DNA of 64,000 nucleotides, from assembly GCF_016026235.1 (NCBI RefSeq), contig NZ_CP065613.1; one strand, given 5' to 3'. Positions 1 to 64,000 of the stretch are shown here, one piece after another. The notes below the pieces were generated by a model. That model worked only from the letters and a program-made list of their open reading frames with translations. It was not told where the DNA came from and ran no database searches. The DNA comes from Escherichia coli. GTDB taxonomy: Bacteria; Pseudomonadota; Gammaproteobacteria; Enterobacterales; Enterobacteriaceae. How positions within the stretch are numbered: the first letter of the stretch is position 1; each line of letters opens with the position of its first letter. The translations under genes and the position numbers were made by a program.

Positions 1-966
1 CATACCTTTGATTCTTTCCCATGAGCGGGAGGTGAATGTTTTTTCCAGCAAATCAGCTTTTGCGCGTTTGGCGTCGTTACTGGTGCCCCCATGGTGCTTG
101 TTGAGCAACTCGATAATTTCATCAAGTGCGATTTCTTTTGCACGCTTTTCTTTTAGCCATGTCGGTGTACCGTCGTTGGCAAATAATTCACTGTTATCCC
201 GTGAGGTATCGATGCCGAGGTGTTCACCTCCCAGGTTAAGAAACTCGATATGAGGAAGAAAGTTTTTAAATGTTGGGTTTGAAAATACCTGTCCATCAAT
301 ACGGGTGGAGCGATCTTTTAGTATTCTGGCGGTGCGCCACACCTGACCGGTTTCTATGTTCATTTGCTTCTCCATCTGGATCAGGATGGAGGGTTCATAA
401 CCGGTTTCTGTTTCTGCTTTCATTTTTATACCGGTTTTTGCCAACTGGCGTTTGCCATCATCACCTTCGAAAAAGTCATACTCATATCCTGCACGCCCGC
501 ACATAATAATGTGCGCCTGACTGTTAACAAATCGATCGGTAAAGCGTCGCCACTCCTGTTTGAGCCACGCCCAGTCTGAAAATTCCAGTCCTCGTTTACG
601 GTTTCGGCGTCTGGCATACTCGTCGCATAATCCGGTCCAGAAGTGACTGATGGAGTCGATGATCATTACGGAACCGCTGCTTTCCGCTTCATTAATGGCT
701 TCAAGCAGATCAACAAACGAGCGGGTTTTTGCCGTAAATAATTCGATATTTTCCGCATCAAAGCGGGGTTTAACCCAGTCAGAGCCTGTTTCTGTGTCCA
801 GAAACATTACCGGGCGGTTACCAGCTTCAATTCCCCGTTGCCGCATAAGCATTACCAGACCAATAGCCAGTTCGCTTGCTGTGTAGGTTTTGCCGTCGCC
901 AGCAAACCCCATAATTCCTGCTTTTAGATAGGCCTGTGTGTTTATTGCTCGTTGAAAAAGCGCCAT
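1..966 (-). CDS. P-loop ATPase, phage recombination/replication-associated (3' end outside window)
   Basis: Minus-strand ORF from ATG at 966 running off the left edge; own translation shows Walker A GFAGDGKT and Walker B-like VMIIDSIS; start abuts the stop of the Gam-like gene. Confidence 0.6.
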   Translation of the reverse strand, partial: MALFQRAINTQAYLKAGIMGFAGDGKTYTASELAIGLVMLMRQRGIEAGNRPVMFLDTETGSDWVKPRFDAENIELFTAKTRSFVDLLEAINEAESSGSVMIIDSISHFWTGLCDEYARRRNRKRGLEFSDWAWLKQEWRRFTDRFVNSQAHIIMCGRAGYEYDFFEGDDGKRQLAKTGIKMKAETETGYEPSILIQMEKQMNIETGQVWRTARILKDRSTRIDGQVFSNPTFKNFLPHIEFLNLGGEHLGIDTSRDNSELFANDGTPTWLKEKRAKEIALDEIIELLNKHHGGTSNDAKRAKADLLEKTFTSRSWERIKGM

Positions 967-971
967 AGATT

Positions 972-1271
972 TTAGTCCTCCAAATCAATATCAACCTGGT
1001 GGTGGGCAATGGTTTCAGCCATGTACCGGATGTGTTCTGCCATGCGCTCCTGAAACTCAACATCATCATCAAATGCGTGGCTGATTGCCTGTTTATTGGC
1101 ACCGTGGCGTTGCAAATGGTCGATGCAGAGCGATTCAAACAGGTGCTGAGGCAGACCTTTTTCCAGGTCGTCCGCCAGTTCCGTTTCTTTTTCTTCACGA
1201 ACGATCTGCTGGTAGTGGCGAGCCCATGCCATTTCTTCAATACGATCAAAAATCGGGTAAGCGCTCATCAC
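972..1271 (-). CDS. gam: Gam-like host-nuclease (RecBCD) inhibitor
   Basis: 99 aa; strongly resembles lambda Gam C-terminal region ([17 protein letters not shown]...[17 protein letters not shown]) from memory; paralog of the 56348..56644 gene. Confidence 0.85.
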
Positions 1272-3204
1272 TGGTCACTCCAAAATTTTCAAGCTTGTTG
1301 GCAATCATCATTGCGATGTCAGGGATTGCAGGCGCATAGGCTATGCACGCAGGATTCGCACATAAACCGTAAACCGCCGCAATCAACACCTGTTTTTTCC
1401 AGTTGAGTTCATCTTCGCCAGTTTCATTATTGCTATCATTATGCTGATCGCTGCCAGCGTTCTCCGGTAACAAATCATCAGCTTTTTCCGTTTTCTTCGG
1501 CTCTTCTTCCTGTGCTTCATCTGGTTTTTTTTCGTCAAAAGTTTCCTGATAAGTTGCGTCTCCCATCACCGCGCCACAGTCAGGGCAGTTATCCTCGCCA
1601 GTCTGATTGCAGGGTGTTCCCTCCTCCGGTTCGCTGTTCTGGTGCTGTTTATCTTCAGTCTGTCGCACTTCATTTTCCGTTTTTTTGACTTCATTTGAGG
1701 AGATATGATGACCGGGAATCCATTTCGGATCATTCGGGTCGCTAATCCCTTCAACAAATTCTCCGCGAGAGGCAGCCAGTAATTTGTCTGCATCGACAGG
1801 ATTTTTGGGCGGAATGTTTTTCCGGGCTTCATGGAGTTCTGCCCGCAGTTCCTGATATTTCGCATCAACAGCATTTACCTGTGACTGAGCATCCAGCGGC
1901 TGCGTGTCCTGATGATGTTCAGTTGCATCCGGTTCCACTGTTTCAGCCGTTGCCTGTTCATCTGCCATTGCGCAAGATGGTTGCGGTTTTTCTTCATCAT
2001 CCTGTTTTCCTTCTTCTGTTACTCGCTGCGGCATCGGGGCAGAGGAGCGACCGCAGGCAATATCCACGATTTCCGGATCAGGGTTGGCATGATCGGTTTC
2101 AGTCAGTACTTTGTTCAGATATTCAGTGACGTGTGCGGGGATGACCTCGATCCCAATTGGTGCTTCTTTCACGGACGCAACCACGATGGCGCGGGAATAA
2201 TCCAGCCCGCCAGGCATGGTGATGAATTTGTCGCGGAAAACAGAAAAGGGTGGTTTATTTTCAGCGATAATTTCCTCAATGCGTTTAGCGTGTGCCGGAT
2301 GAAGGTTATAGATGTCCACGTCCATTGAACGGGCCAGTACGCCAGTGGCTACATCGCGCGTCAGTGACGTCAGATCGTGGACGAAACCTTCGCCGCGATC
2401 GGTGAGGTTCCCGCCGCCAGCATTAGCACCGGAAGTCGTGCGAGTGATGCGTGAAACACGATTCCCTTTTCGCCATTCTTTTGTCAGAAGACCGCGATCA
2501 ATGTGTTCGGTATCCAGCCAGGCTGAAATGAAATTCTTAAATTCATAGGGCTGATGTTTTTTCGTGATAGAGAAAACTGCCTTAATTGCATCAGTCAGGC
2601 GGAGCAGGGCGGCATTATCCAGAGTTGTCGGTTCTGCCATGCCGCGTATGGCCAACAGCAGATTCTGGACATAGCTGTTTTCCTGATCCATCTCAAGAGC
2701 AGTAATGTGTTTGCGTTGTTCACGGGTGGCATGATGCAGGTATTTCCGATCCCCGGCAGCATACGTAAAAATGTGCAGAAGACGCTGTGTGAACCGCAAA
2801 GTGGCTACAGAGACTTCGCAATCCTGGCAATCCTCGTGGGCGTCTGCCTGCGCGTTTTCTTCCTGGCCTCCCGCCAGTTCTTTGGTTTCTTGAGCATTAT
2901 CCTGGTGGTGAACGTCGTCTGGCGCTGCTCCCGGTTTTAGTTCCCATGTCATGGAGTCTTTGCTGAGTTGATAGCGTTCACTCCAGGTAAAATCGATCTC
3001 ACCTTCAGGGGGAAGGTCATTAACGACAGGAAAATTTGTGGCAACAGCTTTAAAATAGTTGCTCAGTTTTTTACCTGACTTAACGAGCAGATAGTCCAGA
3101 GTGGTGCTGGTCGATTCAAAATCGTCGCTTGCCCACAGGACGACGTCAGGTTCACCGGATGATTTTTTCGCTTTCCGTAACAGGAAGAGTGGTTTTGTGC
3201 TCAT
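1246..3204 (-). CDS. Large acidic hypothetical protein of the early-left operon
   Basis: 652 aa ORF; D/E/Q-rich low-complexity segments; Cys pairs CQDCE and CPDCG; family not recognised. Confidence 0.5.
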
Positions 3205-3274
3205 TGTTTTTTAACCTCAACTCAGATTAAAATTACTGCGAGTGATGAATAAATGTCCCAGGTTCTTCACTCAG

Positions 3275-3304
3275 GCCTGCACACTGTGCAGGCTTTCTTT
3301 TTTT
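3275..3304 (+). terminator. Intrinsic-terminator-like hairpin plus T-run on the plus strand
   Basis: 8-bp stem gcctgcac/gtgcaggc with 3-nt loop followed by tttcttttttt. Confidence 0.35.
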
Positions 3305-3332
3305 CAGATTTCACCTTTTAATTTCATTGCAA

Positions 3333-3626
3333 TCAGAGTTGCCAGAAATTCGGCTTTTTTTCTGCGGGCAGATTATTTCCGATGTAAACCAGGCACATTT
3401 TTGTGGCACCTTCAACAAGAGTTTTAAAGTTTCCTGATAGACCGTCGATATCAACCACAGTGAATGGGGTTTCTTTATTTTCTGTTTTAATTACGTAGCC
3501 AATATGCTTTCCTTCCAGGTAAACCTCGTGAACAATGTTATCAGTAGTTGCAACAGTGGCTTCATAATTGGTGTTCATGTTTTTCTCCTTAATTAAGGTT
3601 GAGCGAATCCCTGCCATTGCTGGCAT
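3333..3626 (-). CDS. Hypothetical phage protein
   Basis: 97 aa ORF in co-oriented early-left gene series. Confidence 0.45.
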   Translation of the reverse strand: MPAMAGIRSTLIKEKNMNTNYEATVATTDNIVHEVYLEGKHIGYVIKTENKETPFTVVDIDGLSGNFKTLVEGATKMCLVYIGNNLPAEKKPNFWQL

Positions 3627-3652
3627 AAATTCAGTTTCGAATAGTCAGTTAA

Positions 3653-3934
3653 TTAAAGTTCGTGTGCCATCTGGTCTTTTTCGGCGCAGATTTCACTACA
3701 ATATTTGCGTTTCTTTTTCCTCATCATGGTTCCGTGCATGTAAATAAGTTCAGCAGTGTAAGCCTTATCAGGGCTTACTTGTCTGTCACACAGGCCATAA
3801 GCACAGGGAATTAAATCGGGATCACCTTTCTGCTGGAGGGTTTTTTTGATTATCCATAACAATTTTTTGATTCCGGTGTGTGTTATGGTCTGCTGAGGTG
3901 CAGAGGTAAAACAATAATCAAGCATAGGGTTCAT
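3653..3934 (-). CDS. Hypothetical small Cys-containing protein
   Basis: 93 aa ORF; lysine-rich with CAYGLC...CSEICAEKD. Confidence 0.45.
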   Translation of the reverse strand: MNPMLDYCFTSAPQQTITHTGIKKLLWIIKKTLQQKGDPDLIPCAYGLCDRQVSPDKAYTAELIYMHGTMMRKKKRKYCSEICAEKDQMAHEL

Positions 3935-3950
3935 ATCCGTAGCTCCATTT

Positions 3951-4505
3951 TTATTTTAAAGAAAGTAATTGTTCCACAGTCATATTTTTAATTGCGCCCC
4001 GGTTAACAAGAGTCCATCCCTGTTTTTCCAGATAAAACCGGAAAGTCTCCAGGGTACAGACCAGTGCGCCATCAGGAACGGTTTCGGTGAATTCGACATT
4101 GCCGAATTTGTCGAAGTGAACAACCAGAGTGCGACCATCACCCGGAATCATCTTGTCAGCAGGTGGGGTGTTATTCTGGCGCAGTTCGGCCTCCATGCGG
4201 TCGAACTCAGCAATGTAGGCTTCCTTGAATGCGGCGGCTTTTTTGCCAGTGAAGCCCATCATCAGGAAAACGAAGCCGTTTTTGGTGATTTGGTACATTG
4301 GGCGTTTTTCGCCTTTGGCGTCGGTATAGGTGACGGGCTTAAAATTAAGCCGGTTAAACTCCGGCGAGCATTCGAGAGTTTCGATCTTCTGAATAACGTT
4401 TTTGTGCATTTTCCGGAAGAACTTCGCAACCGCAACAGACGTAGTGACAGCGCGACCATTTTCGATGGTTACGTCAGGGTGAGAAAGGGTAAGGATAGTA
4501 GCCAT
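3951..4505 (-). CDS. Rha-family phage regulatory protein
   Basis: Motif TKNGFVFLMMGFTGKKAAAFKEAYIAEFDRME typical of Rha; start taken at internal Met (4505); long ORF extends to 4799. Confidence 0.6.
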   Translation of the reverse strand: MATILTLSHPDVTIENGRAVTTSVAVAKFFRKMHKNVIQKIETLECSPEFNRLNFKPVTYTDAKGEKRPMYQITKNGFVFLMMGFTGKKAAAFKEAYIAEFDRMEAELRQNNTPPADKMIPGDGRTLVVHFDKFGNVEFTETVPDGALVCTLETFRFYLEKQGWTLVNRGAIKNMTVEQLLSLK

Positions 4506-4670
4506 GATGGCAGCCTCGATAGTCAGTTTAAATAACTCACCACCAGAGGTAGCAATCTCATGGGTGGTGAGACGCACAGGGTTGCTACAACCGGTGACTA
4601 CCGAAACCGGCCAGCCTTGCGGCTGCCCTGCACGCCCCACCATAATCTGAATGTGGCTGTGCTTGACGCA

Positions 4671-4694
4671 TAAAAAAACCGCCTGAGCGCGGTT
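4671..4694 (-). terminator. Intrinsic terminator (minus strand)
   Basis: Stem aaccgc/gcggtt with 6-nt loop followed by a 7-A run on plus strand (U-run on minus transcript). Confidence 0.45.
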
Positions 4695-4821
4695 ATGCGC
4701 AGTAGTCATCGTCGGGGTAGCAATCCCGGCCCCCGTTTTATGAGGTGCAGGTGCACTATAATTCCACCCGTTCTGGTTTTCAATAGCTACATTCAACATT
4801 TTCTCTCACCTTTCATCACCG

Positions 4822-4976
4822 AAGTGAATTTTGTGATGCGGTGCCTGGTGCCTCCAGGTGACGTTAACCAGTTAACAATTACAGTCGGCTTTCCCACCCA
4901 AACCAATAAGGACTAACATGACTTTTAACTGTGCCGCGTGCGCTTAGCCGCATTCACCGCATCACAAAATTCACTT
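4822..4976. repeat. Perfect 22-bp inverted repeat separated by 111 bp
   Basis: aagtgaattttgtgatgcggtg (4822-4843) vs its reverse complement caccgcatcacaaaattcactt (4955-4976). Confidence 0.6.
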
Positions 4977-5206
4977 TAAAAAGGGCGGACATCAGCCAGC
5001 AATTAAACCGATGCCGCCAACTGGTACTTCACACAGCAATGTCGTTATTTACAACCGGAAGCGCACTCCCACCATTTAAATTTCACAGACAAGACCGACT
5101 CTTTATGGATACCGGAAATGCGCCTTCGTGTTGTGCCCGGTTTTATTTCACCACCTCCGGGCTTTGGTGGTATCTTTACTGAAGTTCTCACACAACCAGT
5201 AAGGAA

Positions 5207-5503
5207 ATGAATATGCCAACGTATCTCGCCAGAGTAGAACTATATAATGCTGAGCCAGAGGATTACGAAGGGCTTCATAAATATATGCTCTCACTAGGAT
5301 TCAGGAGAACGATCCCCCATGGAGATGGTTCGTATAATCAACTCCCGGACGGAACTTATGTTTCCGAAAAGGGCGGTGATATTTATCAAATTCGCAGCCA
5401 GATATCTGACTATGCAGACCGACTATCCGGGTATCGCGCGTCTGTTTTTGTTTGCGAATTCAGTCAATGCGCATGGTATTTATACCCCGCCAAGACCCGG
5501 TGA
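5207..5503 (+). CDS. Hypothetical protein
   Basis: 98 aa ORF convergent with and overlapping the 3' end of the 5480..5692 ORF. Confidence 0.4.
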   Translation: MNMPTYLARVELYNAEPEDYEGLHKYMLSLGFRRTIPHGDGSYNQLPDGTYVSEKGGDIYQIRSQISDYADRLSGYRASVFVCEFSQCAWYLYPAKTR

Positions 5504-5692
5504 ATATCCTGCACGGCCTTCTGCTTTGTAGAAGGCTTCTTCGCTATCATAATCGCCAGATTCCAGCGCTTCTTTAGCCAGCCAGATGCGTGCCCCAGTG
5601 CCTGCATTTGGCTCCAGTTGCTGGAGGCGTTTTGCATCTTCTGGGAGTAGAGCGATAACGTGTTTTAATTCTGTCTCGTTCATTTTACTCAC
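5480..5692 (-). CDS. Hypothetical small protein
   Basis: 70 aa ORF; 8-bp overlap with upstream ORF suggests translational coupling. Confidence 0.35.
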   Translation of the reverse strand: MSKMNETELKHVIALLPEDAKRLQQLEPNAGTGARIWLAKEALESGDYDSEEAFYKAEGRAGYSPGLGGV

Positions 5693-5894
5693 CTGAATGT
5701 CTTCCCAACCAACGACGTGCGCCAGCTTCGGTTTTAAACGTTTTGCTTTTGGTATACGTCATGGCGGTGAATGTGCCGTCCTGGTTGGGGAACACGCCGT
5801 ACACCAGAGATTCGTTGTTGCCAAGATCGATAGTATTCATGTTGACCCCATTTCCCCTTAACGCCGGGGTAGCGGAACTGTTTGCTGAGAACAC
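5685..5894 (-). CDS. Hypothetical small protein (start possibly at internal Met, ~51 aa)
   Basis: 69 aa ORF immediately downstream of the DicA-like repressor on the same strand. Confidence 0.35.
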   Translation of the reverse strand: MFSANSSATPALRGNGVNMNTIDLGNNESLVYGVFPNQDGTFTAMTYTKSKTFKTEAGARRWLGRHSGE

Positions 5895-6042
5895 CGTGCG
5901 GTGTCTTGATGAATGAAATTTAGAATAACCTAAGATGGGCGGCCAAGATTTTTATGTAGAAAAACCTAAGTTTTTTGATGTAAAAAACACAAGTGTTTGA
6001 AAGTTTGTGCTTTTTATTACAGGGTGTGGAGAAAAAAGGGGA

Positions 6043-6450
6043 TTATTTGTTTGCGCTTCTTTTGCGAGCTTTGAGTAGTTCTTCAAAAAGTTTGTTGAAA
6101 TTTTCAACTCGAGCACGCATCTCTGACAACAGGGCCTTTTGCTCTGACTCAGGCAGTGCGTCGAACAGTTGAAGTAACTCTTTTTGATCTTCTGTCAGAA
6201 TGGCTGGCTGATTATCCGGGATCGGTTCGCCTGGTTGTTTATCTTCATCCCCAAAAAGAAGCCAAGTCGGTGAGCACTGAAGCGCTTGGCTCAGTGCGAA
6301 TAATCTTTTCCCCGCCGGCTGTGTTTCATCTCTTTCCCATTGAGAAATTGTTACGTGAGCCACTTTGACCAGCTTACCTAATGCGGCCTGAGACAGTTTT
6401 AATTTTTTACGCCTATGTAAGAGGCGAGCACCGAAGGTTTCGTTTTTCAT
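6043..6450 (-). CDS. DicA-like HTH (XRE-family) prophage repressor
   Basis: 135 aa; HTH LSQAALGKLVKVAHVTISQWERDETQP; resembles Qin DicA from memory; divergent from a Cro-like gene. Confidence 0.8.
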   Translation of the reverse strand: MKNETFGARLLHRRKKLKLSQAALGKLVKVAHVTISQWERDETQPAGKRLFALSQALQCSPTWLLFGDEDKQPGEPIPDNQPAILTEDQKELLQLFDALPESEQKALLSEMRARVENFNKLFEELLKARKRSANK

Positions 6451-6526
6451 ATTAGGGAATTCTAATTTTTCTTGACTTAGGTTTCTCTACGATCTAGTTT
6501 CCTTAGGAAAATCTAAGGAGCTCGAT
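6451..6526. promoter_or_regulatory. Divergent promoter/operator region between repressor and Cro-like gene
   Basis: 76-bp intergenic with imperfect inverted repeats (ttagggaattctaat; ccttaggaaaatctaagg) and an SD before 6527. Confidence 0.4.
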
Positions 6527-6754
6527 ATGTTGAAAATTGATGCTATAGCGTTTTTTGGCAGCAAAACAAAGCTTGCCAATGCCGCAGGAGTTAGGCTGGC
6601 AAGCATTGCTGCATGGGGGGAACTGGTTCCTGAAGGTCGCGCGATGCGCCTGCAAGAGGCATCTGGCGGGGAACTTCAGTACGACCCCAAAGTTTATGAC
6701 GAATATCGTAAGGCAAAACGACCTGGGAAGGTGATTCATGAAAATCAGGCATGA
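6527..6754 (+). CDS. DicC/YdaS-like Cro-type regulator
   Basis: 75 aa; resembles DicC/YdaS from memory (FGSKTKLA...GRAMRLQEASGGELQYDPKVYDEYRK). Confidence 0.7.
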   Translation: MLKIDAIAFFGSKTKLANAAGVRLASIAAWGELVPEGRAMRLQEASGGELQYDPKVYDEYRKAKRPGKVIHENQA

Positions 6755-7160
6755 GCACATCGAATCAGTGCTGTTAGCCCTGGCAGCCGAAAAAGGGCAG
6801 GCGTGGGTCGCTAACGCAATTACTGAAGAATATCTGCGGCAGGGGGGCGGCGAATTGTCTCTGGTACCAGGCAAGGACTGGAACAATCAGCAGAATATCT
6901 ATCACCGTTGGTTGAAAGGTGAAACGAAAGCGCAAAGGGAAAAAATTCAGAAACTGATCCCTGTGGTTCTGGCAATTCTTCCGCGTGAGCTGCGTCACCG
7001 ACTCTGTATCTTCGATACCCTGGAACGCCGTGCATTACTGGCGGCGCAGGAAGCGTTGAGTACGGCAATTGATGCGCATGATGATGCTGTCCAGGCCGTT
7101 TACCGGAAAGCACATTTCAGCGGTGGTGGGTCGCCCGGCGATTCTGTCGTAGTGCATTGA
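6738..7160 (+). CDS. YdaT-like protein
   Basis: 140 aa ORF overlapping the Cro-like gene end; position and size as in Rac ydaS-ydaT. Confidence 0.55.
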   Translation: MKIRHEHIESVLLALAAEKGQAWVANAITEEYLRQGGGELSLVPGKDWNNQQNIYHRWLKGETKAQREKIQKLIPVVLAILPRELRHRLCIFDTLERRALLAAQEALSTAIDAHDDAVQAVYRKAHFSGGGSPGDSVVVH

Positions 7161-7204
7161 TTGAAATTAATCGTGCCGGATTGTTTTGTTCGGTATCAGT
7201 TAAA

Positions 7205-7624
7205 TGTAACGCTGCGAGCGTTACAAGGTGAAAACAAATGGCTTCAAACTGGATAAAGCTCGAGGTTATTACGCCGGATAAGCCGGAAATATTCAGGCTT
7301 GCTGAGATTCTGAATATTGATCCAGATGCCGCATTAGGGAAGGTTATTCGCTTCTGGGCATGGGCGGATCAACAAATGATAGACGGTAATGCAGATTGTA
7401 ACGCTCGCGGCGTTACAAAAAGTGCAATAGATCGCATCACTTTTATGTCTGGTTTTGCTGATGCGTTAATTCAGGTTGGATGGCTGGTCGAAAATGACGG
7501 TGGGCTTTCTCTACCTAACTTTGAACGTCATAACGGAAAAAGCTCTAAAAAACGGGCGGTTACAAACGAGCGAGTAACAAAAATACGCGAACTGAAACGA
7601 AAAGGTAACGCTGCCAGCGTTACA
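7205..7624. repeat. Four copies of a ~21-bp palindromic iteron (TGTAACGCTnnnAGCGTTACA)
   Basis: Copies at 7205-7225, 7397-7417, 7558-7579 (variant), 7604-7624, in and just upstream of the replication gene. Confidence 0.55.
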
Positions 7625-8026
7625 CAAACGGATCAAAAAGCGTTACCAGAGGAAGAGGAAGAGGAAGATCTAAATACTGATCTCCCCCTAAATCCCCCTC
7701 GCCAAAAACGAGCGTCTAAAAAATTCGAGCCGGAGGCTATTGAGCTGCCCGATTGGTTGCCGGAAACACTCTGGCATGAGTGGGTCCGGTTCAGACAGGC
7801 ATTGCGAAAACCGATTCGAACGGAGCAGGGCGCTAACGGGGCGATACGGGAACTGGAAAAATTCCGTCAGCAGGGTTTTACACCTGAGCAGGTGATTCGA
7901 CACAGCATCGCCAATGAATACCAGGGCCTGTTCGCGCCGAAAGGTGTTCGGCCTGAGACGTTGCTCCGACAGGTTAACACCGTCTCGTTGCCGGACAGTG
8001 CGATCCCGCCAGGCTTCAGGGGGTAA
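7238..8026 (+). CDS. Replication initiator (O-like/YdaU-like)
   Basis: 262 aa; acidic linker EEEEEED; iterons embedded; followed by DnaC-like loader. Confidence 0.6.
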   Translation: MASNWIKLEVITPDKPEIFRLAEILNIDPDAALGKVIRFWAWADQQMIDGNADCNARGVTKSAIDRITFMSGFADALIQVGWLVENDGGLSLPNFERHNGKSSKKRAVTNERVTKIRELKRKGNAASVTQTDQKALPEEEEEEDLNTDLPLNPPRQKRASKKFEPEAIELPDWLPETLWHEWVRFRQALRKPIRTEQGANGAIRELEKFRQQGFTPEQVIRHSIANEYQGLFAPKGVRPETLLRQVNTVSLPDSAIPPGFRG

Positions 8027-8032
8027 CGGACC

Positions 8033-8779
8033 ATGAAAAATATTGCGACAGGCGGCGTTCTGGAACGCATCCGCCGACTGACCCCGCCACATGTAACCGC
8101 CCCATTCAGAACGGTAGCGGAGTGGCGCGAGTGGCAACTTGCTGAAGGCCAGAAACGTAGCGAGGAGATCAACCGCCTGAATCGCCAGTTGCGGGTGGAA
8201 AAAATTCTGAATCGCTCAGGCATCCAGCCGTTGCACCGTAAATGCTCGTTTGCGAATTACCAGGTGCAGAACGACGGCCAGCGATACGCGTTAAGCCAGG
8301 CGAAATCCATCGCCGATGAACTGATGACCGGGTGTACAAATTTTGCGTTCAGCGGAAAACCTGGTACCGGGAAGAATCACTTAGCGGCAGCTATCGGGAA
8401 TCGCCTGCTGAAAGACGGTCAGACAGTGATTGTGGTTACCGTGGCTGATGTTATGAGCGCCCTGCACGCCAGCTATGACGACGGGCAGTCAGGCGAAAAA
8501 TTTTTGCGGGAGCTGTGCGAAGTGGATCTGCTGGTTCTTGATGAAATTGGCATTCAGCGCGAGACGAAAAACGAGCAGGTGGTGCTGCACCAGATTGTTG
8601 ATCGCCGGACAGCGTCGATGCGCAGCGTGGGGATGCTGACAAACCTGAACTATGAGGTGATGAAAACATTGCTCGGCGAGCGGGTGATGGATCGCATGGT
8701 CATGAACGGCGGGCGCTGGGTGAATTTTAACTGGGAGAGCTGGCGTCCGAATGTTAGCCATTCGAGGGTTGTTAAGTAG
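8033..8779 (+). CDS. DnaC-like helicase loader ATPase
   Basis: 248 aa; Walker A GKPGTGKNHLAAAIG and Walker B LLVLDEIG. Confidence 0.8.
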   Translation: MKNIATGGVLERIRRLTPPHVTAPFRTVAEWREWQLAEGQKRSEEINRLNRQLRVEKILNRSGIQPLHRKCSFANYQVQNDGQRYALSQAKSIADELMTGCTNFAFSGKPGTGKNHLAAAIGNRLLKDGQTVIVVTVADVMSALHASYDDGQSGEKFLRELCEVDLLVLDEIGIQRETKNEQVVLHQIVDRRTASMRSVGMLTNLNYEVMKTLLGERVMDRMVMNGGRWVNFNWESWRPNVSHSRVVK

Positions 8780-8793
8780 TTTCAGGAGGATTT

Positions 8794-9216
8794 ATGGCGA
8801 AACCTTTTACTCCCGAACAGCGGGAAGAACTGAAGACGCGAATTGTGGAACTCGTGCATCAGGACGGTCGGGTCACGATTCGGCAGTTGTCAGATGAAAC
8901 AGGTATCAGTCGTGCGTCTGTCGGTCGCTTATGCATGGAACTGGTCGCAAGTGGTGATGTATATAATTCTGGCTACGGCTTATTCCCGTCTGAACAGGCT
9001 CGCAAGGACTGGCAAAGCGCCCGCAAAAAACTCTCGAGAGTAAAGGTGAGGAAACCGGTTGTTGTTGATCCGGACCTTATCTGGTCATTACCTGACGGAG
9101 AAATACGCCGCTACGACAGGCGCCTGAATATAATCTGTCGCGAGTGCCGGAAGAGCGAAGCTATGCAGCGTGTACTGGCTTTCTATCAGGGTAATTTTCA
9201 GGAGGCGATACTGTGA
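8794..9216 (+). CDS. Hypothetical protein, possible HTH
   Basis: 140 aa ORF with AGGAG-like SD. Confidence 0.5.
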   Translation: MAKPFTPEQREELKTRIVELVHQDGRVTIRQLSDETGISRASVGRLCMELVASGDVYNSGYGLFPSEQARKDWQSARKKLSRVKVRKPVVVDPDLIWSLPDGEIRRYDRRLNIICRECRKSEAMQRVLAFYQGNFQEAIL

Positions 9217-9630
9217 ATGAAATTAGCTATCAGGCTTCAATTACCGCTGGCATTCGCATCAAAGGAGAGGAGCATGGAAATAAAACCAGAAGATGAGTTA
9301 AGCAATATCGTTTTATTTCCGATAAAAGAGGATGACCCTCGTAATCAGGTTAATTTTCTTTATGAGCCATCGGAAAGACCATATTGCCATCACGCCTCTG
9401 TACGGGTTGACGAAAAAGAGCGTCAGGTCCGCTGTAAAATCTGCGGTGCGGTTGTGGAGCCGTTTGACTGGATGCTCTCTGTGGCAAAAAGAGAAACCAG
9501 ACTGGCAGATGATGTAAGGCTATTGCGCCAGGAGGAACAGGAAAGGCGGAGAAATATAGAAAAGCTGATACAGATTGAGCGTAACGCGAAAGCGCGGATA
9601 CGCAGGGCGACAAAATCCAGAACTGAATAA
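9217..9630 (+). CDS. Hypothetical protein with CxxC zinc-ribbon-like motif (alternative start 9274)
   Basis: 137 aa ORF; CHHASVRV...CKICGAV; SD-like aggagg upstream of both candidate starts. Confidence 0.45.
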   Translation: MKLAIRLQLPLAFASKERSMEIKPEDELSNIVLFPIKEDDPRNQVNFLYEPSERPYCHHASVRVDEKERQVRCKICGAVVEPFDWMLSVAKRETRLADDVRLLRQEEQERRRNIEKLIQIERNAKARIRRATKSRTE

Positions 9631-9777
9631 TTAAATTTAGCACTGTTAAAAATTTAATCCTTAACCGGAGGGATTTCTGCACCCTCAAATCATCAGGAGA
9701 CCGCCCGAAAGGGCGGGGAGCAGTCACACATCTGTTTCCGATAGCCCCGTTCTAATGCTACACTCTTTGATATTTTT

Positions 9778-10464
9778 ATGACCCCAATAAACATATTTAT
9801 GACAGTTGCTGATTTCAAACGGCCCAAATTGGAGCTCCCAAACGGGGCAAACAAACTACTACTGCACTCTTGCTGTGCTCCATGTTCCGGTGAGGTGATG
9901 GAGGCGCTTCAGGCCTCGGGAATCGACTACACCATCTTTTTCTACAACCCGAACATTCATCCTCAGAAAGAGTATTTAATTCGTAAGGATGAGAATATTC
10001 GCTTTGCTGAACAACACGGCGTGCCGTTTATTGATGCTGATTACGACACAGACAACTGGTTTGAACGAGCCAAAGGAATGGAATGGGAGCCCGAACGAGG
10101 GATCCGTTGCACCATGTGTTTTGACATGCGTTTTGAGCGGACAGCGCTGTACGCCGCTGAAAATGGTTTCAGTGTGATCAGCAGTTCACTGGGCATTTCA
10201 CGCTGGAAAAATATGCAGCAGGTTAACGACTGTGGGCGGCGAGCCGTCGCGCATTATCCGGGCATGGTGTACTGGGATTATAACTGGCGCAAGCAGGGCG
10301 GCTCGTCCCGTATGATTGAAATCAGCAAGCGCGAAAAATTCTATCAGCAGGAATATTGTGGCTGTGTGTATTCTCTGCGCGATACCAATCTACACCGCAA
10401 ATCTCAGGGACGCCCTCTTATCAAAATTGGTCAACTCCACTACGGTAAAGAAGAGAAGGAGTGA
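9778..10464 (+). CDS. QueH-like (DUF208) epoxyqueuosine-reductase family protein
   Basis: 228 aa; motifs [11 protein letters not shown] and CGC recalled as typical of QueH/DUF208. Confidence 0.65.
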
Positions 10465-10691
10465 TTTTATGGGGCACCTTTCTGATTGATTTCATATTGG
10501 CGAGGTAAGTAGAATGACTGCGGGTGCTTGAGGCTATCTGCTTCAGGCATGAACACCAAAAGGCAGATAGAGAAAAGCCCCAGTTAACATTACGCGTCCG
10601 GCAAGACGCTTAACATTAATCTGAGGCCAATTTCATGCTTTGCACATGTAGGTTAGCCTCTTACATGCCGAAAGGCAAGGAGAAGCAGGCT

Positions 10692-10847
10692 ATGAAGCAG
10701 CAAAAGGCGATGTTAATCGCCCTGATCGTCATCTGTTTAACCGTCATAGTGACGGCACTGGTAACGAGGAAAGACCTCTGTGAGGTACGAATCCGAACCG
10801 GCCAGACGGAGGTCGCTGTCTTCGTAGACTACGAATCCAGGAAGTAA
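10692..10847 (+). CDS. hok: Hok/Gef-family type I toxin
   Basis: 51 aa MKQQKAMLIALIVICLTVIVTALVTRKDLCEVRIRTGQTEVAVF, near-canonical Hok; in-frame upstream extension from 10635 may be mok-like. Confidence 0.8.
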   Translation: MKQQKAMLIALIVICLTVIVTALVTRKDLCEVRIRTGQTEVAVFVDYESRK

Positions 10848-10924
10848 GAGTGACCGGGCGGGGAGCTGATCCCATCCCCGCCCACCTCTGATGTGTCAGG
10901 CATCCTCAACGCACCCGCACTTAA

Positions 10925-10967
10925 CCCGCCCATCGCTGTGATCTCTCAGCGTTTCGGCGGGTTTTTT
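10925..10967 (+). terminator. Intrinsic terminator downstream of hok
   Basis: Nested GC stems (cccgcc...ggcggg) followed by TTTTTT. Confidence 0.45.
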
Positions 10968-11096
10968 GTTGTTTATTTCCGGTGAATTTGATTCGCGCAC
11001 CTTCGCAGATAGAATCGACTCACTTAAGTAGCGCGCAGGGAGAAGAGGGATGGACCCCGAACAGGGGAGAGCTATTTATCTGGAAGGATTCTGAAG

Positions 11097-11384
11097 ATGA
11101 AAATCGAAGAATTGCGTGAAATTTTTAGTGAAAATGGCCTCTATGCTGTGCGCGTTGAGAATGGAGCGATTGTCAGCCATTGCCGCATTAGATGTTTGCA
11201 ATCTCAACAAAGGAAGAGCGGTGCTGTGTTATTTTATTTTTGTAATGGACTTCTGACGGACGGTTTTATTTTGCGTGAGGACGAATTTGTCACATCATTA
11301 CGGGTTTTGAAAGAGATTGGTTTTAAGGCTGGTTTTCTGCTTTTGCTGAAGAATAAACTCATCTACAATCTTGAGCAGGATTGA
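11097..11384 (+). CDS. Hypothetical protein
   Basis: 95 aa ORF. Confidence 0.4.
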   Translation: MKIEELREIFSENGLYAVRVENGAIVSHCRIRCLQSQQRKSGAVLFYFCNGLLTDGFILREDEFVTSLRVLKEIGFKAGFLLLLKNKLIYNLEQD

Positions 11385-11422
11385 ACTCCTGCTGTGTAAC
11401 ACCGTGCCACCGGAGAAAGCCG

Positions 11423-12022
11423 ATGGCACATATACAACTGGTCAAACAAACCTCTTCCGGATTACTTCTCCCGGCGACGCCGGAGAGTTGCGATTTTCTG
11501 CATCAAATCAAAATAGGTGAGTGGATACACGCAGACTTTAAGCGTGTGCGTAACTACGCATTCCACAAGCGTTTTTTCAAACTCCTGCAACTGGGTTTCG
11601 ATTACTGGACTCCGGTCGGTGGGGCGATCACGCCTCGCGAACGAAAACTGGTGTCCGGTTTCGTTGATTACCTGTGTGAATCAGTAGGCCGGGAACATAC
11701 GCCAGCTCTGAGCGAAGCCGCAGAGCAATATCTGAATACAGTTGCGACACGCAGAACCCGTGATACGGCATTGCTAAAGTCGTTTGAGGCTTTCCGCGAG
11801 TGGGTAGCCATTCAGGCCGGATTTTACACCGAGCATTTTTATCCGGACGGTAGCCGTGGGTGTCGGGCGAAATCTATCGCGTTTGCGAATATGGACGAAA
11901 CCGAGTTTCAGCAGGTTTATAAATCTGTACTGAATGTGCTGTGGAACTGGATTCTGTTCCGTAAATTTTCCTCTCCGGAACAAGTCGAAAATGTGGCCGC
12001 GCAGCTGCTGGAGTTTGCGTAA
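11423..12022 (+). CDS. nin-region protein (DUF1367-like, tentative)
   Basis: ORF 11381..12022 with start placed at Met 11423; stop overlaps next start (ATGA-type). Confidence 0.45.
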   Translation: MAHIQLVKQTSSGLLLPATPESCDFLHQIKIGEWIHADFKRVRNYAFHKRFFKLLQLGFDYWTPVGGAITPRERKLVSGFVDYLCESVGREHTPALSEAAEQYLNTVATRRTRDTALLKSFEAFREWVAIQAGFYTEHFYPDGSRGCRAKSIAFANMDETEFQQVYKSVLNVLWNWILFRKFSSPEQVENVAAQLLEFA

Positions 12023-12312
12023 TGGTGGATTTACTTAAAGCGGCGCGGGGGCAGATGTGCACCGTCAGAATTCCTGGCTACTGCAATCACGATCCGGAAA
12101 CGTCTGTGCTGGCGCATTACCGACTGGCGGGAACGTGCGGAACAGCGATAAAGCCACACGATATGCAGGCAGCGATTGCCTGTAGCTCGTGCCACGATTT
12201 AATCGACGGGCGGGTAAAAACCAGCGATTACACCAAAGAAGAATTACGCCTGATGCATGCAGAAGGTGTTTTTCGCACACAAGAAATCTGGAGAAAGGAG
12301 GGATATTTATGA
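12022..12312 (+). CDS. YbcO-like (DUF1364) putative zinc-binding nuclease
   Basis: 96 aa; Cys/His-rich CNHD...CSSCHDLIDG; size/position match lambdoid nin-region YbcO. Confidence 0.55.
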   Translation: MVDLLKAARGQMCTVRIPGYCNHDPETSVLAHYRLAGTCGTAIKPHDMQAAIACSSCHDLIDGRVKTSDYTKEELRLMHAEGVFRTQEIWRKEGYL

Positions 12313-12863
12313 TTTACCCAACGAATACAGGAAAAAGCGGAGAACACCTTCGTCTCACCACGCTGGAAAGTGTCTGGATTCAGGGAAAACTACGTATGTG
12401 GGGGCGCTGGTCGTATATTGGTGGCGGTAAGACGGGGAATATGTTTAACCTGATGTTGACCTCTAAAAAGCTGACAAAAACGGCAATTAACGAGGCGCTC
12501 CGGAGGATGAAAAAAGCAGGTCTGAACAAGTCTGAACTTGAGGCTTTTTTGCGGGATATGATTAACGGTAAGCAAAAGAGCTGGCTGGCGCATTGTACTG
12601 ATGCAGAGGCGTTATGTATTGATCGGGTCATAAGTGAGGTGCTGGCAGAGCATCCAGGATTGATTAGCGTCCTTCGGCAACGGTATGAGGGGCGGGGGAT
12701 GACCAAACGCAAAATGGCTGAACTGCTGAATGATGCACACCCGAAATGGAGTTTAAGAACCTGTGAAAGACGCATTGAGCATTGGCTAAAGGTGGCAGAA
12801 TTTATTTTGTACAAACCAATGGTTATGGCTTTTGGTATAGAGAAAAAAGTTATTGCTTTTTGA
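12309..12863 (+). CDS. Late-gene antiterminator Q-like protein
   Basis: 184 aa from ATG 12309 overlapping previous stop; last early gene before terminator, tRNAs and lysis genes. Confidence 0.55.
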   Translation: MIYPTNTGKSGEHLRLTTLESVWIQGKLRMWGRWSYIGGGKTGNMFNLMLTSKKLTKTAINEALRRMKKAGLNKSELEAFLRDMINGKQKSWLAHCTDAEALCIDRVISEVLAEHPGLISVLRQRYEGRGMTKRKMAELLNDAHPKWSLRTCERRIEHWLKVAEFILYKPMVMAFGIEKKVIAF

Positions 12864-12942
12864 CGTAAAAACTGCTTCAATTCTTGTACGCTTCGCAAAG
12901 CTGTACCGCGAGGCGAATAGCAGACATGGACATTTGAAAGAG

Positions 12943-12965
12943 CCCGCTTTATGCGGGTTTTTTTA
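12943..12965 (+). terminator. Intrinsic terminator after Q-like gene (possible tR')
   Basis: Stem cccgc/gcggg with loop tttat followed by 7 T. Confidence 0.5.
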
Positions 12966-13052
12966 TACCTGAAAAACGGCACAGGACGTTAAACGTGCTG
13001 GTGGTCAGATGAGTTTGCAGATGTGATGACATATGGTTATTATTCTGCCTCC

Positions 13053-13129
13053 GGCCCTTTAGCTCAGTTGGTCAGAGCGAGCGACTCATAATCGCCAGGT
13101 CGCTGGTTCAAGTCCAGCAAGGGCCACCA
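13053..13129 (+). tRNA. tRNA-Ile2 (anticodon CAU; could also be read as Met)
   Basis: Hand-folded cloverleaf; anticodon loop ctCATaa; close to E. coli ileX-type from memory; ends CCA. Confidence 0.8.
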
Positions 13130-13130
13130 A

Positions 13131-13207
13131 CCACCACTAGCTCATCCGGATAGAGCATCAACCTTCTAAGTTGACGGTGCGAGGTTCGAGTCCTCGGTGG
13201 TGGGCCA
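13131..13207 (+). tRNA. tRNA-Arg (anticodon UCU)
   Basis: Acceptor ccaccac/gtggtgg, anticodon loop ctTCTaa, T-arm ggttcgagtcc, 3' GCCA. Confidence 0.75.
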
Positions 13208-13209
13208 GC

Positions 13210-13285
<76 letters not shown>

Positions 13286-13288
13286 TAT

Positions 13289-13363
<75 letters not shown>

Positions 13364-13800
13364 GCGAGATTTGAGACGAAGGTTGTTATTTGCACTGACA
13401 CAATATTGTGTGGGAATGTCTGACTCCTTACCATCTCCTGTTCTGTGATGTTGTTTTGTTGCAGTTCCAGTGCTCTTTTTTCAGCACCAGAATGGTGCAT
13501 TGTCGGTCAGGTTACGTAGTGAACCTCTGGCAGGGGACTGATAATGCATCATTCTGGTGTTGTAAATATCTCTTCGGACAACTTACAAAATATTCTAAGC
13601 AAACCCCGGGAACACACTCTTAACTGCCTTGGCTGGCGGTTTTTTGTACAGTGCTCGGTATGTGTGAGCTGGAAATCAGATTTTGCATGGACTGGAATCA
13701 TGCTGTTATTTAGGGGCGAAGAACTGGCTTTTTCTTCCGCCTTCTCACCAGTAATGATTAGAAAAATAATGAAATGCCCCCTCCGGGGAGGAGGACCGTA

Positions 13801-13866
13801 GAAAAAAGGACCCGCCAGCAAAAACATTGGGGATGAACAGCTTTCGCTACTCAGATTGCTGGCGGG
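13801..13866 (-). terminator. Intrinsic terminator on minus strand
   Basis: 11-bp stem cccgccagcaa/ttgctggcggg; plus-strand gaaaaaagga gives UCCUUUUUUC on the minus transcript. Confidence 0.4.
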
Positions 13867-13976
13867 TAAAGTTCCTCATGAATTAAGAATGCTACGCGAT
13901 CTTTTTTAATGGAAATGAAAATTATTGTCAATTAGACGTGCGTGTTTTTTCATACAATATTGGTAAAGGTGATTCA

Positions 13977-14007
13977 GGCCATCAGAGTTTTGCTGATGGC
14001 CTTTTTT
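13977..14007 (+). terminator. Intrinsic terminator upstream of holin
   Basis: ggccatcag...ctgatggcc hairpin followed by TTTTTT. Confidence 0.5.
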
Positions 14008-14042
14008 CTTTCCGATAGCACAGGTCTGTCGGGGGGCGGGAT

Positions 14043-14258
14043 ATGTATCAGATGGAAAAAATATCAACAGGCATTGCCTACGGCACCTCCGCCGGCAGTG
14101 CCGGCTACTGGTTTTTGCAGTGGTTGGATCAGGTCAGTCCATCACAGTGGGCTGCGATTGGTGTGCTGGGAAGTCTGCTTCTGGGGCTTCTGACTTATCT
14201 GACGAATCTGTATTTCAAAATAAGAGAAGATAAGCGTAAGGCTGCGAGAGGTGAATAA
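14043..14258 (+). CDS. S: Holin (phage-21-type pinholin, dual-start)
   Basis: 71 aa; Met1/Met4 dual-start motif MYQM; resembles S21 pinholin from memory; stop overlaps endolysin start. Confidence 0.8.
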
Positions 14259-14755
14259 TGTCGCCATCATTACGCAAGGCTGTTGCAGTTGCTATTGGTG
14301 GCGGGGCTGTTGCTATAGCATCTGTGTTAATCACTGGCCCAGGTGGTAACGATGGTCTGGAAGGTGTCAGCTACATACCATACAAAGATATCATTGGTGT
14401 ATGGACTGTATGTCACGGACACACCGGAAAAGACATCATGCCTGGTAAAACGTATACCGAAGCAGAATGCAAAGCTCTCCTGAATAAAGACCTTGCCACT
14501 GTCGCCAGACAAATTAACCCGTACATCAAAGTCGATATACCGGAAACAACGCGCGGCGCTCTTTACTCGTTCGTTTACAACGTGGGCGCTGGCAATTTCA
14601 GAACATCGACGCTTCTTCGCAAAATAAACCAGGGCGATATCAAAGGCGCATGTGACCAGCTACGTCGCTGGACATATGCTGGCGGTAAGCAATGGAAAGG
14701 GCTGATGACCCGTCGTGAGATTGAGCGTGAAGTCTGTTTGTGGGGGCAGCAATGA
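14258..14755 (+). CDS. R: SAR endolysin (lysozyme)
   Basis: 165 aa; Gly/Ala-rich N-terminal SAR segment [20 protein letters not shown] then lysozyme-like domain. Confidence 0.8.
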
Positions 14756-15222
14756 GCAGAGTCACCGCGATTATCTCCGCTCTGGTTATCTGCATCATCG
14801 TCTGCCTGTCATGGGCTGTTAATCATTACCGTGATAACGCCATTACCTACAAAGAGCAGCGCGACAAAAACGCAAGAGAACTGAAGCTGGCGAACGCAAC
14901 CATTACTGACATGCAGCAGCGCCAGCGTGCTGCTGATGCACTCGATGCTAAATACACGAAGGAGTTAGCCAATGCGAAAGCTGAAAATGATGCTCTTCGG
15001 CGCAAGCTTGATAATGGTGGTTGGGTGCTCGTCAAAGGAAAATGCCCTGTGCCATCCTCAGCCGAAACCTCCAGCGCCTCCGGCATGGGCAATGATGCCA
15101 CCGTCGAACTCTCTCCAGTTGCTGGACGAAACGTTCTCGGTATCCGGGACGGAATCATCAGCGACCAGACAGCATTGAGAATGCTTCAGGAGTACATCAG
15201 GATCCAATGCCTTGGGGGGTAG
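14752..15222 (+). CDS. Rz: Rz-like i-spanin
   Basis: N-terminal TM helix then coiled-coil-like region; ATGA overlap with R stop; alternative GTG start 14740. Confidence 0.7.
14972..15178 (+). CDS. Rz1: Rz1-like o-spanin lipoprotein embedded in Rz
   Basis: 68 aa ORF in alternative frame inside Rz; signal peptide with lipobox-like VVGCSS; proline-rich mature part. Confidence 0.7.
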
Positions 15223-15310
15223 CGGTAATTTTACTCATTATCCTTCAAATCAGATTCTGTTGTCAGAGGAATGGGGGAAGCTGGATTCGCAAGAGCTTTT
15301 TATGGGCAGT

Positions 15311-15823
15311 TTAGCTAAAAAAAGGCAACACGAAGCTAAAACTACCAACATAAAGTGCTGACCAGCTAGCAGCTGAAATCAGACTCACTGTATACACTTT
15401 CACTGGATGAAGTTGCAACATTCCTGCCACCAAAGGAGCAATATAACGCAGCACGGCGATAAAGCGCGAAGTGAAAAGTATTGACACAGAGTTATTTTGC
15501 AACTGAAGGCGAACCCGTTCTATTGTATTGGAACGGCTCGATATTATACATGCAAGTTGAGGGATATGCCCAATTATTATACCAAGATGGTAATTAACGA
15601 TAGTACCGCACCATGCGCCACTCATGACCGTGATTCCAGCTTCCCATGGTGAAAGAGTCGTCTTGCTGACTGTAATTACAGTGGCCATCATAATTGATGC
15701 TGGTGGCAATATCGCCGAAATGAGTAAAGTGGATTTTGTGAACGCTATTATAAAAAGAAGCCCCCATAGGCGATATGGATGAAGTACAAAATAGTTCATC
15801 AAAGCATTTATCCACTCCATCAA
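15311..15823 (-). CDS. Polytopic inner-membrane protein (family uncertain)
   Basis: 170 aa with several hydrophobic helices; oppositely oriented between lysis and terminase genes. Confidence 0.45.
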   Translation of the reverse strand: MMEWINALMNYFVLHPYRLWGLLFIIAFTKSTLLISAILPPASIMMATVITVSKTTLSPWEAGITVMSGAWCGTIVNYHLGIIIGHIPQLACIISSRSNTIERVRLQLQNNSVSILFTSRFIAVLRYIAPLVAGMLQLHPVKVYTVSLISAASWSALYVGSFSFVLPFFS

Positions 15824-16017
15824 TGTCTTTCCTTCTGTGAATTTTTCTTTGCTATTTAACCGTGATACGACTTAATTTAGGCTTAAACACCTTACATTTA
15901 CAAGGTACTCCTGTGGGGGGCCCTGCCACGGAGCGTCGCAGGAGTGAGTGATGAGGAAGAATTAAAGCAACCTATTGTGACAGGCAGCGATAACAGTAAA
16001 TCACAGGAAGCATAATC

Positions 16018-16782
16018 ATGGCAAAACCGGACTGGGAGGCCATCGAATCGGCATACCGGGCCGGAGTCCTTAGCCTCCGTGATATAGGCGAGAAATACGG
16101 CGTTACAGAAGGGGCTATCAGGAAGAGGGCCAAAAAGCTTGGTTGGGCACGCAGTGGCGGTACGCAGGTTTGCAAAAATGGTACGCAAAAAAGGAAAGTG
16201 CGTACCAGCAGAAAGCCTGCCATTACTGGCCTTACACAAAAAAGTACGCAACTAAAAACAGAATCTACACCGGATACGAAACCGATACGCGGAATGCGTA
16301 CCGATCCCCCGACTAACCCATTCCAACCCGGTAACCAGCAGGCATTAAAACACGGTGGTTATGCCCGTCGCCTTCTGCTCAAAGATGAGGTGATAGAGGA
16401 CGCTAAAGCGTTGACGCTCGAGGACGAATTATTTCGCCTTCGTGCTAACAACCTTGTCGCTGCAGAGAATATTGGCCGGTGGTTGGTGTCGCTGGAAGAT
16501 GCTAATGGGGACCAGGAAAGGAAGATGCTGATTGAAAATATCAGCGCCGCCGAGAAAGCAATGATGCGCAATACAGTTCGTATTGAGTCCATCGTTGGCA
16601 CGCTTGCGACGGTAGGAAAAATATTTGCTGATACAGCCTACCGCAAGGCCGCCACTGATAAGGTGTCTCTGGAGGCTGATCGTCTTCGCCGTGATGCAGG
16701 TATTGATGATGGCAATGGAGAGCGTGACCTCAATGACTTCTACTCTGACATCCAAACCGACGCTGAATCCGGCTTTACGTAG
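16018..16782 (+). CDS. Terminase small subunit
   Basis: 254 aa; N-terminal HTH-like segment; immediately upstream of large terminase. Confidence 0.65.
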   Translation: MAKPDWEAIESAYRAGVLSLRDIGEKYGVTEGAIRKRAKKLGWARSGGTQVCKNGTQKRKVRTSRKPAITGLTQKSTQLKTESTPDTKPIRGMRTDPPTNPFQPGNQQALKHGGYARRLLLKDEVIEDAKALTLEDELFRLRANNLVAAENIGRWLVSLEDANGDQERKMLIENISAAEKAMMRNTVRIESIVGTLATVGKIFADTAYRKAATDKVSLEADRLRRDAGIDDGNGERDLNDFYSDIQTDAESGFT

Positions 16783-18136
16783 TTTCTGGACTATGCGGGC
16801 ACGTAACAAAGTGCTTTATGGTGGTCGGTCATCGTCAAAATCATGGGATGCCGCTGGCATTGCCATATTTCTGTCGAATAAATACACCCTGCGTTTTTGT
16901 TGTGCCCGTCAGATCCAGAATAAAATCGAAGAGTCGGTGTATACCCTGCTCAAAATTCAGATAGACAGGTTTGGTCTGCGGCACCGTTTCCGTATTCTGA
17001 ACAACAAAATCATAAACCGGGTTACTGGCTCGGAATTTGTTTTTTATGGATTATGGCGCAACATCGAAGAAATTAAGTCACTGGAGGGGATCGATGTGTT
17101 GTGGCTGGAAGAAGCCCACGCACTGACGGAATACCAGTGGAAAATTCTGGAGCCAACGATCCGTAAAGAGGGTTCGGAATGCTGGTTCATATTCAACCCC
17201 GGACTTGTTACTGATTTCGTCTGGCGCAACTTCGTTGTTGATCCGCCCGAAGGCACTCTCATCCGCAAAATTAACTATGACGAAAATCCGTTTCTGTCTG
17301 ACACCATGCTTAAGGTTATCGACGCGGCGCGACGCCGTGATCCGGATGGTTTTAAACATGTGTATGAGGGCGTTCCGGAGTCTGATGATGATGCGGCAAT
17401 CATCAAACTGTCTTGGATAGAAGCCGCAGTGGATGCGCACAAAACGTTAAATTTCGAACCCAGTGGAAGAAAGCGTATTGGCTTTGACGTGGCTGACAGT
17501 GGTACAGATAAGTGCGCTAACGTTTACCGTCACGGATCCGTTGTTTTCTGGGCCGACGAATGGAAGGCCAAAGAAGATGAATTACTGAAGAGCTGCCAGC
17601 GTACTTATCAGGCGGCGCTGGAGCGTGAAGCAGATATTGTTTACGACTCTATCGGTGTTGGTGCGTCTGCCGGTGCTAAATTCTCTGAAATTAACGCTGA
17701 CCGGAAGAGCGAGAACGCATACGCGCGACGTGTGAATTACCAGAGGTTTAACGCCGGTGCTGGTGTGCATGAGCCAGATGACGAGTACAACGGCATCCCC
17801 AACAAAGACTTTTTCGCAAATCTTAAGGCTCAGGCATGGTGGCTGGTGGCTGACCGTTTCAGAAATACGTTTAACGCCATTAACAACGGAGAACAGTATC
17901 CTGTGGATGAGCTGATCAGCATAGATTCTCGTTGTCCGTTGCTTGAAAAGCTGAAACTGGAACTGACAACACCTCATCGTGATTTCGACCGTAACGGACG
18001 TGTGATGGTCGAAAGTAAAAAAGCCCTCGCAAAACGCGAGATACCGTCACCAAACGTTGCTGATGCATTCATTATGGCCTTCGCGCCAATCGATACATCG
18101 CTGGATATCTGGGAACAGCTGGGGAGACAGGCCTGA
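16733..18136 (+). CDS. Terminase large subunit
   Basis: ORF 16625..18136 with ATPase motif LYGGRSSSKSW and nuclease-like C-terminal domain; start ambiguous (16715/16733/16793). Confidence 0.8.
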   Translation: MTSTLTSKPTLNPALRSFWTMRARNKVLYGGRSSSKSWDAAGIAIFLSNKYTLRFCCARQIQNKIEESVYTLLKIQIDRFGLRHRFRILNNKIINRVTGSEFVFYGLWRNIEEIKSLEGIDVLWLEEAHALTEYQWKILEPTIRKEGSECWFIFNPGLVTDFVWRNFVVDPPEGTLIRKINYDENPFLSDTMLKVIDAARRRDPDGFKHVYEGVPESDDDAAIIKLSWIEAAVDAHKTLNFEPSGRKRIGFDVADSGTDKCANVYRHGSVVFWADEWKAKEDELLKSCQRTYQAALEREADIVYDSIGVGASAGAKFSEINADRKSENAYARRVNYQRFNAGAGVHEPDDEYNGIPNKDFFANLKAQAWWLVADRFRNTFNAINNGEQYPVDELISIDSRCPLLEKLKLELTTPHRDFDRNGRVMVESKKALAKREIPSPNVADAFIMAFAPIDTSLDIWEQLGRQA

Positions 18137-19602
18137 TGGCACGAAACAAACAAGCCCTGCGGCGAACTGTGCAGGCCACAGCTGATGGTTATGAGAATTT
18201 TATTGCCCGCGTAGGGATGCAGACACCTAACCAGCACTCAGCATCCACCTACCGGGCTAATTTCACCAGTCGTAACCGCATGCTGGTGGAATGGTCCTAT
18301 CGTTCATCCTGGATCATCGGCGAAGCAGTCGATGCTATCCCGGATGATATGACCCGCAAAGGCATTCGCATCACTTCGGAAATTGATGCAAAAGATCGTG
18401 GCATTCTCGAATCACAACTGGATGAGTTGCAAATCTGGGATGCGCTGAATGACGTGCTGAAATGGTCGCGCCTCTACGGCGGCGCGGTGGGTTTCATCAT
18501 GATTGAGGGGCAGGCACCAATGACCCCGCTGCGACCCGAAACCATCGGTAAGGGCAAGTTTAAGGGGATTCTCCCGCTCGACCGCTGGATGGTCGACCCG
18601 GCACTGACCCGCCGCATTAAAGATATGGGGCCGGACCTGGGTAAACCTGAGTTTTACGATGTGGTGACCACAGCAACGGGAATTCCTGCCTGGCGCATTC
18701 ATCACAGTCGCCTGATTCGCTTTGATGGCGTCACGTTGCCATTTCAGCAGAAGATGACCGAGAACGAATGGGGAATGTCGGTTGTAGAGCGTATCTGGGA
18801 TCGTCTTACCGCGTTCGACAGCGCTACTGTCGGCGCGGCGCAGCTGGTCTACAAGGCGCATTTGCGTACCTACAGCGTGGAGAAGCTACGCGAGCTTATC
18901 GCACTTGGTGGTCCTGCGTATGAAGCGTTGCTGAAGAATATCGACCTGATTCGACAGTTCCAGAGTAATGAAGGCATGACGCTCATGGACTCGCGGGATA
19001 AGTTTGAAACCCATCAGTACAGCTTCAGTGGTCTGGATGACATCCTTTCGCAGTTTGCAGAACAGATTAGTGGCGCTGTTGGTATCCCACTGGTGCGGTT
19101 GTTCGGACAGTCCCCGAAAGGATTTTCTACCGGTGATGCAGACCTTGCCAACTATTACGATCGCATCAGTTCGTTGCAGGAGAGGCGTTTACGTCTTCCG
19201 GTGCGGCGGATACTGGACATCATGCATCGTTCGGAACTTGGCAAGCCGCTGCCGGACGATTTCACGTTTGAGTTTAACCCGCTCTGGCAAATGTCTGATG
19301 TCGATCGCTCAACGGTGGCGTTAAACACCACCAACGCAATCAGTACGGCGCTGGGTGATGGTCTGATGACACTGAAAGCCGCTATGACTGATTTGCGAGA
19401 AAATTCTGACGTAACCGGCATCGGGGCATCCATTACCGACGAGGACATCGAGAATGCCGAAGATGAAGCGCCGCCCGGCATCGGCGAACCTGATGACGAA
19501 CCGCAGGAGCCGTCAGGCGGAAATCCGGTATCGAACCAGCCTACGCAGGATAGCGAGGGCGGTCGGAGACATCGTAAATGGTCGCTACGATGGTTCAAAT
19601 GA
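18136..19602 (+). CDS. Portal protein
   Basis: 488 aa following terminase; acidic C-terminal tail; ATGA-type overlap with terminase stop. Confidence 0.75.
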   Translation: MARNKQALRRTVQATADGYENFIARVGMQTPNQHSASTYRANFTSRNRMLVEWSYRSSWIIGEAVDAIPDDMTRKGIRITSEIDAKDRGILESQLDELQIWDALNDVLKWSRLYGGAVGFIMIEGQAPMTPLRPETIGKGKFKGILPLDRWMVDPALTRRIKDMGPDLGKPEFYDVVTTATGIPAWRIHHSRLIRFDGVTLPFQQKMTENEWGMSVVERIWDRLTAFDSATVGAAQLVYKAHLRTYSVEKLRELIALGGPAYEALLKNIDLIRQFQSNEGMTLMDSRDKFETHQYSFSGLDDILSQFAEQISGAVGIPLVRLFGQSPKGFSTGDADLANYYDRISSLQERRLRLPVRRILDIMHRSELGKPLPDDFTFEFNPLWQMSDVDRSTVALNTTNAISTALGDGLMTLKAAMTDLRENSDVTGIGASITDEDIENAEDEAPPGIGEPDDEPQEPSGGNPVSNQPTQDSEGGRRHRKWSLRWFK

Positions 19603-20236
19603 CAGTATCACGGAAATTATTGCGGCGCTGGAGCGTTACAGTGAAATCATCACCCCCTGGGCGACAAAGGTCGCGGAAAACTTTACTGCGGACCTAACCC
19701 GGCAGAACGAGAAAGTTTGGCGGCAACACAGCAAGAACATCAGTCGCGAGCTCCGCAATCTTGTGGAAAGCGCTCCTGTGGGCCAGGTGATGCAATCCAT
19801 CATCGCCGAACAGGTCAAGTACATCAAATCTCTGCCTCTCGAGGCCGCAGACAGGGTGTACGACATCCAGAACAAAGCGATAGAGGCTGTTGTCACCGGT
19901 GGTCGGGCGGAGCAGTTTGCTAAAGAGATTGCATCTACCGGCGATGTTGCTAAGTCTAGGGCCGATCTGATTGCCCGAACGGAACTGGGAAGAGCAACGG
20001 GCGCGCTGGATATGGCCCGAGCGATAGCTATTGGCTCGGATGGTTATATTTGGCGTACAGCCGATGATGGCGATGTCCGAGATTCCCACGATCACATGAA
20101 AGGTAAATTCGTCCGCTGGGATTCACCTCCAACTTTGGACGGCATGACCGGCCACGCGGGCGAGCTGCCAAACTGCCGCTGCTATAAAGAGATCGTGTTT
20201 GTTCGCGTTCCATTCGCAATGAAAAGGGCAGCATAA
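19454..20236 (+). CDS. Head morphogenesis protein (Mu F / SPP1 gp7-like)
   Basis: 260 aa ORF; no in-frame ATG downstream of portal stop, so it overlaps portal 3' end by ~149 bp in another frame. Confidence 0.6.
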   Translation: MPKMKRRPASANLMTNRRSRQAEIRYRTSLRRIARAVGDIVNGRYDGSNDSITEIIAALERYSEIITPWATKVAENFTADLTRQNEKVWRQHSKNISRELRNLVESAPVGQVMQSIIAEQVKYIKSLPLEAADRVYDIQNKAIEAVVTGGRAEQFAKEIASTGDVAKSRADLIARTELGRATGALDMARAIAIGSDGYIWRTADDGDVRDSHDHMKGKFVRWDSPPTLDGMTGHAGELPNCRCYKEIVFVRVPFAMKRAA

Positions 20237-20239
20237 CCC

Positions 20240-21460
20240 ATGAAATACTTTTTTGAGACCAGGCTCGGGGAAACCCGATACCGCCTGGCTGACGGCTCGT
20301 TGCTGTGCAAAGACGTGCCGATAGGACGAACAGGTAAGCAGCTCTATGGTGCTGATGACCTGCCAAAACTGAAACCCGATAAGTTCGGTGAAATAGTCGT
20401 CACGCGTTCTCCTGAGCAGGTATTCCATCCGGCCACGCTTGCCTCATTCGAAGGGATGAGCATCACGATCCTGCATCCTGAAGATGAAAACGGGAATGTG
20501 CGGCTGGTAAATCCCGAGAACTGGAAAGAGCTTGCTGTCGGGCACCTCCAGAATGTCCGGCGCGGGACGGGTGAGCAGTCTGATTTGATGCTGGCTGACC
20601 TTATCGTCAAAGACGAAAGCGCCATTCAGCTTATCGAAGATGGCCTGCGCGAAGTGTCGTGCGGCTATGACGCGGAGTACGAGCAGACCGAGCCAGGTAA
20701 AGCCGAGCAGGTCGATATTACCGGAAACCATGTGGCTCTTGTCCCTAAAGGCAGAGCCGGAAATCGTTGTGCAATTGGAGACAGAGACACAATGGCAAAT
20801 CAAAAGAAAAACTGGTGGAACCGCATGCGTGCGGCCATCAAGACAGGAGATGCCGACACCATGAACGAACTGGTGGAGTCGGCTCCCGCATCGGTTACAG
20901 GAGATGAGGGGGATTTGCCGCAGGGCGTTAATCTCAACATCAACCTGTCCCCGCAGCAACCACTACCGGACAAAGCACCAGAGATGGGCGGAGATCCAAC
21001 CGGCGACAGTGATGATGACCTCAAAACATTACTGAAAGCCCTGCTGGCTAAGCTGGAAAGAAATGCCACGGGCGATAACGATAATAAGCCTGACGATAAT
21101 CCGACCGGTGACGGCGAGGACGATGAAGAGGAAACCACGATTACTGGTGACTCAGCCTGGCGTGCCGAAGTTATCGTTCCGGGTATCGATCTGAGCCGTA
21201 AGATGAAACCGACCGCGTTCAAACGCGAGGTTCTGGCTTCTGCTGACAAAACGCTGGTTCGCCAGATAGTCGGTGATGCGGATATCCGCAAATTACCGAA
21301 ACAATCGGTCGACATGGCGTTTAATGCCGTGTCTGAGGTTGCCAAAGGGCGAAACACCCGCGCCACCACCGGCGATGCACAGCGCCTAAACATGGGCATG
21401 ACCAGTATCGCTTCCCTGAACAAACAAAACGCTGAATTCTGGGCAAGCCGTAAAGGGTAA
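20240..21460 (+). CDS. Scaffold/prohead-protease-like protein
   Basis: 406 aa; acidic repeat-rich C-terminal half typical of scaffolds. Confidence 0.5.
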   Translation: MKYFFETRLGETRYRLADGSLLCKDVPIGRTGKQLYGADDLPKLKPDKFGEIVVTRSPEQVFHPATLASFEGMSITILHPEDENGNVRLVNPENWKELAVGHLQNVRRGTGEQSDLMLADLIVKDESAIQLIEDGLREVSCGYDAEYEQTEPGKAEQVDITGNHVALVPKGRAGNRCAIGDRDTMANQKKNWWNRMRAAIKTGDADTMNELVESAPASVTGDEGDLPQGVNLNINLSPQQPLPDKAPEMGGDPTGDSDDDLKTLLKALLAKLERNATGDNDNKPDDNPTGDGEDDEEETTITGDSAWRAEVIVPGIDLSRKMKPTAFKREVLASADKTLVRQIVGDADIRKLPKQSVDMAFNAVSEVAKGRNTRATTGDAQRLNMGMTSIASLNKQNAEFWASRKG

Positions 21461-21463
21461 AAA

Positions 21464-21970
21464 ATGAATAATGTATTTCTGTACCGGATGCCTGTTGGCA
21501 TTGCCGGGGCTGTCTCTCGCCCGCAGGACTTAACCGTCGAACCGGTGGTCCTTAAATCCGATAACGCCTTCGCTGCCTATGGCCTGGCTGGTAAATACGA
21601 TGATGACGGTTTTTTCGTGCCGCTGGCAGATGGTGATACCGCAGACAAGGTGAAGGGGATCTACGTGCGCCCTTATCCGACCACGTCGCAGCCGGACATG
21701 GTTCGCCAGGTGGGAACAGGCAAGAACTTCCCGGGCGACGCCATGAAGCGTGGCTACGTGACCGTTAATCTCGGTTCTGATTTTGATGCCAGCACTATCA
21801 AAAAAGGCGATCCGGTATACGTTGTCGTCTCCACTGATGAATCCATCAAAGTGCCGCTGGGTGGATTCATGTCCACGTCAGTCAGTGGCAAAAACGTGGT
21901 GCTGACCAACGCTGAATTCACAGGTGCCGGTGATGCTGACGGCAATGCAGAAATTTCCTGGAAGATTTAA
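21464..21970 (+). CDS. Head structural/decoration protein
   Basis: 168 aa between scaffold and major capsid gene. Confidence 0.45.
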   Translation: MNNVFLYRMPVGIAGAVSRPQDLTVEPVVLKSDNAFAAYGLAGKYDDDGFFVPLADGDTADKVKGIYVRPYPTTSQPDMVRQVGTGKNFPGDAMKRGYVTVNLGSDFDASTIKKGDPVYVVVSTDESIKVPLGGFMSTSVSGKNVVLTNAEFTGAGDADGNAEISWKI

Positions 21971-21981
21971 GGAACAGACGA

Positions 21982-22923
21982 ATGATTACTTTTGATCAGG
22001 CAACCGTTGACAGCTCTGGTGCCTTTCTCATCGGGGAGCTGGAGCGACTCGACCAGACGCTGAACCTGCCACTGGTGGGGTACACCTGGAGCCGCGATAT
22101 TCAACTGCGTGAAGACGTCTCCATCGCAGATGACATTTCCAGCTGGACGAATACCAGCTTCGCCGCTGCGGGTACTGGCGCAAATCCGAATGGAAAAAAC
22201 TGGGTAGGCAAAGACTCAACCGCTATTGCTGGCGTGAACGTGGATATCGGCAAATCCGGTAACCCGCTGAACCTGTGGGGGATGGAACTTGGCTGGACGG
22301 TCATAGAATTGCAGGCTGCTCAGCAGGTCGGCCGCCCGATTGATACGCAGAAGTATGACGGTATGCAACTGAAATGGCAGATGGATAACGATGAACAGGT
22401 ATATGTTGGCGATTCCGCATTAAACCTGAAAGGCCTTGTTACCCTGGACGGCGTGCCTGTCAACAACGCTGCCAAAACGTGGGCAACCTCAACACCGGAC
22501 GAAATCCGCGCAAGCATTAACCAGGTGCTGTCTGATGCGTGGGCCGCTTCTGGTTACTCTGTGGTTCCGCGTGATTTGCTGATCCCGCCTGAGCAGTTTG
22601 CTCTGTTGTCCAGCATCATCGTTTCATCTGCAGGTAACCAGTCCCTGTTGACGTACCTTCAGACCAACACCATCAGCTATCACCAGAACGGTGTTCCGCT
22701 GAATATCCGCGCGGTTAAATGGCTGAAAGGCCGTGGTGTGGGGAATAAGGATCGCATGGTTGCGTACACCAACGATAAAAAATACGTCCGCTACCCGCTG
22801 GTTCCGCTTCAGAGCGTGCCGGTGCAGTATCGCGGTCTGTATCAGATCGTCACTTACTACGGCAAGCTGGGTGCAGTCGAGCCAGTGTACAAAGAAACCA
22901 TTTCGTACGTTGATGGCATTTAA
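21982..22923 (+). CDS. Major capsid protein
   Basis: 313 aa in canonical position with strong SD. Confidence 0.7.
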   Translation: MITFDQATVDSSGAFLIGELERLDQTLNLPLVGYTWSRDIQLREDVSIADDISSWTNTSFAAAGTGANPNGKNWVGKDSTAIAGVNVDIGKSGNPLNLWGMELGWTVIELQAAQQVGRPIDTQKYDGMQLKWQMDNDEQVYVGDSALNLKGLVTLDGVPVNNAAKTWATSTPDEIRASINQVLSDAWAASGYSVVPRDLLIPPEQFALLSSIIVSSAGNQSLLTYLQTNTISYHQNGVPLNIRAVKWLKGRGVGNKDRMVAYTNDKKYVRYPLVPLQSVPVQYRGLYQIVTYYGKLGAVEPVYKETISYVDGI

Positions 22924-22964
22924 CAGCCATATGGCCCCCTGGCGGGGCCATTAAGGATGACCCG

Positions 22965-23186
22965 ATGGCAAAAAATAATGCAGTAATACACGTACATACC
23001 CCGTTTGTGCTCACGCTTCCCGACGGTTCGCGGCGCGAGTTTGTTAAAGGCCGTCATGCAGTGGAGGAAGACGTTGCCACGCACTGGTTCACTCGTGCGC
23101 ACGCGGAAGTATCCGTTGGCAAAGCCACAGACGCGCGTAACGAGGTAAAAAATGCCAAAGAATCAAAGTCTGCCAGCGGTAAGTGA
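22965..23186 (+). CDS. Hypothetical head-associated protein
   Basis: 73 aa ORF. Confidence 0.4.
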
Positions 23187-23559
23187 TTTTCGCCGCGACT
23201 TCCCGCAGTTTGCTGACCCTGCCAAATATCCCGAAGCGCAAATCCAGTTTCGTCTGAATCTGGCCGATGAACTGCTGAGCGAAAACGTCACCGAAAAAAA
23301 GTTGTTTCCGTACTTTGCCGGATTGTTCGTTGCGCACTACATGACGCTCTGGGCGGCAGACAGCCGGGCGATGCTGGCTGGTGGTCCGGGCGGTTCAACC
23401 AATGGTGTTCAGTCCTCAAAGTCCGTGGATAAGGTAAGCGTCAGTTATGACACCAGCGCGACGCTGAATCCTGATGCAGGTTTCTGGAATAACACCCGAT
23501 ATGGCGCTGAATTTTATCAGTTGATCACGATGTTCGGTGCAGGCGGTCGCCAGCTATGA
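23152..23559 (+). CDS. Head-tail connector/neck protein
   Basis: 135 aa ORF in neck module, overlapping neighbours. Confidence 0.5.
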
Positions 23560-24044
23560 GTTTCAAAAGCGGTGTAACAACGAGGGTGGATAACGCTCAG
23601 GCCATTCTGGATGCGCTCAGGTCGTTAACCAAAAAAGATGTGCTGGTCGGCATCCCTTCGGAAGACAGCGAGCGGGATGATGTTCCGTTTGGTAATGCGG
23701 GCATCGGTTACCTCAACGAATACGGCTCACCGGCGCAAAACATCCCGCCACGACCTCACCTGGTCCCCGGCGTTAAATCGGTAGAAGAACAGACAGTGCC
23801 GCAGCTCAAAGCAGCGGCGCAGGCTGCGCTTGATGGTAATGCGGCGGGTGCGGAAAGAGCGCTCAACCGTGCCGGAACGCTGGCCGCTAATGGCGTCAGG
23901 CGTTACATGACCATTACCGGCTTTACGCCGCTTGCTGACAGTACTGTTGAAGCCCGGGCTCGTCGGGGCGCAAGGGGGCAACACTGGAACTTGCCCGGCG
24001 TGCTGCTGGCGAATCTCCGGGAACCGAACTGGCGAAACCATTAA
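23556..24044 (+). CDS. Neck/head-completion protein
   Basis: 162 aa ORF, start overlaps previous stop. Confidence 0.5.
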
Positions 24045-24095
24045 TTGACACCGGGCAATATCGCAGAGCGATTACCCATGTTGTGAGGGATAAAG

Positions 24096-24485
24096 ATGCC
24101 GACTCTTGATGTAACAGATGTGCTTTTTGACCCCGATTTTTGCGACTTCAATTTGTGGGTAACACGCCGTGTGCAAACGGTGGATGAGGATGGGATCGGC
24201 AGCGACAGCGAAGTTAAAAAGCAGTTTGCCGGAGTCGTTACTGTTGATCGCTCTCTGGAAAACCGTCGTATGCAGGCCGGGCAGGTAATCAGTGGTGCAA
24301 TTCTGATTGTGACGACTGAGCGACTGACGCAGGGACAGACTGGCCGTGATGCCGATATCGTGACGTATCAGGGCCGTGATTATCGTGTGACTTTCGTCGA
24401 CCCGTATACAGCGTATGGTGCCGGATTCGTTCAGGCGCATTGTGAGTTGCTGCCGTTTGATGGGGGAATTCCGGTTGAGCAATAA
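24096..24485 (+). CDS. Tail completion/neck protein
   Basis: 129 aa ORF. Confidence 0.5.
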   Translation: MPTLDVTDVLFDPDFCDFNLWVTRRVQTVDEDGIGSDSEVKKQFAGVVTVDRSLENRRMQAGQVISGAILIVTTERLTQGQTGRDADIVTYQGRDYRVTFVDPYTAYGAGFVQAHCELLPFDGGIPVEQ

Positions 24486-25023
24486 CACCAGCACAGAGCG
24501 CGGATGGCTGATACCAACCAGTGGCGATCCGGATTATGACGAAGCGCTCGACAGGCTGTTAAGCCAGTGGATGCGTAACGTTTCCGGTCTGTCTGCCGGG
24601 ATGGTTCGTCCGCGCTGGCAGAAAGAGCAGCCGCCACTGCTACCGGCTGAAACGAGCTGGTGTGCGTTTGGGGTTATCGGATGGTCAGGTGATGACAGTC
24701 CGGCATTCACCAGACAGACCGATGATGGCTCTCAGCTCTGGCGGCATGAAACGATTGAGTGTATGGCTTCGTTTTATGGTCCGGCGGGGATGGTGTATGC
24801 GTCCCGGTTTCGTGACGGTATATCTGTGCCGCAGAACAATGCAGCACTGAATGCGCTGGGGCTGTCTCTTGGCGATTACACAGGTCTGACTCCCTTCCCT
24901 GAACTTATTAATCAGCAATGGGTCCGCCGCTACGATATGACGGTGCGTCTGCGCCGGAAGGTTGTGCGCGAGTACGGTATTAAATCGCTGGTGGAAGCAC
25001 CAGTCATCTTTTTCGGAGATTAA
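24460..25023 (+). CDS. Neck/tail-terminator-like protein
   Basis: ORF 24415..25023 with start placed at ATG 24460. Confidence 0.5.
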   Translation: MGEFRLSNNTSTERGWLIPTSGDPDYDEALDRLLSQWMRNVSGLSAGMVRPRWQKEQPPLLPAETSWCAFGVIGWSGDDSPAFTRQTDDGSQLWRHETIECMASFYGPAGMVYASRFRDGISVPQNNAALNALGLSLGDYTGLTPFPELINQQWVRRYDMTVRLRRKVVREYGIKSLVEAPVIFFGD

Positions 25024-25026
25024 GCT

Positions 25027-26172
25027 ATGGCACAGGGCTTGCCTGTATCAAACGTTGTTAATGTTGATGTGATCATGTCGCCGCGTGCAGCATCAGGGCG
25101 AAATTTTGGTGCATTACTCATTCTCGGCCCGTCCACAATCATTCCGGTAAGTGAGCGCATTCGCCGTTATTCTGCTGCGGAAGATATTGGAAAAGATTTT
25201 GGCGTGGAATCACCAGAATATAAGGCTGCGCAGGTGTTTTTCTCACAATCACCGAAACCTCAGGAGGTTTTTGTTGGTCGTTGGGTGAAAACGAAGGGAG
25301 ACAGCGAACAGGCCACGCCTGAGACGCTGGAGCAGGCTGTGAATGCCATGCTTGATTATACTTCATGGTATGGGCTGGGGATTGCAGACGATGCAGATAT
25401 TCCGGATGCAGACTGGCTGAAAGTGGCTGCGGCGATCGAATCCTCTTCTGTAAGCCGTATTCTGGCGATTACGACAAGCGATGAGAAATGCCTGCAGACT
25501 GCATCCAGCGATGATTTGGCATCAAAACTGAAAACCGCCGGATATTCACGCAGTTTTATTCAGTATTCATCGGGTAATAAATACGCTGCGTTATCTGCAT
25601 TTGGCCGGGCATTCACGGTTAATTTCAATGGCAGTAATACCGCGATTACGCTCAAGTTTAAGCAGGAGCCGGGTGTCGGGTATGAAACACTGACAGTCAG
25701 CCAGGCATCGGCACTTGATGCAAAAAACTGCAATGTATTCGTGTACTACCAGAATGATACGGCTATCCTCCAGCAGGGAGTGATGGCTAACGGCGATTTC
25801 TTTGATGAACGCCACGGCCTGGACTGGTTACAGAATTATGTGCAGACCAACCTCTATAACCTGCTTTATACCAGCACCACGAAAGTACCCCAGAGTGAAG
25901 CCGGTATTACCCGACTGTTATCAAGTGTTGAAAAATCACTGGATCAGGCCGTTCAGAATGGACTGATTGCTCCGGGCGTATGGAACGGTGGCGACCTTGG
26001 TCAGTTGTCATCAGGTGACACGCTGCCCAAAGGTTATTACGTATACGCCCAGCCGCTGGATGAACAGGCACAATCAGAACGTGAAGCCCGTAAGGCTCCG
26101 GTGATTCAGGCTGCAATAAAACTTGCAGGCGCGGTTCATTACGCTGACGTACAGATTAACGTTGTTCGCTAA
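25027..26172 (+). CDS. Tail sheath protein (contractile tail)
   Basis: 381 aa, first gene of sheath–tube–chaperone–tape-measure order. Confidence 0.65.
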
Positions 26173-26182
26173 GGGGAAGTGA

Positions 26183-26623
26183 ATGTCTACCTATTCTTTT
26201 ATGGATGTCACTGCGACGCTGACCGGGCCGACCGGTTCGATTGACCTCGGGTACGGTTCGGCAAGTTCTGAAGAGGGGATTGTGGTTGCGATGGGCGGTC
26301 CTAAAAACACCATGACCATCGGTGCTGATGGCGAAGTGATGCACAGTCTCCATGCAGATAAAAGCGGGACGATTACCGTTAACCTTCTGAAGACATCACC
26401 GACAAATAAAAAATTGTCGCTGGCGTATAACGCACAGAGCCAGTCTTCTGCCACATGGGGGAATAACGTTATTGTGATCCGAAACAAGGTCAGCGGCGAC
26501 ATCATCACGGCACGCAGTGTTGCGTTCCAGAAACAACCGGATAACGCCAACGCTAAAACCGGTAATACGATGCCGTGGGTGCTTGACTGCGGCAAGATTG
26601 ACCAGGTTCTCGGGGAGTTTTAA
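26183..26623 (+). CDS. Tail tube protein
   Basis: 146 aa directly after sheath gene. Confidence 0.6.
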   Translation: MSTYSFMDVTATLTGPTGSIDLGYGSASSEEGIVVAMGGPKNTMTIGADGEVMHSLHADKSGTITVNLLKTSPTNKKLSLAYNAQSQSSATWGNNVIVIRNKVSGDIITARSVAFQKQPDNANAKTGNTMPWVLDCGKIDQVLGEF

Positions 26624-26626
26624 TAC

Positions 26627-27079
26627 ATGGAATTCGAAATCAAAGGCGTGAAATATCGCGCGGCAAAACTCAGCGTTTTTGACCAGCTGAAAGTGACCCG
26701 CAAACTTCTGCCGGTGCTGGCAGGAATGATGTCAGATTTCGGGAGCATTCGCTCCCGTTTGCCTGCTGACGGCAAAATAGACACCGTGAAATTCGAGCAG
26801 TTAAAACCGGTGTTTGAAACCATGCTCCCGCGTATCGCTGAGGAACTGTCTTCCCTGACCGAAGATGACACCAGTGCAATTATTCATCCCTGTCTTGCGG
26901 TGGTGTCGCGGCGTCATATGGACGGATGGGTGCCGGTATTTACCCAGGGCGAACTGATGTTTGATGATATTGACCTGCTGGTCATGCTGCAGCTGGTGGC
27001 GCGGGTGGTCGCCGATTCGCTAGGAAATTTTTTGCAAGGACACCCTACCAAAGAGACGCCCATCCCGCCAGCGGAATAA
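26627..27079 (+). CDS. Tail assembly chaperone (0-frame product)
   Basis: 150 aa just upstream of tape-measure gene; contains slippery heptamer near 3' end. Confidence 0.6.
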   Translation: MEFEIKGVKYRAAKLSVFDQLKVTRKLLPVLAGMMSDFGSIRSRLPADGKIDTVKFEQLKPVFETMLPRIAEELSSLTEDDTSAIIHPCLAVVSRRHMDGWVPVFTQGELMFDDIDLLVMLQLVARVVADSLGNFLQGHPTKETPIPPAE

Positions 27080-27276
27080 CCTTCAATAGCCTGCCGGGTG
27101 GTGAAGATTTTATTCTTCGTCCGGCGCTTGCCTTCCATATTGACCAGAAAGATCTTAACAGTGGTGCGGTAGATCTCTGTCGCATCGCGCTTCTTAATGA
27201 CTACCTTGATATGTGCGAGGACAACGATGTCCGGGTAGAAAAATGGAGAGAGGATAATGAACGCCGAGACTATTAA
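27028..27276 (+). other. Candidate programmed -1 frameshift: slippery T_TTT_TTG (27028-27034) plus -1 frame extension to 27276
   Basis: aaT TTT TTG in chaperone frame; -1 frame stays open ~80 codons to TAA 27274-27276, overlapping tape-measure start. Confidence 0.5.
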
Positions 27277-29209
27277 AGATTTCCTCGTCTCGCTTGGCTT
27301 CAGTGTGGATGATGCAGGAGCGAAAAAGTTCGGTTCTGTCCTCGCCGGTACAACTGCAAATGTCATCAAAATGGGGCTGGCTGTTGAAGGAGCTGCGCTG
27401 TCCGTGGTGGCCTTCACGGCTAAGATCGCCTCCGGTCTGGATAATCTTTACTGGGCGTCACAGCGCACCGGCGCGACAGTCCAGGGAATTCAGTCTATTG
27501 GCTATGCGGTTTCGCAGGTTGGCGGCAGCGTGGACGCTGCGCGATCTTCTCTGGAAAGCCTCTCCCGGTTTATTCGTAACAATCCCGGTGCAGAAGGCTT
27601 TCTGAATCGCCTGGGCGTACAGACCCGTGATGCCAGCGGTAACATGCGTGACATGGCCGCTATTTTTACTGGTGTAGGCCAGAAGCTCAGCGGTATGCCG
27701 TATTACCGGGCTAACCAGTATGCGCAGATGCTGGGCATTGACGAAAATACCCTTATGGCTATGCGTCGCGGAGTGGGGCAGTTCAGCGCTCAGTATTCAG
27801 AAATGGTGAAAGCGATCGGATTTAATGCCGATCAGGCTGCCTTATCGTCAAACCGGTTTATGACCTCGCTGAAATCGCTCGGTGAAATGGCCGGGATGGC
27901 GCGGGACAAAATCGGATCGAATCTTGCGGACGGACTGGCGGGGCAGATTGATAACCTGCGCAAAAAGATAATTGAAAATTTTCCCAAAATTGAAGTCACC
28001 ATCACAAAGGTCATAAAGGGGATCCTCTGGCTGGGTGAGATAGTCGGGCGGGGTGCATTCCGGATAGTCGATGGTGTCGGAGATATCATCGAGTGGTGGG
28101 GGAAACTGGATGCCGAAACGAAAACCCTGATAGAGGTTATCGGCGGTCTGGTTGTCGCCATGCGGATACTTAACTCTACTTTCTGGATGTCACCTATAGG
28201 GCTGATTACCGGTCTGATCGTGGCTCTCGGTCTCTTGTGGGAAGACTACAAAACATGGAAAGAAGGCGGTAACAGTCTTATCGACTGGGAAAAATGGCAA
28301 CCAGCAATAGATAAAGCGAAGGATGCGATCACCTGGCTTCGTGATCACCTTCTGGAACTAAAAGATGGTGTTGGCGGCTGGCAAAATGCACTGGAAATCC
28401 TCGGTACATTCATCGCGGGTGTCTGGGTATCCAAGGTTCTGGGGGCTTTCGGGAAAATATCAGGTTTGCTGGTCCCGCCGTGGTTAAAAGGCTGGATGGC
28501 TTATGCTGCGTATTTGTACTCTGATCGCGAAAATATTGGTGCCAGTGCGAAGTCATCCTGGGATTACACGAAACAAAATATTGGAGGTTCATTGCGCTGG
28601 CTTGGCATTGATACCGATTTTGGTCGTAATCCTCATACCGTAAAAGGCGCAAATATTCAGTCAGATATTCCAGGTGCTGAGCCGGAACAACATGCGCAGT
28701 CTACGAAGCGTACTTTAGCCGATCGGAATAACAATCCAGGGAATATTCGCCCGGTGAGCGGTAAAGGGTTCCGGTTTTTCGAATCAGCTCTTGAGGGCTG
28801 GGAGGCGATGAAAAACCAGCTCATGCGTTACTTTACTGGGAAAACAACCGGACGGGCATTACAGACTATTCAGGATATTGTCAGTACCTGGGCCCCGGCA
28901 GGTGATAACAACGATCCGAAAAAGTATGCACAGGATGTTGCGAAATGGATGGGAGTATCACCGAATGCAATATTGAATCTTACAGATCCCCGGACTATGG
29001 GAGCATTGATGCAGTCGATGGCGCGCAAAGAAGGTTATTCAAACTGGAACAGCCCGCTGGCGTATCAGGCCGCCGCTGGCAACCTTAACCAGCAGACTGT
29101 TATAAATGTTCATGGAGTTAACAACCCTCAGGAGGCGGCTAATCTGATCGCTGACAAGCAGGGGGCTGTAAATGCCAGGGCGGTACAGCAATTGAAAGGA
29201 CCTGCGTAA
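27257..29209 (+). CDS. Tail tape measure protein
   Basis: 650 aa; Gly/Ala-rich hydrophobic central segments. Confidence 0.7.
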   Translation: MNAETIKDFLVSLGFSVDDAGAKKFGSVLAGTTANVIKMGLAVEGAALSVVAFTAKIASGLDNLYWASQRTGATVQGIQSIGYAVSQVGGSVDAARSSLESLSRFIRNNPGAEGFLNRLGVQTRDASGNMRDMAAIFTGVGQKLSGMPYYRANQYAQMLGIDENTLMAMRRGVGQFSAQYSEMVKAIGFNADQAALSSNRFMTSLKSLGEMAGMARDKIGSNLADGLAGQIDNLRKKIIENFPKIEVTITKVIKGILWLGEIVGRGAFRIVDGVGDIIEWWGKLDAETKTLIEVIGGLVVAMRILNSTFWMSPIGLITGLIVALGLLWEDYKTWKEGGNSLIDWEKWQPAIDKAKDAITWLRDHLLELKDGVGGWQNALEILGTFIAGVWVSKVLGAFGKISGLLVPPWLKGWMAYAAYLYSDRENIGASAKSSWDYTKQNIGGSLRWLGIDTDFGRNPHTVKGANIQSDIPGAEPEQHAQSTKRTLADRNNNPGNIRPVSGKGFRFFESALEGWEAMKNQLMRYFTGKTTGRALQTIQDIVSTWAPAGDNNDPKKYAQDVAKWMGVSPNAILNLTDPRTMGALMQSMARKEGYSNWNSPLAYQAAAGNLNQQTVINVHGVNNPQEAANLIADKQGAVNARAVQQLKGPA

Positions 29210-29859
29210 TGGACTTTTTATCTGTTTTACTGCAGCAGCGAACCCGCTCAATAGGAATCATTATTCCTGATGTGGTTATTACCGAAAAGCACACTGACGC
29301 CTTGGAAATTACGGAACATCCGGTTGAACAGCCCACGAATGCTGGTGCCAGTGGTGAGGGCGCTGGTTACATATCAGAACACGCATTCAGGCGCCCTTCT
29401 GAGGTTGTGATGGAAACCGGTTTTTCCGGAGGCGGATCGCTGCTTGATTTTGCCAGTAACCTGACTGCTACCAGTTTACTGGGGCTGAGCCCGAAAGAAC
29501 TGTATCAGGAACTGCTTAACTTGCAGCGGAATCGTATTCCTTTCGATGTGACAACCGGCAAGCGTATTTACAACAATATGTTGATAAAAACGCTGGAGGT
29601 CACGACCGATAAGAGTAGTGAAAATGTGCTTCTGGCGACACTTACCCTCAGGGAAGTAATTATTACCTCCACGCAGTCAGTCAGGGTTGCCCCGAAAAAC
29701 AATATGACCGAGGGAGTCGGAACGTCTGCTGTGCAGAATACAGGCACCAAAACAACGGTGCCGCCGAATAATTCCATTCTGAAATCGCTGCCACAGATGG
29801 CGCAAGAAGGTATCTCCACTGTTGATGGGTATTTGAGCAATTTATTTCTGGGAAGGTGA
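29209..29859 (+). CDS. Tail/baseplate assembly protein
   Basis: 216 aa; start overlaps tape-measure stop. Confidence 0.5.
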   Translation: MDFLSVLLQQRTRSIGIIIPDVVITEKHTDALEITEHPVEQPTNAGASGEGAGYISEHAFRRPSEVVMETGFSGGGSLLDFASNLTATSLLGLSPKELYQELLNLQRNRIPFDVTTGKRIYNNMLIKTLEVTTDKSSENVLLATLTLREVIITSTQSVRVAPKNNMTEGVGTSAVQNTGTKTTVPPNNSILKSLPQMAQEGISTVDGYLSNLFLGR

Positions 29860-29862
29860 TTC

Positions 29863-30165
29863 ATGAAAGCCGTAGAAATCCCACTGGTTGCTGACAATCA
29901 GACTTTTGCCACCACAATTAACGGTTCGGTTTATCACCTGTCTGTCATCTGGCGAGGCGAGTGCTGGGTTCTGGATCTTGCTGACAGCAATGGCTCCGCC
30001 ATTATATCAGGTATACCGATGATTACGGGGGCTGACCTGCTGGCACAGTATCGATATATGGATCTGGGTTTTTCTCTGGTGGTGCTCTGCGACGTGGCAG
30101 GGCAGGAGAATCCGACGCAATTCGATCTTGGAACGCTCTCACACCTCTATGTTTTCACGGAGTAA
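29863..30165 (+). CDS. Tail protein, hypothetical
   Basis: 100 aa ORF. Confidence 0.45.
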   Translation: MKAVEIPLVADNQTFATTINGSVYHLSVIWRGECWVLDLADSNGSAIISGIPMITGADLLAQYRYMDLGFSLVVLCDVAGQENPTQFDLGTLSHLYVFTE

Positions 30166-30167
30166 CA

Positions 30168-31208
30168 ATGTCGAAAAACTGGATGCGTCACTTTGAATTA
30201 TTGCTTGTTGATGATAAGGGCGACGGGATAAAAATTTCTGAGCTTAAAGTCACTTTCAATATTCAGAAAATGCCTGCGACCATATTTAATGGATTTGTTG
30301 GAAATTTTAAGGTTTATAACCTGTCTCCTACCACTCAGAACCGGATTATGCAGAAGGAGTTTTCGCGTATACAGGTTATTGCCGGATACAAGGGGCAACC
30401 GGATGCAGCAGGTAATTATCCTGATGAAAACGTTGGTATGATATTCAATGGAGATATCCGTTTTACTGTCACTGGTAAAGATAATGCCACAGACAGTTGG
30501 ATCATGTTGCAGTGTATTGACAGCTGGGAAGGCCACCTGAACGCAAGTGTGAAAACCACAGTGGCTGCTGGCTGGAAGTACAGCGATCTTTTCAGTCTGG
30601 GTATGAAATCATTCGAACCATATGGCATCGAATCCGGTGCAGTTCCTGACATGCCTGAAACGGTATTTCCCCGAGGTCGCGTTGTTTATCAAAACACATC
30701 AAGGTTGATGAATCATATCGCAGGGCAGTGTAAAGCTAACTGGTGGTATGAAAATAATCTGGTAAATATTGTTCCTGAAGATAAATATATTGGTGTTGCT
30801 ACGGTGTTGAATGCTAACACCGGGCTTATCAGTATGCCACAGCAGACGATGGGAGCTGGCGTAAATGTCAGATGTCTGATTAATCCAAATATTAAGCTCG
30901 GTGGGCTTATTCGTCTGGATCAGGCATCTGTATACCGTGCCTCTTTGAGTAATGACCAGGTAGCGAAATCGCCAGCACGACTGGATGAGTCTGAAAGCGA
31001 CGGTAATCTCTACGTTAACGGTCTGCCAGGCATGTCACAGCCTGCCAGCATTAATACTGACGGTGATTACATTGTGGGCAGCATTGATTATACTGGCGAC
31101 ACCCGAGGGCAGGCGTGGTATATGGACCTGCTTTGCCTGGCTAAAGGGAGTAAAAGTTTACTCACTCCTGATACGATAGCGAAAATAAGTGGGGTACCAA
31201 ATGCTTAA
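30168..31208 (+). CDS. Baseplate hub-like protein
   Basis: 346 aa ORF in baseplate module. Confidence 0.5.
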   Translation: MSKNWMRHFELLLVDDKGDGIKISELKVTFNIQKMPATIFNGFVGNFKVYNLSPTTQNRIMQKEFSRIQVIAGYKGQPDAAGNYPDENVGMIFNGDIRFTVTGKDNATDSWIMLQCIDSWEGHLNASVKTTVAAGWKYSDLFSLGMKSFEPYGIESGAVPDMPETVFPRGRVVYQNTSRLMNHIAGQCKANWWYENNLVNIVPEDKYIGVATVLNANTGLISMPQQTMGAGVNVRCLINPNIKLGGLIRLDQASVYRASLSNDQVAKSPARLDESESDGNLYVNGLPGMSQPASINTDGDYIVGSIDYTGDTRGQAWYMDLLCLAKGSKSLLTPDTIAKISGVPNA

Positions 31209-31443
31209 ATGGATCTTATTACTGGTATATTTTGTGACTTTGTCTTCTGTGGCTGCGGTAACATGCACCACTTCAAATACAGGAACAACTTACTGTACTG
31301 GTACAGACAGTAGTGGTTCTACAGTTAAAACAGAATCTTATACAACCAATACAGGTACTACGTATACCACAGGAACGATTAATGGGAGTGCAGTACATCG
31401 TGAATGCCAGGCGACCAATACTGGCACAACGTACTGTAATTAA
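31201..31443 (+). CDS. Small secreted Thr/Gly-rich repeat protein (moron candidate)
   Basis: ~80 aa from ATG 31201; hydrophobic signal-like N-terminus; three NTGTTY(C/T) repeats with Cys. Confidence 0.45.
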   Translation: MLKWILLLVYFVTLSSVAAVTCTTSNTGTTYCTGTDSSGSTVKTESYTTNTGTTYTTGTINGSAVHRECQATNTGTTYCN

Positions 31444-31478
31444 TTTTTTTAAGAAATCAGCTATAAGAGACATTTGTA

Positions 31479-31820
31479 ATGAAGAAAATATTCCTTCTCG
31501 CAGTGTTGACTCCAACAATTTGTGTAGGTGGAACGCTGAATGATTTTTTTGGACTGCACACCTCACTGGCTGATAACTACATCATCAAGAGAGAGATCAC
31601 AAATAGGGCTGTTTCTAATGCGGCTATGGACGCTGTATCTAATGGTCGTGAGGCGGATTTTGGTGATGAGTTAATGAAAGAACATGGTGATAGTTATGGT
31701 GAAATAGCTCTGCGTCAACTCGCTTTCGAGTGCGGTTATTCTTTTTCCGATAGTGGCCAATCTCTTACGATTCTAAAAAAAGAAGAATGTAGATTGGTGC
31801 TATCTGAAAATAAGAAATGA
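31479..31820 (+). CDS. Small secreted/lipoprotein-like protein (moron candidate)
   Basis: 113 aa; N-terminal signal-like MKKIFLLAVLTPTICVGG; followed by terminator. Confidence 0.45.
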   Translation: MKKIFLLAVLTPTICVGGTLNDFFGLHTSLADNYIIKREITNRAVSNAAMDAVSNGREADFGDELMKEHGDSYGEIALRQLAFECGYSFSDSGQSLTILKKEECRLVLSENKK

Positions 31821-31885
31821 GTTCGCTAAATTAACTTTTCACGGTAATTGCTTCTATCACCATGGAAAGAAAACTAGCTACATAA

Positions 31886-31910
31886 AACCCGCCTTCGAGT
31901 GGGTTTTTTG
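31886..31910 (+). terminator. Intrinsic terminator
   Basis: aacccgc...gtgggtt hairpin followed by TTTTTT. Confidence 0.45.
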
Positions 31911-31928
31911 CTTTCTGGAGGCATATGA

Positions 31929-32681
31929 ATGCCAGTTTCTTTAAGCGCTCAACTTGGTAGCAAAGAACAGGCCGATGTAAGACTTGCTGGCTCTGTCATG
32001 TCGGCGCTGCGTGTTTCTATGCCCGGCATCGTCCAGTCATTTGATCCGGACACGGTAACGGTAGTTGTTCAACCAGCGATTAAAGGCTATGAGCCAGACT
32101 CAAATGGAATCAACCAGTCGACGACATTACCCTTGCTGGTGGATGTGCCAGTGGTATTCCCGCGCGGCGGAGGCTGTACGTTGACTTTTCCGGTAAAAGC
32201 CGGGGATGAGTGTCTTGTCGTTTTTGCCGATCGTTGTATTGATTTCTGGTGGCAGAGTGGCGGGATACAGGAGCCGGTTGATGACAGAATGCATGATTTA
32301 TCGGATGCGTTTTGTATTGTAGGTCCCCAGTCGCAGGCGAGGAAGATTAGCGGTATTAATACCAGTGCCACACAGTTGCGTAGTGACGACGGCAGTACCT
32401 ATTTTGAGCTTAATCCTGATACCAGGAAAATTAAAATTGTCGCTCCGGGTGGTCTTGATGTGGTTGCCCCTCTGGCTGATTTTTCTGAGAAAGTAACCAT
32501 TCATGGCCTGTTAACCTGGATGGGTGGCATGGTGGGGTCTGTTGTTTCTGGTGTGGCTTCAAAAATCACTGGTGCTGTTGAGTTTTTGGGTAGCGTGAAG
32601 GCTAACGGCAAGCCAATCGATGATACGCACACTCATGGTGGTGTTCAGCGCGGTGGAAGCAATACCGACGGAGTAAACTGA
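31929..32681 (+). CDS. Baseplate spike/gpV-like protein
   Basis: 250 aa; Gly-rich C-terminus; precedes gpW-like and J-like genes. Confidence 0.5.
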   Translation: MPVSLSAQLGSKEQADVRLAGSVMSALRVSMPGIVQSFDPDTVTVVVQPAIKGYEPDSNGINQSTTLPLLVDVPVVFPRGGGCTLTFPVKAGDECLVVFADRCIDFWWQSGGIQEPVDDRMHDLSDAFCIVGPQSQARKISGINTSATQLRSDDGSTYFELNPDTRKIKIVAPGGLDVVAPLADFSEKVTIHGLLTWMGGMVGSVVSGVASKITGAVEFLGSVKANGKPIDDTHTHGGVQRGGSNTDGVN

Positions 32682-33034
32682 TGCGATACAGACGTGAAGA
32701 CGCCGATGGCGATTACACCTTTGGCAGCGGTGATGACACCTGGCTGATTAACTCACCGGAGGCCGTGGCGCAGGCGGTAAAAACGCGATTCGAATTGTGG
32801 TATGGGCAATGGTTTCTCGACACCACCGAGGGGACTCCGTGGATCCAGTCCGTACTCGGTAAGCAGAAGCCGGAAACCTACAACCTGGCGATCCGTAAGC
32901 GCATCCTCGAAACGCGGGGCGTTAAATCAATCCTCTCTTTCAATACTACGGTGGATACCACGACCCGACGTGTCAGGTTTTCCACTGAAATCGACACTCT
33001 CTATGGAATAACGACTGTTACATCGGAGGCGTAA
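32681..33034 (+). CDS. Baseplate wedge gpW-like protein
   Basis: 117 aa ORF with ATGA overlap. Confidence 0.5.
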   Translation: MRYRREDADGDYTFGSGDDTWLINSPEAVAQAVKTRFELWYGQWFLDTTEGTPWIQSVLGKQKPETYNLAIRKRILETRGVKSILSFNTTVDTTTRRVRFSTEIDTLYGITTVTSEA

Positions 33035-34233
33035 TGGCTCTGAACCTTGATTCTCTCGGTTTATCTGCAAAGGTAACCGCGGAGGGGATCAGTGCGCCTG
33101 ATTATCAGACGATACTCAGCACCCTGATTAGCTATTTTCAGCAGATTTATGGTAGTGATGCCTACCTCGAACCGGACAGTAAAGACGGTCAGATGGTGGC
33201 TCTGATGGCGCTGGCGATTCATGATGCCAATAATATGGCTATAACTGTCTACAACTGTTTTTCACCGGCAACCGGCTATGGGGCTGCACTGACCAGTAAC
33301 GTGAAAATAAATGGTATTTCACGTAAAGGCGCGACGAACTCTACGGTTGATTTGCTTCTTACAGGAACAGCCGGAACAACCATCATTAATGGCAGCGTGA
33401 AAGATGGTAATAATGTGATATGGCGTTTGCCTGCGTCAGTGGTGGTCGGTGTGGATGGTACAGTGATGGCGACCGCAAGATGTTCCGTCAGTGGTGCAGT
33501 GGCGGCGCTGGCTGGAACTATCACTGAAATTAATACGCCAACCCGTGGCTGGGTTTCGGTAATTAATCCTGCTGCGGCTACTGTTGGCTCTCCGGCAGAA
33601 ACTGATGCTGAGTTACGTATCCGCCAGTCGCAAAGTGTTGCGTTGCCATCAATAACCCCATTTGAAGCACTGGATGGTGCTGTTTCTAATGTTGCCGGTG
33701 TAACCCGCCACAAACTCTATGAAAACGATACTGGTTCGGAGGACGGTAACGGGTTACCGCCACACTCTGTTGCTGTAATTGTGGATGGCGGTGATGTGAC
33801 GGATATTGCTCAGGCTATCAGAGGGAATAAAGGCCAGGGGACAGCCACTCACGGTACAACATCCGTTACGGTTCCGGATAAATACGGCAATCCCCATGTA
33901 ATCAAATTCTCGCGTTCCAGTGATGTGCCTGTTTATGCCCGGATTAAATTAAAAGTTTTTACGGGTTATACCTCACAGATAGGGCAGCAGATCCAGCAGG
34001 TTATTTCCGACTATATCAATAGTCTGACGATTGGTGATTCGGTCCTTTTAAGTCGCATTTACTCACCGGCGAATCTTGGCGTGGTGAGTGGCGGGAATGC
34101 ACGCTATTACGATATTCAGGAGCTGACGATTGGGAAATCCCCGGGGGCTTTGTCGTCATCAAACATTGATATCAGATACAACGAATCTGCGTCCTGTACC
34201 CCGGAAAATATCGTTATAACGGTGGAGTCATGA
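33034..34233 (+). CDS. Baseplate J-like protein
   Basis: 399 aa ORF. Confidence 0.55.
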   Translation: MALNLDSLGLSAKVTAEGISAPDYQTILSTLISYFQQIYGSDAYLEPDSKDGQMVALMALAIHDANNMAITVYNCFSPATGYGAALTSNVKINGISRKGATNSTVDLLLTGTAGTTIINGSVKDGNNVIWRLPASVVVGVDGTVMATARCSVSGAVAALAGTITEINTPTRGWVSVINPAAATVGSPAETDAELRIRQSQSVALPSITPFEALDGAVSNVAGVTRHKLYENDTGSEDGNGLPPHSVAVIVDGGDVTDIAQAIRGNKGQGTATHGTTSVTVPDKYGNPHVIKFSRSSDVPVYARIKLKVFTGYTSQIGQQIQQVISDYINSLTIGDSVLLSRIYSPANLGVVSGGNARYYDIQELTIGKSPGALSSSNIDIRYNESASCTPENIVITVES

Positions 34234-34910
34234 GCAAATACACCGAACTAATCACGAACTACCACGCCACCAAACCTAAATTTCTTGCGCATGTTGATCT
34301 GATGACTCGGCCACTTATTGATGTTGCGGCTGCCACCAGAGGGCTGATTACTGCATTTGATATTGACTCTGCGGTTGGTGTGCAACTTGACATTCTGGGA
34401 TTGTGGATCGGACGTAGCCGTGTTGTCAGCCAGCCTATCTCAGGTGTCTATTTCAGCTGGGATACCGACGGGCTTGGATATGATCAGGGGGTATGGCAGG
34501 GACCATACGATCCTGATTCCGGATACATGTACCTCAGCGATGAAACTTATCGTGTCATTCTTAAAGCGAAGATTGCGATTAATAACTGGGATGGACGGAA
34601 TGATTCGCTTCCGGCAATTCTTGACGCTGCAACAGCAGGATCCGGGCTGCGAATGCAGATAGTCGATAATCAGGACATGACGATATCGGTCTGGGTCTTT
34701 CCTGATACTGATATTTCAGATGTATCGTGTGAGTTAATTGCGGCAATTAAACAGGGGTATCTCACAGTAAAAGCCGCCGGGGTATGGGCGGGTGGCATTG
34801 AAACACCTTCGGTGGAAACCCCATCGGAAGGCTCAAAATTTTTTGGTTTTGATATGGATAACGAATTCATCAGTGGTTTTGATGTAGGAGCATGGGGAGT
34901 ATTACTCTGA
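34230..34910 (+). CDS. Baseplate/tail-fibre adaptor protein
   Basis: 226 aa ORF. Confidence 0.5.
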   Translation: MSKYTELITNYHATKPKFLAHVDLMTRPLIDVAAATRGLITAFDIDSAVGVQLDILGLWIGRSRVVSQPISGVYFSWDTDGLGYDQGVWQGPYDPDSGYMYLSDETYRVILKAKIAINNWDGRNDSLPAILDAATAGSGLRMQIVDNQDMTISVWVFPDTDISDVSCELIAAIKQGYLTVKAAGVWAGGIETPSVETPSEGSKFFGFDMDNEFISGFDVGAWGVLL

Positions 34911-36166
34911 TGGCGAAAAATGACTTTAAAGCGTTTGCAACGGGTAAAAATGCCAATGTTATGTCGCAGGAGGAATGGGAAGCGTTGCCTGCGCTTTTAT
35001 CCGGATTTACAGCAGGGAAAGCATCCAGTGCGCAAGTCAATAAGGTTATTCGGCAGGCCAGCTTTATTGCTGCAGCTCTGGCCCAGTTTGTAAGTGACAA
35101 AACGCAACGGGATGTGCTTGATAATGGTGATCTGCCCGGTTTTGTTGAATTGCTGGGATCGGGGTTTGCTGTTGAATACCTGAGCCGCAAGAATCCGTTT
35201 GGCGATATCAAATCGGATGGCACGGTGAAAACGGCTCTCGAAAACCTTGGTTTACAGGAAACGGTAAACAAGGCTGGTAACGCTGTCCAAAAGACAGGCG
35301 ATACCTTGTCCGGTGGACTTACTTTTGAAAACGACTCAATCCTCGCCTGGATTCGGAATACTGACTGGGCAAAGATTGGTTTTAAAAATGATGCCGACAG
35401 CGATACTGATTCATACATGTGGTTTGAAACAGGTGACAACGGCAATGAGTATTTCAAATGGAGACACCGCCTCGCTGGCGGCCAGCTCAAAGAGCTGATG
35501 AATCTTAAATGGGATTCACTAAATATTCTGGTTAATGCCGTCATTAATGGTTGCCTTGGCATTGGTACGACGAATGCGTTAGGTGGAAATTCAATTGCTT
35601 TCGGGGATAACGATACCGGCCTGAAACAGAACGGCGATGGTCTGCTGGATGTTTATGCGAATGGACAGCATGTATTTCGTTTTCAGAATGGCGTGGCTAT
35701 TGCTTTTAAGAATATTCAGGCCGGAACTGCCAGAAAATTCACGTTATCCAGCGCCAACAACTCCACGAAAAATGCAGCGTTTTGTTTGTGGGGTAATCCA
35801 TCCAGGCCTGTTGTTGCAGAGCTTGGTGATGATTCAGGCTGGCATTTTTTCAGCCAGAGGAATACAGATAACAGCATCACGTTCGCCGTAAACGGACAGG
35901 TAATTCCGTTAAATTACGGAAACTTCGATGCCCGCTATAAACATCGAACTGAGGGGGTACAGGATGTGCGATATGGCCATGAAATGTATTACGGCCCCGG
36001 CAGTAACACCGTTTCGTGGACATTTCGCGCACCTTCGGGACACGGGCTGTCAGGGGTAAAGATATCGGATACCCACCGTAACTCAGCGGATAACGTTGAC
36101 GGTGTGTATTACCGACCGCTGCAAAAACTGATTAATGGTACCTGGTATAACGTGGCGAGCGTTTAA
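34910..36166 (+). CDS. Tail fibre protein
   Basis: ~418 aa from ATG 34910 overlapping previous stop; followed by assembly chaperone. Confidence 0.6.
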   Translation: MAKNDFKAFATGKNANVMSQEEWEALPALLSGFTAGKASSAQVNKVIRQASFIAAALAQFVSDKTQRDVLDNGDLPGFVELLGSGFAVEYLSRKNPFGDIKSDGTVKTALENLGLQETVNKAGNAVQKTGDTLSGGLTFENDSILAWIRNTDWAKIGFKNDADSDTDSYMWFETGDNGNEYFKWRHRLAGGQLKELMNLKWDSLNILVNAVINGCLGIGTTNALGGNSIAFGDNDTGLKQNGDGLLDVYANGQHVFRFQNGVAIAFKNIQAGTARKFTLSSANNSTKNAAFCLWGNPSRPVVAELGDDSGWHFFSQRNTDNSITFAVNGQVIPLNYGNFDARYKHRTEGVQDVRYGHEMYYGPGSNTVSWTFRAPSGHGLSGVKISDTHRNSADNVDGVYYRPLQKLINGTWYNVASV

Positions 36167-36168
36167 TT

Positions 36169-36714
36169 ATGTTACATTTAAAAAATATTACAGCGGGTAA
36201 TCCAAAAACTGTTGAGCAATATCAGATGACAAAACGATATTCGGTCACCTGGCTTTTTTCGGAAGACGACAAAAACTGGTATGAAGAACTGAAGAATTTC
36301 GCCAGCGACACAATAAAAATAGCTTACACCGGAGACGGTCGTGTGGTGTGGGTCGGTAAGGATGTGACAGGCATCGAGCCACGCAATGCCAGTGTTATTG
36401 AAGTTCCTGATATTACCGCTAACCGACGGATTACCGCGCCGGGTTACTGGTTTTACCGCAATGATGAATTTGTCTTTGACTACAGACTCAAAGCGGAAGA
36501 TGAGCGTGATGCCCTTCTGGCTCAGGTCAGTGCCCGGACAGGGGAATGGGAAGAAGACCTGCTGCTGGGGTTAATCAGCGACGAAGATAAAGAAAAGCTG
36601 AAAGCCTGTCGTATTTACGCGAAATCACTGCAGGCGATGGATTTCAGCGCCATCACTGATAAATCCTCATACAACGCCATTGAATGGCCCGTCTCTCCGG
36701 AAGGTTCTTCCTGA
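36169..36714 (+). CDS. Tail fibre assembly chaperone (Tfa-like)
   Basis: 181 aa directly downstream of fibre gene. Confidence 0.55.
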   Translation: MLHLKNITAGNPKTVEQYQMTKRYSVTWLFSEDDKNWYEELKNFASDTIKIAYTGDGRVVWVGKDVTGIEPRNASVIEVPDITANRRITAPGYWFYRNDEFVFDYRLKAEDERDALLAQVSARTGEWEEDLLLGLISDEDKEKLKACRIYAKSLQAMDFSAITDKSSYNAIEWPVSPEGSS

Positions 36715-36737
36715 TTTAATTTATCGCGAGAAAAACA

Positions 36738-38006
36738 ATGTCTGTAGTGATATCAGGTGCGCTGACTGATGGCGCAGGTATCCCCATGTCCGGATACCAT
36801 ATTATTCTGAAATCCCGGGTAAACACCCCGGAAGTGGTTATGCACACTGTTGCTGATGTGATGACAGGAAACGATGGTGAATACTGTTTCCATGCGCGGA
36901 CTGGAAAATATGGTGTGTATCTGAAACAGGACTGGCGCAACGAGTACAACGTTGGCGACATTGCTGTATATGAGGACTCAAAGCCCGGCACGCTGAATGA
37001 CTTTCTGATTGCTCCTGATGAGGGCGACCTGAAACCGGATGTCGTCAAACGCTTTGAGGAAATGGTGGCGCAGGCGCAGCAGAGCGCCGGGGCCGCAGCC
37101 GGAAACGCACAGCAGACGGCGCAGGATGTGGCGGCAGCCGCAGGTTATGCCCGCGCAGCAGAACAGGCCAAAAATGACATTGATGCTGCGCTGACCGGCA
37201 CTCTGAAAACGGCTAACCATCTGTCTGAAATCGCAGCAGCAGGCGAAAAGGCACAACAGAAGTCCCGGGATAATCTGGGGCTGAAAAGTGCAGCCACGAT
37301 GGAAGCACAGAGCGACATTTACGACCGGACAAAAGGCCGTCTGGCGATACCCGGCGCATTCGGCTTTGGGCGTGCTTTTCTGCCTGAAGATGTTATCCGT
37401 TTTGACACTAAGAGTGATTTCCTGGCCTGGGTAAGGAATGCGCTGCCAGGTGAATATTCCGTTGCTGGCCCCTACGACATCATCATACCCGACACACGGT
37501 TTGAAGGGGTGCTCAGCATCCGGTGGACTGATGCACGCCCTGAGACAACAGAACCGCGGTACAGAGCCAAATCCCTTACTTTTTACGGCATTAACGGCCC
37601 CATTTATCACACCCGCTACTGCTACTGGCCCATATCCAGACTGACTGGCTGGGTGAAAATAAATATAACCACAGAAGATATTATTTACAGAATCGTGGCG
37701 AGCTCTGTCCGCAACAGATGGGGAGACCCTGACATTGGCGGGCTGATTATTGCTGCGTACCAGGGAGAAGCTGACGGTGATAAAGTCATCAGACTTGTCA
37801 GGGGGCAGTCATACAGAGGCTCACGACTGGGACCGGTGGGGATTTCAGTGCCCAGTACTCCCACCGGAACGTATATAGCATCCCCACAATTTTTCATTAC
37901 GGGATGTTCAGAGCATTCATTACCGGGGTCATATTGCGCCCTGTCCGGGGTGCCGGATGCACATGTCTCTGGCGCAATGCCCGGGCTTTTTATTCGCACA
38001 TCGTGA
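36738..38006 (+). CDS. Second tail fibre / side-fibre protein
   Basis: 422 aa; Ala/Gln-rich segment AQAQQSAGAAAGNAQQTAQDVAAAAGYARAAEQAK. Confidence 0.55.
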   Translation: MSVVISGALTDGAGIPMSGYHIILKSRVNTPEVVMHTVADVMTGNDGEYCFHARTGKYGVYLKQDWRNEYNVGDIAVYEDSKPGTLNDFLIAPDEGDLKPDVVKRFEEMVAQAQQSAGAAAGNAQQTAQDVAAAAGYARAAEQAKNDIDAALTGTLKTANHLSEIAAAGEKAQQKSRDNLGLKSAATMEAQSDIYDRTKGRLAIPGAFGFGRAFLPEDVIRFDTKSDFLAWVRNALPGEYSVAGPYDIIIPDTRFEGVLSIRWTDARPETTEPRYRAKSLTFYGINGPIYHTRYCYWPISRLTGWVKINITTEDIIYRIVASSVRNRWGDPDIGGLIIAAYQGEADGDKVIRLVRGQSYRGSRLGPVGISVPSTPTGTYIASPQFFITGCSEHSLPGSYCALSGVPDAHVSGAMPGLFIRTS

Positions 38007-38016
38007 GGAATGCACC

Positions 38017-38580
38017 GTGGAAATTAAAAAAATCATTAATCCCCGTTATACCGAAAGTGGCGCAGTAGACTGTGACGTTTTTTTTGACGACAGGGACCAG
38101 GCAGTTCCCTACACAGCCACCGCTGATGATGTCGCACCGACGGGTCAGCAAATCTGGCAGGAACTGCAAAGTGGCAAATGGGGTGAGATAGCCCCATTCA
38201 CTGTGACACCAGAAATGCTGGAAGCGGCCAGAGAGGCCAGACGTCAGGAAATTGAAGCATGGCGCACAGAACAGGAGGCGAAGCCGTTCACGTTTGAATG
38301 GAACGGTCGTATCTGGAATGCTGGCCCCGACTCACTGGGCCGCCTGTCCCCGGTAGTCATGCTGGCAAAATCTGTCACAGCACAAACACATATGGCGTGG
38401 AGCGATGCCGATAATCAGCAGGTGAAACTGTCGATGCCGGAACTGGAAGAACTGGCGGCAGCAATGGTGCAGGCGCAGGTCGATCGCAACGATGAGATTT
38501 ATCGCCGTCAGCGTGAAATGAAAGAGGAGCTGAGCGGTCTGGATGATTTGGCTTCAATTCGGGCGTTTGACGTTGAGTAA
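38017..38580 (+). CDS. Second tail fibre assembly chaperone (GTG start)
   Basis: ORF 37957..38580; GTG at 38017 preceded by gaggaa SD. Confidence 0.5.
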
Positions 38581-38759
38581 TGAATAAGCCGCAACTGGCG
38601 GAATCACAGAAGACCGCTTTGCTTACCGAAGCGGAGTCTGTCATCCGGCCGCCGGGGCGTGCTGTCAGGCTGAACAGGGAAACGGATGAATCCGGGGAGG
38701 CCCGGGGGCGGGCCTCTGTTTTTCCGGAGTCAGTCCGGTCTGTGGTTTATGCGATGTGA

Positions 38760-64000: not shown

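Follow-up and report, generated by a model that had tools for sequence, protein, structure and literature searches.

A Gam-linked RecA/Rad51-core ATPase as the probable recombinase of an Escherichia coli prophage module, side by side with lambda Red

In the lambdoid phages of Bobay et al. 2013 (PMC3784561), a RecBCD inhibitor never occurs without a recombinase, and from this a phage that bears Gam is expected to carry a recombinase as well. One family of such proteins is Sak4, defined by Lopes et al. 2010 (PMC2896510) as RecA-like proteins that consist of the core only, are shorter than 290 residues and are recognised at an HHsearch probability above 90%. Its named members come from lactococcal phi31, Pseudomonas PA73, E. 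coli HK620 (HkaL) and S. aureus 80alpha (ORF016), and they combine a core-only architecture with ATP-dependent annealing. Hutinet et al. 2018 (PMC5928155) described Sak4 as an ATP-dependent annealase that is stimulated by the neighbouring SSB. The Rec modules of 325 lambdoid phages were surveyed by Zheng et al. 2025 (PMC12315714), and that survey lists a class of Rad51/RecA-type annealing proteins. Mosaic exchange of Rec modules in lambdoid phages is already well documented, and the window described here, a stretch of 64,000 nucleotides from Escherichia coli (GCF_016026235.1, NZ_CP065613.1), is a clean side-by-side instance of it. The present analysis adds reasons for regarding an ATPase family that otherwise lacks annotation as the probable recombinase of such a module with Gam.

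Two prophages and their recombination genes

The middle of the window, at about 41.4-50.2 kb, is taken by the E. coli/Shigella chromosomal segment pgl-ybhD-ybhH-ybhI-ybhJ-ybhC, which is kept in 5,425 of 5,426 complete E. coli genomes, and this host segment lies between two prophages, as an earlier note on this DNA had proposed. The left prophage starts beyond base 1 and ends at ~41.4 kb, with an IpaH-type effector as its final cargo gene; the right prophage is lambdoid, sits at att-lambda to the right of ybhC, opens with a lambda-type integrase and contains an IS110 insertion. The note had assigned a Gam-like protein and a P-loop ATPase to the left prophage and the exo-bet-gam trio to the right one, and all of these elements were found, all of them on the minus strand (Table 1). 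Its main contention, that the two prophages carry distinct recombination modules, each with a Gam homologue, is likewise borne out by the profile matches and by blastn, different sets of genes lying downstream of a gam common to both. Exo and Bet are absent downstream of the left gam, where the ATPase occupies their slot, and in the sister prophage the only genes found downstream of the ATPase are DUF1187, xisR and intR.

Table 1 Recombination, replication and landmark genes of the two prophages in the window
Feature	Coordinates	Strand	Details
P-loop ATPase, left prophage	966 (ATG) to 1, runs off the window	-	first 322 of 365 codons; Walker A GFAGDGKT; Pfam AAA_24 (PF13479); phrog_1366
gam, left prophage	972-1268	-	98 aa, GamS-length; Pfam Gam PF06064 E 8e-56, 186.8 bits against a cutoff of 25
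recE', RecE N-terminal-region protein, left prophage	1246-3204	-	652 aa; PF06630 E 1e-66; without exonuclease domain
O-like initiator, left prophage	7238-8026	+	phrog_2509 E 1e-89
DnaC-like helicase loader, left prophage	8033-8779	+	phrog_50 E 1e-82
NinB/Orf recombination mediator, left prophage	11381-12022	+	phrog_319 E 3e-68; accessory recombination gene
IpaH-type T3SS effector	38760-40586		final cargo gene of the left prophage
lambda-type integrase	50297-51367	-	Phage_integrase and lambda Arm-DNA-binding domain; left end of the right prophage, adjoins host ybhC
exo, lambda exonuclease, YqaJ fold	54880-55560	-	PF09588 E 3e-30; phrog_149
bet, Red-beta single-strand annealing protein	55557-56342	-	PF03837 (RecT family) E 3e-33; phrog_252 (Bet-like) E 2e-128
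gam, right prophage	56348-56644	-	Pfam Gam E 4e-65, 216.7 bits against a cutoff of 25

Both Gam proteins are of the lambda type. The right one aligns end to end with, and is identical at 96 of 98 residues to, the lambda GamS in PDB 5MBV, and the left one aligns end to end with the lambda Gam structures 5MBV and 2UUZ (E 2.5e-50). The open reading frame of the left gam is listed as far as a GTG at 1271, and since an in-frame stop lies just upstream of the gene, the long form of Gam is excluded in this prophage.

While the Gam and the ATPase that the earlier note had seen in the left module are both present, it overlooked a third member. Just upstream of the left gam, and overlapping it by 23 nt, is a gene for a protein of the RecE N-terminal region, here called recE', which is part of the same module: the operon order is recE'-gam-ATPase, and all three reading frames are intact and translationally coupled. 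The protein covers positions 1-596 of the 877 in NF007259, with a score of 872 that falls below the cutoff of 1269, and it is 87% identical to Rac-SA53 RecE over residues 1-609 only (of 1048), where the alignment stops; by both alignments the C-terminal PD-(D/E)XK exonuclease domain of RecE is missing. In its place recE' ends in a hydrophobic tail of ~45 aa that is absent from Rac RecE. This tail recurs at the end of gp06 of Shigella phage 75/02 Stx, which is 54% identical overall and encoded directly before gam, and since the tail is common to two proteins so far diverged, recE' is to be regarded as a maintained protein form and not as a random truncation. It corresponds to the nuclease-less proteins of 'RecE-2' type that are noted by Zheng et al. 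2025 (PMC12315714).

Homology confined to gam

The two Gam proteins are identical at 80 of 97 positions (82%), and over the full 98 residues there are 18 differences: residues 2-14 hold seven of them, residues 22-35 and 58-64 four each, residue 84 one and residues 96-98 two. The earlier note had described a conserved core with divergent termini; the pairwise alignment upholds this for the N-terminus and weakly for the C-terminus, and adds a variable patch in the interior. The N-terminal helix of GamS enters and plugs the ssDNA channel of RecB to inhibit RecBCD (PMC5218532), and as seven of the differences fall in residues 2-14, the helix that enters RecB, Gam varies at its most intimate interface with the enzyme.

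At the level of DNA, the sole homology between the two prophages within the window is a stretch of 257 bp with 87% identity (970-1226 against 56346-56602, blastn). The two gam copies lie in the same orientation, as direct repeats separated by about 55.4 kb, and share at most 46 bp without a mismatch; a base-by-base alignment places the limits of the homology at about codon 15 and at the stop codon of gam. Beyond these limits the flanking DNA is 26-35% identical, which is random. The comparison of the Gam pair and its flanks that the earlier note had proposed as a check thus yields a homology confined to gam between unrelated surroundings. In both prophages the ATG of the downstream gene follows the gam stop after a spacer of 5 nt, and its Shine-Dalgarno sequence lies inside the last gam codons (GGAGGA ahead of the ATPase in the left prophage), and the boundary of the module therefore falls exactly at a gene boundary.

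The idea that the left gam is a recent copy of the one in the right prophage was rejected, given a nucleotide identity of just 87%. It is also countered by the residues N58, S63 and A84 and the L-E-D ending, at which the left Gam matches the Gam of an ATPase-carrying Salmonella prophage, unlike the right one.

A natural hybrid of the two arrangements is found in Shigella phage 75/02 Stx, where the order is recE'-gam-bet-exo. Its gam is of mixed type over the first ~115 nt and of the right type at 17 of 19 informative sites thereafter, and over the 200 nt that follow gam the phage has 95% identity to the right prophage. A crossover inside gam that joined the two types of module would be expected to give just this order of genes, which lends indirect support to the suggestion of the earlier note that the coexisting modules are a substrate for inter-prophage recombination. 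From these alignments it is plausible that gam could serve as a substrate for such exchange.

The ATPase family and its genomic setting

The ATPase fragment in the window matches residues 1-322 of WP_001173292.1 with 100% identity; that entry is a protein of 365 aa from E. coli and Shigella that RefSeq names 'AAA family ATPase'. The C-terminal helical domain of the ATPase lies partly beyond the window, and its acidic YDENIPV tail wholly so. The fragment matches AAA_24 with E 5e-14 and 52.9 bits against a cutoff of 27, and searches of the ATPase against NCBIfam, PADLOC and PDB sequences returned no match, and hence no defence family or named family beyond AAA_24. PHROGs labels phrog_1366 as 'unknown function'. 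With the profile of the family, the best match among PDB sequences was the core of archaeal RadA, with the Walker A (GxxGxGKT), DTE and hhhDS motifs aligned, all of which are invariant in the family. An AF2 model built from 32 homologues has a mean pLDDT of 83.7; in it a conserved helical domain (pLDDT 87) spans residues ~230-345 and recurs throughout the family alignment (the 150 best of 500 cluster representatives). Matches below E 1e-30 number 500 clusters at 50% identity. Between strains the ATPase is fully (100%) conserved, and its homologues in Pseudomonas, Achromobacter, Roseateles and other non-enteric Proteobacteria still have 60-75% identity to the E. coli protein. The longer members of the family gave nothing informative on extra domains in Pfam.

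In all intact enteric copies the ATPase ends in [YF]-D-E-x-I-P-x-COOH, which resembles the DDDIPF tip of E. coli SSB (PMC5928155) and suggests, at the level of sequence, that the ATPase may interact with the host SSB network. A looser acidic-tail motif occurs in 44 of 190 family members, compared with 5.3 in shuffled tails. We also considered whether the tail stands in for an SSB gene, but a complementary pattern was not clear in the 33 non-enteric loci described below, and the idea was set aside.

The family assignment that the earlier note had called for, Sak4-like or other, can be given as a RecA/Rad51-core ATPase of Pfam AAA_24 that is related to, yet distinct from, canonical Sak4. Like Sak4, the ATPase has a RecA/Rad51 ATPase core with Walker A and B motifs, and in temperate phages it takes the recombinase place of the Rad52-type annealing proteins. 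Unlike the core-only Sak4 proteins of fewer than 290 residues, it has 365 aa and the conserved C-terminal helical domain. Alignment of its family with that of HK620 Sak4 by hhalign gave a probability of 67.4%, below the 90% of the definition, with E 5e-5 over 125 columns, a value that concerns the HK620-type profile only. The 'Sak4-like' phrog_124 matches it in part (E 8e-9, residues 9-167), pairwise BLAST against HK620 Sak4 was not significant (E 0.11), and HK620 Sak4 is itself a member of AAA_24 (30.0 bits). Filing the ATPase as Sak4 was rejected on the grounds of its length, its extra domain, the 67% profile match and the non-significant BLAST.

The gene context of the ATPase was surveyed in 80 IMG/VR loci, 47 of them enteric and 33 non-enteric, of which 30 have a downstream ORF. 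Within 6 kb of the ATPase, Bet, RecT, Exo, the RecE nuclease and HK620-type Sak4 are absent from all 80. In 42 of the 47 enteric loci Gam ends no more than 60 nt upstream of the ATPase, and RecE' is also present in 11. Of the 30 non-enteric loci that have a downstream ORF, 6 carry a canonical SSB (PF00436) as the next gene after the ATPase, and so do Achromobacter prophages; no SSB adjoins the ATPase in any of the 47 enteric loci, and none is near the module in the window or in the sister prophage. Its position is always early-left, with the immunity region on one side and int on the other, and where an integrase is seen, it is a few genes downstream of the ATPase. Individual prophages of Salmonella, Achromobacter and Pseudomonas have the same patterns of context as the IMG/VR loci. 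A 98.6%-identical module is found in another prophage backbone, the Rac-site prophage of CFSAN029787, which has its own DnaB-type helicase.

Across 50,697 deposited phage genomes, the sole full-length close homologue of the ATPase is in Cronobacter phage phiES15, which is UV-inducible. Its early-left order is kil-gam-ATPase-...-xis-int, with gam and the ATPase as the only genes in the Rec slot. Zheng et al. 2025 (PMC12315714) name phiES15 among the rare phages that combine a Rec module with numerous Chi sites; from their text, and from a Chi count of 13/4 that matches the one in their Table 1, we infer that they placed the ATPase in the class of Rad51/RecA-type annealing proteins. In the left prophage, 8 Chi sites were counted on the plus strand (the direction of the late genes) and 0 on the minus strand, where about 2.2 and 0.7 are expected, and the 12 kb nearest the Rec module are free of them. 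The corresponding counts are 13/4 in phiES15 and 3/1, in 44 kb, in the CFSAN029787 Rac-site prophage with its 98.6%-identical module. Chi richness as a rule of the module was rejected on account of this last prophage, whose count indicates that Chi richness tracks the lineage of the late region and not the module. The pattern fits the explanation by 'recent module acquisition' given by Zheng et al. 2025 (PMC12315714).

Proposed role, alternatives and comparison with known systems

We propose that the two lambdoid prophages carry, in their early-left operons, alternative Rec modules around a common gam cassette. The right one is a classical lambda Red system, with RecBCD blocked by Gam, 5' ends resected by Exo and annealing carried out by Bet. 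In the left one, Gam is most likely a RecBCD inhibitor as in lambda, and the ATPase would most likely be the ATP-dependent recombinase of the phage, binding and annealing ssDNA as a Sak4 analogue in the slot of Bet, RecT or Erf. As the left prophage has no phage exonuclease, resection would presumably fall to host nucleases, as proposed for P22 and HK620. Judging from sequence, fold and gene context, we thus lean towards the ATPase being a Sak4-like RecA-core recombinase with an additional domain, a reading that rests on the RadA-like core, the exclusive occupancy of the Rec slot in the 80 loci, the adjacency of Gam and SSB, and the gam and ATPase of phiES15.

Some observations count against this reading, namely the 67% match to HK620 Sak4, the lack of SSB in the enteric loci, and the Chi richness of the left prophage, which is atypical for phages that inhibit RecBCD. 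Many RecA/Rad51 paralogues, moreover, are mediators or regulators and not annealases. One could therefore imagine that the ATPase is a non-annealing paralogue that modulates host recombination or repair while Gam merely protects ends, in which case its part might be to mediate or counteract the action of RecA, to promote branch migration, or, as an adaptor, to recruit or titrate host SSB-binding proteins through its tail. The closest structural matches do include the non-catalytic RAD51D, XRCC3, XRCC2 and RAD51C, and the extra conserved C-terminal domain and the SSB-tip-like end of all intact enteric copies would suit such a protein; the Chi-rich late regions of the left prophage and phiES15 suggest, in the same direction, that the RecBCD-RecA pathway is still used. 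We nevertheless consider a non-annealing role rather unlikely, given that the ATPase sits in the exact slot of an annealing protein and excludes such proteins in all 80 loci, that SSB adjoins it in some lineages, as with Sak4, and that Chi richness is not bound to the module, one module-bearing prophage having just 3/1 in 44 kb.

It seems improbable that the left module is a decaying remnant of a Rac-type recE-recT pair, broken by illegitimate recombination and consisting of a recE pseudogene and passengers in a cryptic prophage. Such decay would agree with the RefSeq annotation of recE in sister genomes ('incomplete; missing C-terminus'), with the Shigella-like, IS-rich character of the host and with the IS110 insertion in the neighbouring right prophage. 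Against it stand the three intact and translationally coupled reading frames, the tail of RecE' that is kept in the 54%-identical protein of 75/02 Stx, and an ATPase that is 100% conserved among strains and still 60-75% identical in non-enteric Proteobacteria. Gam and the ATPase moreover make up the whole Rec slot of an inducible phage, phiES15, and the 98.6%-identical module in a different prophage backbone indicates that the module has spread as a functional unit. The outcome that the earlier note had named as fatal to its own reading, an unrelated function such as that of a replication helicase, can hardly be sustained, and the same holds for a helicase loader. The gene of the ATPase belongs to the pL operon, with gam on one side and xis/int on the other, outside the replication module; the protein has neither a DnaB N-terminal domain nor a primase domain, its closest fold match is not to hexameric helicases of DnaB type, and the replication functions are otherwise provided for, by the O-like and DnaC-like genes at 7238-8779 in the left prophage and by a DnaB-type helicase in the sister prophage.

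If the recombinase reading is confirmed, Gam and one ATPase would make a compact two-gene recombineering system, and the story of Sak4 and the Rad51 paralogues would extend to a form with an extra domain. The ATPase is abundant and highly conserved, and elsewhere carries no label other than 'AAA family ATPase' or 'unknown function'; the window itself offers a patch of homology confined to gam, for which a natural hybrid phage represents the expected product of a crossover. One could also speculate, with considerable doubt, that phrog_1366 constitutes a distinct and widespread class of phage recombinase, defined by a Sak4-like core, a new C-terminal helical domain and, in the enteric members, the SSB-tip-like tail. 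The tail would then plug the ATPase into the host SSB network, for instance into RecJ/RecQ for resection and PriA for restart, which would explain both the existence of Gam-ATPase modules without a phage exonuclease or SSB and their residence in Chi-rich genomes.

Compared with Sak4, the ATPase has in common the RecA/Rad51 core, membership of AAA_24, residence in the Rec slot of temperate phages to the exclusion of Rad52-type proteins, an adjoining SSB in some lineages, and partnership with a RecBCD inhibitor, which in HK620 is Abc2. It differs in size and architecture, Sak4 having about 220-245 aa and the ATPase 365 aa with a C-terminal helical domain and an acidic IP-x tail, and in that the partner of the enteric ATPase is Gam, without a phage SSB. 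The relation to the RecE/RecT system of Rac is through recE', with its 87% identity to Rac-SA53 RecE 1-609, and through the occurrence of the module in Rac-site prophages (ttcA-intR-xisR-ydaC) of E. coli O121 and CFSAN029787. Where Rac has recT and the nuclease domain of RecE, the left module has the 45-aa tail, gam and the ATPase.

The right prophage is a canonical case of lambda Red: Bet and Exo lie beside gam in lambda order and spacing. The left module has gam in common with it (82% aa, 87% nt), and the identical 5-nt junction from stop to start, whereas a single RecA-core ATPase replaces Bet and Exo, and the place upstream of gam that kil takes in lambda is held by the nuclease-less RecE. 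In Shigella phages 75/02 Stx and POCJ13 the gene directly upstream of gam likewise encodes this RecE without nuclease and with its C-terminal tail, but gam is followed by a bet-exo pair that has 95% identity to that of the right prophage, where the left module has the ATPase. For phiES15, the pairing of gam and the ATPase is already catalogued; this phage has no RecE' gene, its late region is Chi-rich with no Chi near the Rec module, and its Gam is 39% identical to the left Gam. It is nonetheless a viable, inducible phage with the same Gam-ATPase pair, in which the ATPase is 85% identical to that of the left prophage.

Possible module exchange within gam in phage 75/02 Stx

When the gam gene of Shigella phage 75/02 Stx is compared with both copies of gam in the window, its first ~115 nt are of mixed type, while past this point 17 of the 19 informative sites are of the type found in the right prophage. 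Downstream of gam this phage carries bet-exo. Judged from these alignments, the gene looks chimeric relative to the two window copies, a pattern consistent with an exchange of modules through a crossover inside gam. The nuclease-less RecE of the left prophage is closed by a conserved hydrophobic tail of ~45 aa; gp06 of 75/02 Stx also has this tail, and the RecE of Rac is without it.

Features considered here (window coordinates unless a locus is named)
Feature	Coordinates	Strand
Nuclease-less RecE, C-terminal end	1246-1400	-
Fused Ash-family and Rha-family regulatory protein, 282 aa	3951-4799	-
Chi sites, left prophage	12997, 15699, 17842, 18282, 23377, 24987, 26992, 32135	+
IpaH-family T3SS effector E3 ubiquitin ligase (LRR and NEL domains)	38760-40586	-
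IS110-family transposase (DEDD_Tnp_IS110 and Transposase_20)	62063-63259	-
gam, Shigella phage 75/02 Stx	L012:3244-3540	
gp06, Shigella phage 75/02 Stx	L012:3537-5585	-
ATPase acidic tail, YDENIPV-COOH	L001:8869-9966, residues 358-365 of the full-length protein, off-window	-
SSB gene, Achromobacter-type prophages	L003:9122-9583; L004:9122-9577; L005:9122-9583	

Chi sites and other genes of the two prophages

The left prophage has 8 Chi sites (GCTGGTGG) on its plus strand, along which the late genes run, against ~2.2 expected, and on its minus strand it has none against ~0.7 expected; none of the eight lies less than 12 kb from the gam module. This pattern is unusual among Gam-encoding lambdoid phages. 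Cronobacter phage phiES15 shares it (13/4), while a prophage of E. coli CFSAN029787, which has the identical module, does not (3/1). The fused Ash-Rha gene forms part of the left prophage's early-left operon and is also found in the sister Rac-site prophage. An IpaH-family effector, adjoining a DNA-invertase remnant and the host gene pgl, is the terminal cargo of the left prophage and suggests that the host is Shigella or Shigella-like. In the right prophage, an IS110-family transposase is inserted just beyond cro/cII. The replication region is probably interrupted by this insertion, and a defective right prophage may be the result.

The ATPase tail, and an SSB neighbour in Achromobacter-type prophages

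Every intact enteric copy of the ATPase ends in [YF]DExIPx, which resembles DDDIPF, the C-terminal tip of SSB that docks SSB partner proteins. A looser form of the motif is enriched in the ATPase family, occurring in 44 of 190 members as compared to 5.3 in shuffled tails. Outside the enterics, in three Achromobacter-type prophages (L003, L004 and L005), the stop of the ATPase gene abuts a canonical SSB gene at its start (9122/9122), an adjacency that reproduces the Sak4-SSB gene pair described for HK620.

What the first reader, a model, noticed from the sequence alone, without database searches (positions are those of the whole stretch)
1246..3204. Large acidic protein preceding a Gam-like gene and an ATPase in the early-left operon
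A 652-aa ORF with long D/E/Q-rich low-complexity stretches and two Cys pairs sits immediately upstream of a Gam homologue and a Walker-motif ATPase. Large acidic proteins next to recombination genes are sometimes nucleases (RecE-like) or DNA-mimic anti-defence proteins, but I cannot place this one.
Basis: partly seen in the sequence, partly recalled or inferred. Interest (0 to 1): 0.45.

Follow-up and report, generated by a model that had tools for sequence, protein, structure and literature searches.

The report
Nuclease-less RecE relative (RecE-2/YdfE type)
The large acidic ORF is an intact prophage gene that keeps the still-unexplained N-terminal two-thirds of the RecE recombination exonuclease but carries a short conserved two-helix tail where the nuclease should be, so it cannot be an exonuclease and offers a natural handle on what the RecE N-terminus does.

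Summary
Window 1246..3204(-) is a 652-aa, strongly acidic ORF (net charge -47). Its 3' end overlaps a lambda-type gam, and a Walker-A ATPase (Pfam AAA_24, weakly Sak4-like) follows.

It is not an orphan. Residues 1-597 match positions 1-596 of the 877-position RecE/exonuclease VIII model. The PD-(D/E)XK nuclease domain is absent. In its place is a ~45-aa tail, L[TS][YF][RQ]QQLT[IL]AAL[QY]G[LM]CANPA...[DE][DE][IL]PxMAxxLA.

The tail is real:
- It ends 22 of 105 core-containing family representatives, down to about 30% identity.
- Its dN/dS is about 0.15.
- It links the ORF to the Qin-prophage YdfE family and to the "RecE-2" proteins mentioned in one sentence of a 2025 paper, with function unknown.

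RefSeq mislabels intact copies as pseudogenes.

The family is modular: an N-terminal alpha/beta domain, a highly conserved helical core with no solved structural relative, disordered acidic linkers, and then alternative C-termini (5'-3' nuclease, DEDD 3'-5' exonuclease, tail, others).

Nine of nine diverged tail-type loci lack gam and any recombinase, so the neighbours here are a local mosaic.

Most likely it is a non-nucleolytic platform protein, not a DNA mimic and not a decayed gene. The mechanism is inferred, not shown.

The parts
1246..3204 (-). Whole ORF, 652 aa: nuclease-less RecE paralogue (RecE-2/YdfE type)
   Evidence: ORF listing. NCBIfam NF007259 residues 1-597 on model positions 1-596/877, 872 bits, below the 1269 cut-off. 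phrog_607. Full-length 650-680-aa homologues at 81-87% identity.
2914..3204 (-). aa 1-97: N-terminal alpha/beta domain (start of Pfam Exonuc_VIII PF06630, which spans aa 2-182)
2818..2913 (-). aa 98-129: acidic disordered loop ending in the C126-x2-C129 pair
   Evidence: pLDDT below 50 for aa 98-123. Low occupancy and conservation. The Cys pair occurs only in Rac-type N-termini.
2005..2817 (-). aa 130-400: confidently modelled, mostly helical domain. The family-wide conserved core is aa 236-400 (window 2005..2499), with a Gly-rich loop [13 protein letters not shown] and a polar cluster R237, T268, D269, R270, D297, D335, S337, R338, E369, H372
   Evidence: pLDDT 90-98. 86% identity to the 75/02 Stx copy against 36-51% in the flanks, and dN/dS 0.08-0.10. 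Residues conserved at 80% or more across 54 sequences. No PDB fold or sequence relative.
2499..2517 (.). Mosaic breakpoint at the N-terminal region/core boundary (about aa 230-235)
   Evidence: Window 1..~2500-2517 is about 99% identical to E. coli CFSAN029787 and VL7S7 copies, which then diverge. From there on the window follows Rac recE.
1414..2004 (-). aa 401-597: acidic, largely disordered linker with a conserved helix (aa 443-479), short conserved motifs ([20 protein letters not shown]) and a degenerate Cys knuckle (C532, C540-x2-C543)
   Evidence: pLDDT below 50 for aa 403-441 and 499-600, helices at 443-462 and 472-479. dN/dS 0.33-0.61. The CxxC-x7-CxxC motif is intact in relatives and has lost its first Cys here.
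1270..1413 (-). aa 598-645: conserved C-terminal two-helix tail that replaces the nuclease domain
   Evidence: Conserved in 21-22 diverged representatives; A10, A11, G14, C16, N18, P19 invariant. dN/dS 0.15-0.16. Helices at 598-616 and 624-640, pLDDT about 60. No Pfam or PDB match.
1246..1271 (-). Overlap of the ORF's last 8 codons plus stop (SDERLPDF*) with the gam start, in another reading frame
   Evidence: Read directly from the sequence. This extension is absent from other clades.
972..1271 (-). gam: lambda-type RecBCD inhibitor homologue, 98-99 aa
   Evidence: phrog_259 E=5.5e-54. 87.5% nucleotide identity to lambda gam.
1..966 (-). AAA_24 / Sak4-like RecA-fold ATPase, first ~322 of 365 codons (runs off the window)
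   Evidence: Translation with Walker A GDGKT. Identical 365-aa ORF in L003 and L004. Pfam AAA_24 1e-13. phrog_1366 1e-79 and phrog_124 'Sak4-like ssDNA annealing protein' 1e-8.
3333..3626 (-). RacC-like small gene directly upstream
   Evidence: NCBIfam NF007306 E=3.6e-41. phrog_4778. Sits at the racC position of Rac-SA53.
3653..3934 (-). YdaE-family gene upstream
   Evidence: NCBIfam NF041288 YdaE_coli, 87 bits against a cut-off of 35.

Best explanation
Shown: the ORF is an intact, selectively maintained, nuclease-less paralogue of RecE, of the kind one paper calls 'RecE-2' and that includes full-length relatives of the Qin-prophage protein YdfE. It is built from four parts: (1) an N-terminal alpha/beta domain; (2) a highly conserved helical core with no solved structural relative; (3) disordered acidic linkers; (4) a conserved ~45-aa two-helix tail in the position where RecE carries its PD-(D/E)XK exonuclease. 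It therefore cannot resect DNA itself. Across the family the N-domain plus core is constant, while the C-terminal module varies: 5'-3' nuclease, DEDD 3'-5' exonuclease, tail, or other helical ends. Inferred: the N-domain plus core is a targeting or anchoring platform that binds a conserved partner or DNA structure. This would be the same unknown task that the RecE N-terminus performs when it boosts linear-linear recombination. The C-terminal module is the exchangeable output. In the tail form the output is non-catalytic, and the tail most likely mediates self-association or docking of a partner supplied in trans. In this prophage a recombination event at the domain boundary has placed the gene next to gam and a Sak4-like ATPase. 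There it plausibly acts as a non-nucleolytic accessory to end protection and annealing, but it does not depend on these neighbours.
For: Identity: NF007259 residues 1-597 on positions 1-596/877, below cut-off; PF06630; no nuclease by Pfam or PDB sequence search; alignment to Rac RecE and to the Shigella phage 75/02 Stx homologue shows the nuclease replaced by a shared tail.
Not a pseudogene: intact 646-683-aa ORFs in several mosaic backgrounds; the tail is conserved down to about 30% identity; dN/dS is 0.15-0.16 for the tail and 0.08-0.10 for the core, against 0.33-0.61 for the linker.
Modularity: of 105 core-bearing representatives, 22 have the tail, 20 PD-(D/E)XK, 14 DEDD, 25 other C-termini; Pfam PF16473 in 9 and RecT in 1 of 54 members; the mosaic breakpoint falls exactly at the N-region/core boundary.
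Independence from recombinases: 9 of 9 diverged tail-type loci have no gam, recT, bet, erf or AAA_24; the small downstream ORFs belong to at least four unrelated families.
Structure: confident folded domains separated by disordered linkers, the architecture of a tethered multi-module protein.
Against: No experiment or detectable homology assigns any activity to the platform or the tail.
The core's conserved polar/Gly-rich cluster would fit an enzyme as well as a binding site.
The tandem-tail AlphaFold2 test for self-association was inconclusive: helix pLDDT is about 75-87 in the best model, but the five models have means of 64, 60, 44, 44 and 43.
In the full-length model the tail has pLDDT of only about 60, and no contact map was available.
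The link to linear-linear recombination comes from RecE with its nuclease attached and has not been shown for a nuclease-less form.
Most tail-type genes sit in prophages with no recombination module, which weakens a recombination-specific role.
Confidence: 0.55

Rival explanations
1. The conserved core is itself an uncharacterised enzyme, for example one acting on nucleotides, nucleic acid or a host protein. The tail-type protein would then be a stand-alone effector such as a host-takeover or anti-defence factor, and the nucleases in RecE-type relatives would be add-ons to that activity.
For: The core is extremely constrained: 86% identity where the flanks are 36-51%, and dN/dS 0.08-0.10. A family-wide conserved Gly-rich loop plus R/D/S/E/H cluster (R237, GG263-264, TDR268-270, D297, D335, S337, R338, E369, H372) resembles an active or phosphate-binding site. 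The gene persists in 9 of 9 loci that have no recombinase. The fold has no solved relative, so an unknown activity is possible.
Against: No motif or fold match to any enzyme family. No PADLOC hit. High conservation is equally expected for an interface with a conserved host protein. The spatial clustering of the conserved residues could not be checked because no coordinates were available.
Confidence: 0.2
2. It is a DNA-mimic or other acidic decoy that inhibits restriction enzymes or RecBCD.
For: Net charge -47 with long D/E-rich stretches. Located in the early-left operon beside the RecBCD inhibitor gam, where anti-defence genes often sit.
Against: The acidic stretches are predicted disordered, poorly conserved with low alignment occupancy and weakly constrained (dN/dS 0.33-0.61). 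They are also present in nuclease-bearing RecE. Known mimics such as Ocr, ArdA and Gam are folded charge-patterned proteins, and no fold or sequence similarity to them was found. The conserved parts (core and tail) are not notably acidic.
Confidence: 0.08
3. It is a decaying recE pseudogene left by a deletion that removed the nuclease domain and recT. This is how RefSeq/PGAP annotates the E. coli copies ('incomplete; missing C-terminus').
For: PGAP flags the homologous ORFs as pseudogenes. The score is below the RecE equivalog cut-off. The Cys knuckle is degenerate in this copy. K-12 ydfE really is a pseudogene, cut by IS2E.
Against: The frame is open to a conserved stop in every copy examined. 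The tail is a conserved motif across 22 representatives at 50% clustering. Purifying selection acts on tail and core. The same architecture is found in several genera and mosaic backgrounds.
Confidence: 0.04
4. The hydrophobic tail is a C-terminal membrane anchor that localises the protein, and whatever it binds, to the inner membrane.
For: Highest Kyte-Doolittle 19-residue window of the protein is 1.72, at aa 606-624. Small-xxx-small spacing (AAxxG) in helix 1.
Against: The uninterrupted hydrophobic run is only about 11 residues. Conserved polar residues (QQ, Q/Y, N) lie within helix 1, and helix 2 is amphipathic and acidic at its start. This is typical of a soluble helical hairpin.
Confidence: 0.05

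Closest known systems
RecE / exodeoxyribonuclease VIII of the Rac prophage (NCBIfam NF007259; Pfam PF06630 + PF12684; nuclease-domain crystal structure described in PMC11611040)
   Same: Homologous over aa 1-597. The 5' two-thirds of the gene is 96-97% identical at the DNA level to Rac-type recE. Same N-domain, core and acidic linker organisation. Same place in the operon, after racC and ydaE.
   Different: No PD-(D/E)XK nuclease domain, so no exonuclease activity is expected. A conserved 45-aa tail sits in its place. No recT partner: gam and an AAA_24 ATPase follow instead.
'RecE-2' proteins of lambdoid Rec modules (PMC12315714, Genome Res 2025)
   Same: [quoted passage not shown] That matches this ORF.
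   Different: The paper gives no sequence features and its supplementary tables were not readable here, so identity with their specific set is inferred.
YdfE family of Qin-like prophages (Pfam PF27430 YdfE_N / PF27432 YdfE_C; phrog_26058, function unknown)
   Same: Full-length YdfE-type proteins (P0212, P0249, P0261 and others) share the core and the C-terminal tail with this ORF and occupy the same operon position before xis and int.
   Different: Their N-terminal ~200 aa are of the YdfE_N type, related to the Rac-type N-domain only after profile iteration. This ORF is a chimera of a Rac-type N-terminus with a YdfE-type tail. K-12 YdfE itself is an IS2-truncated fragment lacking most of the core and all of the tail.
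Family members with a C-terminal Rv2179c-like DEDD 3'-5' exonuclease (PF16473), e.g. P0132
   Same: Same N-domain, core and linker (NF007259 positions 1-603, 1110 bits).
   Different: They carry an unrelated 3'-5' exonuclease where this ORF has the tail.
Lambda Red module (exo-bet-gam) and the HK620 Sak4 module
   Same: The neighbours here are a lambda-type gam and an AAA_24/Sak4-like ATPase. In Shigella phage 75/02 Stx and E. coli F2_407_2_2 the same tail-type gene precedes gam-bet-exo.
   Different: Neither lambda nor the second prophage in this window (canonical exo-bet-gam at 54.9-56.6 kb) has a RecE-2 gene. RecE-2 is an optional addition and not part of the Red or Sak4 machinery.

Membership tests
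RecE / exodeoxyribonuclease VIII (functional exonuclease) | N-terminal Exonuc_VIII region (Pfam PF06630) | tested here: met
   PF06630 on aa 2-182, E=2.9e-66.
RecE / exodeoxyribonuclease VIII (functional exonuclease) | Whole-protein score above the curated NCBIfam equivalog cut-off (NF007259, 1269 bits) | tested here: not met
   872.5 bits; only model positions 1-596 of 877 are matched.
RecE / exodeoxyribonuclease VIII (functional exonuclease) | C-terminal PD-(D/E)XK nuclease domain (PF12684; the crystallised RecE nuclease domain) | tested here: not met
   No PF12684 hit. No match to any PDB chain sequence at E<=1. The alignment shows the nuclease replaced by a 55-aa tail.
RecE / exodeoxyribonuclease VIII (functional exonuclease) | Adjacent recT annealase partner | tested here: not met
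   The downstream genes are gam and an AAA_24 ATPase. Rac-SA53 has recE-recT.
Nuclease-less RecE-2 / YdfE-type family | Conserved core domain shared with RecE (window aa 236-400) | tested here: met
   The core is detected in 105 of 147 representatives, including YdfE_N/YdfE_C-annotated proteins. phrog_26058 hit on aa 158-407, E=3e-31.
Nuclease-less RecE-2 / YdfE-type family | Absence of any nuclease domain | tested here: met
   No PD-(D/E)XK or DEDD domain by Pfam, PDB-sequence search or in-session profiles.
Nuclease-less RecE-2 / YdfE-type family | C-terminal tail motif ...QQLTIAALQGLCANPA...DDIPxMAxxLA at the extreme C-terminus | tested here: met
   The window tail aligns with 20 diverged tails. 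A, A, G, C, N, P are invariant. dN/dS 0.15.
Nuclease-less RecE-2 / YdfE-type family | Pfam PF27430 (YdfE_N) / PF27432 (YdfE_C) hit on the protein itself | not testable with these tools
   The Pfam library available for scanning did not report these accessions. They appear only as precomputed labels on relatives. The link is by homology.
Nuclease-less RecE-2 / YdfE-type family | Distal position in the early-left operon of a Rac/Qin-like lambdoid prophage | tested here: met
   Window order is repressor ... rha/ant, ydaE, racC, ORF, gam, ATPase. In near-identical loci xis and int follow.
DNA-mimic anti-restriction/anti-RecBCD proteins (Ocr, ArdA, Gam-like) | Folded domain with DNA-like surface charge, or homology to a known mimic | tested here: not met
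DNA-mimic anti-restriction/anti-RecBCD proteins (Ocr, ArdA, Gam-like) | Inhibition of restriction enzymes or RecBCD | not testable with these tools
   This needs an in vivo or in vitro assay.
Lambda Gam (neighbouring gene 972..1271) | Sequence membership of the Gam family | tested here: met
   phrog_259 E=5.5e-54 over 97 of 98 positions. PGAP names identical proteins 'host-nuclease inhibitor Gam family protein'.
Sak4-type RecA-fold annealase (neighbouring ATPase) | AAA_24 / Sak4 profile match with Walker A | tested here: inconclusive
   Pfam AAA_24 1e-13 and phrog_124 'Sak4-like' 1e-8, but the best PHROG is phrog_1366, function unknown, 1e-79. No NCBIfam or PDB hit. Annealing activity not testable here.

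The most novel reading that the evidence does not exclude
The N-domain plus core shared by RecE, the DEDD-exonuclease fusions and the tail-type proteins is a previously unrecognised functional unit with its own activity. It would be either a new enzyme fold (conserved Gly-rich loop plus R/D/S/E/H cluster) or a dedicated binder of a conserved host DNA-metabolism protein. On this reading, tail-type proteins such as this ORF are autonomous effectors that prophages keep even when they carry no recombination genes. The long-unexplained RecE N-terminus would then be the ancestral, primary function, and the nuclease a later attachment.
Probability: 0.2. Interest if true: 0.7.

Novelty: new member of a known kind. 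Interest (0 to 1): 0.4.

Why it matters
RecE/RecT is a workhorse of recombineering, yet a 2023 review still calls the N-terminal ~600 residues of RecE a domain 'of unknown function' (PMC11611040). The only phenotype reported for that region is better linear-linear recombination. This ORF, and the family it belongs to, show three things:
- That region is an independent, selected unit that nature uses without the nuclease.
- It is combined with at least three different C-terminal modules.
- It is retained in prophages that have no recombinase at all.

This gives clean natural constructs (platform plus 45-aa tail) for asking what the platform binds or does. It also exposes a systematic annotation error: intact genes are labelled as recE pseudogenes or as 'exodeoxyribonuclease VIII', in STEC and Shigella Stx phages among others. 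Finally, it gives recombineering developers a candidate accessory factor to test with Red-type or Sak4-type systems.

Tried and rejected
- **Direct PDB sequence searches.** The protein, the tail profile and the whole-family profile gave nothing meaningful.
- **Tail as a domain borrowed from another family.** No Pfam hit. Database searches with the tail returned only RecE-labelled fragments or short remnants. The 79-aa Serratia ORF looks like an internal-deletion remnant at the same prophage position.
- **Gam, or a conserved small downstream gene, as the tail's partner.** Rejected. 9 of 9 diverged loci lack gam, and the downstream small ORFs fall into at least four unrelated families.
- **Tandem tail-linker-tail AF2 model as a self-association test.** Inconclusive.
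- **Cys pairs as a defining zinc site.** Rejected as a family feature: they are clade-specific and degenerate here.
- **K-12 YdfE by direct BLASTP.** No similarity, because the fragment lacks most of the core and all of the tail. The link runs through full-length relatives.
- **First DEDD classification.** It was contaminated by shared linker sequence and was redone with a clean seed.
- **C-terminal 'DERLPDF' as an SSB-tip mimic.** Set aside. It is encoded by the overlap with gam and is absent from other clades.
- **Literature.** No functional study of YdfE. Fu et al. 2012 is not held. The supplements of PMC12315714 are not held.
- **PADLOC.** No hits for the ORF or its neighbours.
Full report
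**1.
The minus-strand ORF 1246..3204 encodes 652 aa from an ATG preceded by GAGG. It has 116 D+E against 69 K+R, net charge -47. The acidity is concentrated in aa 98-129, 401-441 and 499-600, and there are Cys pairs at 126/129 and 540/543. The next gene, 972..1271(-), is a lambda-type Gam (phrog_259 E=5.5e-54; 87.5% nucleotide identity to lambda gam). Its start overlaps the last 26 nt of the ORF. After gam comes an ATPase with Walker A GDGKT that runs off the left edge of the window. Its intact 365-aa form in near-identical E. coli loci hits Pfam AAA_24 (1e-13), phrog_1366 (unknown function) and, weakly, the Sak4-like annealase PHROG. All these genes are transcribed leftward from a cI/DicA-like repressor and cro pair, after rha/ant-like, YdaE-family and RacC-like genes.

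**2. What the protein is.**
It is not an orphan. Residues 1-597 align to positions 1-596 of the 877-position NCBIfam equivalog for exodeoxyribonuclease VIII (RecE). The score is 872 bits, below the curated 1269-bit cut-off, because the last third of the model is unmatched. Pfam finds only the N-terminal Exonuc_VIII family (PF06630, E=2.9e-66) and no PD-(D/E)XK domain. There is no similarity to any PDB chain, although the RecE nuclease domain has been crystallised (PMC11611040).

An alignment with full-length Rac RecE and with a 682-aa protein of Shigella phage 75/02 Stx shows the nuclease domain replaced by about 55 residues. Those residues are shared with the Shigella-phage protein, even though the two are only 57% identical overall.

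**3. The tail is a real, selected module, so the gene is not a wreck.**
RefSeq/PGAP annotates the E. coli copies as 'RecE family exodeoxyribonuclease, incomplete, missing C-terminus' pseudogenes. However, the frame is open to the same stop in every copy examined.

An exhaustive search of 1.84 billion cluster representatives found 243 relatives. Among the 147 retrieved, 105 have the conserved core, and 22 of these end in the same motif, L[TS][YF][RQ]QQLT[IL]AAL[QY]G[LM]CANPA...[DE][DE][IL]PxMAxxLA, down to about 30% overall identity.

Nei-Gojobori dN/dS against two diverged DNA copies:

| Region | dN/dS |
|---|---|
| Tail | 0.15-0.16 |
| Core | 0.08-0.10 |
| Acidic linker | 0.33-0.61 |

The tail profile matches no Pfam family and no solved structure. 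In sequence databases it occurs only at the end of these proteins or in short remnants of them. Tail-encoding DNA is detectable by blastn in 105 of 5426 complete E. coli genomes, including O104:H4 and several STEC strains.

**4. Place in a larger modular family.**
Diverged tail-bearing members carry the precomputed Pfam labels YdfE_N and YdfE_C and match phrog_26058, function unknown. The K-12 Qin gene ydfE is an IS2E-truncated pseudogene. Its N-terminal ~200 aa is distantly homologous (E about 1e-11) to the N-termini of those members, although it shows no direct similarity to the window protein. After profile iteration the Rac-type and YdfE-type N-termini connect.

The C-termini among the 105 core-bearing representatives are:

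| C-terminal module | Representatives |
|---|---|
| Tail | 22 |
| PD-(D/E)XK nuclease (true RecE) | 20 (one also matching RecT) |
| Rv2179c-like DEDD 3'-5' exonuclease (Pfam PF16473) | 14 |
| Other recurrent helical endings | 25 |
| Ends shortly after the core | 24 |

The window gene is itself a recombinant. Window 1..~2500-2517 (ATPase, gam, tail, linker, core) is about 99% identical to E. coli CFSAN029787 and VL7S7. Those strains then carry a different N-terminal 235 aa, whereas the window continues as Rac-type recE with racC and ydaE. The breakpoint falls at the N-region/core boundary.

**5. Structure.**
An AlphaFold2 model built on a 54-sequence alignment gives the following:
- aa 1-97: a small alpha/beta domain, pLDDT above 90.
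- aa 130-400: a mostly helical domain, pLDDT above 90.
- aa 98-123, 403-441 and 499-600: disordered.
- aa 443-479: a helical segment (helices 443-462 and 472-479).
- The tail: two helices (598-616 and 624-640), pLDDT about 60.

The residues conserved family-wide form a Gly-rich loop and a polar cluster in the core: R237, G263, G264, T268, D269, R270, D297, D335, S337, R338, E369, H372. The CxxC-x7-CxxC knuckle has lost its first Cys in this copy.

**6. Context tells against dependence on the neighbours.**
In the E. coli/Shigella clade the tail-type gene precedes gam plus the AAA_24 ATPase (window, L003, L004) or gam-bet-exo (phage 75/02 Stx and strain F2_407_2_2). In nine of nine diverged loci from other enterobacteria it is followed only by one to three small ORFs, then xis and int. 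None of these loci has a gam, recT, bet, erf or AAA_24 gene, and the small ORFs belong to at least four unrelated families. No phage-encoded partner is therefore conserved.

**7. Literature.**
[quoted passage not shown] - No functional study of YdfE was found.
- RecE's nuclease degrades retron msDNA and RacC blocks the retron toxin (bioRxiv 10.1101/2020.06.22.160242). This bears on the upstream racC-like gene, not on a nuclease-less protein.

**8. Interpretation.**
Shown: this is an intact, selected, nuclease-less RecE paralogue with a conserved tail, belonging to a modular family with a constant N-domain/core platform and exchangeable C-termini.

Inferred: the platform performs the constant task, which is binding a conserved partner or DNA structure. 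The C-terminal module is the output. Two unrelated exonucleases are alternative outputs, so the platform most likely works in DNA-end metabolism. The tail is a non-catalytic output, either self-association (standing in for the nuclease domain, which the 2023 review describes as a tetramer) or docking of a partner in trans.

A tandem-tail AF2 test of self-association was inconclusive. The main rival is that the core is itself an enzyme. The data cannot exclude this, given the conserved polar cluster and the persistence of the gene in recombinase-free prophages.

The DNA-mimic idea is not supported, because the acidic parts are disordered, poorly conserved and shared with true RecE. The pseudogene reading is contradicted by conservation and selection.

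**9. Verdict.**
This is an already-glimpsed but uncharacterised kind of protein. The window copy is a new mosaic member (Rac-type N-terminus, YdfE-type tail, gam/Sak4-like neighbours). Interest is moderate. It is not a surprise in kind, but it makes the old question of what the RecE N-terminus does directly testable, and it corrects a widespread annotation error.

**Limits.**
- No model coordinates or PAE were available, so neither residue clustering nor tail docking could be examined.
- The Pfam library used for scanning did not report PF27430/PF27432.
- The supplements of the RecE-2 paper were not readable.

Noticed in passing
window 50297..57021 (minus strand): A second lambdoid prophage arm with an integrase (50297..51367), two Ant-like genes, and a canonical Red module: exo (54880..55560), bet (55557..56342), gam (56348..56644), then kil and cIII with the Rfam lambda cIII thermoregulator (56951..57009). 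It has no RecE-2 gene, so the window holds two gam paralogues in two different recombination modules.
   Followed up: partly
window 4560..4748 (minus strand): Rfam C4 antisense RNA (75.7 bits) and isrK (57.6 bits) lie inside the 5' part of the 282-aa Rha/anti-repressor-like ORF 3951..4799. This suggests P1/P7-style antisense control of an antirepressor in this lambdoid prophage.
   Followed up: no
window 13053..13363 (plus strand): A cluster of four tRNA genes (Met-cat, Arg-tct, Thr-tgt, Gly-tcc) within the prophage, upstream of the late region.
   Followed up: no
window 10522..10697 (plus strand): Rfam sok antitoxin RNA (117 bits), implying a hok/sok-type toxin-antitoxin locus inside the prophage.
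   Followed up: no
window 1246..1271; also L003, L004, L010: The ORF's last residues ([16 protein letters not shown] in relatives) resemble the acidic SSB C-terminal tip (DDDIPF, recalled from memory). They are encoded by the out-of-frame overlap with the gam start and are absent from other clades, so this is probably incidental.
   Followed up: partly
L003 7246..9186, L004 7246..9186, L010 ~5300..7292: RefSeq/PGAP marks intact 646-671-aa tail-type ORFs as 'RecE family exodeoxyribonuclease, incomplete, missing C-terminus' pseudogenes and leaves the tail-coding ~150 nt unannotated. Phage records call the same gene 'exodeoxyribonuclease VIII' or 'exonuclease VII'.
   Followed up: yes
proteins P0132, P0143, P0227 and others; P0195, P0135: Some family members fuse the RecE N-domain/core to an Rv2179c-like DEDD 3'-5' exonuclease instead of the PD-(D/E)XK nuclease. 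One or two appear fused to RecT-like sequence. At least two further recurrent helical C-terminal types remain unassigned.
   Followed up: partly
window 1585..1720 (aa ~496-540 of the ORF): This copy, and the identical L003/L004 copies, carries a divergent linker segment ([13 protein letters not shown]...[16 protein letters not shown]). The CxxC-x7-CxxC knuckle found in all other E. coli-clade relatives has lost its first Cys here.
   Followed up: partly
L020/L021 4001..4240 (Serratia quinivorans): A 79-aa ORF made of little more than linker plus tail sits at the RecE-2 position (after DUF1482, before xis and int) of a strongly reduced prophage. It recurs on 9 contigs, so it is either a retained remnant or a minimal tail protein.
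   Followed up: partly
window 52311..52399 (minus) and 48741..48811 (plus): Rfam hits to sRNA-Xcc1 (68 bits, within the second prophage's ant region) and to naRNA4/CssrE (60.4 bits, just above the gathering score).
   Followed up: no

Follow-up and report, generated by a model that had tools for sequence, protein, structure and literature searches.

An intrinsic terminator that points against every gene around it raises the question of which transcript it ends. In the 64-kb stretch of Escherichia coli DNA analysed here (referred to as the window), a hairpin followed by a run of T residues is oriented for termination on the plus strand and is located between a recE-like and a racC-like gene of a Rac-type prophage, both of which are read from the minus strand. 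The original prediction, made from the nucleotide sequence, had placed a strong plus-oriented hairpin with a T-run at 3275-3304 within a minus-strand operon and had offered two readings, namely termination of a short antisense or small RNA and insulation of the operon from convergent transcription. In the following, the signal itself, its counterpart in K-12, its variation among E. coli strains and its possible function are considered in turn.

Results

Genomic context of the hairpin

The hairpin resides in the 128-bp racC-recE intercistronic region (3205-3332) of a minus-strand operon mRNA, which represents a fully complementary target in cis for a plus-strand RNA made at this site. Downstream in the operon follows the recE-like gene (1246-3204, minus strand). 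It encodes a protein of 652 amino acids that matches the Pfam family Exonuc_VIII (E = 1e-66), and its translation initiation region (3202-3218, minus strand) consists of the Shine-Dalgarno sequence GAGG (3218-3215) and the start codon ATG (3204-3202). The racC-like gene (3333-3578), which is frameshifted in comparison with K-12 racC, the ydaE-like gene (3653-3934) and the gene for a Rha/Ash regulator (3951-4799) are all situated upstream in the operon and are likewise encoded on the minus strand, as had been stated for all neighbours of the hairpin. Annotated relatives exhibit the Rac gene order intR-xisR-ralR-recT-recE-racC-ydaE-kilR, on a single strand throughout. Plus-strand open reading frames in the vicinity have no family support in Pfam, and no plus-strand gene that the terminator could serve was found upstream near the hairpin.

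Several peculiarities of the two flanking genes were noted along the way. The homopolymer at 3355-3361 in the racC-like gene comprises seven instead of eight T residues and the resulting frameshift leads to a product of 81 amino acids (ending in ...AEKKPNFWQL) as opposed to the 91 amino acids of K-12 RacC. Among related loci the length of this run varies between 7, 8 and 9, and the gene is annotated as 'frameshifted' in strain FDAARGOS_943; either a hotspot of slippage or an artefact of sequencing could account for this. The recE-like gene (652 codons for amino acids as compared with 866 in K-12 recE) is nearly identical to its K-12 counterpart over approximately the first 100 codons only and falls to background similarity beyond a break near 2903, which indicates a probable mosaic junction inside recE. 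In FDAARGOS_943 (NZ_CP065615.1) copies of IS600 interrupt both recE and racC and IS1 is found nearby; the hairpin-containing spacer is intact between the insertions.

A plus-oriented intrinsic terminator signal

Positions 3273-3304 of the plus strand read AGGCCTGCAC-ACT-GTGCAGGCTT followed by TCTTTTTTT. The two arms (3273-3282 and 3286-3295) form a stem of ten pairs reaching from A3273-T3295 to C3282-G3286, six of which are G-C and one of which is G.T, and enclose a loop of three nucleotides (3283-3285). The T-tract (3296-3304, 8 T in 9) adjoins directly, and it is here that the RNA would be expected to end. In relatives, this tract is immediately followed by the complement of the racC stop codon (TCA, 3304-3306), with the last T of the tract overlapping it. 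When folded as RNA, the plus-strand hairpin alone reaches -16.0 kcal/mol (z = -4.2) and takes rank 1 among the terminator-like sites in window positions 1-8000. A stricter test, which required a folding energy of -14 kcal/mol or lower and a stem end no more than 3 nt away from a 9-nt stretch containing 7 or more T, identified five terminator-grade sites on both strands of the whole 64 kb, as compared with a mean of 0.35 in 20 dinucleotide-preserving shuffles. The locus possesses the hallmarks of intrinsic terminators on the plus strand, a GC-rich stem with a short loop and a U-rich tract directly 3' of it, and hairpin and T-tract together are a genuine plus-oriented intrinsic terminator signal that stands far above chance. 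The hairpin and T-run originally proposed are therefore real, and the coordinates given for them proved essentially correct, the stem starting at 3273.

The minus-strand RNA of the same hairpin pairs over 8 bp only (-14.2 kcal/mol) and then runs into GAGUGAAG. Since this is not a U-tract, the terminator is unidirectional and plus-oriented. In line with this, the plus-strand sequence upstream of the stem is TTCTTCACTC, such that the minus-strand RNA continues with GAGUGAAGAA, and an A-tract 5' of the stem, by which bidirectional terminators are recognized, is absent. Bidirectional terminators of convergent genes, as far as they are characterized in the citation of Ju et al. (2019) in PMC7815308, resemble the present hairpin in that it forms on both strands at a gene end; they differ from it in the upstream A-tract, in the U-tail on the second strand and in the arrangement of the flanking genes, which are co-directional here.

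Among the five terminator-grade sites of the window, one is a 14-bp perfect AT-rich palindrome at about 40950-40990 on the plus strand (TGTACTGTTTTTTT ... AAAAAAACAGTACA), which is followed by T residues and could act on both strands. The remaining ones are located near 14002 (plus strand), 58974 (plus strand) and 58630 (minus strand).

An RNA 3' end at the homologous site in K-12

In the K-12 genome (NC_000913.3) the start of recE and the end of racC are annotated at positions 1417386 and 1417488, respectively (RefSeq). The spacer between them carries a different version of the terminator region, designated allele B as opposed to allele A of the window (see below). Term-seq (Adams et al., 2021; PMC7815308, Supplementary file 1) lists a plus-strand 3' end at 1417486 that is classified as 'antisense racC', with mean reads of 185,664 in the LB OD 0.4 sheet and 146,140 in a second sheet, and with three entries in the three-condition table. 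For comparison, SokC and SgrS amount to 66,698 and 6,222 reads in the LB OD 0.4 sheet, while the nearest other plus-strand antisense end listed, 1411575 (+), has 1,179 (PMC7815308). The flank printed in the same source puts the 3' end at ...CGCAGGCUAUUUCU, i.e. into the T-tract just beyond the homologous hairpin; within this homologous T-tract (...GGCUAUUUCU) it precedes the complement of the racC stop codon by 2 nt. TRS on RNAtag-seq data (PMC10687069) yields a terminus at 1417483-1417495 on the plus strand, labelled 'Antisense racC', with 1417487 as the dominant position, a signal of 0.99 and an adjusted p reported as 0 in three libraries. Among all positions tested there, 1417487 (+) occupies rank 151 and SokC rank 225 (PMC10687069).

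If no plus-strand transcript ended at this site, the case for a functional terminator would fall, and for the K-12 homolog Term-seq and TRS contradict just that. Since a strong 3' end within the T-tract emerges on the plus strand from two independent published K-12 datasets, the short antisense RNA is favoured among the two readings proposed at the outset and the insulator has become less likely. The in vivo 3' end pertains to allele B of K-12 only. For allele B, in vivo termination of a plus-strand RNA at this site is highly probable in our view; by extension from the sequence, we assign a somewhat lower probability to the same event in allele A of the window.

Neither PMC7815308 nor PMC10687069 comments on the site at 1417486/7. 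Supplementary file 2 of PMC7815308 does not contain a Rho-termination region at 14174xx, although absence from this list is weak evidence. In the RefSeq annotation of K-12, ralA and kilS are present nearby and no RNA is annotated in the racC-recE spacer. Rfam yielded no match at E <= 1 in 3205-3332 of the window and nothing beyond sub-threshold noise with K-12 allele B (Rfam 15; best score 18.9 bits vs a gathering score of 55). Literature searches by gene name, literal hairpin sequence and genome coordinates retrieved no paper naming such an RNA, and the racC-recE spacer is not covered in the genomic-SELEX paper.

A side observation concerns the RalA region of K-12 (NC_000913.3, 1413556-1413734, plus strand). 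Among the Term-seq rows listed in the two sheets, the next plus-strand 3' end beyond 1411575 or 1411374 is that at 1417486; the annotated RalA end is thus missing from these rows and the end of the unnamed spacer RNA is among the strongest.

Two alleles with a common predicted architecture

Alignment and sliding identity revealed that alleles A (window) and B (K-12) differ by a variable cassette of 55 bp (about 3234-3287). Identity is around 50% within the cassette, which corresponds to background, as compared with 97-100% over 2918-3232 and from about 3288 on. The cassette starts directly after the invariant TTAAAATT and reaches into the terminator, where it ends within the 3' arm. It is thus the stretch from a putative -10 element to the terminator 3' arm and coincides with the predicted transcribed body.

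Just upstream of the terminator, a 5' stem-loop, SL1, is predicted on the plus strand of allele A (3240-3272). It is formed by pairing of GAGUGA (3240-3245) with UCACUC (3267-3272) and by an inner helix of 3247-3250 with 3262-3265, and it directly abuts the terminator hairpin. The allele A RNA comprising 3238-3303 folds with -26.6 kcal/mol (z -5.0) and that of allele B with -24.7 kcal/mol (z -4.8), and none of 200 shuffles was as good in either case. Despite unrelated sequence, the two alleles have a 5' stem-loop, a terminator hairpin and a U-tail in common, with the 5' stem consisting of GAGUGA/UCACUC in allele A and of CAGUG/CACUG in allele B. Judged by its 8/9 T, as compared with 5/8 T, and by a comparable stem, the terminator of allele A should be no worse than the experimentally validated one of allele B.

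Alleles A and B do not share a conserved open reading frame in the racC-recE spacer. Coding of a small protein by the plus-strand RNA was considered and dismissed, as the plus-strand reading frame at 3242-3427 continues across the terminator, is not preserved in allele B and yields no match in Pfam.

Conservation and covariation of the stem

A homologous spacer is present in 1780 of 5426 complete E. coli genomes, i.e. in about a third, K-12 included; that of FDAARGOS_943 shares 100% identity with the window over a 251-bp query. Variation was followed in a set of 12 BLAST-derived homologs and then in 211 loci anchored on the recE leader, which represent 25 distinct spacers. Each of the 25 retains the hairpin, with folding energies of -13.6 to -21.2 kcal/mol, and a tail rich in T whose length varies owing to indels, and substitutions among the variants cluster in the hairpin loop. 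Eight stem pairs are common to all variants, and in plus-strand RNA all of their 152 cells correspond to standard pairs. In two of these shared pairs both sides have changed in a compensatory manner (A-U to G-C in one case, G.U/A-U/G-C in the other). Wobble pairs occupy 12 cells, each of which is G.U on the plus strand and hence a C.A mismatch in minus-strand RNA, while A.C cells do not occur at all. A single variant (L041) carries one apical G-to-A change that lies outside the eight shared pairs and is opposite to the wobble pattern. The covariation of the stem and the wobble pattern lend modest support to selection acting on the plus-strand RNA, in a sample that is restricted to one species and two alleles, low in diversity and confounded by relatedness. 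As to more distant homologs, a scan of genome contigs returned only three loci, a locus search based on RacC near-identical copies only, and tblastn against phages six records, all of which are at least 94% identical.

The tip of the palindrome occurs both ways round among the lineages (L023, L033, L056 and others), as ACT or AGT in allele A and as CCATA or TATGG in allele B, with the stem remaining intact. These flips (window 3283-3285) suggest that the inverted repeat has repeatedly undergone inversion or template switching.

A putative promoter overlapping the start of recE

The region 3205-3274 had been named as the place to look for a promoter. When the search was extended to the recE start, a putative sigma-70-type promoter could be read from the sequence on the plus strand (3204-3233), consisting of TTGTTT (3204-3209), an 18-nt spacer and TAAAAT (3228-3233). 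This is a weak match, with 8/12 positions agreeing with the sigma-70 consensus, and a promoter scan flagged no plus-strand promoter in window positions 1-8000, including 3204-3233. The promoter-like block is invariant in the 12 BLAST-derived homologs, also in those with a different recE allele. As evidence for a promoter this conservation is ambiguous, because the block also harbours the Shine-Dalgarno sequence and the start codon of recE. A leader hairpin that sequesters the Shine-Dalgarno sequence was considered as another cause of the conservation and rejected as too weak (-6.3 kcal/mol, z -0.75). Transcription from the putative promoter is predicted to start at about 3238-3241 and would give rise to an RNA of approximately 60-66 nt. 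We infer that the RNA would start at this promoter overlapping the recE start.

Discussion

An OOP-like antisense RNA as the probable explanation

In our judgement, the locus as a whole is probably best explained by a plus-strand gene for a small RNA of about 60-66 nt (roughly 3238-3303) that resembles the OOP RNA of phage lambda and may act in cis on recE. Taken by itself, the existence of a dedicated RNA gene of about 65 nt appears fairly probable. A cis effect of the RNA on recE expression as its specific function is a tentative proposal that we draw from analogy.

According to this proposal, the putative promoter over the recE start would drive synthesis of a plus-strand RNA in which a 5' stem-loop is directly joined to the terminator hairpin and the U-tail. 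The RNA would be fully complementary to the intercistronic recE leader on the minus-strand mRNA of the early-left (recombination) operon. As with lambda OOP, it may act in cis and dampen recE (and downstream recT) relative to racC or set a threshold for their expression. One conceivable route is duplex formation with leaky or early operon transcripts that would lead to cleavage by RNase III; another, which may operate instead or in addition, is head-on transcriptional interference exerted from the promoter overlapping the recE start. With its predicted start some 20 nt upstream of the recE Shine-Dalgarno sequence, the RNA would not occlude the ribosome-binding site directly. Complementarity above chance was not encountered elsewhere in the window, and the cis site in the recE leader is the only evident partner. 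The K-12 RNA is plentiful in lysogens, in which the operon is repressed and the proposed target is normally scarce, and this abundance fits a 'safety threshold' role and a trans-acting role equally well.

Comparison with known systems

Lambda OOP, reportedly described by Krinke and Wulff in 1987 and 1990, is a 77-nt antisense RNA that is transcribed from the promoter pO opposite the pR operon. Its down-regulation of the mRNA that it overlaps depends on RNase III. Like OOP, the spacer RNA would be a short RNA of a lambdoid phage encoded opposite an early operon. It would stop where the upstream gene ends, at an intrinsic terminator that works in one direction only, would be made in the lysogen and would match the operon mRNA with full complementarity across a gene junction. 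Nevertheless, there are differences. OOP has its own promoter pO, whereas the promoter of the spacer RNA is putative. OOP overlaps the 3' end of a coding region, whereas the K-12 spacer RNA stops 2 nt short of the racC reading frame. Furthermore, the spacer RNA is encoded in the left-arm recombination module (racC-recE) and OOP at cII-O, the likeness between them being one of layout rather than of compared sequence.

Within Rac itself, the RNA component of the RalA/RalR type I toxin-antitoxin system (NC_000913.3) is comparable in that RalA is also a plus-strand small RNA within the same minus-strand operon and is present in lysogens. However, RalA has a length of 179 nt, is located opposite rcbA/ralR about 3.7 kb away and has a toxin partner, whereas the spacer lacks a conserved toxin-like small open reading frame. 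An adjacent or overlapping small toxin gene, as is characteristic for type I antitoxins, was not found at the spacer, and the match to the sok family of Rfam lies elsewhere, at 10522-10697. KilS, an sRNA derived from the 5'-UTR of kilR in the Rac early-left region of K-12 (PMC8175672), is likewise a recently recognized small RNA from this region. It is sense to the operon and stems from the kilR leader, whereas the spacer RNA is antisense and intercistronic. KilS demonstrates that the Rac early-left region was still yielding unannotated RNAs in 2021. When compared with canonical Rho-independent terminators, the hairpin does not differ in form, as it combines a GC-rich stem, a short loop and an adjoining U-tract with 3' ends in the U-tract (in K-12). 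Only its orientation relative to the surrounding operon is unusual.

Alternative explanations

Four other explanations deserve attention, which by decreasing weight are a trans-acting sRNA, an insulator, a hairpin acting in the minus-strand mRNA and a chance or DNA-level palindrome. The first of these, which we consider rather improbable, invokes the same RNA of about 65 nt but has it pair with mRNAs of the host or of other phages via Hfq or ProQ, such that its position antisense to recE would be incidental. DicF, IsrK, KilS and RalA are examples of prophage RNAs that pair with mRNAs in trans, and several trans-acting sRNAs are encoded by Rac and neighbouring regions. The abundance of the spacer RNA in uninduced K-12 lysogens, in which its cis target is repressed, agrees with such a role, and so does its compact arrangement of stem-loop, terminator and U-tail that is typical of chaperone-bound sRNAs, with the U-tail being long in allele A. 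In K-12, however, the tail ...UAUUUCU is poor for Hfq, and the single-stranded loop sequence differs between alleles A and B, which argues against a common target in trans. Candidate targets in trans within the 64-kb window were rejected, since none rose above chance in the scan.

Insulation as the sole purpose appears improbable to a still greater degree. It would do without a dedicated gene, and the terminator would stop pervasive antisense transcription coming from recE/recT or from the attachment-site side before it meets racC-kilR and the immunity region head-on. In this scenario the abundant 3' end would belong to a decay product that the hairpin protects and keeps stable. AT-rich horizontally acquired DNA often contains spurious intragenic promoters, which speaks for insulation, as does the failure of the promoter scan to flag any plus-strand promoter in 1-8000. 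On the other hand, the reads at 1417486 exceed those of the antisense 3' ends of about 1,000 reads listed nearby, such as 1411575 (+) with its 1,179, by more than 100-fold. Untranslated antisense RNAs of E. coli are mostly Rho-terminated (PMC7815308), yet the same source lists no Rho region at the site. In addition, both versions of the cassette retain a second stem-loop just 5' of the terminator, which an insulator would not need.

Very unlikely, in our view, is a function that is confined to the minus-strand mRNA, in which the hairpin just after the racC stop codon would separate the expression of racC from that of recE, as a 3'-stabilizing element or a site of processing, or would affect recE translation as a structure of the leader. 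The plus-strand T-tract and RNA end would be by-products in this case. The hairpin does form on the minus strand as well, it begins about 10 nt past the racC stop used in relatives, and differential expression is plausible in view of the opposing roles of racC and recE toward retron defence. Its minus-strand version, though, is two pairs shorter and is not followed by a U-tract, and every one of the 12 wobble cells turns into a C.A mismatch there. The T-rich tail is retained in both alleles despite indels, and the RNA end has been mapped to the plus strand; no minus-strand 3' end is listed at 14174xx, with the operon being repressed under the conditions assayed. Roles in the minus-strand mRNA and in a plus-strand RNA are not mutually exclusive.

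A chance palindrome beside a T-run or a site acting on the DNA level (a protein-binding palindrome or a recombination hotspot) devoid of RNA function would agree with the flips of the palindrome tip (ACT/AGT, CCATA/TATGG) as a sign of hairpin or inverted-repeat activity in DNA. The expectation of 0.35 sites per window and the conservation of structure with compensatory changes argue against it, and the strong RNA 3' end measured in vivo at the K-12 homolog by Term-seq and TRS effectively refutes it. Altogether, the abundance of the 3' end, the second stem-loop, the wobble pairs that are tolerated on the plus strand only and the retained T-rich tail weaken the insulator, minus-strand and chance readings.

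Significance

The kind of element described here, an intrinsic terminator of a cis-antisense RNA in a lambdoid prophage, is ordinary and this instance is apparently uncharacterized. K-12 has the most intensively annotated of all bacterial genomes, and yet one of the stronger RNA 3' ends in two published datasets has neither a name nor a gene annotation, an Rfam family or a discussion. What makes the locus notable is the combination of an abundant unnamed RNA in K-12 and many other E. coli strains, the allelism of two cassettes and the position between recE and racC. RecE and RecT, the latter encoded downstream, form the exonuclease/annealase pair known from RecET recombineering and the sbcA phenotype. 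According to a preprint (bioRxiv 10.1101/2020.06.22.160242), RecE triggers retron toxin/antitoxin systems by degradation of msDNA, and RacC, encoded immediately upstream, blocks the retron toxin, the two being linked as a 'blocker-trigger pair'. We may speculate that an antisense RNA at the racC-recE junction sets the RecE:RacC ratio or keeps recET silent in lysogens. The full scenario, in which about one third of E. coli strains would employ an antisense RNA between racC and recE with two interchangeable 55-bp 'specificity' cassettes for gating RecE/RecT against RacC and thereby link prophage recombination to the evasion of anti-phage defence, is unlikely to hold. Even if the RNA were nothing but an antisense by-product, the terminator should no longer be regarded as an 'orphan', as it had been termed initially.

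Further RNA elements in the prophage region

Rfam searches of the window also led to matches on the minus strand upstream of racC, namely to the C4 antisense RNA (4560-4647, 75.7 bits) and to isrK (4672-4748, 57.6 bits), both of which lie within the 5' part of the open reading frame at 3951-4799 (282 amino acids; Pfam Phage_ASH at residues 14-108 and Phage_pRha at residues 119-203). STnc100-like (4830-4971) and DicF-like (4983-5033) matches on the same strand remained below threshold. The sok antitoxin RNA match at 10522-10697 is located on the plus strand and has a score of 117 bits (E = 1e-26), implying a type I toxin-antitoxin locus of the hok/sok type in the prophage region.

Follow-up and report, generated by a model that had tools for sequence, protein, structure and literature searches.

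The perfect 22-bp inverted repeat at positions 4822–4976 of the window, by which we mean the whole 64,000-nt stretch of Escherichia coli DNA analyzed here, is functional at the RNA level on the minus strand, where it forms the helix that closes a divergent element of the STnc100 family. We are highly confident of the identity, strand, and structure of this element. The explanation that best accounts for the repeat as a whole, namely that it closes a minus-strand STnc100-type RNA and that this extended closing helix (P1) also serves as a processing site, appears to us reasonably probable.

The first-pass annotation described a perfect 22-bp inverted repeat with a 111-bp loop, and a repeat search bears this out in coordinates, length, and complementarity. 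Its arms, at 4822–4843 (AAGTGAATTTTGTGATGCGGTG) and 4955–4976 (CACCGCATCACAAAATTCACTT), are 22 nt long, 100% complementary, and separated by a 111-nt spacer, and the repeat is bounded, with bases 4821 and 4977 unpaired. No further copy of the arms with up to three mismatches was found in the 64-kb window beyond the two themselves, and none of 100 dinucleotide-preserving shuffles contained an arm match. Folding of both strands, which had been proposed as a check, gave minimum free energies well below those of shuffled controls, at −63.1 kcal/mol (z = −4.7) for the minus strand and −58.7 kcal/mol (z = −5.8) for the plus strand. Such strength on both strands is expected of any long inverted repeat and therefore does not identify the strand. 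The open reading frames overlapping the element are all short and unsupported, in agreement with its earlier description as non-coding. The parts of the element, all on the minus strand, are as follows.

4822–4976, minus: the complete 155-nt structured RNA (STnc100-like "X" element), read from 4976 to 4822; Rfam match, fold, and homologues
4955–4976, minus: P1 5′ strand (AAGUGAAUUUUGUGAUGCGGUG), with an inner GGUG that is invariant family-wide; repeat and alignments
4936–4951, minus: P2 hairpin, 5 bp, one A bulged, pentaloop UNNGC (GCGGC-UAAGC-GC-A-CGC); covariation
4887–4935, minus: P3, a hypervariable region; alignments A3 and A4
4860–4886, minus: P4 hairpin (GACUGUAAU / GUUAACGUC), with two adjacent mismatches here (U-C and G-A)
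4844–4858, minus: P5 hairpin CCUGG-AGGCA-CCAGG, immediately adjacent to the P1 3′ strand; fully paired in all 70 copies
4822–4843, minus: P1 3′ strand (CACCGCAUCACAAAAUUCACUU), with a predicted processing site after A4832, by homology to a K-12 Term-seq end

The Rfam STnc100 model (RF02076) matches 4830–4971 on the minus strand at 34.1 bits, against a gathering score of 47, with an E value of 4.5e-5 for the 2.8 kb scanned and 1e-3 for the whole window, and the repeat coincides with the outer helix of the model. No second STnc100-type copy was found in the window at E ≤ 0.1. The same model gives 34.4 bits for K-12 Qin, 28 bits for K-12 Rac, 43 bits for P7, and 207.7 bits for a canonical copy. 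The P1, P2, and P5 consensus helices of STnc100 are all present in the window copy, which has the GGUGAAU and CACCNGGAGGCACCNGGCACC motifs in common with the canonical copies (207 bits). The family plan seen in alignments A3 and A4 runs from P1 through the junction AAU, P2, P3, a P4 of 8–9 bp, a single A, and P5 (CCNGG-AGGCA-CCNGG) to the P1 3′ strand; the invariant GGUGAAU is thus the inner GGUG of P1 followed by the junction AAU, and P3 varies in length and sequence even between otherwise near-identical copies. Judged by its sequence and structure, the element is a divergent member of the prophage STnc100/PasD family.

This family was sampled by scanning viral contigs for CACCNGGAGGCACCNGGCACC, which gave at least 120 loci, with 119 stretches extracted, 77 of them distinct. 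One canonical copy lies between stx2B and nanS-p/yjhS in a Stx2 phage, and a second is flanked by Q and the lysis genes; the copy in P7 has terB on one side and tRNA genes of the ban operon on the other. All of them are in sense orientation to their operon. In Stx2 phage F039 (L123 3029–3288), the canonical STnc100 copy that follows stx2B is separated at its 3′ end by a 1-nt gap from the AsxR anti-sRNA (minus strand, 88 bits). P7 carries, about 110 nt from its element, a tRNA-Sec-like match (L002 2229–2313, minus strand) of 46.6 bits against a gathering score of 47, situated between terB and the annotated tRNA-Thr and tRNA-Asn.

STnc100 and PasD have been treated as related prophage sRNAs to which no function has been assigned (bioRxiv 10.64898/2026.05.13.724894; PMC9029176). 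EHEC strain EDL933 has 11 annotated, expressed STnc100 copies, one of them confirmed by northern blotting (PMC5331693). PasD is Hfq-dependent, and PasD sRNAs end in a terminator. The window element resembles STnc100 and the PasD of EPEC in its helix order, in the GGUGAAU and CACCNGGAGGCACCNGGCACC motifs, in the UNNGC loop of P2 with its bulged A, and in being prophage-borne and in sense orientation inside long operons. However, it differs from STnc100 in its sub-threshold score (34 bits against 47), in having P2 and P4 of a second type (GCGGC... and GUUAAC...), in a P1 of 21–22 bp where STnc100 has 8–10 bp, in lacking a terminator of its own and a promoter-like site directly upstream, and in being fixed directly behind an sRNA of the DicF/KilS type.

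Three other identities were considered and set aside. A put-type antiterminator RNA was rejected, as the HK022 genome contains neither the family motif (with up to three mismatches) nor an Rfam match at E ≤ 0.1. A hammerhead-like core, CUGAUGA...GAAA, can be read in the Rfam consensus, yet it is not conserved across copies, and no ribozyme family was matched. A tRNA-like mimic was suggested by the way in which P5 abuts the P1 3′ strand, as a T arm does, but the loops are of 5 nt and no CCA follows, and we take the likeness as no more than a resemblance.

Support for the structure, as distinct from the sequence motifs, comes from covariation. In a joint alignment that includes the canonical copies, the inner 8 bp of P1 together with P2 and P5 are 99.4% paired among 70 distinct copies from the matches listed. 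In the same 70 copies, pairing falls to 83.4% when the partners are shuffled among sequences and to 33–44% when they are slid by 1–3 columns. Eight of the 18 pairs in these helices (P1 inner, P2, and P5; 70 copies among the matches listed) have changed on both sides. Three of the five pairs of P2 do so, with 99.7% of cells paired, the helix taking the form CCCCC/GG-A-GGG or GCGGC/GC-A-CGC. In P5, which is 100% paired, 48 copies have G-C as the middle pair and 22 have U-A. Among the sRNA-linked copies (n = 20), 41 pairs are 98% paired and the 22-bp P1 is 97% paired, with compensatory change at three P1 pairs; these changes in the extended P1 stem from few independent events, mainly from one sequence (L113). 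P4 covaries within this subfamily (98.3% paired), to which its count was confined because MAFFT shifts the canonical 5′ strand by one column.

The same alignments identify the strand. Relatives of the element contain 66 G·U wobbles on the minus-sense reading and 3 A·C, a one-sided pattern that neither a DNA cruciform nor a plus-strand RNA would tolerate. In 93 of 96 downstream flanks and 95 of 107 upstream flanks, the longest open reading frame runs in the direction of the element, although the loci are related prophages and the counts are not independent. Together with the compensatory double changes and with a 3′ end that has been mapped in the orthologous K-12 helix (see below), the wobbles support the earlier suggestion of a large RNA stem, and they place it on the minus strand.

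The four Rfam matches in a scan of 3800–6600, DicF-like, STnc100, isrK, and C4, follow one another in a single row on the minus strand. The neighboring features are as follows.

6043–6450, minus: cI-like gene, with ydfA/ydaF-like small genes after it
4978–5072, minus: KilS/DicF-like sRNA with an intrinsic terminator (stem 5015–4988, U tract 4982–4978); Rfam, terminator scan, and alignment
4755–4783, minus: promoter-like site TTGAAA-17-TATAGT of the isrK-C4-Rha module, with 10/12 consensus matches
4672–4748, minus: isrK-family sRNA, Rfam 57.6 bits, above the gathering score; terminator stem 4694–4677 followed by a T run
4560–4647, minus: C4 antisense RNA, Rfam 75.7 bits, above the gathering score
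3951–4799, minus: 282-aa "Rha" open reading frame, with the Rha domain from residue 108

The placement of the repeat in an early-left leader, made in the first-pass annotation, is imprecise: the element is located about 1 kb downstream of the cI-like gene and directly after the terminator of the KilS/DicF-like sRNA, the first base of the repeat (4976) lying 2 nt past the U tract. The Rfam DicF model (RF00039) matches 4983–5033 on the minus strand at 28.6 bits against a gathering score of 48, and the K-12 KilS region scores 39.1 bits against the same model, likewise below the gathering score. The window region aligns at about 95% with the part of K-12 Rac between sieB and kilR, in which the window sRNA corresponds to kilS (b4833), a 98-nt sRNA at 1418405–1418502 in the K-12 RefSeq record, and KilS and DicF end at the same terminator, CCGCCCUUUUU. 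By this alignment, the window sRNA at 4978–5072 (minus strand) is an unannotated orthologue of the KilS of K-12 Rac. KilS itself resembles a DicF paralogue in its common terminator and in the sub-threshold scores with the DicF model. KilS has been verified by northern blotting and lies in the 5′ UTR of kilR, possibly with a transcription start of its own; the paper that describes it does not mention DicF (PMC8175672).

The element occupies the corresponding place in two K-12 prophages. In Qin, it lies within the 174 nt from dicF to dicB (L125 1443–1594), with a P1 of 21 bp that includes two G·U pairs, and in Rac it lies between kilS and kilR. The order at these loci is thus dicF, element, dicB in Qin and kilS, element, kilR in Rac, and the start codon follows P1 by 20–25 nt. 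The K-12 RefSeq record carries no annotation of the element for either the Qin or the Rac copy, and neither the KilS paper nor the Pas/STnc100 preprint mentions it. The window locus is therefore like the K-12 dicF and kilS loci in that its sRNA and element are homologous to theirs, and it represents the Rac-type version; it differs in that kilR is replaced by an isrK-C4-Rha module.

A search of relatives, which the first-pass annotation had also proposed, revealed that the repeat is widespread, and the refuting condition named there, its absence from relatives, clearly does not hold. A 281-nt query comprising the element and the KilS/DicF-like sRNA matched in 4632 of 5426 complete E. coli genomes (~85%), at a median of 2 places and a maximum of 9. 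In most relatives, the match begins at query positions 43–46, which are window positions 4822–4825 and the outer end of the repeat, so that homology stops where P1 stops. The gene downstream of P1 varies, being dicB, kilR, or, in the window, the isrK-C4-Rha module. All 22 phage records with a K-12-type dicF also carry the element, after dicF. The Qin-type element of E. coli also occurs in two phage records, Aeromonas phage AP1 (MT713136.1) and Actinobacillus phage vB_Apl-pPE4 (PP818812.1). With the K-12 dicF query, AP1 gives a partial match at 98.5%, while in pPE4 only the region upstream of dicF is matched, at 92%. These occurrences may reflect contamination or chimeric assembly.

Terminal inverted repeats, sharp boundaries, and many copies per genome (a median of 2 and up to 9 places) might suggest a MITE, or an excision footprint, with 22-bp terminal inverted repeats. 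However, the flanks (...TTTTTA and CGGTGA...) contain no target-site duplication, and the canonical copies likewise have none. Moreover, the supposed terminal repeats differ between subfamilies in all but 4 bp and covary as a helix does, the orientation is almost always sense (the 93/96 downstream and 95/107 upstream flanks given above), and the site after dicF is always the same, with no empty site among the 22 phage records. A MITE or excision footprint is therefore extremely improbable, and the excision footprint of the first-pass annotation finds no support in an interior that is a conserved, covarying, multi-helix RNA.

The length of P1 sets the sRNA-linked copies apart from the rest of the family. 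Among 64 distinct elements from the matches listed, P1 is 21–22 bp only in those that follow a DicF/KilS terminator, and it is 6–10 bp in the others. With 22 perfect pairs here and 21 in most relatives, it has the length (about 20 bp or more of largely uninterrupted double-stranded RNA) that is characteristic of an RNase III site. The outer 12 bp are AU-rich and contain G·U pairs in most relatives. The third pair from the outer end is G·U in 14 of the 20 sRNA-linked copies and G-C in the window, and the 22nd pair, which is missing from most of these copies, is present in the window. The perfect 22-bp repeat is therefore the cleanest instance of a conserved helix of about 21 bp.

The window copy is, moreover, a mosaic of two variants: the Rac type accounts for the first two-thirds from the 5′ end, with the P4 5′ strand GACUGUAAU, and the Qin/L102 type accounts for the P4 3′ strand GUUAACGUC and the 3′ arm. 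In relatives, P4 is GGCGUUAAU/GUUAACGUC or GACUGUAAU/GUUACAGUC, either of which is fully paired; the mismatches at 2 of the 9 P4 pairs in the window are thus due to its two strands coming from different variants, and the window copy may be partly defective. The junction falls within the invariant UAAUUGUUAACUGGUU stretch, inside the conserved core, and thereby shows that recombination uses the element as a patch, irrespective of the role for which it is selected.

This mosaic structure, the break in homology with most relatives at the outer end of the repeat (4822–4825), and the occurrence of the element at moron and module boundaries raise the question of whether the feature acts at the DNA level, as a cruciform, a protein-binding palindrome, or a conserved recombination "linker" between prophage modules. 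The strand-asymmetric wobbles, the compensatory changes, and the near-constant sense orientation point instead to selection on RNA, and recombination at the element may simply follow from its conservation without being the function that is selected. In addition, a spacer of 111 nt disfavors cruciform extrusion. A cruciform regulatory site, as had been suggested earlier, finds no support either, given that most relatives have G·T positions that would be mismatches in DNA on one strand, that the arms are 111 nt apart, and that the sole promoter-like site nearby is downstream and belongs to isrK. A role at the DNA level is accordingly very improbable.

We therefore return to the RNA, and to the question of how P1 is used. 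Term-seq of MG1655 lists an "orphan" 3′ end at 1649584 on the plus strand, which precedes the dicB start by 25 nt and was recorded under two conditions out of three, with means of 1035 and 753 reads; its Rho score of 0.95 is not significant, and its intrinsic-terminator score is 1.2, the cutoff being 3 (PMC7815308). On the basis of the printed 61-nt string that starts at 1649534, this end maps to nucleotide 12 of the 21-nt P1 3′ strand, 9 nt inside the helix, at the A after CAUCAC. For the Rac copy, to which the window copy is more closely related, no internal Term-seq 3′ end is listed (PMC7815308). In RNA-seq of an rnc deletion compared with the wild type, a "dicF-dicB" entry at 1649470 is covered by 26 reads in the mutant and by none in either wild-type replicate (PMC5371410 Table S1). 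The position falls inside the element and lends weak support to dependence on RNase III: reads are few, the signal is not specific to one position, sites up to 400 bp apart were merged, and the authors assigned the entry to the DicF site already known. The Rac entry in the same table, at 1418510, is upstream of kilS. The possibility that P1 is the RNase III site already known for DicF was rejected, because the published cut generates the 5′ end of a 190-nt species and precedes dicF by about 137 nt (bioRxiv 10.1101/2023.04.14.536235).

Two further observations on the Term-seq data concern the surroundings of the element. A strong "orphan" 3′ end of about 5400 reads at K-12 1649368–1649369 on the plus strand (L125 ~1369) lies 13 nt upstream of dicF, directly after a 9-bp hairpin (GGGUUGUCA...UGACAACCC). 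At the DicF and KilS terminators themselves, no 3′ ends are listed.

On this evidence, in which the 3′ end is solely that of the Qin orthologue and the enzyme is deduced, RNase III processing within the extended P1 seems to us slightly more probable than its absence. The 2-nt 3′ overhang of RNase III products would place the partner cut in K-12 Qin between 1649453 and 1649454, and the two cuts would excise a core of 132 nt, closed by 10 bp, a stem as long as the P1 of canonical STnc100. The equivalent in the window would be a 3′ end at 4832, that is, a predicted processing site after A4832, with a partner cut between 4965 and 4964 and a core of 133 nt. Canonical P1 helices are too short for RNase III, and such cleavage therefore cannot be the core function of the family.

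A consensus scan found neither a promoter-like site directly upstream of the element nor a terminator-like site or U tail after P1. The element is therefore probably made by read-through of the KilS/DicF-like sRNA terminator. In the mechanism that we propose, polymerase starting either at a promoter of the sRNA itself or at that of the early-left operon would read through this intrinsic terminator. The growth of P1 from 6–10 to 21–22 bp, or about two turns of double-stranded RNA, would have created a site of endonucleolytic processing, most likely by RNase III. Cleavage in P1 would trim the read-through RNA back toward the sRNA terminator, would provide a new 5′ end for the downstream message, whether dicB (Qin), kilR (Rac), or isrK-C4-Rha (window), and would free a core RNA of about 130 nt, closed by a stem of about 10 bp and of canonical STnc100 size. 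The sRNA and the downstream message would thereby be uncoupled.

A stem with a structural role alone would make P1 part of an Hfq-associated STnc100/PasD-type sRNA or a passive stabilizer, the K-12 3′ end then arising from another nuclease or from exonuclease nibbling into the AU-rich outer half of P1. Family members are indeed expressed, one of them being northern-verified in EHEC, PasD is Hfq-dependent, and the AU-rich outer 12 bp with their G·U pairs in most relatives could breathe. However, 3′ exonucleases usually stall several nucleotides outside a duplex, and the K-12 end lies 9 nt inside one. Furthermore, the window copy ends without a terminator or U tail and is not directly preceded by a promoter-like site, in contrast to PasD-type sRNAs, which end in a terminator, and the extension to about two turns is confined to one subfamily and kept paired there. 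We regard a purely structural stem as unlikely.

The constant order of sRNA, element, and division inhibitor in both Qin and Rac, with a start codon 20–25 nt after P1, would also fit a cis-acting 5′-UTR device, an insulator or attenuator for the toxic gene dicB or kilR that would restrain its expression from read-through RNA, that needs no cleavage, and that would be an orphan in the window, where kilR has been replaced. The Adams data agree with this to the extent that, in 800-nt windows, coverage drops about 4-fold across the site (73 reads upstream and 18 downstream). On the other hand, the gene after P1 is freely exchanged, and canonical copies have unrelated genes as neighbors, being found behind stx2B, within late operons, and in the ban operon of P7. 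Pairing of P3 with a ribosome-binding site was considered as well and rejected, since a comparison by eye of P3 with the ribosome-binding regions of dicB and kilR showed no complementarity. Such a device appears to be quite improbable.

A wider version of the processing model can be drawn, according to which lambdoid and P1-like prophages would carry STnc100 as a portable RNA cassette, its conserved frame of several helices presenting the hypervariable P3 arm as the specificity determinant. The DicF/KilS-linked subfamily would be gated by RNase III, so that read-through would yield three coordinated products of a single transcript, a division-controlling sRNA, a freed STnc100-like RNA, and the mRNA of a toxic division inhibitor, DicB or KilR. 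We put this forward as an improbable conjecture.

Processing at P1 would have parallels among phage RNAs. Intercistronic RNase III hairpins of phages, such as the R1.1-type sites of the T7 early region and those of the lambda N leader and sib, are simple hairpins. P1 is like them in placing about two turns of double-stranded RNA between the cistrons of an early phage transcript, so that the RNAs could be separated by cleavage, and the 3′ end mapped in the orthologous K-12 helix fits such a separation. It differs from them in closing a conserved multi-helix core of 110 nt, and cleavage is here a proposal. The C4 antisense RNAs of P1 and P7 and the CI RNA of P4 (CL00128) are comparable in having a long closing stem around internal hairpins and in being cut out of an operon transcript, and a C4 copy lies 175 nt downstream of the element in the window. 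C4 is matured by RNase P; in the element, no tRNA- or CCA-like sequence follows P1, and the two have no sequence or model match.

The module that follows the element has its own start. The isrK model begins 7 nt downstream of the promoter-like site at 4755–4783, and this site, outside the element, marks where the next module begins. The minus-strand terminator that had been noted at 4671–4694 exists, as a stem at 4694–4677 with a T run, and it terminates the isrK-family sRNA. The N-terminal part of the 282-aa open reading frame, which RefSeq annotates as Rha family at an identical locus, overlaps the complete isrK and C4 matches, and an in-frame ATG at 4505, preceded by a GAGG Shine-Dalgarno sequence, is situated just after the C4 match. 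Since the Rha domain begins at residue 108 and this ATG is available, the 282-aa frame is probably over-extended across two RNA genes; the Rha-like neighbor recognized earlier is thus real in its domain, with a start later than the frame implies. The isrK-C4-Rha module resembles the immI region of P1 (c4-icd-ant) and isrK-anrP of Gifsy-1. Several PHROG families cover only the N-terminal part of the frame and may be translations of RNA genes.

In addition to these features, a 98-aa open reading frame at 5207–5503 (plus strand) matches YmfI at 54 bits, the curated cutoff being 140, and phrog_8894 at E = 7e-38; it sits in the place of sieB of K-12 Rac and is unannotated in the RefSeq identical locus (L126). 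Elsewhere in the window, RNA matches occur at 10522–10697 (plus), 13053–13360 (plus), 52311–52399 (minus), 56951–57009 (minus), and 48666–48877, and the families represented are the sok antitoxin (117 bits), four tandem tRNAs, sRNA-Xcc1, the lambda cIII thermoregulator (88.5 bits), and several naRNA4/REP-like elements. The window probably spans more than one prophage or island.

Finally, STnc100 is among the most often annotated "sRNAs" of enterobacterial genomes, and a sub-threshold branch of it, present in about 85% of complete E. coli genomes by the 281-nt query, is unannotated in two well-studied K-12 prophage loci, dicF-dicB and kilS-kilR. If the RNase III-gated cassette is real, it would be an unrecognized third component of these two classic loci, and processing in P1 offers an explanation for the "orphan" Term-seq 3′ end 25 nt upstream of dicB. 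The two-turn helix provides a simple and testable handle on the biology of the family. At the least, these results reveal an annotation gap, with the 282-aa "Rha" frame and several phage "hypothetical proteins" drawn over conserved RNAs; if, beyond this, the element sets the output of DicB and KilR from read-through, it would bear on how toxic division inhibitors are silenced in cryptic prophages.

Follow-up and report, generated by a model that had tools for sequence, protein, structure and literature searches.

We consider it likely that the GTAACGC-type palindromes in and just before the initiator gene of a Rac-type Escherichia coli prophage are the cognate sites of the prophage's own initiator, bound through its N-terminal domain (N-domain), and that together with a cluster of sites at the hinge of the protein they make up a lambda-type origin inside the initiator gene. 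In the window (the whole stretch of DNA that was analyzed, 64,000 nucleotides), the origin core is most likely 7556-7683, with 7205-7225 and 7397-7417 as auxiliary or autoregulatory sites. The sites exist, are non-random, are under selection at the DNA level, co-vary with the N-domain, and lie in a conserved architecture. By sequence, the prophage origin is probably a new example of a lambda-type in-gene origin, outside the N-domain families of lambda O and K-12 YdaU. Our search of the literature returned no description of these sites, and no binding, footprint, or replication-start data for this initiator family.

The initiator gene and its module

A lambdoid E. coli prophage of the Rac type has its immunity and replication module at 5900-9300. 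The genes that matter here are as follows.

6043-6450, minus strand: repressor gene, divergent from the Cro-like gene
6527-6754, plus strand: Cro-like gene, upstream of the initiator gene and in the same orientation
6738-7160, plus strand: YdaT/CII-like gene, upstream of the initiator gene and in the same orientation
7238-8026, plus strand: initiator gene, 262 aa
8033-8779, plus strand: gene for a DnaC-like helicase loader (ydaV-like), directly 3' of the initiator gene

The window DNA matches "Escherichia phage Rac" (MN652886) at 95% identity. The query DNA had matches in 1420 of 5426 complete E. coli genomes, with at least 80% of the query present in 678 of the 5426. Among the cro, repressor, and YdaT genes, the matches were to Pfam P22_Cro, YdaT_toxin, and HTH_3, and to PHROG 163 "CII-like". 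The loader matched Pfam IstB_IS21 (1e-19), the Bac_DnaA ATPase, and PHROG 50 "DnaC-like helicase loader" (1e-82). The initiator itself matched PHROG 2509 "replication initiation protein" (E = 1e-89), and its residues 77-236 matched PHROG 678 "O-like". It had no Pfam family at E <= 0.01, the N-domain included, and in particular no match to the Rep_3/WH1-WH2 family.

The protein is laid out as a putative DNA-binding N-domain (approximately residues 1-125), a hinge, and a C-terminal domain (C-domain, residues 139-262). In the AlphaFold2 model (pLDDT 79), the N-domain is predicted to have helices at 16-25 and 29-46, a low-confidence loop at approximately 47-60, a helix-turn-helix at 61-80 followed by a beta-hairpin, and a long basic helix at 103-123. 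The predicted loop is the stretch encoded by one of the palindromes described below (D, codons 54-60). The closest BFVD neighbors of the N-domain model were annotated "Replisome organizer" (E = 8e-5, TM 0.74), and others were the replisome-organizer N-domain of Streptococcus phage Abc2, Lin1244_N, DUF1376, and DnaD-like proteins. The predicted N-domain thus has its closest structural neighbors among the replisome organizers (Pfam Phage_rep_org_N; SPP1 G38P type) and the Lin1244_N, DUF1376, and DnaD-like winged-helix N-domains. SPP1 G38P binds oriL repeats that are located inside its own gene.

Palindromes and half-sites in the window

The 64 kb were scanned with the pattern TGTAACGCTNNNAGCGTTACA, tolerating up to three mismatches. 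Three good copies of a GTAACGC-type palindrome, TGTAACGC(T)-N3-(A)GCGTTACA, were found at 7205-7225 (0 mismatches to the pattern), 7397-7417 (1), and 7604-7624 (1). The pattern TGTAACGCT-N3-AGCGTTACA likewise has three window matches with at most one mismatch; for either pattern, 0.01 matches are expected in shuffled sequence. The sole further TGTAACGCTNNNAGCGTTACA match in the 64 kb, at 60964-60984, has three mismatches and was treated as chance; none of 100 shuffles reached four matches to TGTAACGCTNNNAGCGTTACA. The elements of the region are listed here.

7205-7225: upstream palindrome U, TGTAACGCTGCGAGCGTTACA, perfect, 13 bp 5' of the initiator ATG (7238)
7397-7417: in-domain palindrome D, TGTAACGCTCGCGGCGTTACA, codons 54-60 (C-N-A-R-G-V-T), in the N-domain coding region
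7556-7579: two decayed half-sites, GCGGTTACAAACGAGCGAGTAACA, made up of GCGGTTACA and GCGAGTAACA; not a palindrome of the GTAACGC type
7604-7624: core (hinge) palindrome, GGTAACGCTGCCAGCGTTACA, codons 123-129 (G-N-A-A-S-V-T), at the end of the N-domain
7640-7646: terminal half-site, exact GCGTTAC, 23 bp start-to-start past the right arm of the core palindrome
7648-7668, plus strand: polypurine tract, AGAGGAAGAGGAAGAGGAAGA, 21 nt, encoding the acidic hinge E-E-E-E-E-E; proposed DNA-unwinding element
7666-7683: second palindrome, AGATCTAAATACTGATCT, unrelated to the GTAACGC sites, with two GATC sites; overlaps the end of the tract

A first-pass annotation, made from the sequence alone, had reported four palindromes of about 21 bp, spaced approximately 45-190 bp apart, at the start of and within the initiator open reading frame. 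Their placement holds, with U just before the ATG and D and the core palindrome inside the frame. Their number is reduced to three full copies (0-1 mismatch), and the fourth resolves into the two decayed half-sites at 7556-7579. The full copies are 192 and 207 bp apart, start to start, and a spacing of approximately 45 bp implies only the decayed pair. The terminal half-site lies just outside the interval 7205-7624 that had been marked.

U is non-coding and sits in the 77-bp gap between the ydaT-like gene and the initiator gene. Rac-type relatives keep it at -32/-33, and relatives of approximately 70% identity keep it at -42/-43; its central 5 nt vary freely among them. D and the core palindrome are read in the same frame and encode similar heptapeptides; in D the half-site columns are invariant and the spacer columns variable. 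The core palindrome and the half-sites around it (7556-7646) occupy codons 107-137, where the conserved N-domain gives way to the mosaic C-domain. The core of the window is poorer than that of its relatives, with one palindrome, one exact half-site, and two decayed half-sites. At the position of the second decayed half-site, relatives L080, L083, L086-L088, and L093 carry an exact GCGTTAC, and the window has synonymous changes there (CGC GTT ACA to CGA GTA ACA) that keep the R-V-T codons.

Selection on DNA rather than on peptide

A position weight matrix of the sites has near-invariant half-sites and a free center of 3-5 nt. In an alignment of 42 distinct Rac-type sequences, variation was seen in 3 of the 35 columns in half-sites, in 9 of the 10 in spacers, and in 120 of the 366 remaining ones. 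The pattern extends to third codon positions, where 1 of 10 varies within half-sites versus 78 of 123 elsewhere (Fisher p = 0.0013). The encoded peptide can change with the reading frame. For example, the core palindrome DNA is read as V-T-R-T-A-L-Q in BUCT554, TL-2011b, and a Klebsiella phage, and as G-N-A-A-S-V-T in the window, and in class B (defined below) two palindrome copies lie in different reading frames. An excess of A/T at half-site third codon positions in high-GC loci was marginal (p = 0.047). As far as sequence variation can tell, selection on the palindromes acts at the level of DNA and not of peptide.

Sites follow the N-domain across the family

Homologues were sought by tblastn with the N-terminal 136 aa, and matches of 26-96% identity were found in phages of Escherichia, Enterobacter, Klebsiella, Salmonella, Xanthomonas/Xylella, Ralstonia, Pseudomonas, and Vibrio. 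We compared 12 annotated phage loci and approximately 240 IMG/VR loci, each with the initiator ATG set at position 1501. For 111 distinct N-domains, the best repeated palindrome was searched de novo from -150 to +600 of the ATG. The first-pass annotation had tied its reading to the presence of the repeats in homologous initiator genes, and at least two copies of one palindrome were found in or just upstream of the gene in 103 of the 111. Shuffled sequences gave 2/111, upstream flanks 29/111, and downstream flanks 22/107. The upstream flanks include repressor operators.

The palindromes of different lineages fall into classes, named here by their consensus.

Class A, (T)GTAACGC-N5-GCGTTAC(A): the window, TL-2011b, Xylella phage Usme, PAN70
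Class B, GTCACGC-N5-GCGTGAC: IMG/VR contigs
Class C, GTCACA-N7-TGTGAC: Vibrio
Class D, GTAGACG-N6-CGTCTAC: Ralstonia
Class E, GTCCGC-N7-GCGGAC: epsilon15, BUCT711, phiPSA1
Class F, GTCCGG-N7-CCGGAC: an IMG/VR contig

Within any one genome the copies share one common sequence, and an N-domain and its nearest neighbor agree in class in 101 of 107 cases. The C-domains of Klebsiella phages L004 (class A) and L011 (class E) are nearly identical, whereas their N-domains and palindromes differ. Across the aligned loci, then, the palindrome sequence changes with the N-domain lineage and not with the C-domain, and the pairs L004/L011 and window/K-12 ydaU read as natural domain-swap experiments. The initiator is the sole gene that is constant across the 12 annotated phage loci, and the neighboring genes differ.

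The positions of the sites are also conserved. In 41 class-A loci, nearly all of the half-site 7-mers fall in the interval from -50 to +450 of the ATG. The core palindrome is the universal site of the family: all specificity classes have it, at +344 to +395. Classes A through D have a counterpart of palindrome D at +148/+160, and in class E (epsilon15-type) it lies at +65. Distal sites of all classes lie 5' of the hinge. Their helical phasing with the core is not conserved across loci, and the distance between them ranges from 207 to 300 bp, which argues that no fixed looped geometry is conserved.

The hinge array and the polypurine tract

When the loci are aligned at the hinge, the core palindrome is the center of a half-site array. 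Exact half-site 6-mers were counted up to 110 bp upstream of the polypurine tract in 105 loci, and 88 of these had three to five of them, against a chance expectation of 0.05. The orientations across loci are ><<, >><<, and >>><<. Between half-sites of like orientation, the spacing is 11-12 bp in 97 cases and 23 bp in 27. In 74 of the 105 loci, a single nucleotide lies between the last half-site and the tract, as it does in the window after the terminal half-site at 7640-7646.

The tract at 7648-7668 is the sole purine/pyrimidine run of at least 18 nt within the 64 kb. Most lineages carry AGAGAAGAGAAGAGAAGAGAAGA as the tract, and the Rac type carries AGAGGAAGAGGAAGAGGAAGA. Tracts of 18 nt or more are present in 85% of the 111 homologous loci, compared with 0-1% of flanking stretches. 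The least stable 40-bp stretch of 6900-8200 starts at 7643. In the window, the stability of the tract region is -48.0 kcal/mol per 40 bp versus a mean of -55.5 (sd 4.0), or about 1.9 sd, and nearby intergenic stretches are less stable than this. Of 105 loci, 68% have the tract region in the least stable 2% of 40-bp windows, and 90% have it in the least stable 5%. It has 31-48% GC in loci of 58-67% GC.

The tract is coding, and for a repeat of the form (AGAGA)n the product is the cyclic peptide (REEKR)n whichever of the three frames is read. An argument from reading frames for DNA-level selection on the tract was consequently dropped. Two other observations bear on the question. Arginine in the tract is encoded by AGA in 211 of 212 codons, compared with 11% AGA elsewhere in the same open reading frames, and in the Rac-type (AGAGGA)n variant the peptide becomes poly-Glu while the DNA is still polypurine. 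Together, the codon choice and the Rac-type variant point to a constraint on the DNA of the tract. After the tract, where the window has its second palindrome, a palindrome of some kind or an AT-rich T(A/C)TAAAAGATAAA stretch is present in many relatives, and a C-rich motif follows it.

Comparison with known origins

The origin of lambda maps inside gene O, where four 19-bp inverted repeats bind O dimers; a neighboring 40-bp A+T-rich region opens on O binding, and the origin requires transcription from pR (PMC5043065). In the lambda record, the four iterons in O are followed by AAAAGAAAAAAGAAAAGA; the stretch ...ACAAAAGAAAAAAGAAAAGATTATTCG... after them includes an 18-nt purine run, and a palindrome comes next. 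The window has the same order of sites, purine-rich low-stability tract, and palindrome, all in the initiator gene. As in lambda, the sites have dyad symmetry and lie at the hinge between the N- and C-domains, and the gene order cro-cII-initiator-loader corresponds to cro-cII-O-P. However, the N-domain has no match to Pfam Phage_rep_O, unlike lambda O, and the loader is DnaC-like, whereas that of lambda is P. Lambda has four tandem full 19-bp iterons spaced by 20-24 bp, while the core of the window-type family is built on one full palindrome with individual half-sites around it, spaced by 11-12 or 23 bp. There are also one or two isolated dyads 200-400 bp upstream (7205-7225 and 7397-7417 in the window) that have no lambda counterpart. 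The lambda-O-like origin within its own gene that had been proposed in the first pass is therefore retained for the hinge cluster at 7556-7683, which runs past the interval marked then, and does not extend to U and D; this assignment is made by likeness of sequence and layout.

Rac has been reported to have an active origin, oriJ (PMC3945230). The window shares with K-12 Rac the prophage type, the gene order, and the ydaV-type loader downstream, and its initiator is 81% identical to YdaU over the last 124 aa. BLASTP aligns only residues 139-262, however, and the K-12 N-domain is DUF1376 (RefSeq) and unrelated. The K-12 ydaU gene has no GTAACGC palindromes and instead carries mid-gene AGATGTTCAAACA-type repeats at 33-bp spacing (L014:2472-2578). 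The earlier comparison with ydaU-type initiators consequently applies to the C-terminal half, and not to the N-domain or the repeats. DUF1376 and Lin1244_N initiators have the same polypurine hinge tract, preceded by repeats of their own.

There are also likenesses to iteron plasmids, for which the binding of Rep dimers and monomers has been contrasted (PMC5043065). The core has directly repeated half-sites about one helical turn apart, with isolated inverted repeats upstream of the initiator gene, an arrangement that resembles the plasmid division between monomer iterons and a dimer operator (PMC5043065). Unlike in iteron plasmids, the array flips orientation midway and the sites are inside coding sequence. 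No DnaA boxes with up to one mismatch were found in 6900-8100.

A model for initiation and its alternatives

We infer three things: the identity of the binder, opening at the tract, and the start of replication there. Transcription from the cro-side promoter would yield the initiator and the DnaC-like loader. Initiator molecules would fill the hinge half-site array of their own gene (7556-7579, 7604-7624, and 7640-7646), and the resulting nucleoprotein complex, on supercoiled DNA, would open the adjoining low-stability polypurine/AT stretch at 7648-7683. The C-terminal domain of the initiator would then recruit the DnaC-like loader with host DnaB. U and D may act as auxiliary sites, either by looping to the core and so raising the local occupancy by initiator, or as roadblocks that autoregulate read-through into the initiator and loader genes.

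Several other explanations of the palindromes were weighed. It is rather unlikely, in our view, that they are autoregulatory operators and nothing else, with an initiator dimer blocking or slowing transcription into its own and the loader genes and with the origin elsewhere. The place of U 13 bp before the ATG would suit such a role, as would D and the core in the path of cro-side transcription and distal sites that are 5' of the hinge in every class. In iteron plasmids, isolated inverted repeats act as Rep-dimer operators. However, no sigma-70-like promoter overlaps any site in 6400-8100, and the hinge site belongs to a phased half-site array adjoining a conserved low-stability tract, as in the lambda origin, which pure operators would not need. 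An operator role for U and D would be compatible with the origin model. A different protein of the module or the host (the YdaT/CII-like protein, the Cro-like protein, the repressor, DUF977, or a host factor) is very unlikely to be the binder in place of the initiator. Several helix-turn-helix proteins are encoded nearby, and there is a weak resemblance to the YdaT box at 7157-7174, a short way 5' of U, but the neighbors differ across the 12 annotated loci while the initiator alone is constant, and the site class tracks the initiator N-domain. YdaT was rejected as the binder, as its footprinted box, TTGATT-N6-AATCAA, differs in sequence from the GTAACGC sites (PMC11879457). We regard as highly improbable a role of the palindromes in RNA, as mRNA hairpins (9-bp stem, 3-nt loop) controlling stability, processing, or translation of the initiator message, or as antisense terminators. 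Every site can indeed fold as a hairpin, and both arms change together between classes. An intrinsic-terminator scan (G+C-rich hairpin plus T-run) of 6400-8100 gave none on the plus strand and a single hit on the minus strand, where a T-rich run comes after the core palindrome, which has a terminator-like score; the palindromes have no T-run after them on the sense strand. Within a class, however, the stems are invariant with no compensatory pairs and the loops vary freely, and between lineages all copies change in concert, which argues for one sequence-specific recognizer rather than for RNA structure. Copies of identical type within a genome that track the N-domain lineage point to the same common recognizer, and the core also holds unpaired single half-sites in direct repeat. 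The possibility that the repeats arose by chance, or as a by-product of a repeated peptide x-N-A-x-x-V-T, is negligible. Both in-frame copies do encode similar heptapeptides in the same frame, but this explanation is already refuted by the expectation of 0.01 matches, by the non-coding copy, by the use of other frames in relatives, and by the conservation of synonymous half-site positions.

The remaining alternative concerns the tract. The hinge DNA could be a recombination patch at the module boundary between N- and C-domain cassettes, or simply coding sequence for a charged hinge peptide, with no role in strand opening. The C-domains are mosaic and similarity breaks right after the tract; the exact 23-mer also follows DUF1376 and Lin1244_N N-domains; and, with (REEKR)n in every frame, frame changes cannot separate selection on DNA from selection on peptide. 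We nevertheless find this improbable, given the arginine codon bias of the tract and a Rac-type variant that turns to poly-Glu yet remains polypurine. Furthermore, a half-site array directly abuts every tract, and the lambda purine run lies at the functional AT-rich region of its origin. Such an explanation would in any case concern the tract only and leave the palindromes unexplained.

On the origin model, the candidate origin is placed within approximately 130 bp (7556-7683) of a prophage type that is present in roughly an eighth of complete E. coli genomes. By homology, origins can be predicted for epsilon15-like Salmonella phages, Stx phage TL-2011b, and Klebsiella, Xanthomonas/Xylella, Ralstonia, Pseudomonas, and Vibrio phages. 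In the records of these homologous phages that were fetched, origins are unannotated. At least six site classes paired with N-domain lineages would provide a natural system for the evolution of initiator specificity, and the classes could help to predict the replication compatibility of co-resident prophages. The element could also serve as a compact, specificity-switchable replicon of phage derivation.

The tract in other initiator families

A common polypurine tract suggests a shared opening element across initiator families, and sequence comparison suggests that it is a combined hinge and origin element common to several of them. A bolder reading, which we put forward tentatively and hold to be possible rather than likely, is that the (AGAGA)n mirror repeat is a portable origin-opening element used by unrelated initiator families (this one, DUF1376, Lin1244_N, and others), with a lineage-specific site array fused to it in each. 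Because (REEKR)n is encoded in every frame, cassettes of N-domain plus sites could be swapped onto the tract with origin and protein intact. The tract might then open by forming an intramolecular triplex (H-DNA), or a conserved host factor might read it. If this were true, the co-variation of half-site and N-domain would be a readable recognition code that predicts phage origins and replication incompatibility. In IMG/VR, the exact 23-nt tract is found at no fewer than 120 loci. Among the 120 tract matches listed, the open reading frame that spans the tract has the N-domain of this initiator in 83, and most of the other 37 have repeat arrays of their own directly upstream of the tract. Ten of the tract-spanning open reading frames from outside the family were tested, and two of these were DUF1376 and one Lin1244_N.

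Tract and C-rich motif in other initiator genes

Polypurine tracts in the hinge are not confined to this initiator family. The exact 23-nt tract, AGAGAAGAGAAGAGAAGAGAAGA, was also found 3' of other N-domain types among the IMG/VR matches listed (L253-L372; e.g., L283, L281, L312, L313, L258, and L342), and each of these types has its own short repeat array 5' of the tract, as in one example with four copies of TTGAACC at 11 bp. Among ten N-domains tested from these matches, two were DUF1376 and one was Lin1244_N, while seven had no Pfam family. A C-rich motif follows the tract in many lineages and encodes P-L-N-P-P or P-P-N-P-P; at times, it lies within a C/G palindrome (e.g., TCCCCCCTAACCCCCCAAGGGGGA). 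In the window, it marks where similarity begins to ydaU of the K-12 MG1655 Rac prophage (L014), whose N-domain is DUF1376. That gene carries a cluster of five or six repeats of another type, a candidate for the fine position of oriJ, the reported active origin of this prophage. The RefSeq annotation of the cluster has no origin feature.

7684-7698: C-rich motif CCCCCTAAATCCCCC, 3' of the tract; equivalent position in L004 and L011 (Klebsiella phages), L010, and L014
L014:2472-2578: cluster of AGATGTTCAAACA-type repeats, mid-gene in ydaU; direct and inverted, 33-bp spacing

Palindromes and hinge

At palindrome D (7397-7417), Rac-type genes have a four-codon insertion (window 7385-7417) relative to the other initiator genes with GTAACGC-N5-GCGTTAC palindromes, and read D-G-N-A-D-C-N-A-R-G-V-T rather than D-G-N-A-G-S-V-T. 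In sequence, the extra codons resemble a decayed duplicate of the left half-site, GGTAATGCA GAT TGTAACGCT.

Near the terminal half-site and tract, three GATC (Dam) sites (7631, 7667, and 7679) fall inside 52 bp, compared with approximately three per kb averaged over the window. Read from the minus strand, the core palindrome runs into CTTTTCGTTT and scores as an intrinsic-terminator-like hairpin (7605-7623). This hairpin could halt antisense transcription, or the score could simply reflect the A-rich sense strand.

Flanking features

Two YdaT-box-like sequences lie at the two ends of the ydaT-like gene, and the first is matched in K-12 by one likewise placed across the ydaT ATG. Across the window, such matches were no more numerous than expected by chance.

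6731-6748: YdaT-box-like GTGATTCATGAAAATCAG, overlapping the ydaT ATG
7157-7174: YdaT-box-like TTGATTGAAATTAATCGT, overlapping the ydaT stop, 31 nt 5' of palindrome U

A sequence that matches the palindrome with three mismatches, TGTAACGCAGCCAGCAGTACA (60964-60984), is remote from the replication module and was attributed to chance. Two other genes sit shortly 3' of that module:

9778-10464: QueH (epoxyqueuosine reductase), Pfam E = 2e-65
10635-10847: Hok/Gef toxin, E = 1e-22

Follow-up and report, generated by a model that had tools for sequence, protein, structure and literature searches.

Escherichia coli and Shigella do not synthesize cobalamin de novo. The last step of queuosine synthesis, the conversion of oQ34 to Q34 on the tRNA, is shared by two enzymes, QueG and QueH (PMC5372724). 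QueG is a cobalamin- and [4Fe-4S]-dependent enzyme (PMC5175355), while QueH is the cobamide-independent alternative (PMC6461909). For E. coli and Salmonella, Frey et al. (1988, as cited in later papers) reportedly first described the reduction of oQ as dependent on cobamide. Phages are known to use the preQ0/7-deazaguanine pathway for the modification of their DNA, and a survey of viral 7-deazaguanine genes reported no homologues of QueA, QueG or QueH in the viruses analysed (PMC6884629). Comparable viral loci are clusters of the Dpd type, e.g., in phage 9g, in which DpdA is found together with FolE, QueD, QueE and QueC. A further point of reference is given by the morons of lambdoid phages, such as lom and bor of lambda.

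The window analysed here is a stretch of 64,000 nucleotides of E. coli DNA, for which the original prediction had proposed a QueH-like, Cys-rich protein. The CCAPC, CTMC and CGC motifs of this protein are all present, and a Pfam profile search places it firmly in the proposed family, with a match to PF02677 (QueH, formerly DUF208; IPR003828) at an E-value of 2.3e-65 that covers model positions 1-174 of 175. The sequence of T. maritima QueH (PDB 7lc5) is matched at an E-value of 5.3e-22 with all six cysteines aligned. In the numbering of the 228-residue reading frame, the CCAPC motif (9871-9885, plus strand) holds C32, C33 and C36, the CxxC motif CTMC (10108-10119, plus strand) C111 and C114, and the CGC motif (10357-10365, plus strand) C194 and C196. 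The six family cysteines C32, C33, C111, C114, C194 and C196 align with cysteines of the T. maritima enzyme and are invariant in both protein alignments. The prediction had also pointed to the conserved cysteine ligands, every one of which is retained, in the alignments as well as in the 80 closest IMG/VR copies.

C32 and C33 correspond to C9 and C10 of the T. maritima enzyme, whereas C36 takes the position of D13, a residue for which a D13N crystal structure of T. maritima QueH exists among the PDB matches. The CCAPC form is also found in QueH of Acinetobacter, Ligilactobacillus salivarius and Bacillus thuringiensis and in all gammaproteobacterial orthologues aligned. The aspartate at the D13 position is thus not family-wide, and the window protein represents the common form and the T. 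maritima protein the variant. A. baylyi and L. salivarius are reportedly the genetically studied cases of QueH, in the work of Zallot et al. from 2017. Compared to the T. maritima enzyme, the window protein has in addition a basic C-terminal tail of about 25 residues (10378-10461, plus strand), which the alignment shows to be kept in gammaproteobacterial QueH and missing from T. maritima. A role of this tail in tRNA binding is only a guess.

An AF2 model based on a 15-sequence alignment reached a pLDDT of 86.4 and a pTM of 0.84. When compared to the PDB with Foldseek, its five best matches were all QueH entries with target-normalised TM-scores of 0.87-0.90, and the superposition with 7lc5 gave a TM-score of 0.90 at an rmsd of 1.6 Å. 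The QueH fold predicted by the model is adenine-nucleotide alpha-hydrolase-like. The likeness to T. maritima QueH (7lc5, 7lc7, 9deu) hence comprises the full-length profile match, the six cysteines and the predicted fold, and the identity of the protein as QueH, a cobalamin-independent epoxyqueuosine reductase, is well supported. Within this known family, whose structure has been solved, the protein is unremarkable, and public annotation already calls it QueH. PGAP names the same gene 'epoxyqueuosine reductase QueH', the same RefSeq name is given among the listed E. coli records, and no NCBIfam model matches the window protein.

The maximal open reading frame extends from 9778 to 10464 on the plus strand and comprises 228 codons, of which the first seven are not conserved. 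We compared the upstream sequences of the window, of phage HannyBb, of another prophage copy from E. coli and of IncF plasmids of Salmonella and Klebsiella, and later those of 85 loci on prophages and IncF plasmids, among which 20 upstream sequences are distinct. ATG 9799 is invariant throughout the 85 loci, whereas the plasmid copies from Salmonella and Klebsiella have ATT in place of ATG 9778. The codons at 9778-9798 vary freely: between the window and HannyBb three of the seven carry non-synonymous changes, compared to three in the next 215. Cellular QueH orthologues begin at or just after the position of 9799, and the PGAP annotation of a near-identical genome places the start at 9799 as well. 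As judged from these comparisons, the true start of queH is most probably ATG 9799, and the gene would thus span 9799-10464 and encode 221 residues plus the stop codon. The coordinates 9778-10464 that had been proposed for the gene therefore delimit the 228-codon frame correctly, but probably place its start 21 nt too far upstream.

The comparison also exposed an annotation problem. PHROG 3217, listed as 'unknown function', covers only residues 41-228 (window 9898-10464) and begins at the internal Met41. Many phage annotations thus use an internal methionine and drop the metal-binding CCAPC motif, and this loss affects PHROG 3217 and several phage records alike.

Upstream of the gene, a pattern of the form TT(T/C)CCGATAG-N10-ATGCTACACT is found at 9735-9764 in front of every copy (85 loci, 20 distinct upstream sequences). 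It resembles a sigma-70 promoter of the extended -10 type with a -35-like element TTTCCG/TTCCGA (9735-9741), a TG dinucleotide (9756-9757), a -10 element TACACT (9759-9764) and a spacer of 17-18 nt; the extended -10 element TGcTACACT (9756-9764) is invariant. The pattern occurs nowhere else in the window (0 matches expected by chance), and Salmonella and Klebsiella IncFII plasmids share the upstream block with its invariant TTCCGATAG...TGCTACACT. TGCTACACT is found once more in front of a chromosomal queH of an Erwinia-like genome, about 31 nt from its ATG; there the -35 element differs (TTGGAG, at 17 nt) and the remaining upstream sequence is unrelated to the cassette. A generic scan for promoters and terminators detected no terminator for queH and left the conserved promoter, whose core hexamers score about 7 out of 12, below its threshold. 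From consensus and conservation, we regard 9735-9764 (plus strand) as the putative promoter of queH, with a weak -35 and an extended -10 element.

The putative promoter is followed by a short, AT-rich leader (9765-9798, plus strand) with no significant structure (z -0.25), which contains the non-conserved in-frame ATG 9778. Inspection of this leader revealed no Shine-Dalgarno sequence before ATG 9799. It ends in ATTTATG (TCTATG in the Erwinia-like gene), and chromosomal orthologues share such a leader. Further upstream lies a GC-rich hairpin, CCGCCC-GAAA-GGGCGG (9701-9716, plus strand), which lacks a U-tract and folds at -16.6 kcal/mol with a z-score of -2.7. The equivalent hairpin in HannyBb has a z-score of -3.8, and in other copies of the cassette this position is taken by another hairpin, GTCTGCTTT..AAAGCAGAC. 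After the stop codon a short hairpin is present in the plasmid and HannyBb copies, whereas the window copy runs directly into hok/sok.

From 2669 to about 54600, the window matches the E. coli FDAARGOS_943 chromosome at 99.7-100% identity, except for IS copies that the window lacks. According to the annotation of that genome, the queH prophage is lambdoid and is integrated in the gal-mod region, with ybhA and pgl on either side. The gene order reads cI-like/Cro/YdaT, O-like, DnaC-like YdaV, DUF977, a hypothetical gene, queH, hokD, a further hypothetical gene, DUF1367, DUF1364 and DUF1133, followed by four tRNA genes, lysis genes, and head and tail genes. This order bears out the proposed location between the replication and nin modules, with O-like and YdaV upstream and DUF1367, DUF1364 and DUF1133 downstream of queH. 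The gene had furthermore been described as standing alone, and no que, tgt or dpd gene was indeed found beside it, either in the colinear annotation (2669 to about 54600) or in PHROG scans elsewhere. The same annotation and PHROG scans of the remaining open reading frames yielded no tgt/dpdA and no preQ0-synthesis genes (FolE, QueC, QueD, QueE) in the window. The four tRNA genes (13053-13363, plus strand) come after the DUF1133 gene, possibly a Q-like antiterminator, and have the anticodons CAU (Met according to ARAGORN, Ile according to PGAP), UCU (Arg), UGU (Thr) and UCC (Gly). None of them is a queuosine-modified tRNA.

The distal end of the prophage carries a 608-residue open reading frame for an ipaH-type (ipaHb) T3SS effector E3 ligase (38760-40586, minus strand; colinear annotation), and the prophage of the reference genome contains copies of IS600, IS1 and IS2 and several pseudogenes. 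The ipaH gene, together with these IS elements and pseudogenes in the reference, points to a Shigella or EIEC-like host. The closest genome record is labelled E. coli, despite these signs of Shigella/EIEC.

Several other elements were recorded in the window. Rfam places a C4 antisense RNA (4560-4647) and isrK (4672-4748) on the minus strand in the early-left region, near a gene for a Rha-family regulator. A second, lambda-like prophage with int/xis occupies about 50300-64000 on the minus strand and adjoins ybhC; it contains exo/bet/gam (54883-56644), a lambda cIII thermoregulator RNA element (56951-57009), an N-like gene (57790-58170) and a cI-like repressor gene (60080-60814). The early region of this second prophage differs from the reference genome over about 54600-61500. 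Further Rfam matches at gathering level are sRNA-Xcc1 (52311-52399, minus strand, 68 bits) and naRNA4 (48741-48811, plus strand), the latter just above threshold at 60.4 bits.

In 65 of 80 IMG/VR loci, the left edge of the homology to the window falls at 9700-9740. On the right side, a block starting at about 9725 ends at about 10920-10940, just past hok/sok, in 44 of the 80. The hok/sok type I toxin-antitoxin locus downstream of queH extends over 10522-10847 on the plus strand and consists of sok (Rfam RF01794, 10522-10697, 117 bits) and the hokD coding sequence (10692-10847); a mok-like frame starts at 10635 within it. In prophages hok/sok usually travels with queH, whereas the plasmid copies of queH come without hok. 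These plasmid copies are located in IncFII cargo regions, beside IS elements and TonB-like or fecCE genes. In the two contexts inspected, one each from Klebsiella and Salmonella IncFII plasmids, queH lies near iron-uptake genes (a TonB-family protein; fecC/fecE), a link to iron that is anecdotal. Base composition over the cassette showed no anomaly. Judging from the sequence comparisons, queH appears to form a single-gene cassette of about 0.75 kb, made up of promoter and gene, and together with hok/sok a block of about 1.2 kb in prophages; in Enterobacteriaceae, the cassette probably passes between lambdoid prophages and plasmids of the IncF type.

Of 5426 complete E. coli genomes, 994 carry queH at a nucleotide identity of at least 90%, with few exceptions as a single copy on the chromosome, and E. 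coli B is one of the strains with a prophage queH. By tblastn, QueH was found in 302 plasmid records; Klebsiella accounts for 99 of them and Escherichia for 67, and many matches from E. coli are truncated remnants. These partial queH-like remnants are unannotated, cover residues of about 107-220 at 41-61% identity and occur on many E. coli F-type plasmids, e.g., on the IncFIA/FIB plasmid pE110019_65 (3501-3836), where the remnant adjoins RepB and a tyrosine recombinase. The carriers of mobile queH are hence lambdoid prophages in E. coli and Shigella and IncF plasmids in Klebsiella and Salmonella. Within IMG/VR, 165 contigs, mostly prophage-derived, contain a QueH relative. In a curated phage collection, a close copy was found only in phage HannyBb, where it is annotated 'hypothetical'. 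We rejected the other tblastn matches to phage collections as proof of wide phage carriage, as they are unannotated faecal fragments or chromosomal-looking records. One record, 'Acinetobacter phage MD-2021a' (CAKLQH020000001.1, 328 kb), has soxR, cynX and tadA as neighbours of QueH and is probably not a phage genome; its queH is annotated 'putative prophage protein' with an internal start.

Over all gammaproteobacterial QueH proteins compared, identity to the window protein is 78-90%, with 86% for Erwinia, 84% for Providencia and Proteus, 80% for Photorhabdus and 78% each for Pantoea, Lysobacter and Acinetobacter. In the two contexts inspected, the chromosomal orthologues reside in housekeeping (core) neighbourhoods, namely mltF-purL-queH-glrK-glrR-glnB in an Erwinia-like genome and tmcA-DUF441-queH in Providencia. 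Among prophage and plasmid copies, dN/dS values calculated after Nei-Gojobori over 215 colinear codons were 0.02-0.09, at dS values from 0.02 to about 1.5. The low dN/dS at high dS shows strong, long-term purifying selection on the QueH protein during its residence on mobile elements. All of the 80 closest IMG/VR copies are intact and represent only four protein variants, each with all cysteines kept. Intact queH is also found in IS-ridden or defective prophages, i.e., in the Shigella-like element and in a Qin-like remnant of E. coli B, where its neighbours are dicB, dicC, rem and hokD. The closest genome copy, in E. coli FDAARGOS_943 (20022-20687), is 99.9% identical at the nucleotide level and has a Glu to Gly exchange in the near-invariant RFERTA motif; the window QueH retains this Glu.

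A look at the host queG had been recommended with the prediction. Examined for E. coli genomes generally, queG is present in 5425 of 5426 complete genomes, so that QueG is core in E. coli, in contrast to the accessory queH (994 of 5426). In E. coli B, queG adjoins nnr and coexists with the prophage queH, which departs from the typical pattern of QueH replacing QueG where the latter is missing. Replacement of QueG is the usual pattern of QueH rather than a defining one. In the founding QueH study, A. baylyi is said to have been described with both QueG and QueH. Compared to known QueH enzymes, the window gene thus differs in being carried by a lambdoid prophage and by plasmids, not at a core locus of the chromosome, and in its coexistence with QueG. 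With QueG it shares the predicted reaction and the same four tRNAs (PMC5372724). The two proteins are however non-homologous: QueG has two [4Fe-4S] clusters and cobalamin, whereas the window QueH has no cobalamin domain.

The locus resembles the morons of lambdoid phages, including lom and bor of lambda and ipaH on the same prophage, in that a single gene with its own promoter-like element is placed between phage modules, with sharp mosaic boundaries, variable presence among related prophages and retention in defective ones. The boundaries are discrete, and the extended -10 element of the predicted promoter is found in phage, plasmid and chromosomal contexts. It departs from them in its cargo, a tRNA-modification enzyme of the housekeeping type instead of a surface or virulence protein, and the window copy of queH has no clear intrinsic terminator. 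With the Dpd-type phage clusters, queH shares the wider queuosine/7-deazaguanine biochemistry (PMC6884629). The signature genes of these clusters have no counterpart in the window, and QueH acts after the base has been inserted into the tRNA.

The reading we favour, at a probability of about 0.75, is that a functional, cellular-type queH has been captured as a mobile cassette and, as a moron or accessory gene, provides the lysogen with B12-independent completion of queuosine. The iron-sulfur, cobalamin-independent QueH would reduce oQ to Q at position 34 of the host tRNA-Asp, tRNA-Asn, tRNA-His and tRNA-Tyr. Expression would take place from its own promoter in the lysogen, with additional read-through from the early operon after induction, and queH would be a moron or accessory metabolic gene and not a part of phage DNA metabolism. 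Since QueG needs cobalamin and de novo synthesis is absent from E. coli and Shigella, the cassette would make the completion of Q independent of B12. What we infer is that the enzyme is catalytically active, that the lysogen transcribes queH from the promoter of the cassette, and that the lysogen benefits when B12 is scarce. Any such benefit would require a physiological difference between oQ and Q and is uncertain. As for its function, the original prediction had offered either an alteration of host tRNA modification or a nucleic-acid modification system. The former is favoured by the 78-86% identity to housekeeping QueH, whereas the latter is disfavoured by the lack of DpdA, TGT and preQ0 genes in the window and by the presence of the gene in plasmid cargo.

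The early rightward operon shares its strand with queH, whose expression might therefore come largely once the prophage has been induced. One rival reading overlaps with the favoured one and differs only in timing and beneficiary; in it, queH serves the lytic cycle and is transcribed as a delayed-early gene after induction, tuning the translation of late genes through the conversion of oQ to Q. The strand and position shared with the nin-region genes downstream of the replication genes would fit, as would the upstream hairpin, which without a U-tract is unlikely to stop read-through, and the four phage tRNA genes, which represent an investment in translation. However, no phage tRNA is a substrate for Q, the identical cassette with its promoter resides in plasmid cargo regions that have no lytic cycle, and queH is intact in defective prophages unable to grow lytically. 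We therefore consider a primarily lytic role unlikely. That queH is instead a functionless passenger, carried along with hok/sok or by mosaic recombination and either unexpressed or redundant with QueG, is more improbable still. Its tight linkage to hok/sok, the QueG already present in the host, the truncated queH-like remnants on E. coli IncFIB plasmids and the exchange of a near-invariant Glu for Gly in the closest genome copy could be taken as signs of such a state, but dN/dS stays at 0.02-0.09 despite dS values above 1 among mobile copies, 80 of 80 closest viral copies are intact, the promoter is invariant while the flanks diverge, and plasmid copies do without hok.

Early and nin regions often contain counter-defence genes. 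This general knowledge, and the preQ0/7-deazaguanine modification of DNA known from phages (PMC6884629), would be compatible with a QueH recruited to another substrate or role, i.e., DNA 7-deazaguanine or epoxide reduction, or an anti-defence function in the early region. A role in DNA modification is not supported, because the window contains no tgt, dpdA or preQ0 genes: neither DpdA/TGT-like nor FolE/QueC/D/E genes accompany queH. PADLOC returned no match for QueH and only generic AAA matches for its neighbours, and Hutinet et al. saw no QueH in the DNA-modifying phages they analysed (PMC6884629). With 78-86% identity to housekeeping orthologues and a very low dN/dS, there is also hardly any scope for a changed substrate. 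For want of partner genes and of a match to a defence model we rejected both the DNA-modification and the defence readings, and regard recruitment to another role as highly improbable, the least probable of the explanations weighed here.

In the searchable literature, we found no discussion of QueH on lambdoid prophages or plasmids of hosts that also have a core QueG. The present locus adds a tRNA-modification enzyme to the accessory genes of temperate phages, although none of the viruses surveyed earlier was reported to carry QueH (PMC6884629). Tentatively, mobile elements may be spreading a B12-independent last step of queuosine synthesis among Enterobacteriaceae whose core QueG depends on B12, a proposal that we hold to be possible though not probable. 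If it is true, about 1 in 5 E. coli strains, including E. coli B and not K-12, would have Q in place of oQ in niches that are poor in B12, aerobic or intracellular, and the Q or oQ status of a strain could measurably affect decoding and fitness. For Shigella, where Q (through tgt) is needed for full translation of VirF, queH could affect virulence (PMC5041530). This setting is suggestive and does not imply that oQ and Q differ for VirF.

If the captured QueH is active, the oQ or Q state of tRNA would vary between strains of E. coli, Shigella and Klebsiella, as a trait that phages and plasmids carry. A difference between laboratory lineages would be predicted as well, as E. coli B has queH and no sign of a K-12 queH was found here. 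The queH cassette also offers a natural means of probing for a functional difference between oQ and Q. The main value of the finding lies in a simple prediction, namely that the maturation of queuosine may be strain-dependent and B12-independent.

Follow-up and report, generated by a model that had tools for sequence, protein, structure and literature searches.

A very probably complete hok/mok/sok type I toxin-antitoxin cassette of the hokW/sokW subgroup in an Escherichia coli lambdoid prophage

Introduction

The closest described relative of the locus reported here is hokW/mokW/sokW, carried by the Stx2 phages 933W and Sp5 (VT2-Sakai) (accession AF125520), and this relative has been characterised experimentally. 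HokW is toxic and is neutralised by sokW expressed from its own promoter, for which both RNase III and Hfq are required (Takada et al., 2021, PMC8621323). Upon treatment with mitomycin C, sokW RNA disappears in a RecA-dependent fashion and HokW accumulates in the inner membrane, where its accumulation advances growth arrest and doubles the release of phage (PMC8621323). The 933W record annotates mokW, hokW and an antisense sokW RNA, with the mok frame in register with hok.

Among the more distant systems, hok/mok/sok (parB) of plasmid R1 is the paradigm of the family. There, the translation of hok depends on the translation of mok, and disruption of the 3' stem-loop was found to destabilise Tr-hok (PMC9841398). 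Two loci of E. coli K-12 are further points of reference: hokC/mokC/sokC (gef), which is part of the chromosomal backbone and not of a prophage, and hokD (relF), which is located in the Qin prophage and thus, like the locus described below, in a lambdoid prophage.

Here, a stretch of 64,000 nt of E. coli DNA (hereafter, the window) was analysed, for which an earlier sequence-only reading had proposed a hok-type toxin locus. Judged from the sequence and its relatives, positions 10486-10967 very probably hold a hok/mok/sok type I toxin-antitoxin cassette that is complete and belongs to the prophage-borne hokW/sokW subgroup. The cassette as such represents already known biology.

Materials and Methods

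The definitions of the regulatory elements follow Le Rhun et al. (2022, PMC9841398), and the elements were placed by alignments to 933W, to hokC and hokB of K-12 and to an R1-type plasmid locus. The relatives comprised 80 loci from phage contigs and 35 further loci from diverse Enterobacterales, the latter obtained by a scan for the invariant motif that extends from dcb to the hok Shine-Dalgarno sequence (SD). Leader matches to Rfam model RF01794 were judged against its gathering score of 59. Three R1-type loci were left out of the rows for the tac/fbi duplex, as the search had anchored on an upstream look-alike (ATGTGCCCGG) in them. The open leader structure that was tested in a MAFFT leader alignment of 58 sequences comprised the tac/ucb helix, the tac inner stem, the Sok-target hairpin, the SD/dcb hairpin and the pre-SD hairpin. 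Pair counts were taken from the window's own fold; over the tac inner stem and the Sok-target hairpin, the Rfam consensus pairs lose register in part with the window allele, which has a 16-nt insertion. For the naming of the toxin, the NCBIfam Hok subfamily models were considered and dropped, since the toxin scored 55 bits against a curated cut-off of 73. A simple terminator scan, which is restricted in loop length and applies no strict T-run rule, missed both hairpins downstream of hok, the second one (10923-10963) because of its long loop, and both were placed by homology and folding instead.

Results

Genomic setting and extent of the cassette

The cassette belongs to a lambdoid prophage and is situated in its early-to-late (nin-like) region, with queH on one side and a DUF1367 gene on the other. 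A segment of 511 bp (10480-10990) is 100% identical in one complete E. coli chromosome, whose prophage shows the order DUF977, a hypothetical gene, QueH, hokD, a hypothetical gene, DUF1367, DUF1364, DUF1133, tRNAs and a holin, and the neighbouring genes in the window are the same. The identical allele was also found in about ten independent IMG/VR prophage contigs, and relatives at 80-95% identity exist in 4,712 of 5,426 complete E. coli genomes, in a median of two and up to nine places per genome. A search of the rest of the window for a second hok copy or a Sok-like target identified none.

The sequence-only reading had delimited the locus as 10560-10967. A start at 10560 truncates the cassette, as it cuts off both the hok promoter and tac. 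The functional unit begins further upstream, and the block that is conserved with other hok loci covers ~10500-10929. The features are compiled in Table 1.

Table 1. Predicted features of the hok/mok/sok cassette, in window coordinates.
Feature	Position	Strand	Sequence or composition	Basis or remark
hok/mok promoter	10486..10515	+	-35 TTGATT, 18-bp spacer, -10 TAGAAT	promoter scan, 9/12 matches
Full-length hok/mok mRNA (predicted)	10522..10965	+		5' end ~10522 by homology; 3' end ~10917 or ~10965
tac (translational activator)	10522..10533	+	GGGUGCUUGAGG	invariant in 51/51 clade alleles
Sok RNA (predicted)	10573..10643	-	~71 nt	ends mapped from annotated sokW and sokC
ucb / anti-SD box	10575..10583	+	AAGCCCCAG	pairs with mok SD region 10621-10627 in predicted closed forms
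mok Shine-Dalgarno	10623..10626	+	GAGG	invariant in 58/58 family members; 8 nt upstream of mok ATG
mok reading frame	10635..10847	+	70 aa, in frame with hok	ORF list; layout as mokW, mokC
sok promoter (predicted)	10650..10678	-	-35 TTGCCT (10678→10673), 17-bp spacer, -10 TAACCT (10655→10650)	sequence; hexamers as in 933W/Sp5 sokW
dcb	10656..10660	+	GCCUC	pairs with mok SD GAGGC (10623-10627) in the open form; Rfam consensus structure
hok Shine-Dalgarno	10678..10682	+	AGGAG, inside family-invariant CAAGGAGAA	invariant in two alignments; paired in predicted full-length fold
hok toxin gene	10692..10847	+	51 aa, MKQQKAMLIALIVICLTVIVTALVTRKDLCEVRIRTGQTEVAVFVDYESRK	Pfam PF01848, E 9.8e-23
GC-rich 3' stem-loop	10856..10883	+	GGGCGGGGA/UCCCCGCCC	9-bp stem, -19.4 kcal/mol
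fbi (fold-back inhibitory element)	10904..10916	+	CCUCAACGCACCC	99% conserved in clade; duplex with tac
Rho-independent terminator-like compound hairpin, then T6	10923..10967	+		-22.8 kcal/mol, z -5.3

Comparison with hokW, R1 and hokC

Over the conserved block (10502-10926 in the comparison with 933W), the window and the hokW/mokW/sokW locus of 933W and Sp5 (AF125520) share 92% nucleotide identity. The elements tac, ucb, mok SD, dcb, hok SD and fbi as well as the -35 and -10 hexamers of sok are identical, and in both loci the Sok hairpin is extended by the same 16 nt beyond what the Rfam consensus has. The 56 differing columns (in ~440) are clustered in four places, namely the Sok-target segment (10628-10642), the 3' stem-loop, which differs in sequence and in length, positions 10542 and 10545, and the region beyond 10929. 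The changes at 10542 and 10545 affect the metastable/tac stem and stay pairable, as G-U and U-A. The -10 of the hok promoter is common to hokW and 93% conserved across 51 alleles, whereas the -35 lies outside the block shared with 933W and its region differs in sequence. The two loci also occupy different positions in their phages: the cassette of the window is found between queH and the DUF1367/YbcO/DUF1133 block upstream of the tRNAs, that of 933W near the right end of the genome.

The R1 locus exhibits the same order of elements, i.e., tac, ucb, mok SD, Sok target, dcb, hok SD, 3' stem-loop and fbi, and in both loci the sok promoter is embedded opposite the 5' codons of mok and the leader covers the Rfam model completely. 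R1 differs in a longer tac-stem loop, a shorter Sok hairpin and its location on a plasmid instead of a prophage, and its mok is in the +1 frame relative to hok (in the numbering of PMC9841398), whereas the mok of the window is in frame. In K-12 hokC/mokC/sokC, mok is likewise in frame, the leader scores 118 bits against the Rfam model and the 5' end of sokC has the same position relative to the mok ATG as that of the predicted Sok of the window. This locus differs in its shorter Sok hairpin and in an IS186 element immediately downstream of the CDS.

Hok toxin and mok reading frame

The near-canonical Hok ORF of the sequence-only reading was confirmed by its match to the Pfam HOK_GEF profile (79.9 bits at a cut-off of 22), which extends over positions 1-42 of 42. 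The predicted toxin is 98% identical to HokW of 933W and Sp5, 90% to K-12 HokD, 78% to HokC and only 43% to R1 Hok, and it retains 12 of the 12 residues that are invariant among six compared toxins. A single one of its 51 residues differs from HokW (E49R), in the C-terminal tail. In RefSeq, the identical gene bears the name hokD (WP_014532198.1).

The in-frame upstream extension that had been taken for a possible mok-like frame is an ATG-initiated ORF, and its arrangement is that of the annotated pairs mokW/hokW of 933W and mokC/hokC of K-12, in which mok and hok have a common stop codon. The first 19 codons of mok span the Sok target, dcb, the sok promoter and the hok SD. The mok ATG is conserved in nearly all alleles.

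Conserved leader and folding switch

The leader (10522-10697, plus strand) matches positions 1-157 of the 157 of Rfam RF01794 with 117 bits (E 5.5e-26). Though named "sok", this model describes the sense strand from +1 to the hok AUG and not the antisense RNA, as is evident from K-12, where the match (602-754, minus strand) lies on the strand of hokC/mokC and the annotated sokC (653-711) on the other. The Rfam match therefore proves a conserved leader, not an antisense RNA as such. The start of the leader model also places the 5' end of the mRNA at ~10522, where the sequence aligns with the R1 +1 (GGCGCUU); the 3' end could lie either just after fbi or at the terminator.

Across 51 unique alleles of the hokD/W clade, tac, dcb, the sok -35 and the hok SD do not vary at all, and conservation reaches 96-99% in ucb, the mok SD, the mok ATG, the sok -10 and fbi. 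Within the clade, only the loop of the tac stem, the Sok-target segment and the 3' stem-loop are variable, and all clade-invariant positions are kept in the window. The partner of tac is fbi in the full-length fold and ucb in the open form. In the window, the tac/fbi duplex comprises 12 bp with one bulge (-21.5 kcal/mol) and is part of the full-length minimum-energy fold. Across subfamilies, this duplex is maintained by compensatory changes, for example from GGGUGC/GCACCC to GGGCGC/GCGCCC and from GAGG/CCUC to GAGA/UCUC. Thus, tac GGGUGCCUGAGA pairs with fbi UCUCAUGGCACCC in hokB and tac GGGCGCCUGAGA with fbi UCUCAUGGCGCCC in other Escherichia; in Kluyvera, GAGA is matched by UCUC, in Pantoea, GGUGCUU by AAGCACU, and in R1, tac GGCGCUU by fbi AAGCGCC.

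The alternative pairings of the leader were followed across the 58 aligned sequences. In the open structure, 84% of cells are paired and 18 pairs have changed on both sides, a value that was reached by none of 500 shuffles; when the 3' partners were slid by one to three columns, pairing fell to 35-52%. The tac/ucb helix of this form is 94% paired. The closed helix between ucb and the mok SD is paired in 92.7% of cells and shows a swap from A-U to G-C (29 versus 28). Hence, for both alternatives of ucb, i.e., with the mok SD in the closed and with tac in the open form, pairing is maintained at 92% or above, in each case with a double-sided substitution. The columns of the dcb/SD pairs are invariant in 58 of 58 sequences, and these and most of the tac/ucb pairs are uninformative for covariation either way because they do not vary. 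The sequence-only reading had held that the absence of an antisense transcript and of conserved leader structure would indicate a decayed locus; conserved leader structure is present and covaries.

In the prediction for the full-length RNA (-189.6 kcal/mol, z -8.8), the minimum-energy fold contains tac/fbi, ucb paired with the mok SD, and the hok SD and AUG in paired form. For the truncated RNA without fbi, the predicted minimum is the closed form with the metastable tac hairpin, in which the SD is still sequestered, and not the open form. Enforcing tac/ucb in the truncated RNA raises the energy by 1.6 kcal/mol above this minimum and yields an SD/dcb hairpin with the loop CUUUGCA. A defective switch was considered as an explanation and rejected, since hokW and R1, which are both experimentally active, behave alike and their open forms are slightly costlier in the same calculation (+2.5 and +2.7 kcal/mol, respectively). 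The predicted folds thus give no sign of a defective switch in the window RNA.

Sok antisense RNA and its promoter

The 5' ends of the annotated sokW (1571-1641 in the locus numbering of 933W) and sokC both map to position 10643 of the window, and the 3' end of sokW maps to 10573. The predicted Sok RNA would consist of a single-stranded 5' tail of 15-17 nt (GCAAAGCAUGAAAUUGG), a long hairpin (10626→10578) and a CUUUU 3' end (fold of -28.6 kcal/mol, z -4.7), an architecture that it would have in common with SokW and SokC. A cis-encoded Sok gene with a promoter inside the 5' codons of mok, a single-stranded 5' tail and a terminator hairpin is thus predicted on the opposite strand. Both the RNA and its promoter would fall within the interval of ~10560-10690 in which an antisense sok had been anticipated on the minus strand.

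The sok promoter, which the sequence-only reading had not been able to define by eye and for which it had recommended an alignment to known hok/sok loci, could be placed in this way together with tac, ucb, dcb and fbi. It stays below the threshold of a generic promoter scan, as its -10 matches the consensus at three of six positions, and its assignment relies on homology instead. Conservation among the 51 alleles amounts to 100% for the -35 and 97% for the -10, and a single base of the spacer, at 10665, differs from 933W. In Sp5, antitoxin activity was lost from a "pro-less" construct in which the sokW -10 had been mutated with primer YO-421 (PMC8621323). This primer changes exactly the -10 equivalent of TAACCT.

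In the open form, the target loop CUUUGCA (10638-10644) contains UUUG, which fits YUNR, although four-letter motifs easily arise by chance. Such a YUNR (U-turn) motif is reportedly found in the target loop next to the mok AUG.

Hairpins at the 3' end

The strong GC hairpins and the terminator that the sequence-only reading had seen downstream of hok are both supported by folding. The stem-loop that follows the hok stop codon presumably forms the protective 3' end of the processed (truncated) hok mRNA; it is located as in R1, and its sequence varies among alleles while the hairpin is retained. Downstream of fbi, the compound hairpin of the candidate terminator occupies 10923-10963 and its T6 is found at 10962-10967. 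This terminator is not part of the block conserved with hokW: it recurs in a shorter version in K-12 hokD, while 933W carries an unrelated sequence at this place and is without such a hairpin.

Relation to K-12 hokD and the question of decay

Many chromosomal hok loci are said to be inactivated. The window could accordingly contain a decayed, non-functional remnant like K-12 hokD/relF or the IS-disrupted hokA, hokC and hokE, in which the ORF was kept and regulation or expression was lost, and its RefSeq name is indeed that of the truncated K-12 copy. In addition, some related IMG/VR alleles carry ACG or ATA in place of the mok start codon. K-12 hokD is homologous to the window from the hok SD to ~10929, including the 3' UTR and fbi. 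However, everything upstream of its hok SD is replaced by relBE, so that it is without tac, ucb, mok and sok, and no Rfam leader match was found in it even at E<=0.01. In the window, by contrast, queH lies upstream and the leader is complete, the mok ATG and SD are intact, and the locus has both promoters, fbi and the 3' stem-loop. Its sequence and ORF list revealed neither an IS element nor a frameshift. Together with the retention of all clade-invariant positions and the recurrence of the identical allele in independent prophage contigs, these findings make decay very improbable. Instead, the name hokD reflects the similarity of the toxin only, and the copy in the window is a complete locus of the ancestral type. 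It is probably active, because its mok frame, its predicted Sok gene and its folding switch are intact, unlike those of K-12 hokD.

Variation in the Sok-recognition segment

The stretch over which Sok and hok would recognise each other (~10625-10649) corresponds to the spacer between the mok SD and ATG plus mok codons 2-5 and is complementary to the 5' tail of Sok. Among prophage hok loci that are otherwise more than 90% identical, this segment is hypervariable, with 17-18 haplotypes in 51 alleles, and it exceeds every other part of the conserved block in variability by a wide margin. The number of differences per site amounts to 0.26-0.34, compared with 0.003-0.06 for the hok CDS and the sok promoter. 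The haplotypes of the segment occur in shuffled combinations with the flanking variants. Relative to sokW, 7 of 17 positions of the Sok 5' tail and its target differ (window GCAAAGCAUGAAAUUGG, SokW GUUCAGCAUGGAUUGAG). Because of this difference, the N-terminus of Mok differs as well (MLCTC..YM.. in the window and MLNTC..YV.. in MokW), with changes at residues 3 and 11.

Tentatively, diversifying selection or cassette exchange might have given rise to mutually orthogonal Sok specificities, an idea that we hold to be somewhat doubtful. The variability could equally result from relaxed constraint, as a cis-antisense pair is complementary whatever its sequence. In two of two pairs of co-resident copies the Sok-target types differ, which is uninformative for two pairs only, given the haplotype frequencies. 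If the former idea were true, co-resident hok/sok copies in one E. coli genome would not cross-protect, and the window allele would represent one specificity, distinct from that of SokW.

Discussion

The present analysis shows the sequence elements of the cassette, how far they are conserved, and that they can pair and covary. Transcription, 3' processing, toxicity and the biological trigger of the locus are inferred from its close homology with characterised systems, and the following mechanism is drawn from R1 hok/sok and Sp5 hokW/sokW. A constitutive promoter would give rise to a stable hok mRNA of ~400-440 nt, whose 5' end (tac) would be clamped to the 3' fbi. In this closed form, ucb would sequester the mok SD and thereby prevent both the translation of mok and hok and the binding of Sok. 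Slow exonucleolytic trimming from the 3' end to the GC-rich stem-loop would then remove fbi, upon which tac would pair with ucb and the mok SD would enter the SD/dcb hairpin, with the mok start region in its loop. Translation of mok would in turn drive that of hok, and the resulting 51-aa inner-membrane peptide would collapse the membrane potential. As long as it is supplied, Sok, presumably an unstable antisense RNA of ~71 nt, would use its single-stranded 5' tail to pair with the region of the processed mRNA where mok translation starts, and RNase III would cut the resulting duplex. Once the supply of Sok stops, Hok would be made. This could happen upon loss of the prophage or, as shown for hokW/sokW, upon RecA-dependent prophage induction.

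By analogy, such a cassette may serve to assist lysis at induction, as prophage addiction or as abortive-infection defence; for the nearest relative, assistance of lysis alone has been demonstrated. In the second case, the same machine would stabilise the prophage by post-segregational killing. On plasmids, such killing is what R1 hok/sok is the paradigm for (PMC9841398), and the annotation note of 933W speaks of "prophage maintenance". The cassette is moreover found in many different prophage surroundings, like a mobile moron whose homology ends sharply at ~10500 and ~10929, which would also be in line with addiction. However, integrated prophages are rarely lost by segregation, and the sole phenotype assayed for the closest homologue was an earlier growth arrest with a two-fold higher release of phage after induction (PMC8621323). 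Addiction as the main role is therefore considered rather unlikely.

In the third case, the same machine would have been selected for abortive infection, in that the shut-off of transcription by a lytic phage would deplete Sok and release Hok. The R1 hok/sok system has reportedly been seen to exclude phage T4, and accessory regions of prophages commonly hold defence genes. No feature of the window bears on this role, however, and it appears improbable.

In RefSeq, the locus is represented by the toxin CDS only, under the name hokD, which hides an intact mok frame, a predicted Sok gene and a folding switch. Beyond this correction of the annotation, the importance of the locus is small. Provided that the prophage can be induced, the cassette may bring lysis forward and increase the yield of phage, as was shown for Sp5.

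Variability of the Sok target and variant alleles

An alignment of the window-related loci L002, L006 (the hokW/mokW/sokW locus of phage 933W) and L008-L087 (phage-contig relatives) revealed that the segment targeted by the 5' tail of Sok, window 10625-10649, is hypervariable, with 17-18 haplotypes among 51 hokD/W-clade alleles that are otherwise more than 90% identical. Across these alleles the target segment shows 0.26-0.34 differences per site vs at most 0.06 in the hok coding sequence, and its haplotypes are recombined relative to the variants of the tac loop in the same alignment. Different Sok-target types were found in both co-resident pairs of hok loci in this set, a sample too small for a test (n = 2): L023 and L056 from one genome, and L015 and L061, located approximately 3.3 kb apart on a single contig.

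Other differences affect single alleles or small groups of them. In three IMG/VR relatives (L034, L072 and L073) the mok start codon, at the site homologous to window 10635-10637, is altered to ACG or ATA with hok intact, and these loci are probably silenced copies. Another IMG/VR relative (L020, 475-999), 97% identical to the window in the remainder of the allele, carries a 14-nt tandem duplication (GGCTATCTGCTTCA) within the tac stem.

RF01794 and other RNA elements

In the Rfam search, the family named "sok antitoxin" (RF01794) matched the sense-strand leader of the hok mRNA, which it covers from +1 up to the hok AUG, and not the antisense Sok RNA. Labelling its matches "Sok" would put the RNA on the wrong strand and make it about 157-176 nt long, not about 60-70 nt.

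Coordinates of Rfam matches
Feature	Location	Strand	Basis
C4 antisense RNA	within window 4560-4748	-	Rfam, 75.7 bits
isrK	within window 4560-4748	-	Rfam, 57.6 bits
RF01794	window 10522-10697	hok mRNA sense	Rfam
RF01794	K-12 hokC locus (L003) 602-754	opposite annotated sokC	Rfam
Four clustered tRNA genes	window 13053-13360	+	Rfam
naRNA4	window 48741-48811		Rfam, borderline (60.4 bits vs 59.5)
sRNA-Xcc1	window 52311-52399	-	Rfam, 68.3 bits
Lambda cIII thermoregulator	window 56951-57009	-	Rfam, 88.5 bits

The C4 and isrK matches adjoin each other in the prophage that carries the hok cassette, upstream of its immunity/replication region; the annotation of the 100%-identical E. coli locus places a gene for a Rha-family regulator upstream of the region equivalent to the C4 and isrK matches. 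The tRNA genes, identified as Ile, Arg, Thr and Gly by the annotation of that locus, lie a short way downstream of the gene for DUF1133 (Q-like). In the strain with the identical locus, an inserted IS1 separates DUF1133 from the tRNAs; the window has no such insertion. The lambda cIII thermoregulator match suggests that a second lambdoid prophage lies at the window's right end, with larger ORFs between it and the first.

The mok reading frame

Comparison of L007 with L089/L093, R1-type loci, showed that mok does not keep a fixed frame with respect to hok. The two are in frame with each other in the window, hokW, hokC and an IncFII R1-like variant, whereas in R1 proper mok is at +1, owing to a difference of 1 nt in the length of the sequence that follows its ATG. 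This lack of conservation fits the view that what counts is that mok is translated, not which product results.

Follow-up and report, generated by a model that had tools for sequence, protein, structure and literature searches.

The window analysed here, a stretch of 64,000 nucleotides of Escherichia coli DNA, carries on its minus strand an open reading frame of 170 codons with a TTG start (15311..15823). A preceding sequence-only reading had reported an ORF of exactly this extent and orientation between lysis and packaging modules, and it was found just so: the flanking genes all lie on the plus strand, Rz ends upstream of it in window coordinates and terS begins beyond it (Table 1). An ATG at 15820 is the start common to all close homologues, including those of Citrobacter, and the gene product is therefore most likely a protein of 169 aa. 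RefSeq places the start of WP_011069285.1 at the preceding codon, TTG 15823, and labels the protein "DedA family protein" in E. coli genomes with identical DNA. The DedA gene is convergent with Rz, divergent from terS and thus antisense to the late transcript.

Table 1. Coordinates of the DedA gene and of the neighbouring features in the window.
Feature	Position	Strand	Basis
P21-type holin	14043-14258	+	Pfam Phage_holin_2_1, 1.5e-35
RrrD lysozyme	14258-14755	+	RefSeq annotation of identical locus
Rz i-spanin	14740-15222	+	Pfam Phage_lysis, 1.2e-28
Rz1-like lipoprotein ORF, embedded in Rz	14972-15178	+	lipobox MVVGC in translation
Lysis cassette, convergent with the DedA gene	14043..15222	+	Pfam, RefSeq of identical locus
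Variable cargo ('moron') segment, Rz stop to terS start, 795 bp	15223..16017	.	Klebsiella phage alignment
Short DedA/VTT-family inner-membrane protein CDS, 169 aa	15311..15820	-	ORF, Pfam PF09335, RefSeq label, conserved ATG, dN/dS, AlphaFold2
Presumed regulatory/promoter region with ribosome-binding site, ~70 nt	15824..15893	-	conserved with gene
terS, small terminase	16018-16782	+	phrog_370 terminase small subunit, 7.5e-95
terL, PBSX-type large terminase	16733-18136	+	RefSeq annotation of identical locus
Packaging genes, 3' side of cargo segment	16018..18136	+	phrog_370, RefSeq annotation of identical locus
Portal	18136-19602	+	flanking-gene annotation

The gene occupies a variable slot. Lysozyme, Rz, terS and terL of the Klebsiella phage ST16-OXA48phi5.2 are homologous to those of the window. 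This homology breaks at the Rz stop codon and restarts at the terS ATG, and the slot enclosed comprises 208 nt with a 45-aa ORF and no DedA gene. The same slot in other E. coli phages and prophages contains small unrelated ORFs or ybcV-type genes. The DedA gene has a GC content of 42.2% (GC3 39%), compared with 49-54% (GC3 46-60%) for lysozyme, Rz, terS, terL and portal. Searches for flanking direct or inverted repeats around the cassette, as a sign of a transposon- or att-type insertion, found none, and no RNA family of Rfam was matched in or adjoining the gene.

In lambda, bor is located after Rz/Rz1 and is oriented against the late operon, whereas lom lies in the tail region. The suggestion that this position typically holds genes such as bor and lom was therefore correct as to a variable cargo slot and as to bor, but not as to lom, since of the two bor alone sits here. 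The role in lysogenic conversion that it implies is plausible for the DedA gene. The DedA gene resembles bor and other lambdoid morons in its position right after Rz/Rz1, its opposite orientation and its envelope product, and it shares with lambdoid morons the absence from otherwise homologous phages and a GC content below that of the flanks. Unlike Bor, which is a small lipoprotein, the present protein is a polytopic inner-membrane protein, and the two are related neither in sequence nor in fold.

Some details were noted at the left edge of the insertion. A 49-codon frame on the plus strand (15212-15361) extends across the stop codon of Rz, and at a matching position a 50-aa ORF overlapping the Rz end is annotated in loci of E. 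coli O157 and of phages. The DNA homology of the frame to these loci ends at about 15266, i.e. after approximately its first 18 codons, and the remaining codons reach into the DedA gene in antisense direction. As the homology stops there, the left edge of the insertion was placed near 15267. The part of the cargo segment that is homologous to the Citrobacter cassettes spans approximately 15298-15893.

The minus-strand ORF is a real gene and no chance frame, because it has a Pfam match, homologues down to approximately 28% identity, a dN/dS of 0.15-0.25 and a confident AlphaFold2 model. The protein matched the Pfam domain VTT_dom (PF09335) with 52.4 bits (cut-off 33.9; E 9.3e-14), over its residues 42-162 and positions 3-121 of the 123 of the model. 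PF09335 was present in all homologues. Thus, the family that had been called uncertain is DedA/VTT, and the prediction of a polytopic membrane protein held. Besides this domain match, the protein is hydrophobic with just three acidic and nine basic residues, and its AlphaFold2 model (72 sequences) is all-helical with a pLDDT of 91 and a pTM of 0.84. The predicted helices are broken at residues 31-40 and 119-121, where the re-entrant tips are expected. As Pfam finds VTT_dom only, the protein is not related to Bor or Lom; a homologue of either was ruled out on this ground and by the all-helical model.

Narrower family models were matched weakly. The E. coli DedA-type model NF008102 of NCBIfam gave 30.7 bits with a cut-off of 236 and the UptA models gave 19.5 and 16 bits with cut-offs of 250 and 300, so that the scores stayed below the equivalog level. 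One PHROG of unknown function was also matched. The PDB, which contains no solved DedA structure, yielded nothing meaningful when searched by sequence and with Foldseek. In the viral structure library BFVD, weak matches to 'SNARE-associated' VTT proteins of giant viruses were obtained.

Among the eight K-12 DedA paralogues taken into a phmmer comparison, the COG0586 proteins ranked first: YabI (E 3.5e-13) was followed by DedA (8.9e-11), YqjA (1.9e-9), YohD (1.2e-6) and YghB (1.6e-5). Scores were lower for YqaA of COG1238 (7.8e-3), and far worse for YdjX (0.09) and YdjZ (0.32) of COG0398. Because of this ranking, the protein was placed in the COG0586 branch. In the scheme of DedA subfamilies, this branch corresponds to undecaprenyl-phosphate flippases (Todor et al., bioRxiv 10.1101/2023.01.04.522824) and includes YqjA, YghB and UptA as proposed flippases driven by the proton motive force. 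COG0398-type DedAs as well as the eukaryotic phospholipid scramblases TMEM41B and VMP1 lack one or both of the arginines at the second tip, whereas the present protein has both.

An exhaustive HMMER scan of 1.84 billion cluster representatives returned only 15 with E ≤ 1e-10, and the subfamily is thus small. The best matches were proteins of approximately 170 aa; behind them came largely DedA-PAP2-LssY_C fusions, together with DedAs of the ordinary length of 200-250 aa. The N-terminal DedA domains of the DedA-PAP2(-LssY_C) fusions were the next-best matches after the short subfamily, with E of approximately 1e-12 to 1e-8. These fusions are multidomain proteins of 500-700 aa with a lipid-phosphate phosphatase domain, while the present protein is a bare, C-terminally shortened domain. 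They have been linked to carrier-lipid recycling (Todor et al., bioRxiv 10.1101/2023.01.04.522824).

YqjA and YghB have four essential residues, E39, D51, R130 and R136, which are grouped at the re-entrant tips, and the acidic E39 and D51 of the first re-entrant helix are thought to bind protons. In UptA, R118 forms bonds with E32 and W146, and the arginines take part in the binding of C55-P at its phosphate head group. These columns were compared in an alignment of 15 short relatives (28-78% identity) and 57 other DedAs. Lysine 29, in the column of YqjA E39, is invariant (15/15), whereas 53 of the 57 other DedAs have glutamate. It is accompanied by an invariant P40, where G is found in 47 of the 57, and by A41 in the column of YqjA D51 (15/15; T, D and others in the remaining DedAs). 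Position 73, the aspartate of a 'GD' motif in 43/57 of the other DedAs, is S or T in the subfamily. The arginines at the tip of the second re-entrant helix are kept: R119 (YqjA R130) is R in 13 and K in two of the 15 proteins, and R125 (YqjA R136) is R in all. Y126 is invariant among the 15 representatives as well, and W153 is conserved across the subfamily. The phosphate-binding half of the site is thus kept, and in the proposed proton-binding half the charge is reversed where K replaces E39 and lost where A replaces D51.

The protein ends at about residue 182 of the 220 residues of YqjA, and hence the subfamily lacks the last helix, which has been implicated in dimerisation by cross-linking data. 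Compared with YabI, DedA, YqjA, YghB and UptA, it thus has the R119/R125 pair, W153 and the G/P framework residues in common. It differs from them by the replacements of E39 with K, G-D51 with P-A and the 'GD' aspartate with S/T, which are all invariant in the subfamily, by the lack of the last transmembrane or dimerisation helix (169 aa compared with 192-254 aa) and by an identity of 17-23%. Furthermore, it is prophage-borne and the others belong to the core genome. Judged by these features, the short subfamily is distinct within the COG0586 branch, with YabI, DedA and YqjA as its nearest relatives, and the protein is a member of the DedA superfamily, yet not a canonical DedA of the undecaprenyl-phosphate flippase type.

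The distribution of the gene was followed in phages, prophages and chromosomes. A DNA search of the phage collection with the gene region gave no match and tblastn gave matches of ≤30% identity only, most of them in records resembling host fragments. Based on these searches, no sequenced free phage carries the DedA gene. A copy with 78% aa identity was found in a prophage of C. youngae in the matching slot and orientation. The holin, the GH19 endolysin and the Nu1/GpA terminase of this prophage are unrelated to the proteins of the window. The C. youngae cassette directly borders on the truncated 3' end of an RrrD-type lysozyme gene (locus L003, 7777-7920, minus strand), behind which lies an Rz gene, although the working endolysin of that phage is the GH19 enzyme. 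This fragment looks like the trace of a module replacement at the cassette boundary. Further copies with 73-74% identity adjoin dinI in three settings: in C. meridianamericanus, in C. freundii beside icd, and on an IMG/VR contig near a Mu-like element.

Together with the gene, about 70 nt upstream of it are common to the window, the C. youngae prophage and the chromosomal copies of C. meridianamericanus and C. amalonaticus. Approximately 12 nt past the stop codon are conserved as well, and the sequences beyond both edges are unrelated. The upstream block, presumably the regulatory region (Table 1), reads GTGTT(T/G)A(A/G)G ... (A/G)ATT(A/G)AG.C ... TTAAAT. It matches positions 7930-8000 of L003 and the same positions of L008 and L010. 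It contains a direct repeat TT(G/A)AG with a spacing of 12 nt, in which the window shows a change of G to A in both copies.

Scans for a sigma-70 consensus promoter upstream of the gene and for an intrinsic terminator downstream of it found neither, and the RNA folding of both intergenic regions gave z-scores of about 0. In this respect the DedA gene differs from bor and other morons, as no promoter or terminator of its own was detected. Inspection of the block by eye for a PhoP box and for a -35/-10 pair showed just a half-site and illegal spacings, and both readings were dropped. Since it holds no legal sigma-70 spacing, the promoter of the DedA gene may depend on an activator.

The lack of a recognisable promoter and terminator would fit a neutral hitch-hiker without function in Shigella, taken up from a Citrobacter-like chromosome by illegitimate recombination and made common as the ipaH prophage became fixed. 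The very high identity of the Shigella copies could likewise reflect recent common descent, and one E. coli genome has an insertion element 47 bp upstream of the start. We consider such neutrality quite improbable, as the dN/dS between the prophage copy and the Citrobacter copies is 0.15-0.25, the upstream block of about 70 nt is conserved along with the gene and a different prophage acquired the gene independently in the corresponding slot. The state of the Shigella copies themselves also speaks against it, with the ORF uninterrupted in 14/14 Shigella-type loci examined despite neighbours broken by insertion sequences.

The prophage of the window ends in an ipaH gene beside ybhB-bio and was on this basis identified as a Shigella/EIEC ipaH prophage. 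The ipaH-type gene (38760-40586, minus strand) encodes a type III effector of 608 aa with an LRR_TTSS domain and a NEL E3 ubiquitin ligase domain. It closes the prophage on the right, behind the tail-fibre genes, and adjoins the ybhB/bio region. The prophage therefore holds at least two cargo genes, the DedA-type gene and ipaH. DNA of the DedA gene was present in 5 of 5426 complete E. coli genomes, in at least one of which (VL40) ipaH ends the same prophage. At least 1000 contigs encode the exact protein, with Shigella sonnei and multispecies Enterobacteriaceae as the named sources, and its cluster includes near-identical proteins of S. flexneri and S. dysenteriae.

An intact ORF with an identity of ≥99.6% was seen in 11 loci of IMG/VR and in three of E. 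coli. IS copies in the same elements break terL, the genes of the tape measure and the baseplate, or the end of Rz. In E. coli VL7S7 (locus L002, 6625-7845), the insertion upstream of the DedA start is an IS911 and lies within the conserved block; the ORF is intact there too. The intact state of the ORF where IS elements broke neighbouring phage genes argues for retention of the DedA gene by selection in the host, an argument weakened by the recent common ancestry of the Shigella copies.

The distant members of the subfamily are single chromosomal genes without phage context. In two lineages, the DedA relative is located 22-87 nt downstream of the gene for an SmvA-like efflux pump of the DHA2 type, from which a TetR regulator gene diverges. 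It is the last gene of this TetR-divergent operon (L025, 3778-6516; L027, 3808-6522). A YgbA_NO gene is adjacent in both loci, and L027 has an MgtE gene in the vicinity. In a third lineage, the relative is found behind the gene of another MFS transporter. The efflux-pump neighbourhood in two or three lineages may be due to shared ancestry, and the closest homologues in Citrobacter and in the prophage are stand-alone genes. An MgtE gene is nearby in three of the chromosomal lineages; a functional link to Mg2+ homeostasis was considered and dropped because the adjacency may be inherited synteny.

Several small prophage-encoded inner-membrane proteins act in superinfection exclusion. An anti-phage protein of this kind would keep incoming phages from injecting their DNA or from using their lysis functions. 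The cargo slot in a prophage, the orientation opposite to the late genes and the inner-membrane product would all fit such a protein. Recurrence in the matching slot of an unrelated prophage would suit it, and a defence benefit would also account for retention in the Shigella lineages. Still, we regard this function as unlikely. No PADLOC-DB model matched the protein (E up to 1), and the distant members are ordinary chromosomal genes, some of them in efflux operons. These chromosomal members share the signature residues, which argues for a cellular rather than a phage-specific activity.

A second alternative concerns interference with the host. The protein might sequester undecaprenyl phosphate or poison the dimers of host DedAs, slow the recycling of cell-wall precursors and in this way modulate lysis or host physiology while the phage develops. 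It has kept the phosphate-binding arginines and lost the acidic residues and the C-terminal helix, and its gene adjoins the lysis cassette. The single-gene lysis proteins of small phages are known to target the lipid II cycle. Nevertheless, this explanation appears highly improbable: the gene is antisense to the late transcript and would not be co-expressed with the lysis genes, and it persists in defective prophages that are no longer able to lyse. Moreover, chromosomal members with the same signature are under purifying selection, which would not be expected for a toxic decoy.

The explanation that we favour, with moderate confidence, is that the DedA gene is a moron benefiting the lysogen and that its product is a proton-uncoupled DedA-type transporter of lipids or carrier lipids. 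It would be an accessory moron of the Shigella/EIEC ipaH lambdoid prophage in a bor-equivalent slot after Rz. From this slot and from the orientation against the late operon, we infer that it would be expressed independently in the lysogen, outside the expression of the lysis and packaging genes. Expression from the repressed prophage is an assumption based on the orientation and on the analogy to other morons. The R119/R125 pair would bind an anionic lipid head group, either a polyprenyl phosphate or pyrophosphate or an anionic phospholipid, and the lipid would be equilibrated across the inner membrane without proton coupling. The homeostasis of the envelope and of carrier lipids, together with the tolerance of cationic agents, would shift to the benefit of the lysogen, and this benefit would account for the persistence of the gene in a decaying prophage.

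DedA proteins have known roles in the tolerance of polymyxin, biocides, alkaline pH and divalent cations. Taken together with the efflux-operon neighbours of the chromosomal relatives, these roles offer a lead towards a tolerance of cationic stresses, by analogy. On the other hand, loss of E39 and D51 abolishes the function of YqjA and YghB, and for this reason the protein could be inactive in transport or act differently.

A more specific version of the transporter explanation seems rather improbable to us. The phage DedA would be rewired by the lysine in place of the proton-binding glutamate, beside the two phosphate-binding arginines, and would move or hold a carrier lipid (undecaprenyl phosphate or pyrophosphate) or an anionic phospholipid in an uncoupled manner, and Shigella would keep it for the supply of carrier lipid to O-antigen, ECA or peptidoglycan synthesis or for the tolerance of cationic defences of the host. 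If true, this would represent an unrecognised class of lysogenic conversion, which acts on lipid topology instead of surface proteins or toxins.

The lambdoid moron architecture in the bor slot is already known, and the family had been named by automated annotation. A literature search for DedA in connection with prophages, morons or Shigella and for WP_011069285.1 yielded nothing relevant. As far as the searchable literature shows, the short subfamily with K29, P40-A41 and S/T73, its repeated capture by temperate phages and its fixation in the Shigella ipaH prophage are undescribed.

Recent work has identified members of the DedA family as the flippases that handle the universal carrier lipid of cell-wall synthesis, and as proteins that determine how well cells tolerate polymyxin and biocides. 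A natural subfamily in which the arginines are kept and the essential glutamate is a lysine offers a ready-made test of the proton-coupling model. As part of an ipaH prophage that is widespread in Shigella, the DedA gene is a candidate envelope-fitness gene on the same prophage as a known virulence effector. If it were silent or neutral, it would be one more moron in a well-known slot.

Further features were observed elsewhere in the window. The early or nin region of the prophage contains a gene for the epoxyqueuosine reductase QueH, a tRNA modification enzyme (9778-10464, plus strand; Pfam 1.9e-65). About 2.6 kb downstream of it, four clustered tRNA genes separate the Q-like region from the holin gene (13053-13363, plus strand): one with a CAT anticodon, Arg-TCT, Thr-TGT and Gly-TCC. 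The CAT-anticodon tRNA is annotated as Ile in RefSeq, and the fourth tRNA of E. coli VL40 is Val, not Gly.

A sok antitoxin RNA was detected with Rfam (10522-10697, plus strand; 117 bits) and indicates a hok/sok-type toxin-antitoxin locus in the prophage; hokD is annotated in related E. coli prophage copies. The 5' part of a Rha/Ash-type regulator ORF (3951-4799) contains matches to C4 antisense RNA (75.7 bits) and isrK (57.6 bits) at 4560-4748 on the minus strand, an arrangement that corresponds to the layout of P1/P7-like immunity RNAs within a lambdoid prophage. Beyond the bio region, a lambda cIII thermoregulator element (56951-57009, minus strand; 88.5 bits) and a match to sRNA-Xcc1 (52311-52399, minus strand) were found, and these suggest a second lambdoid element in the last approximately 12 kb of the window.
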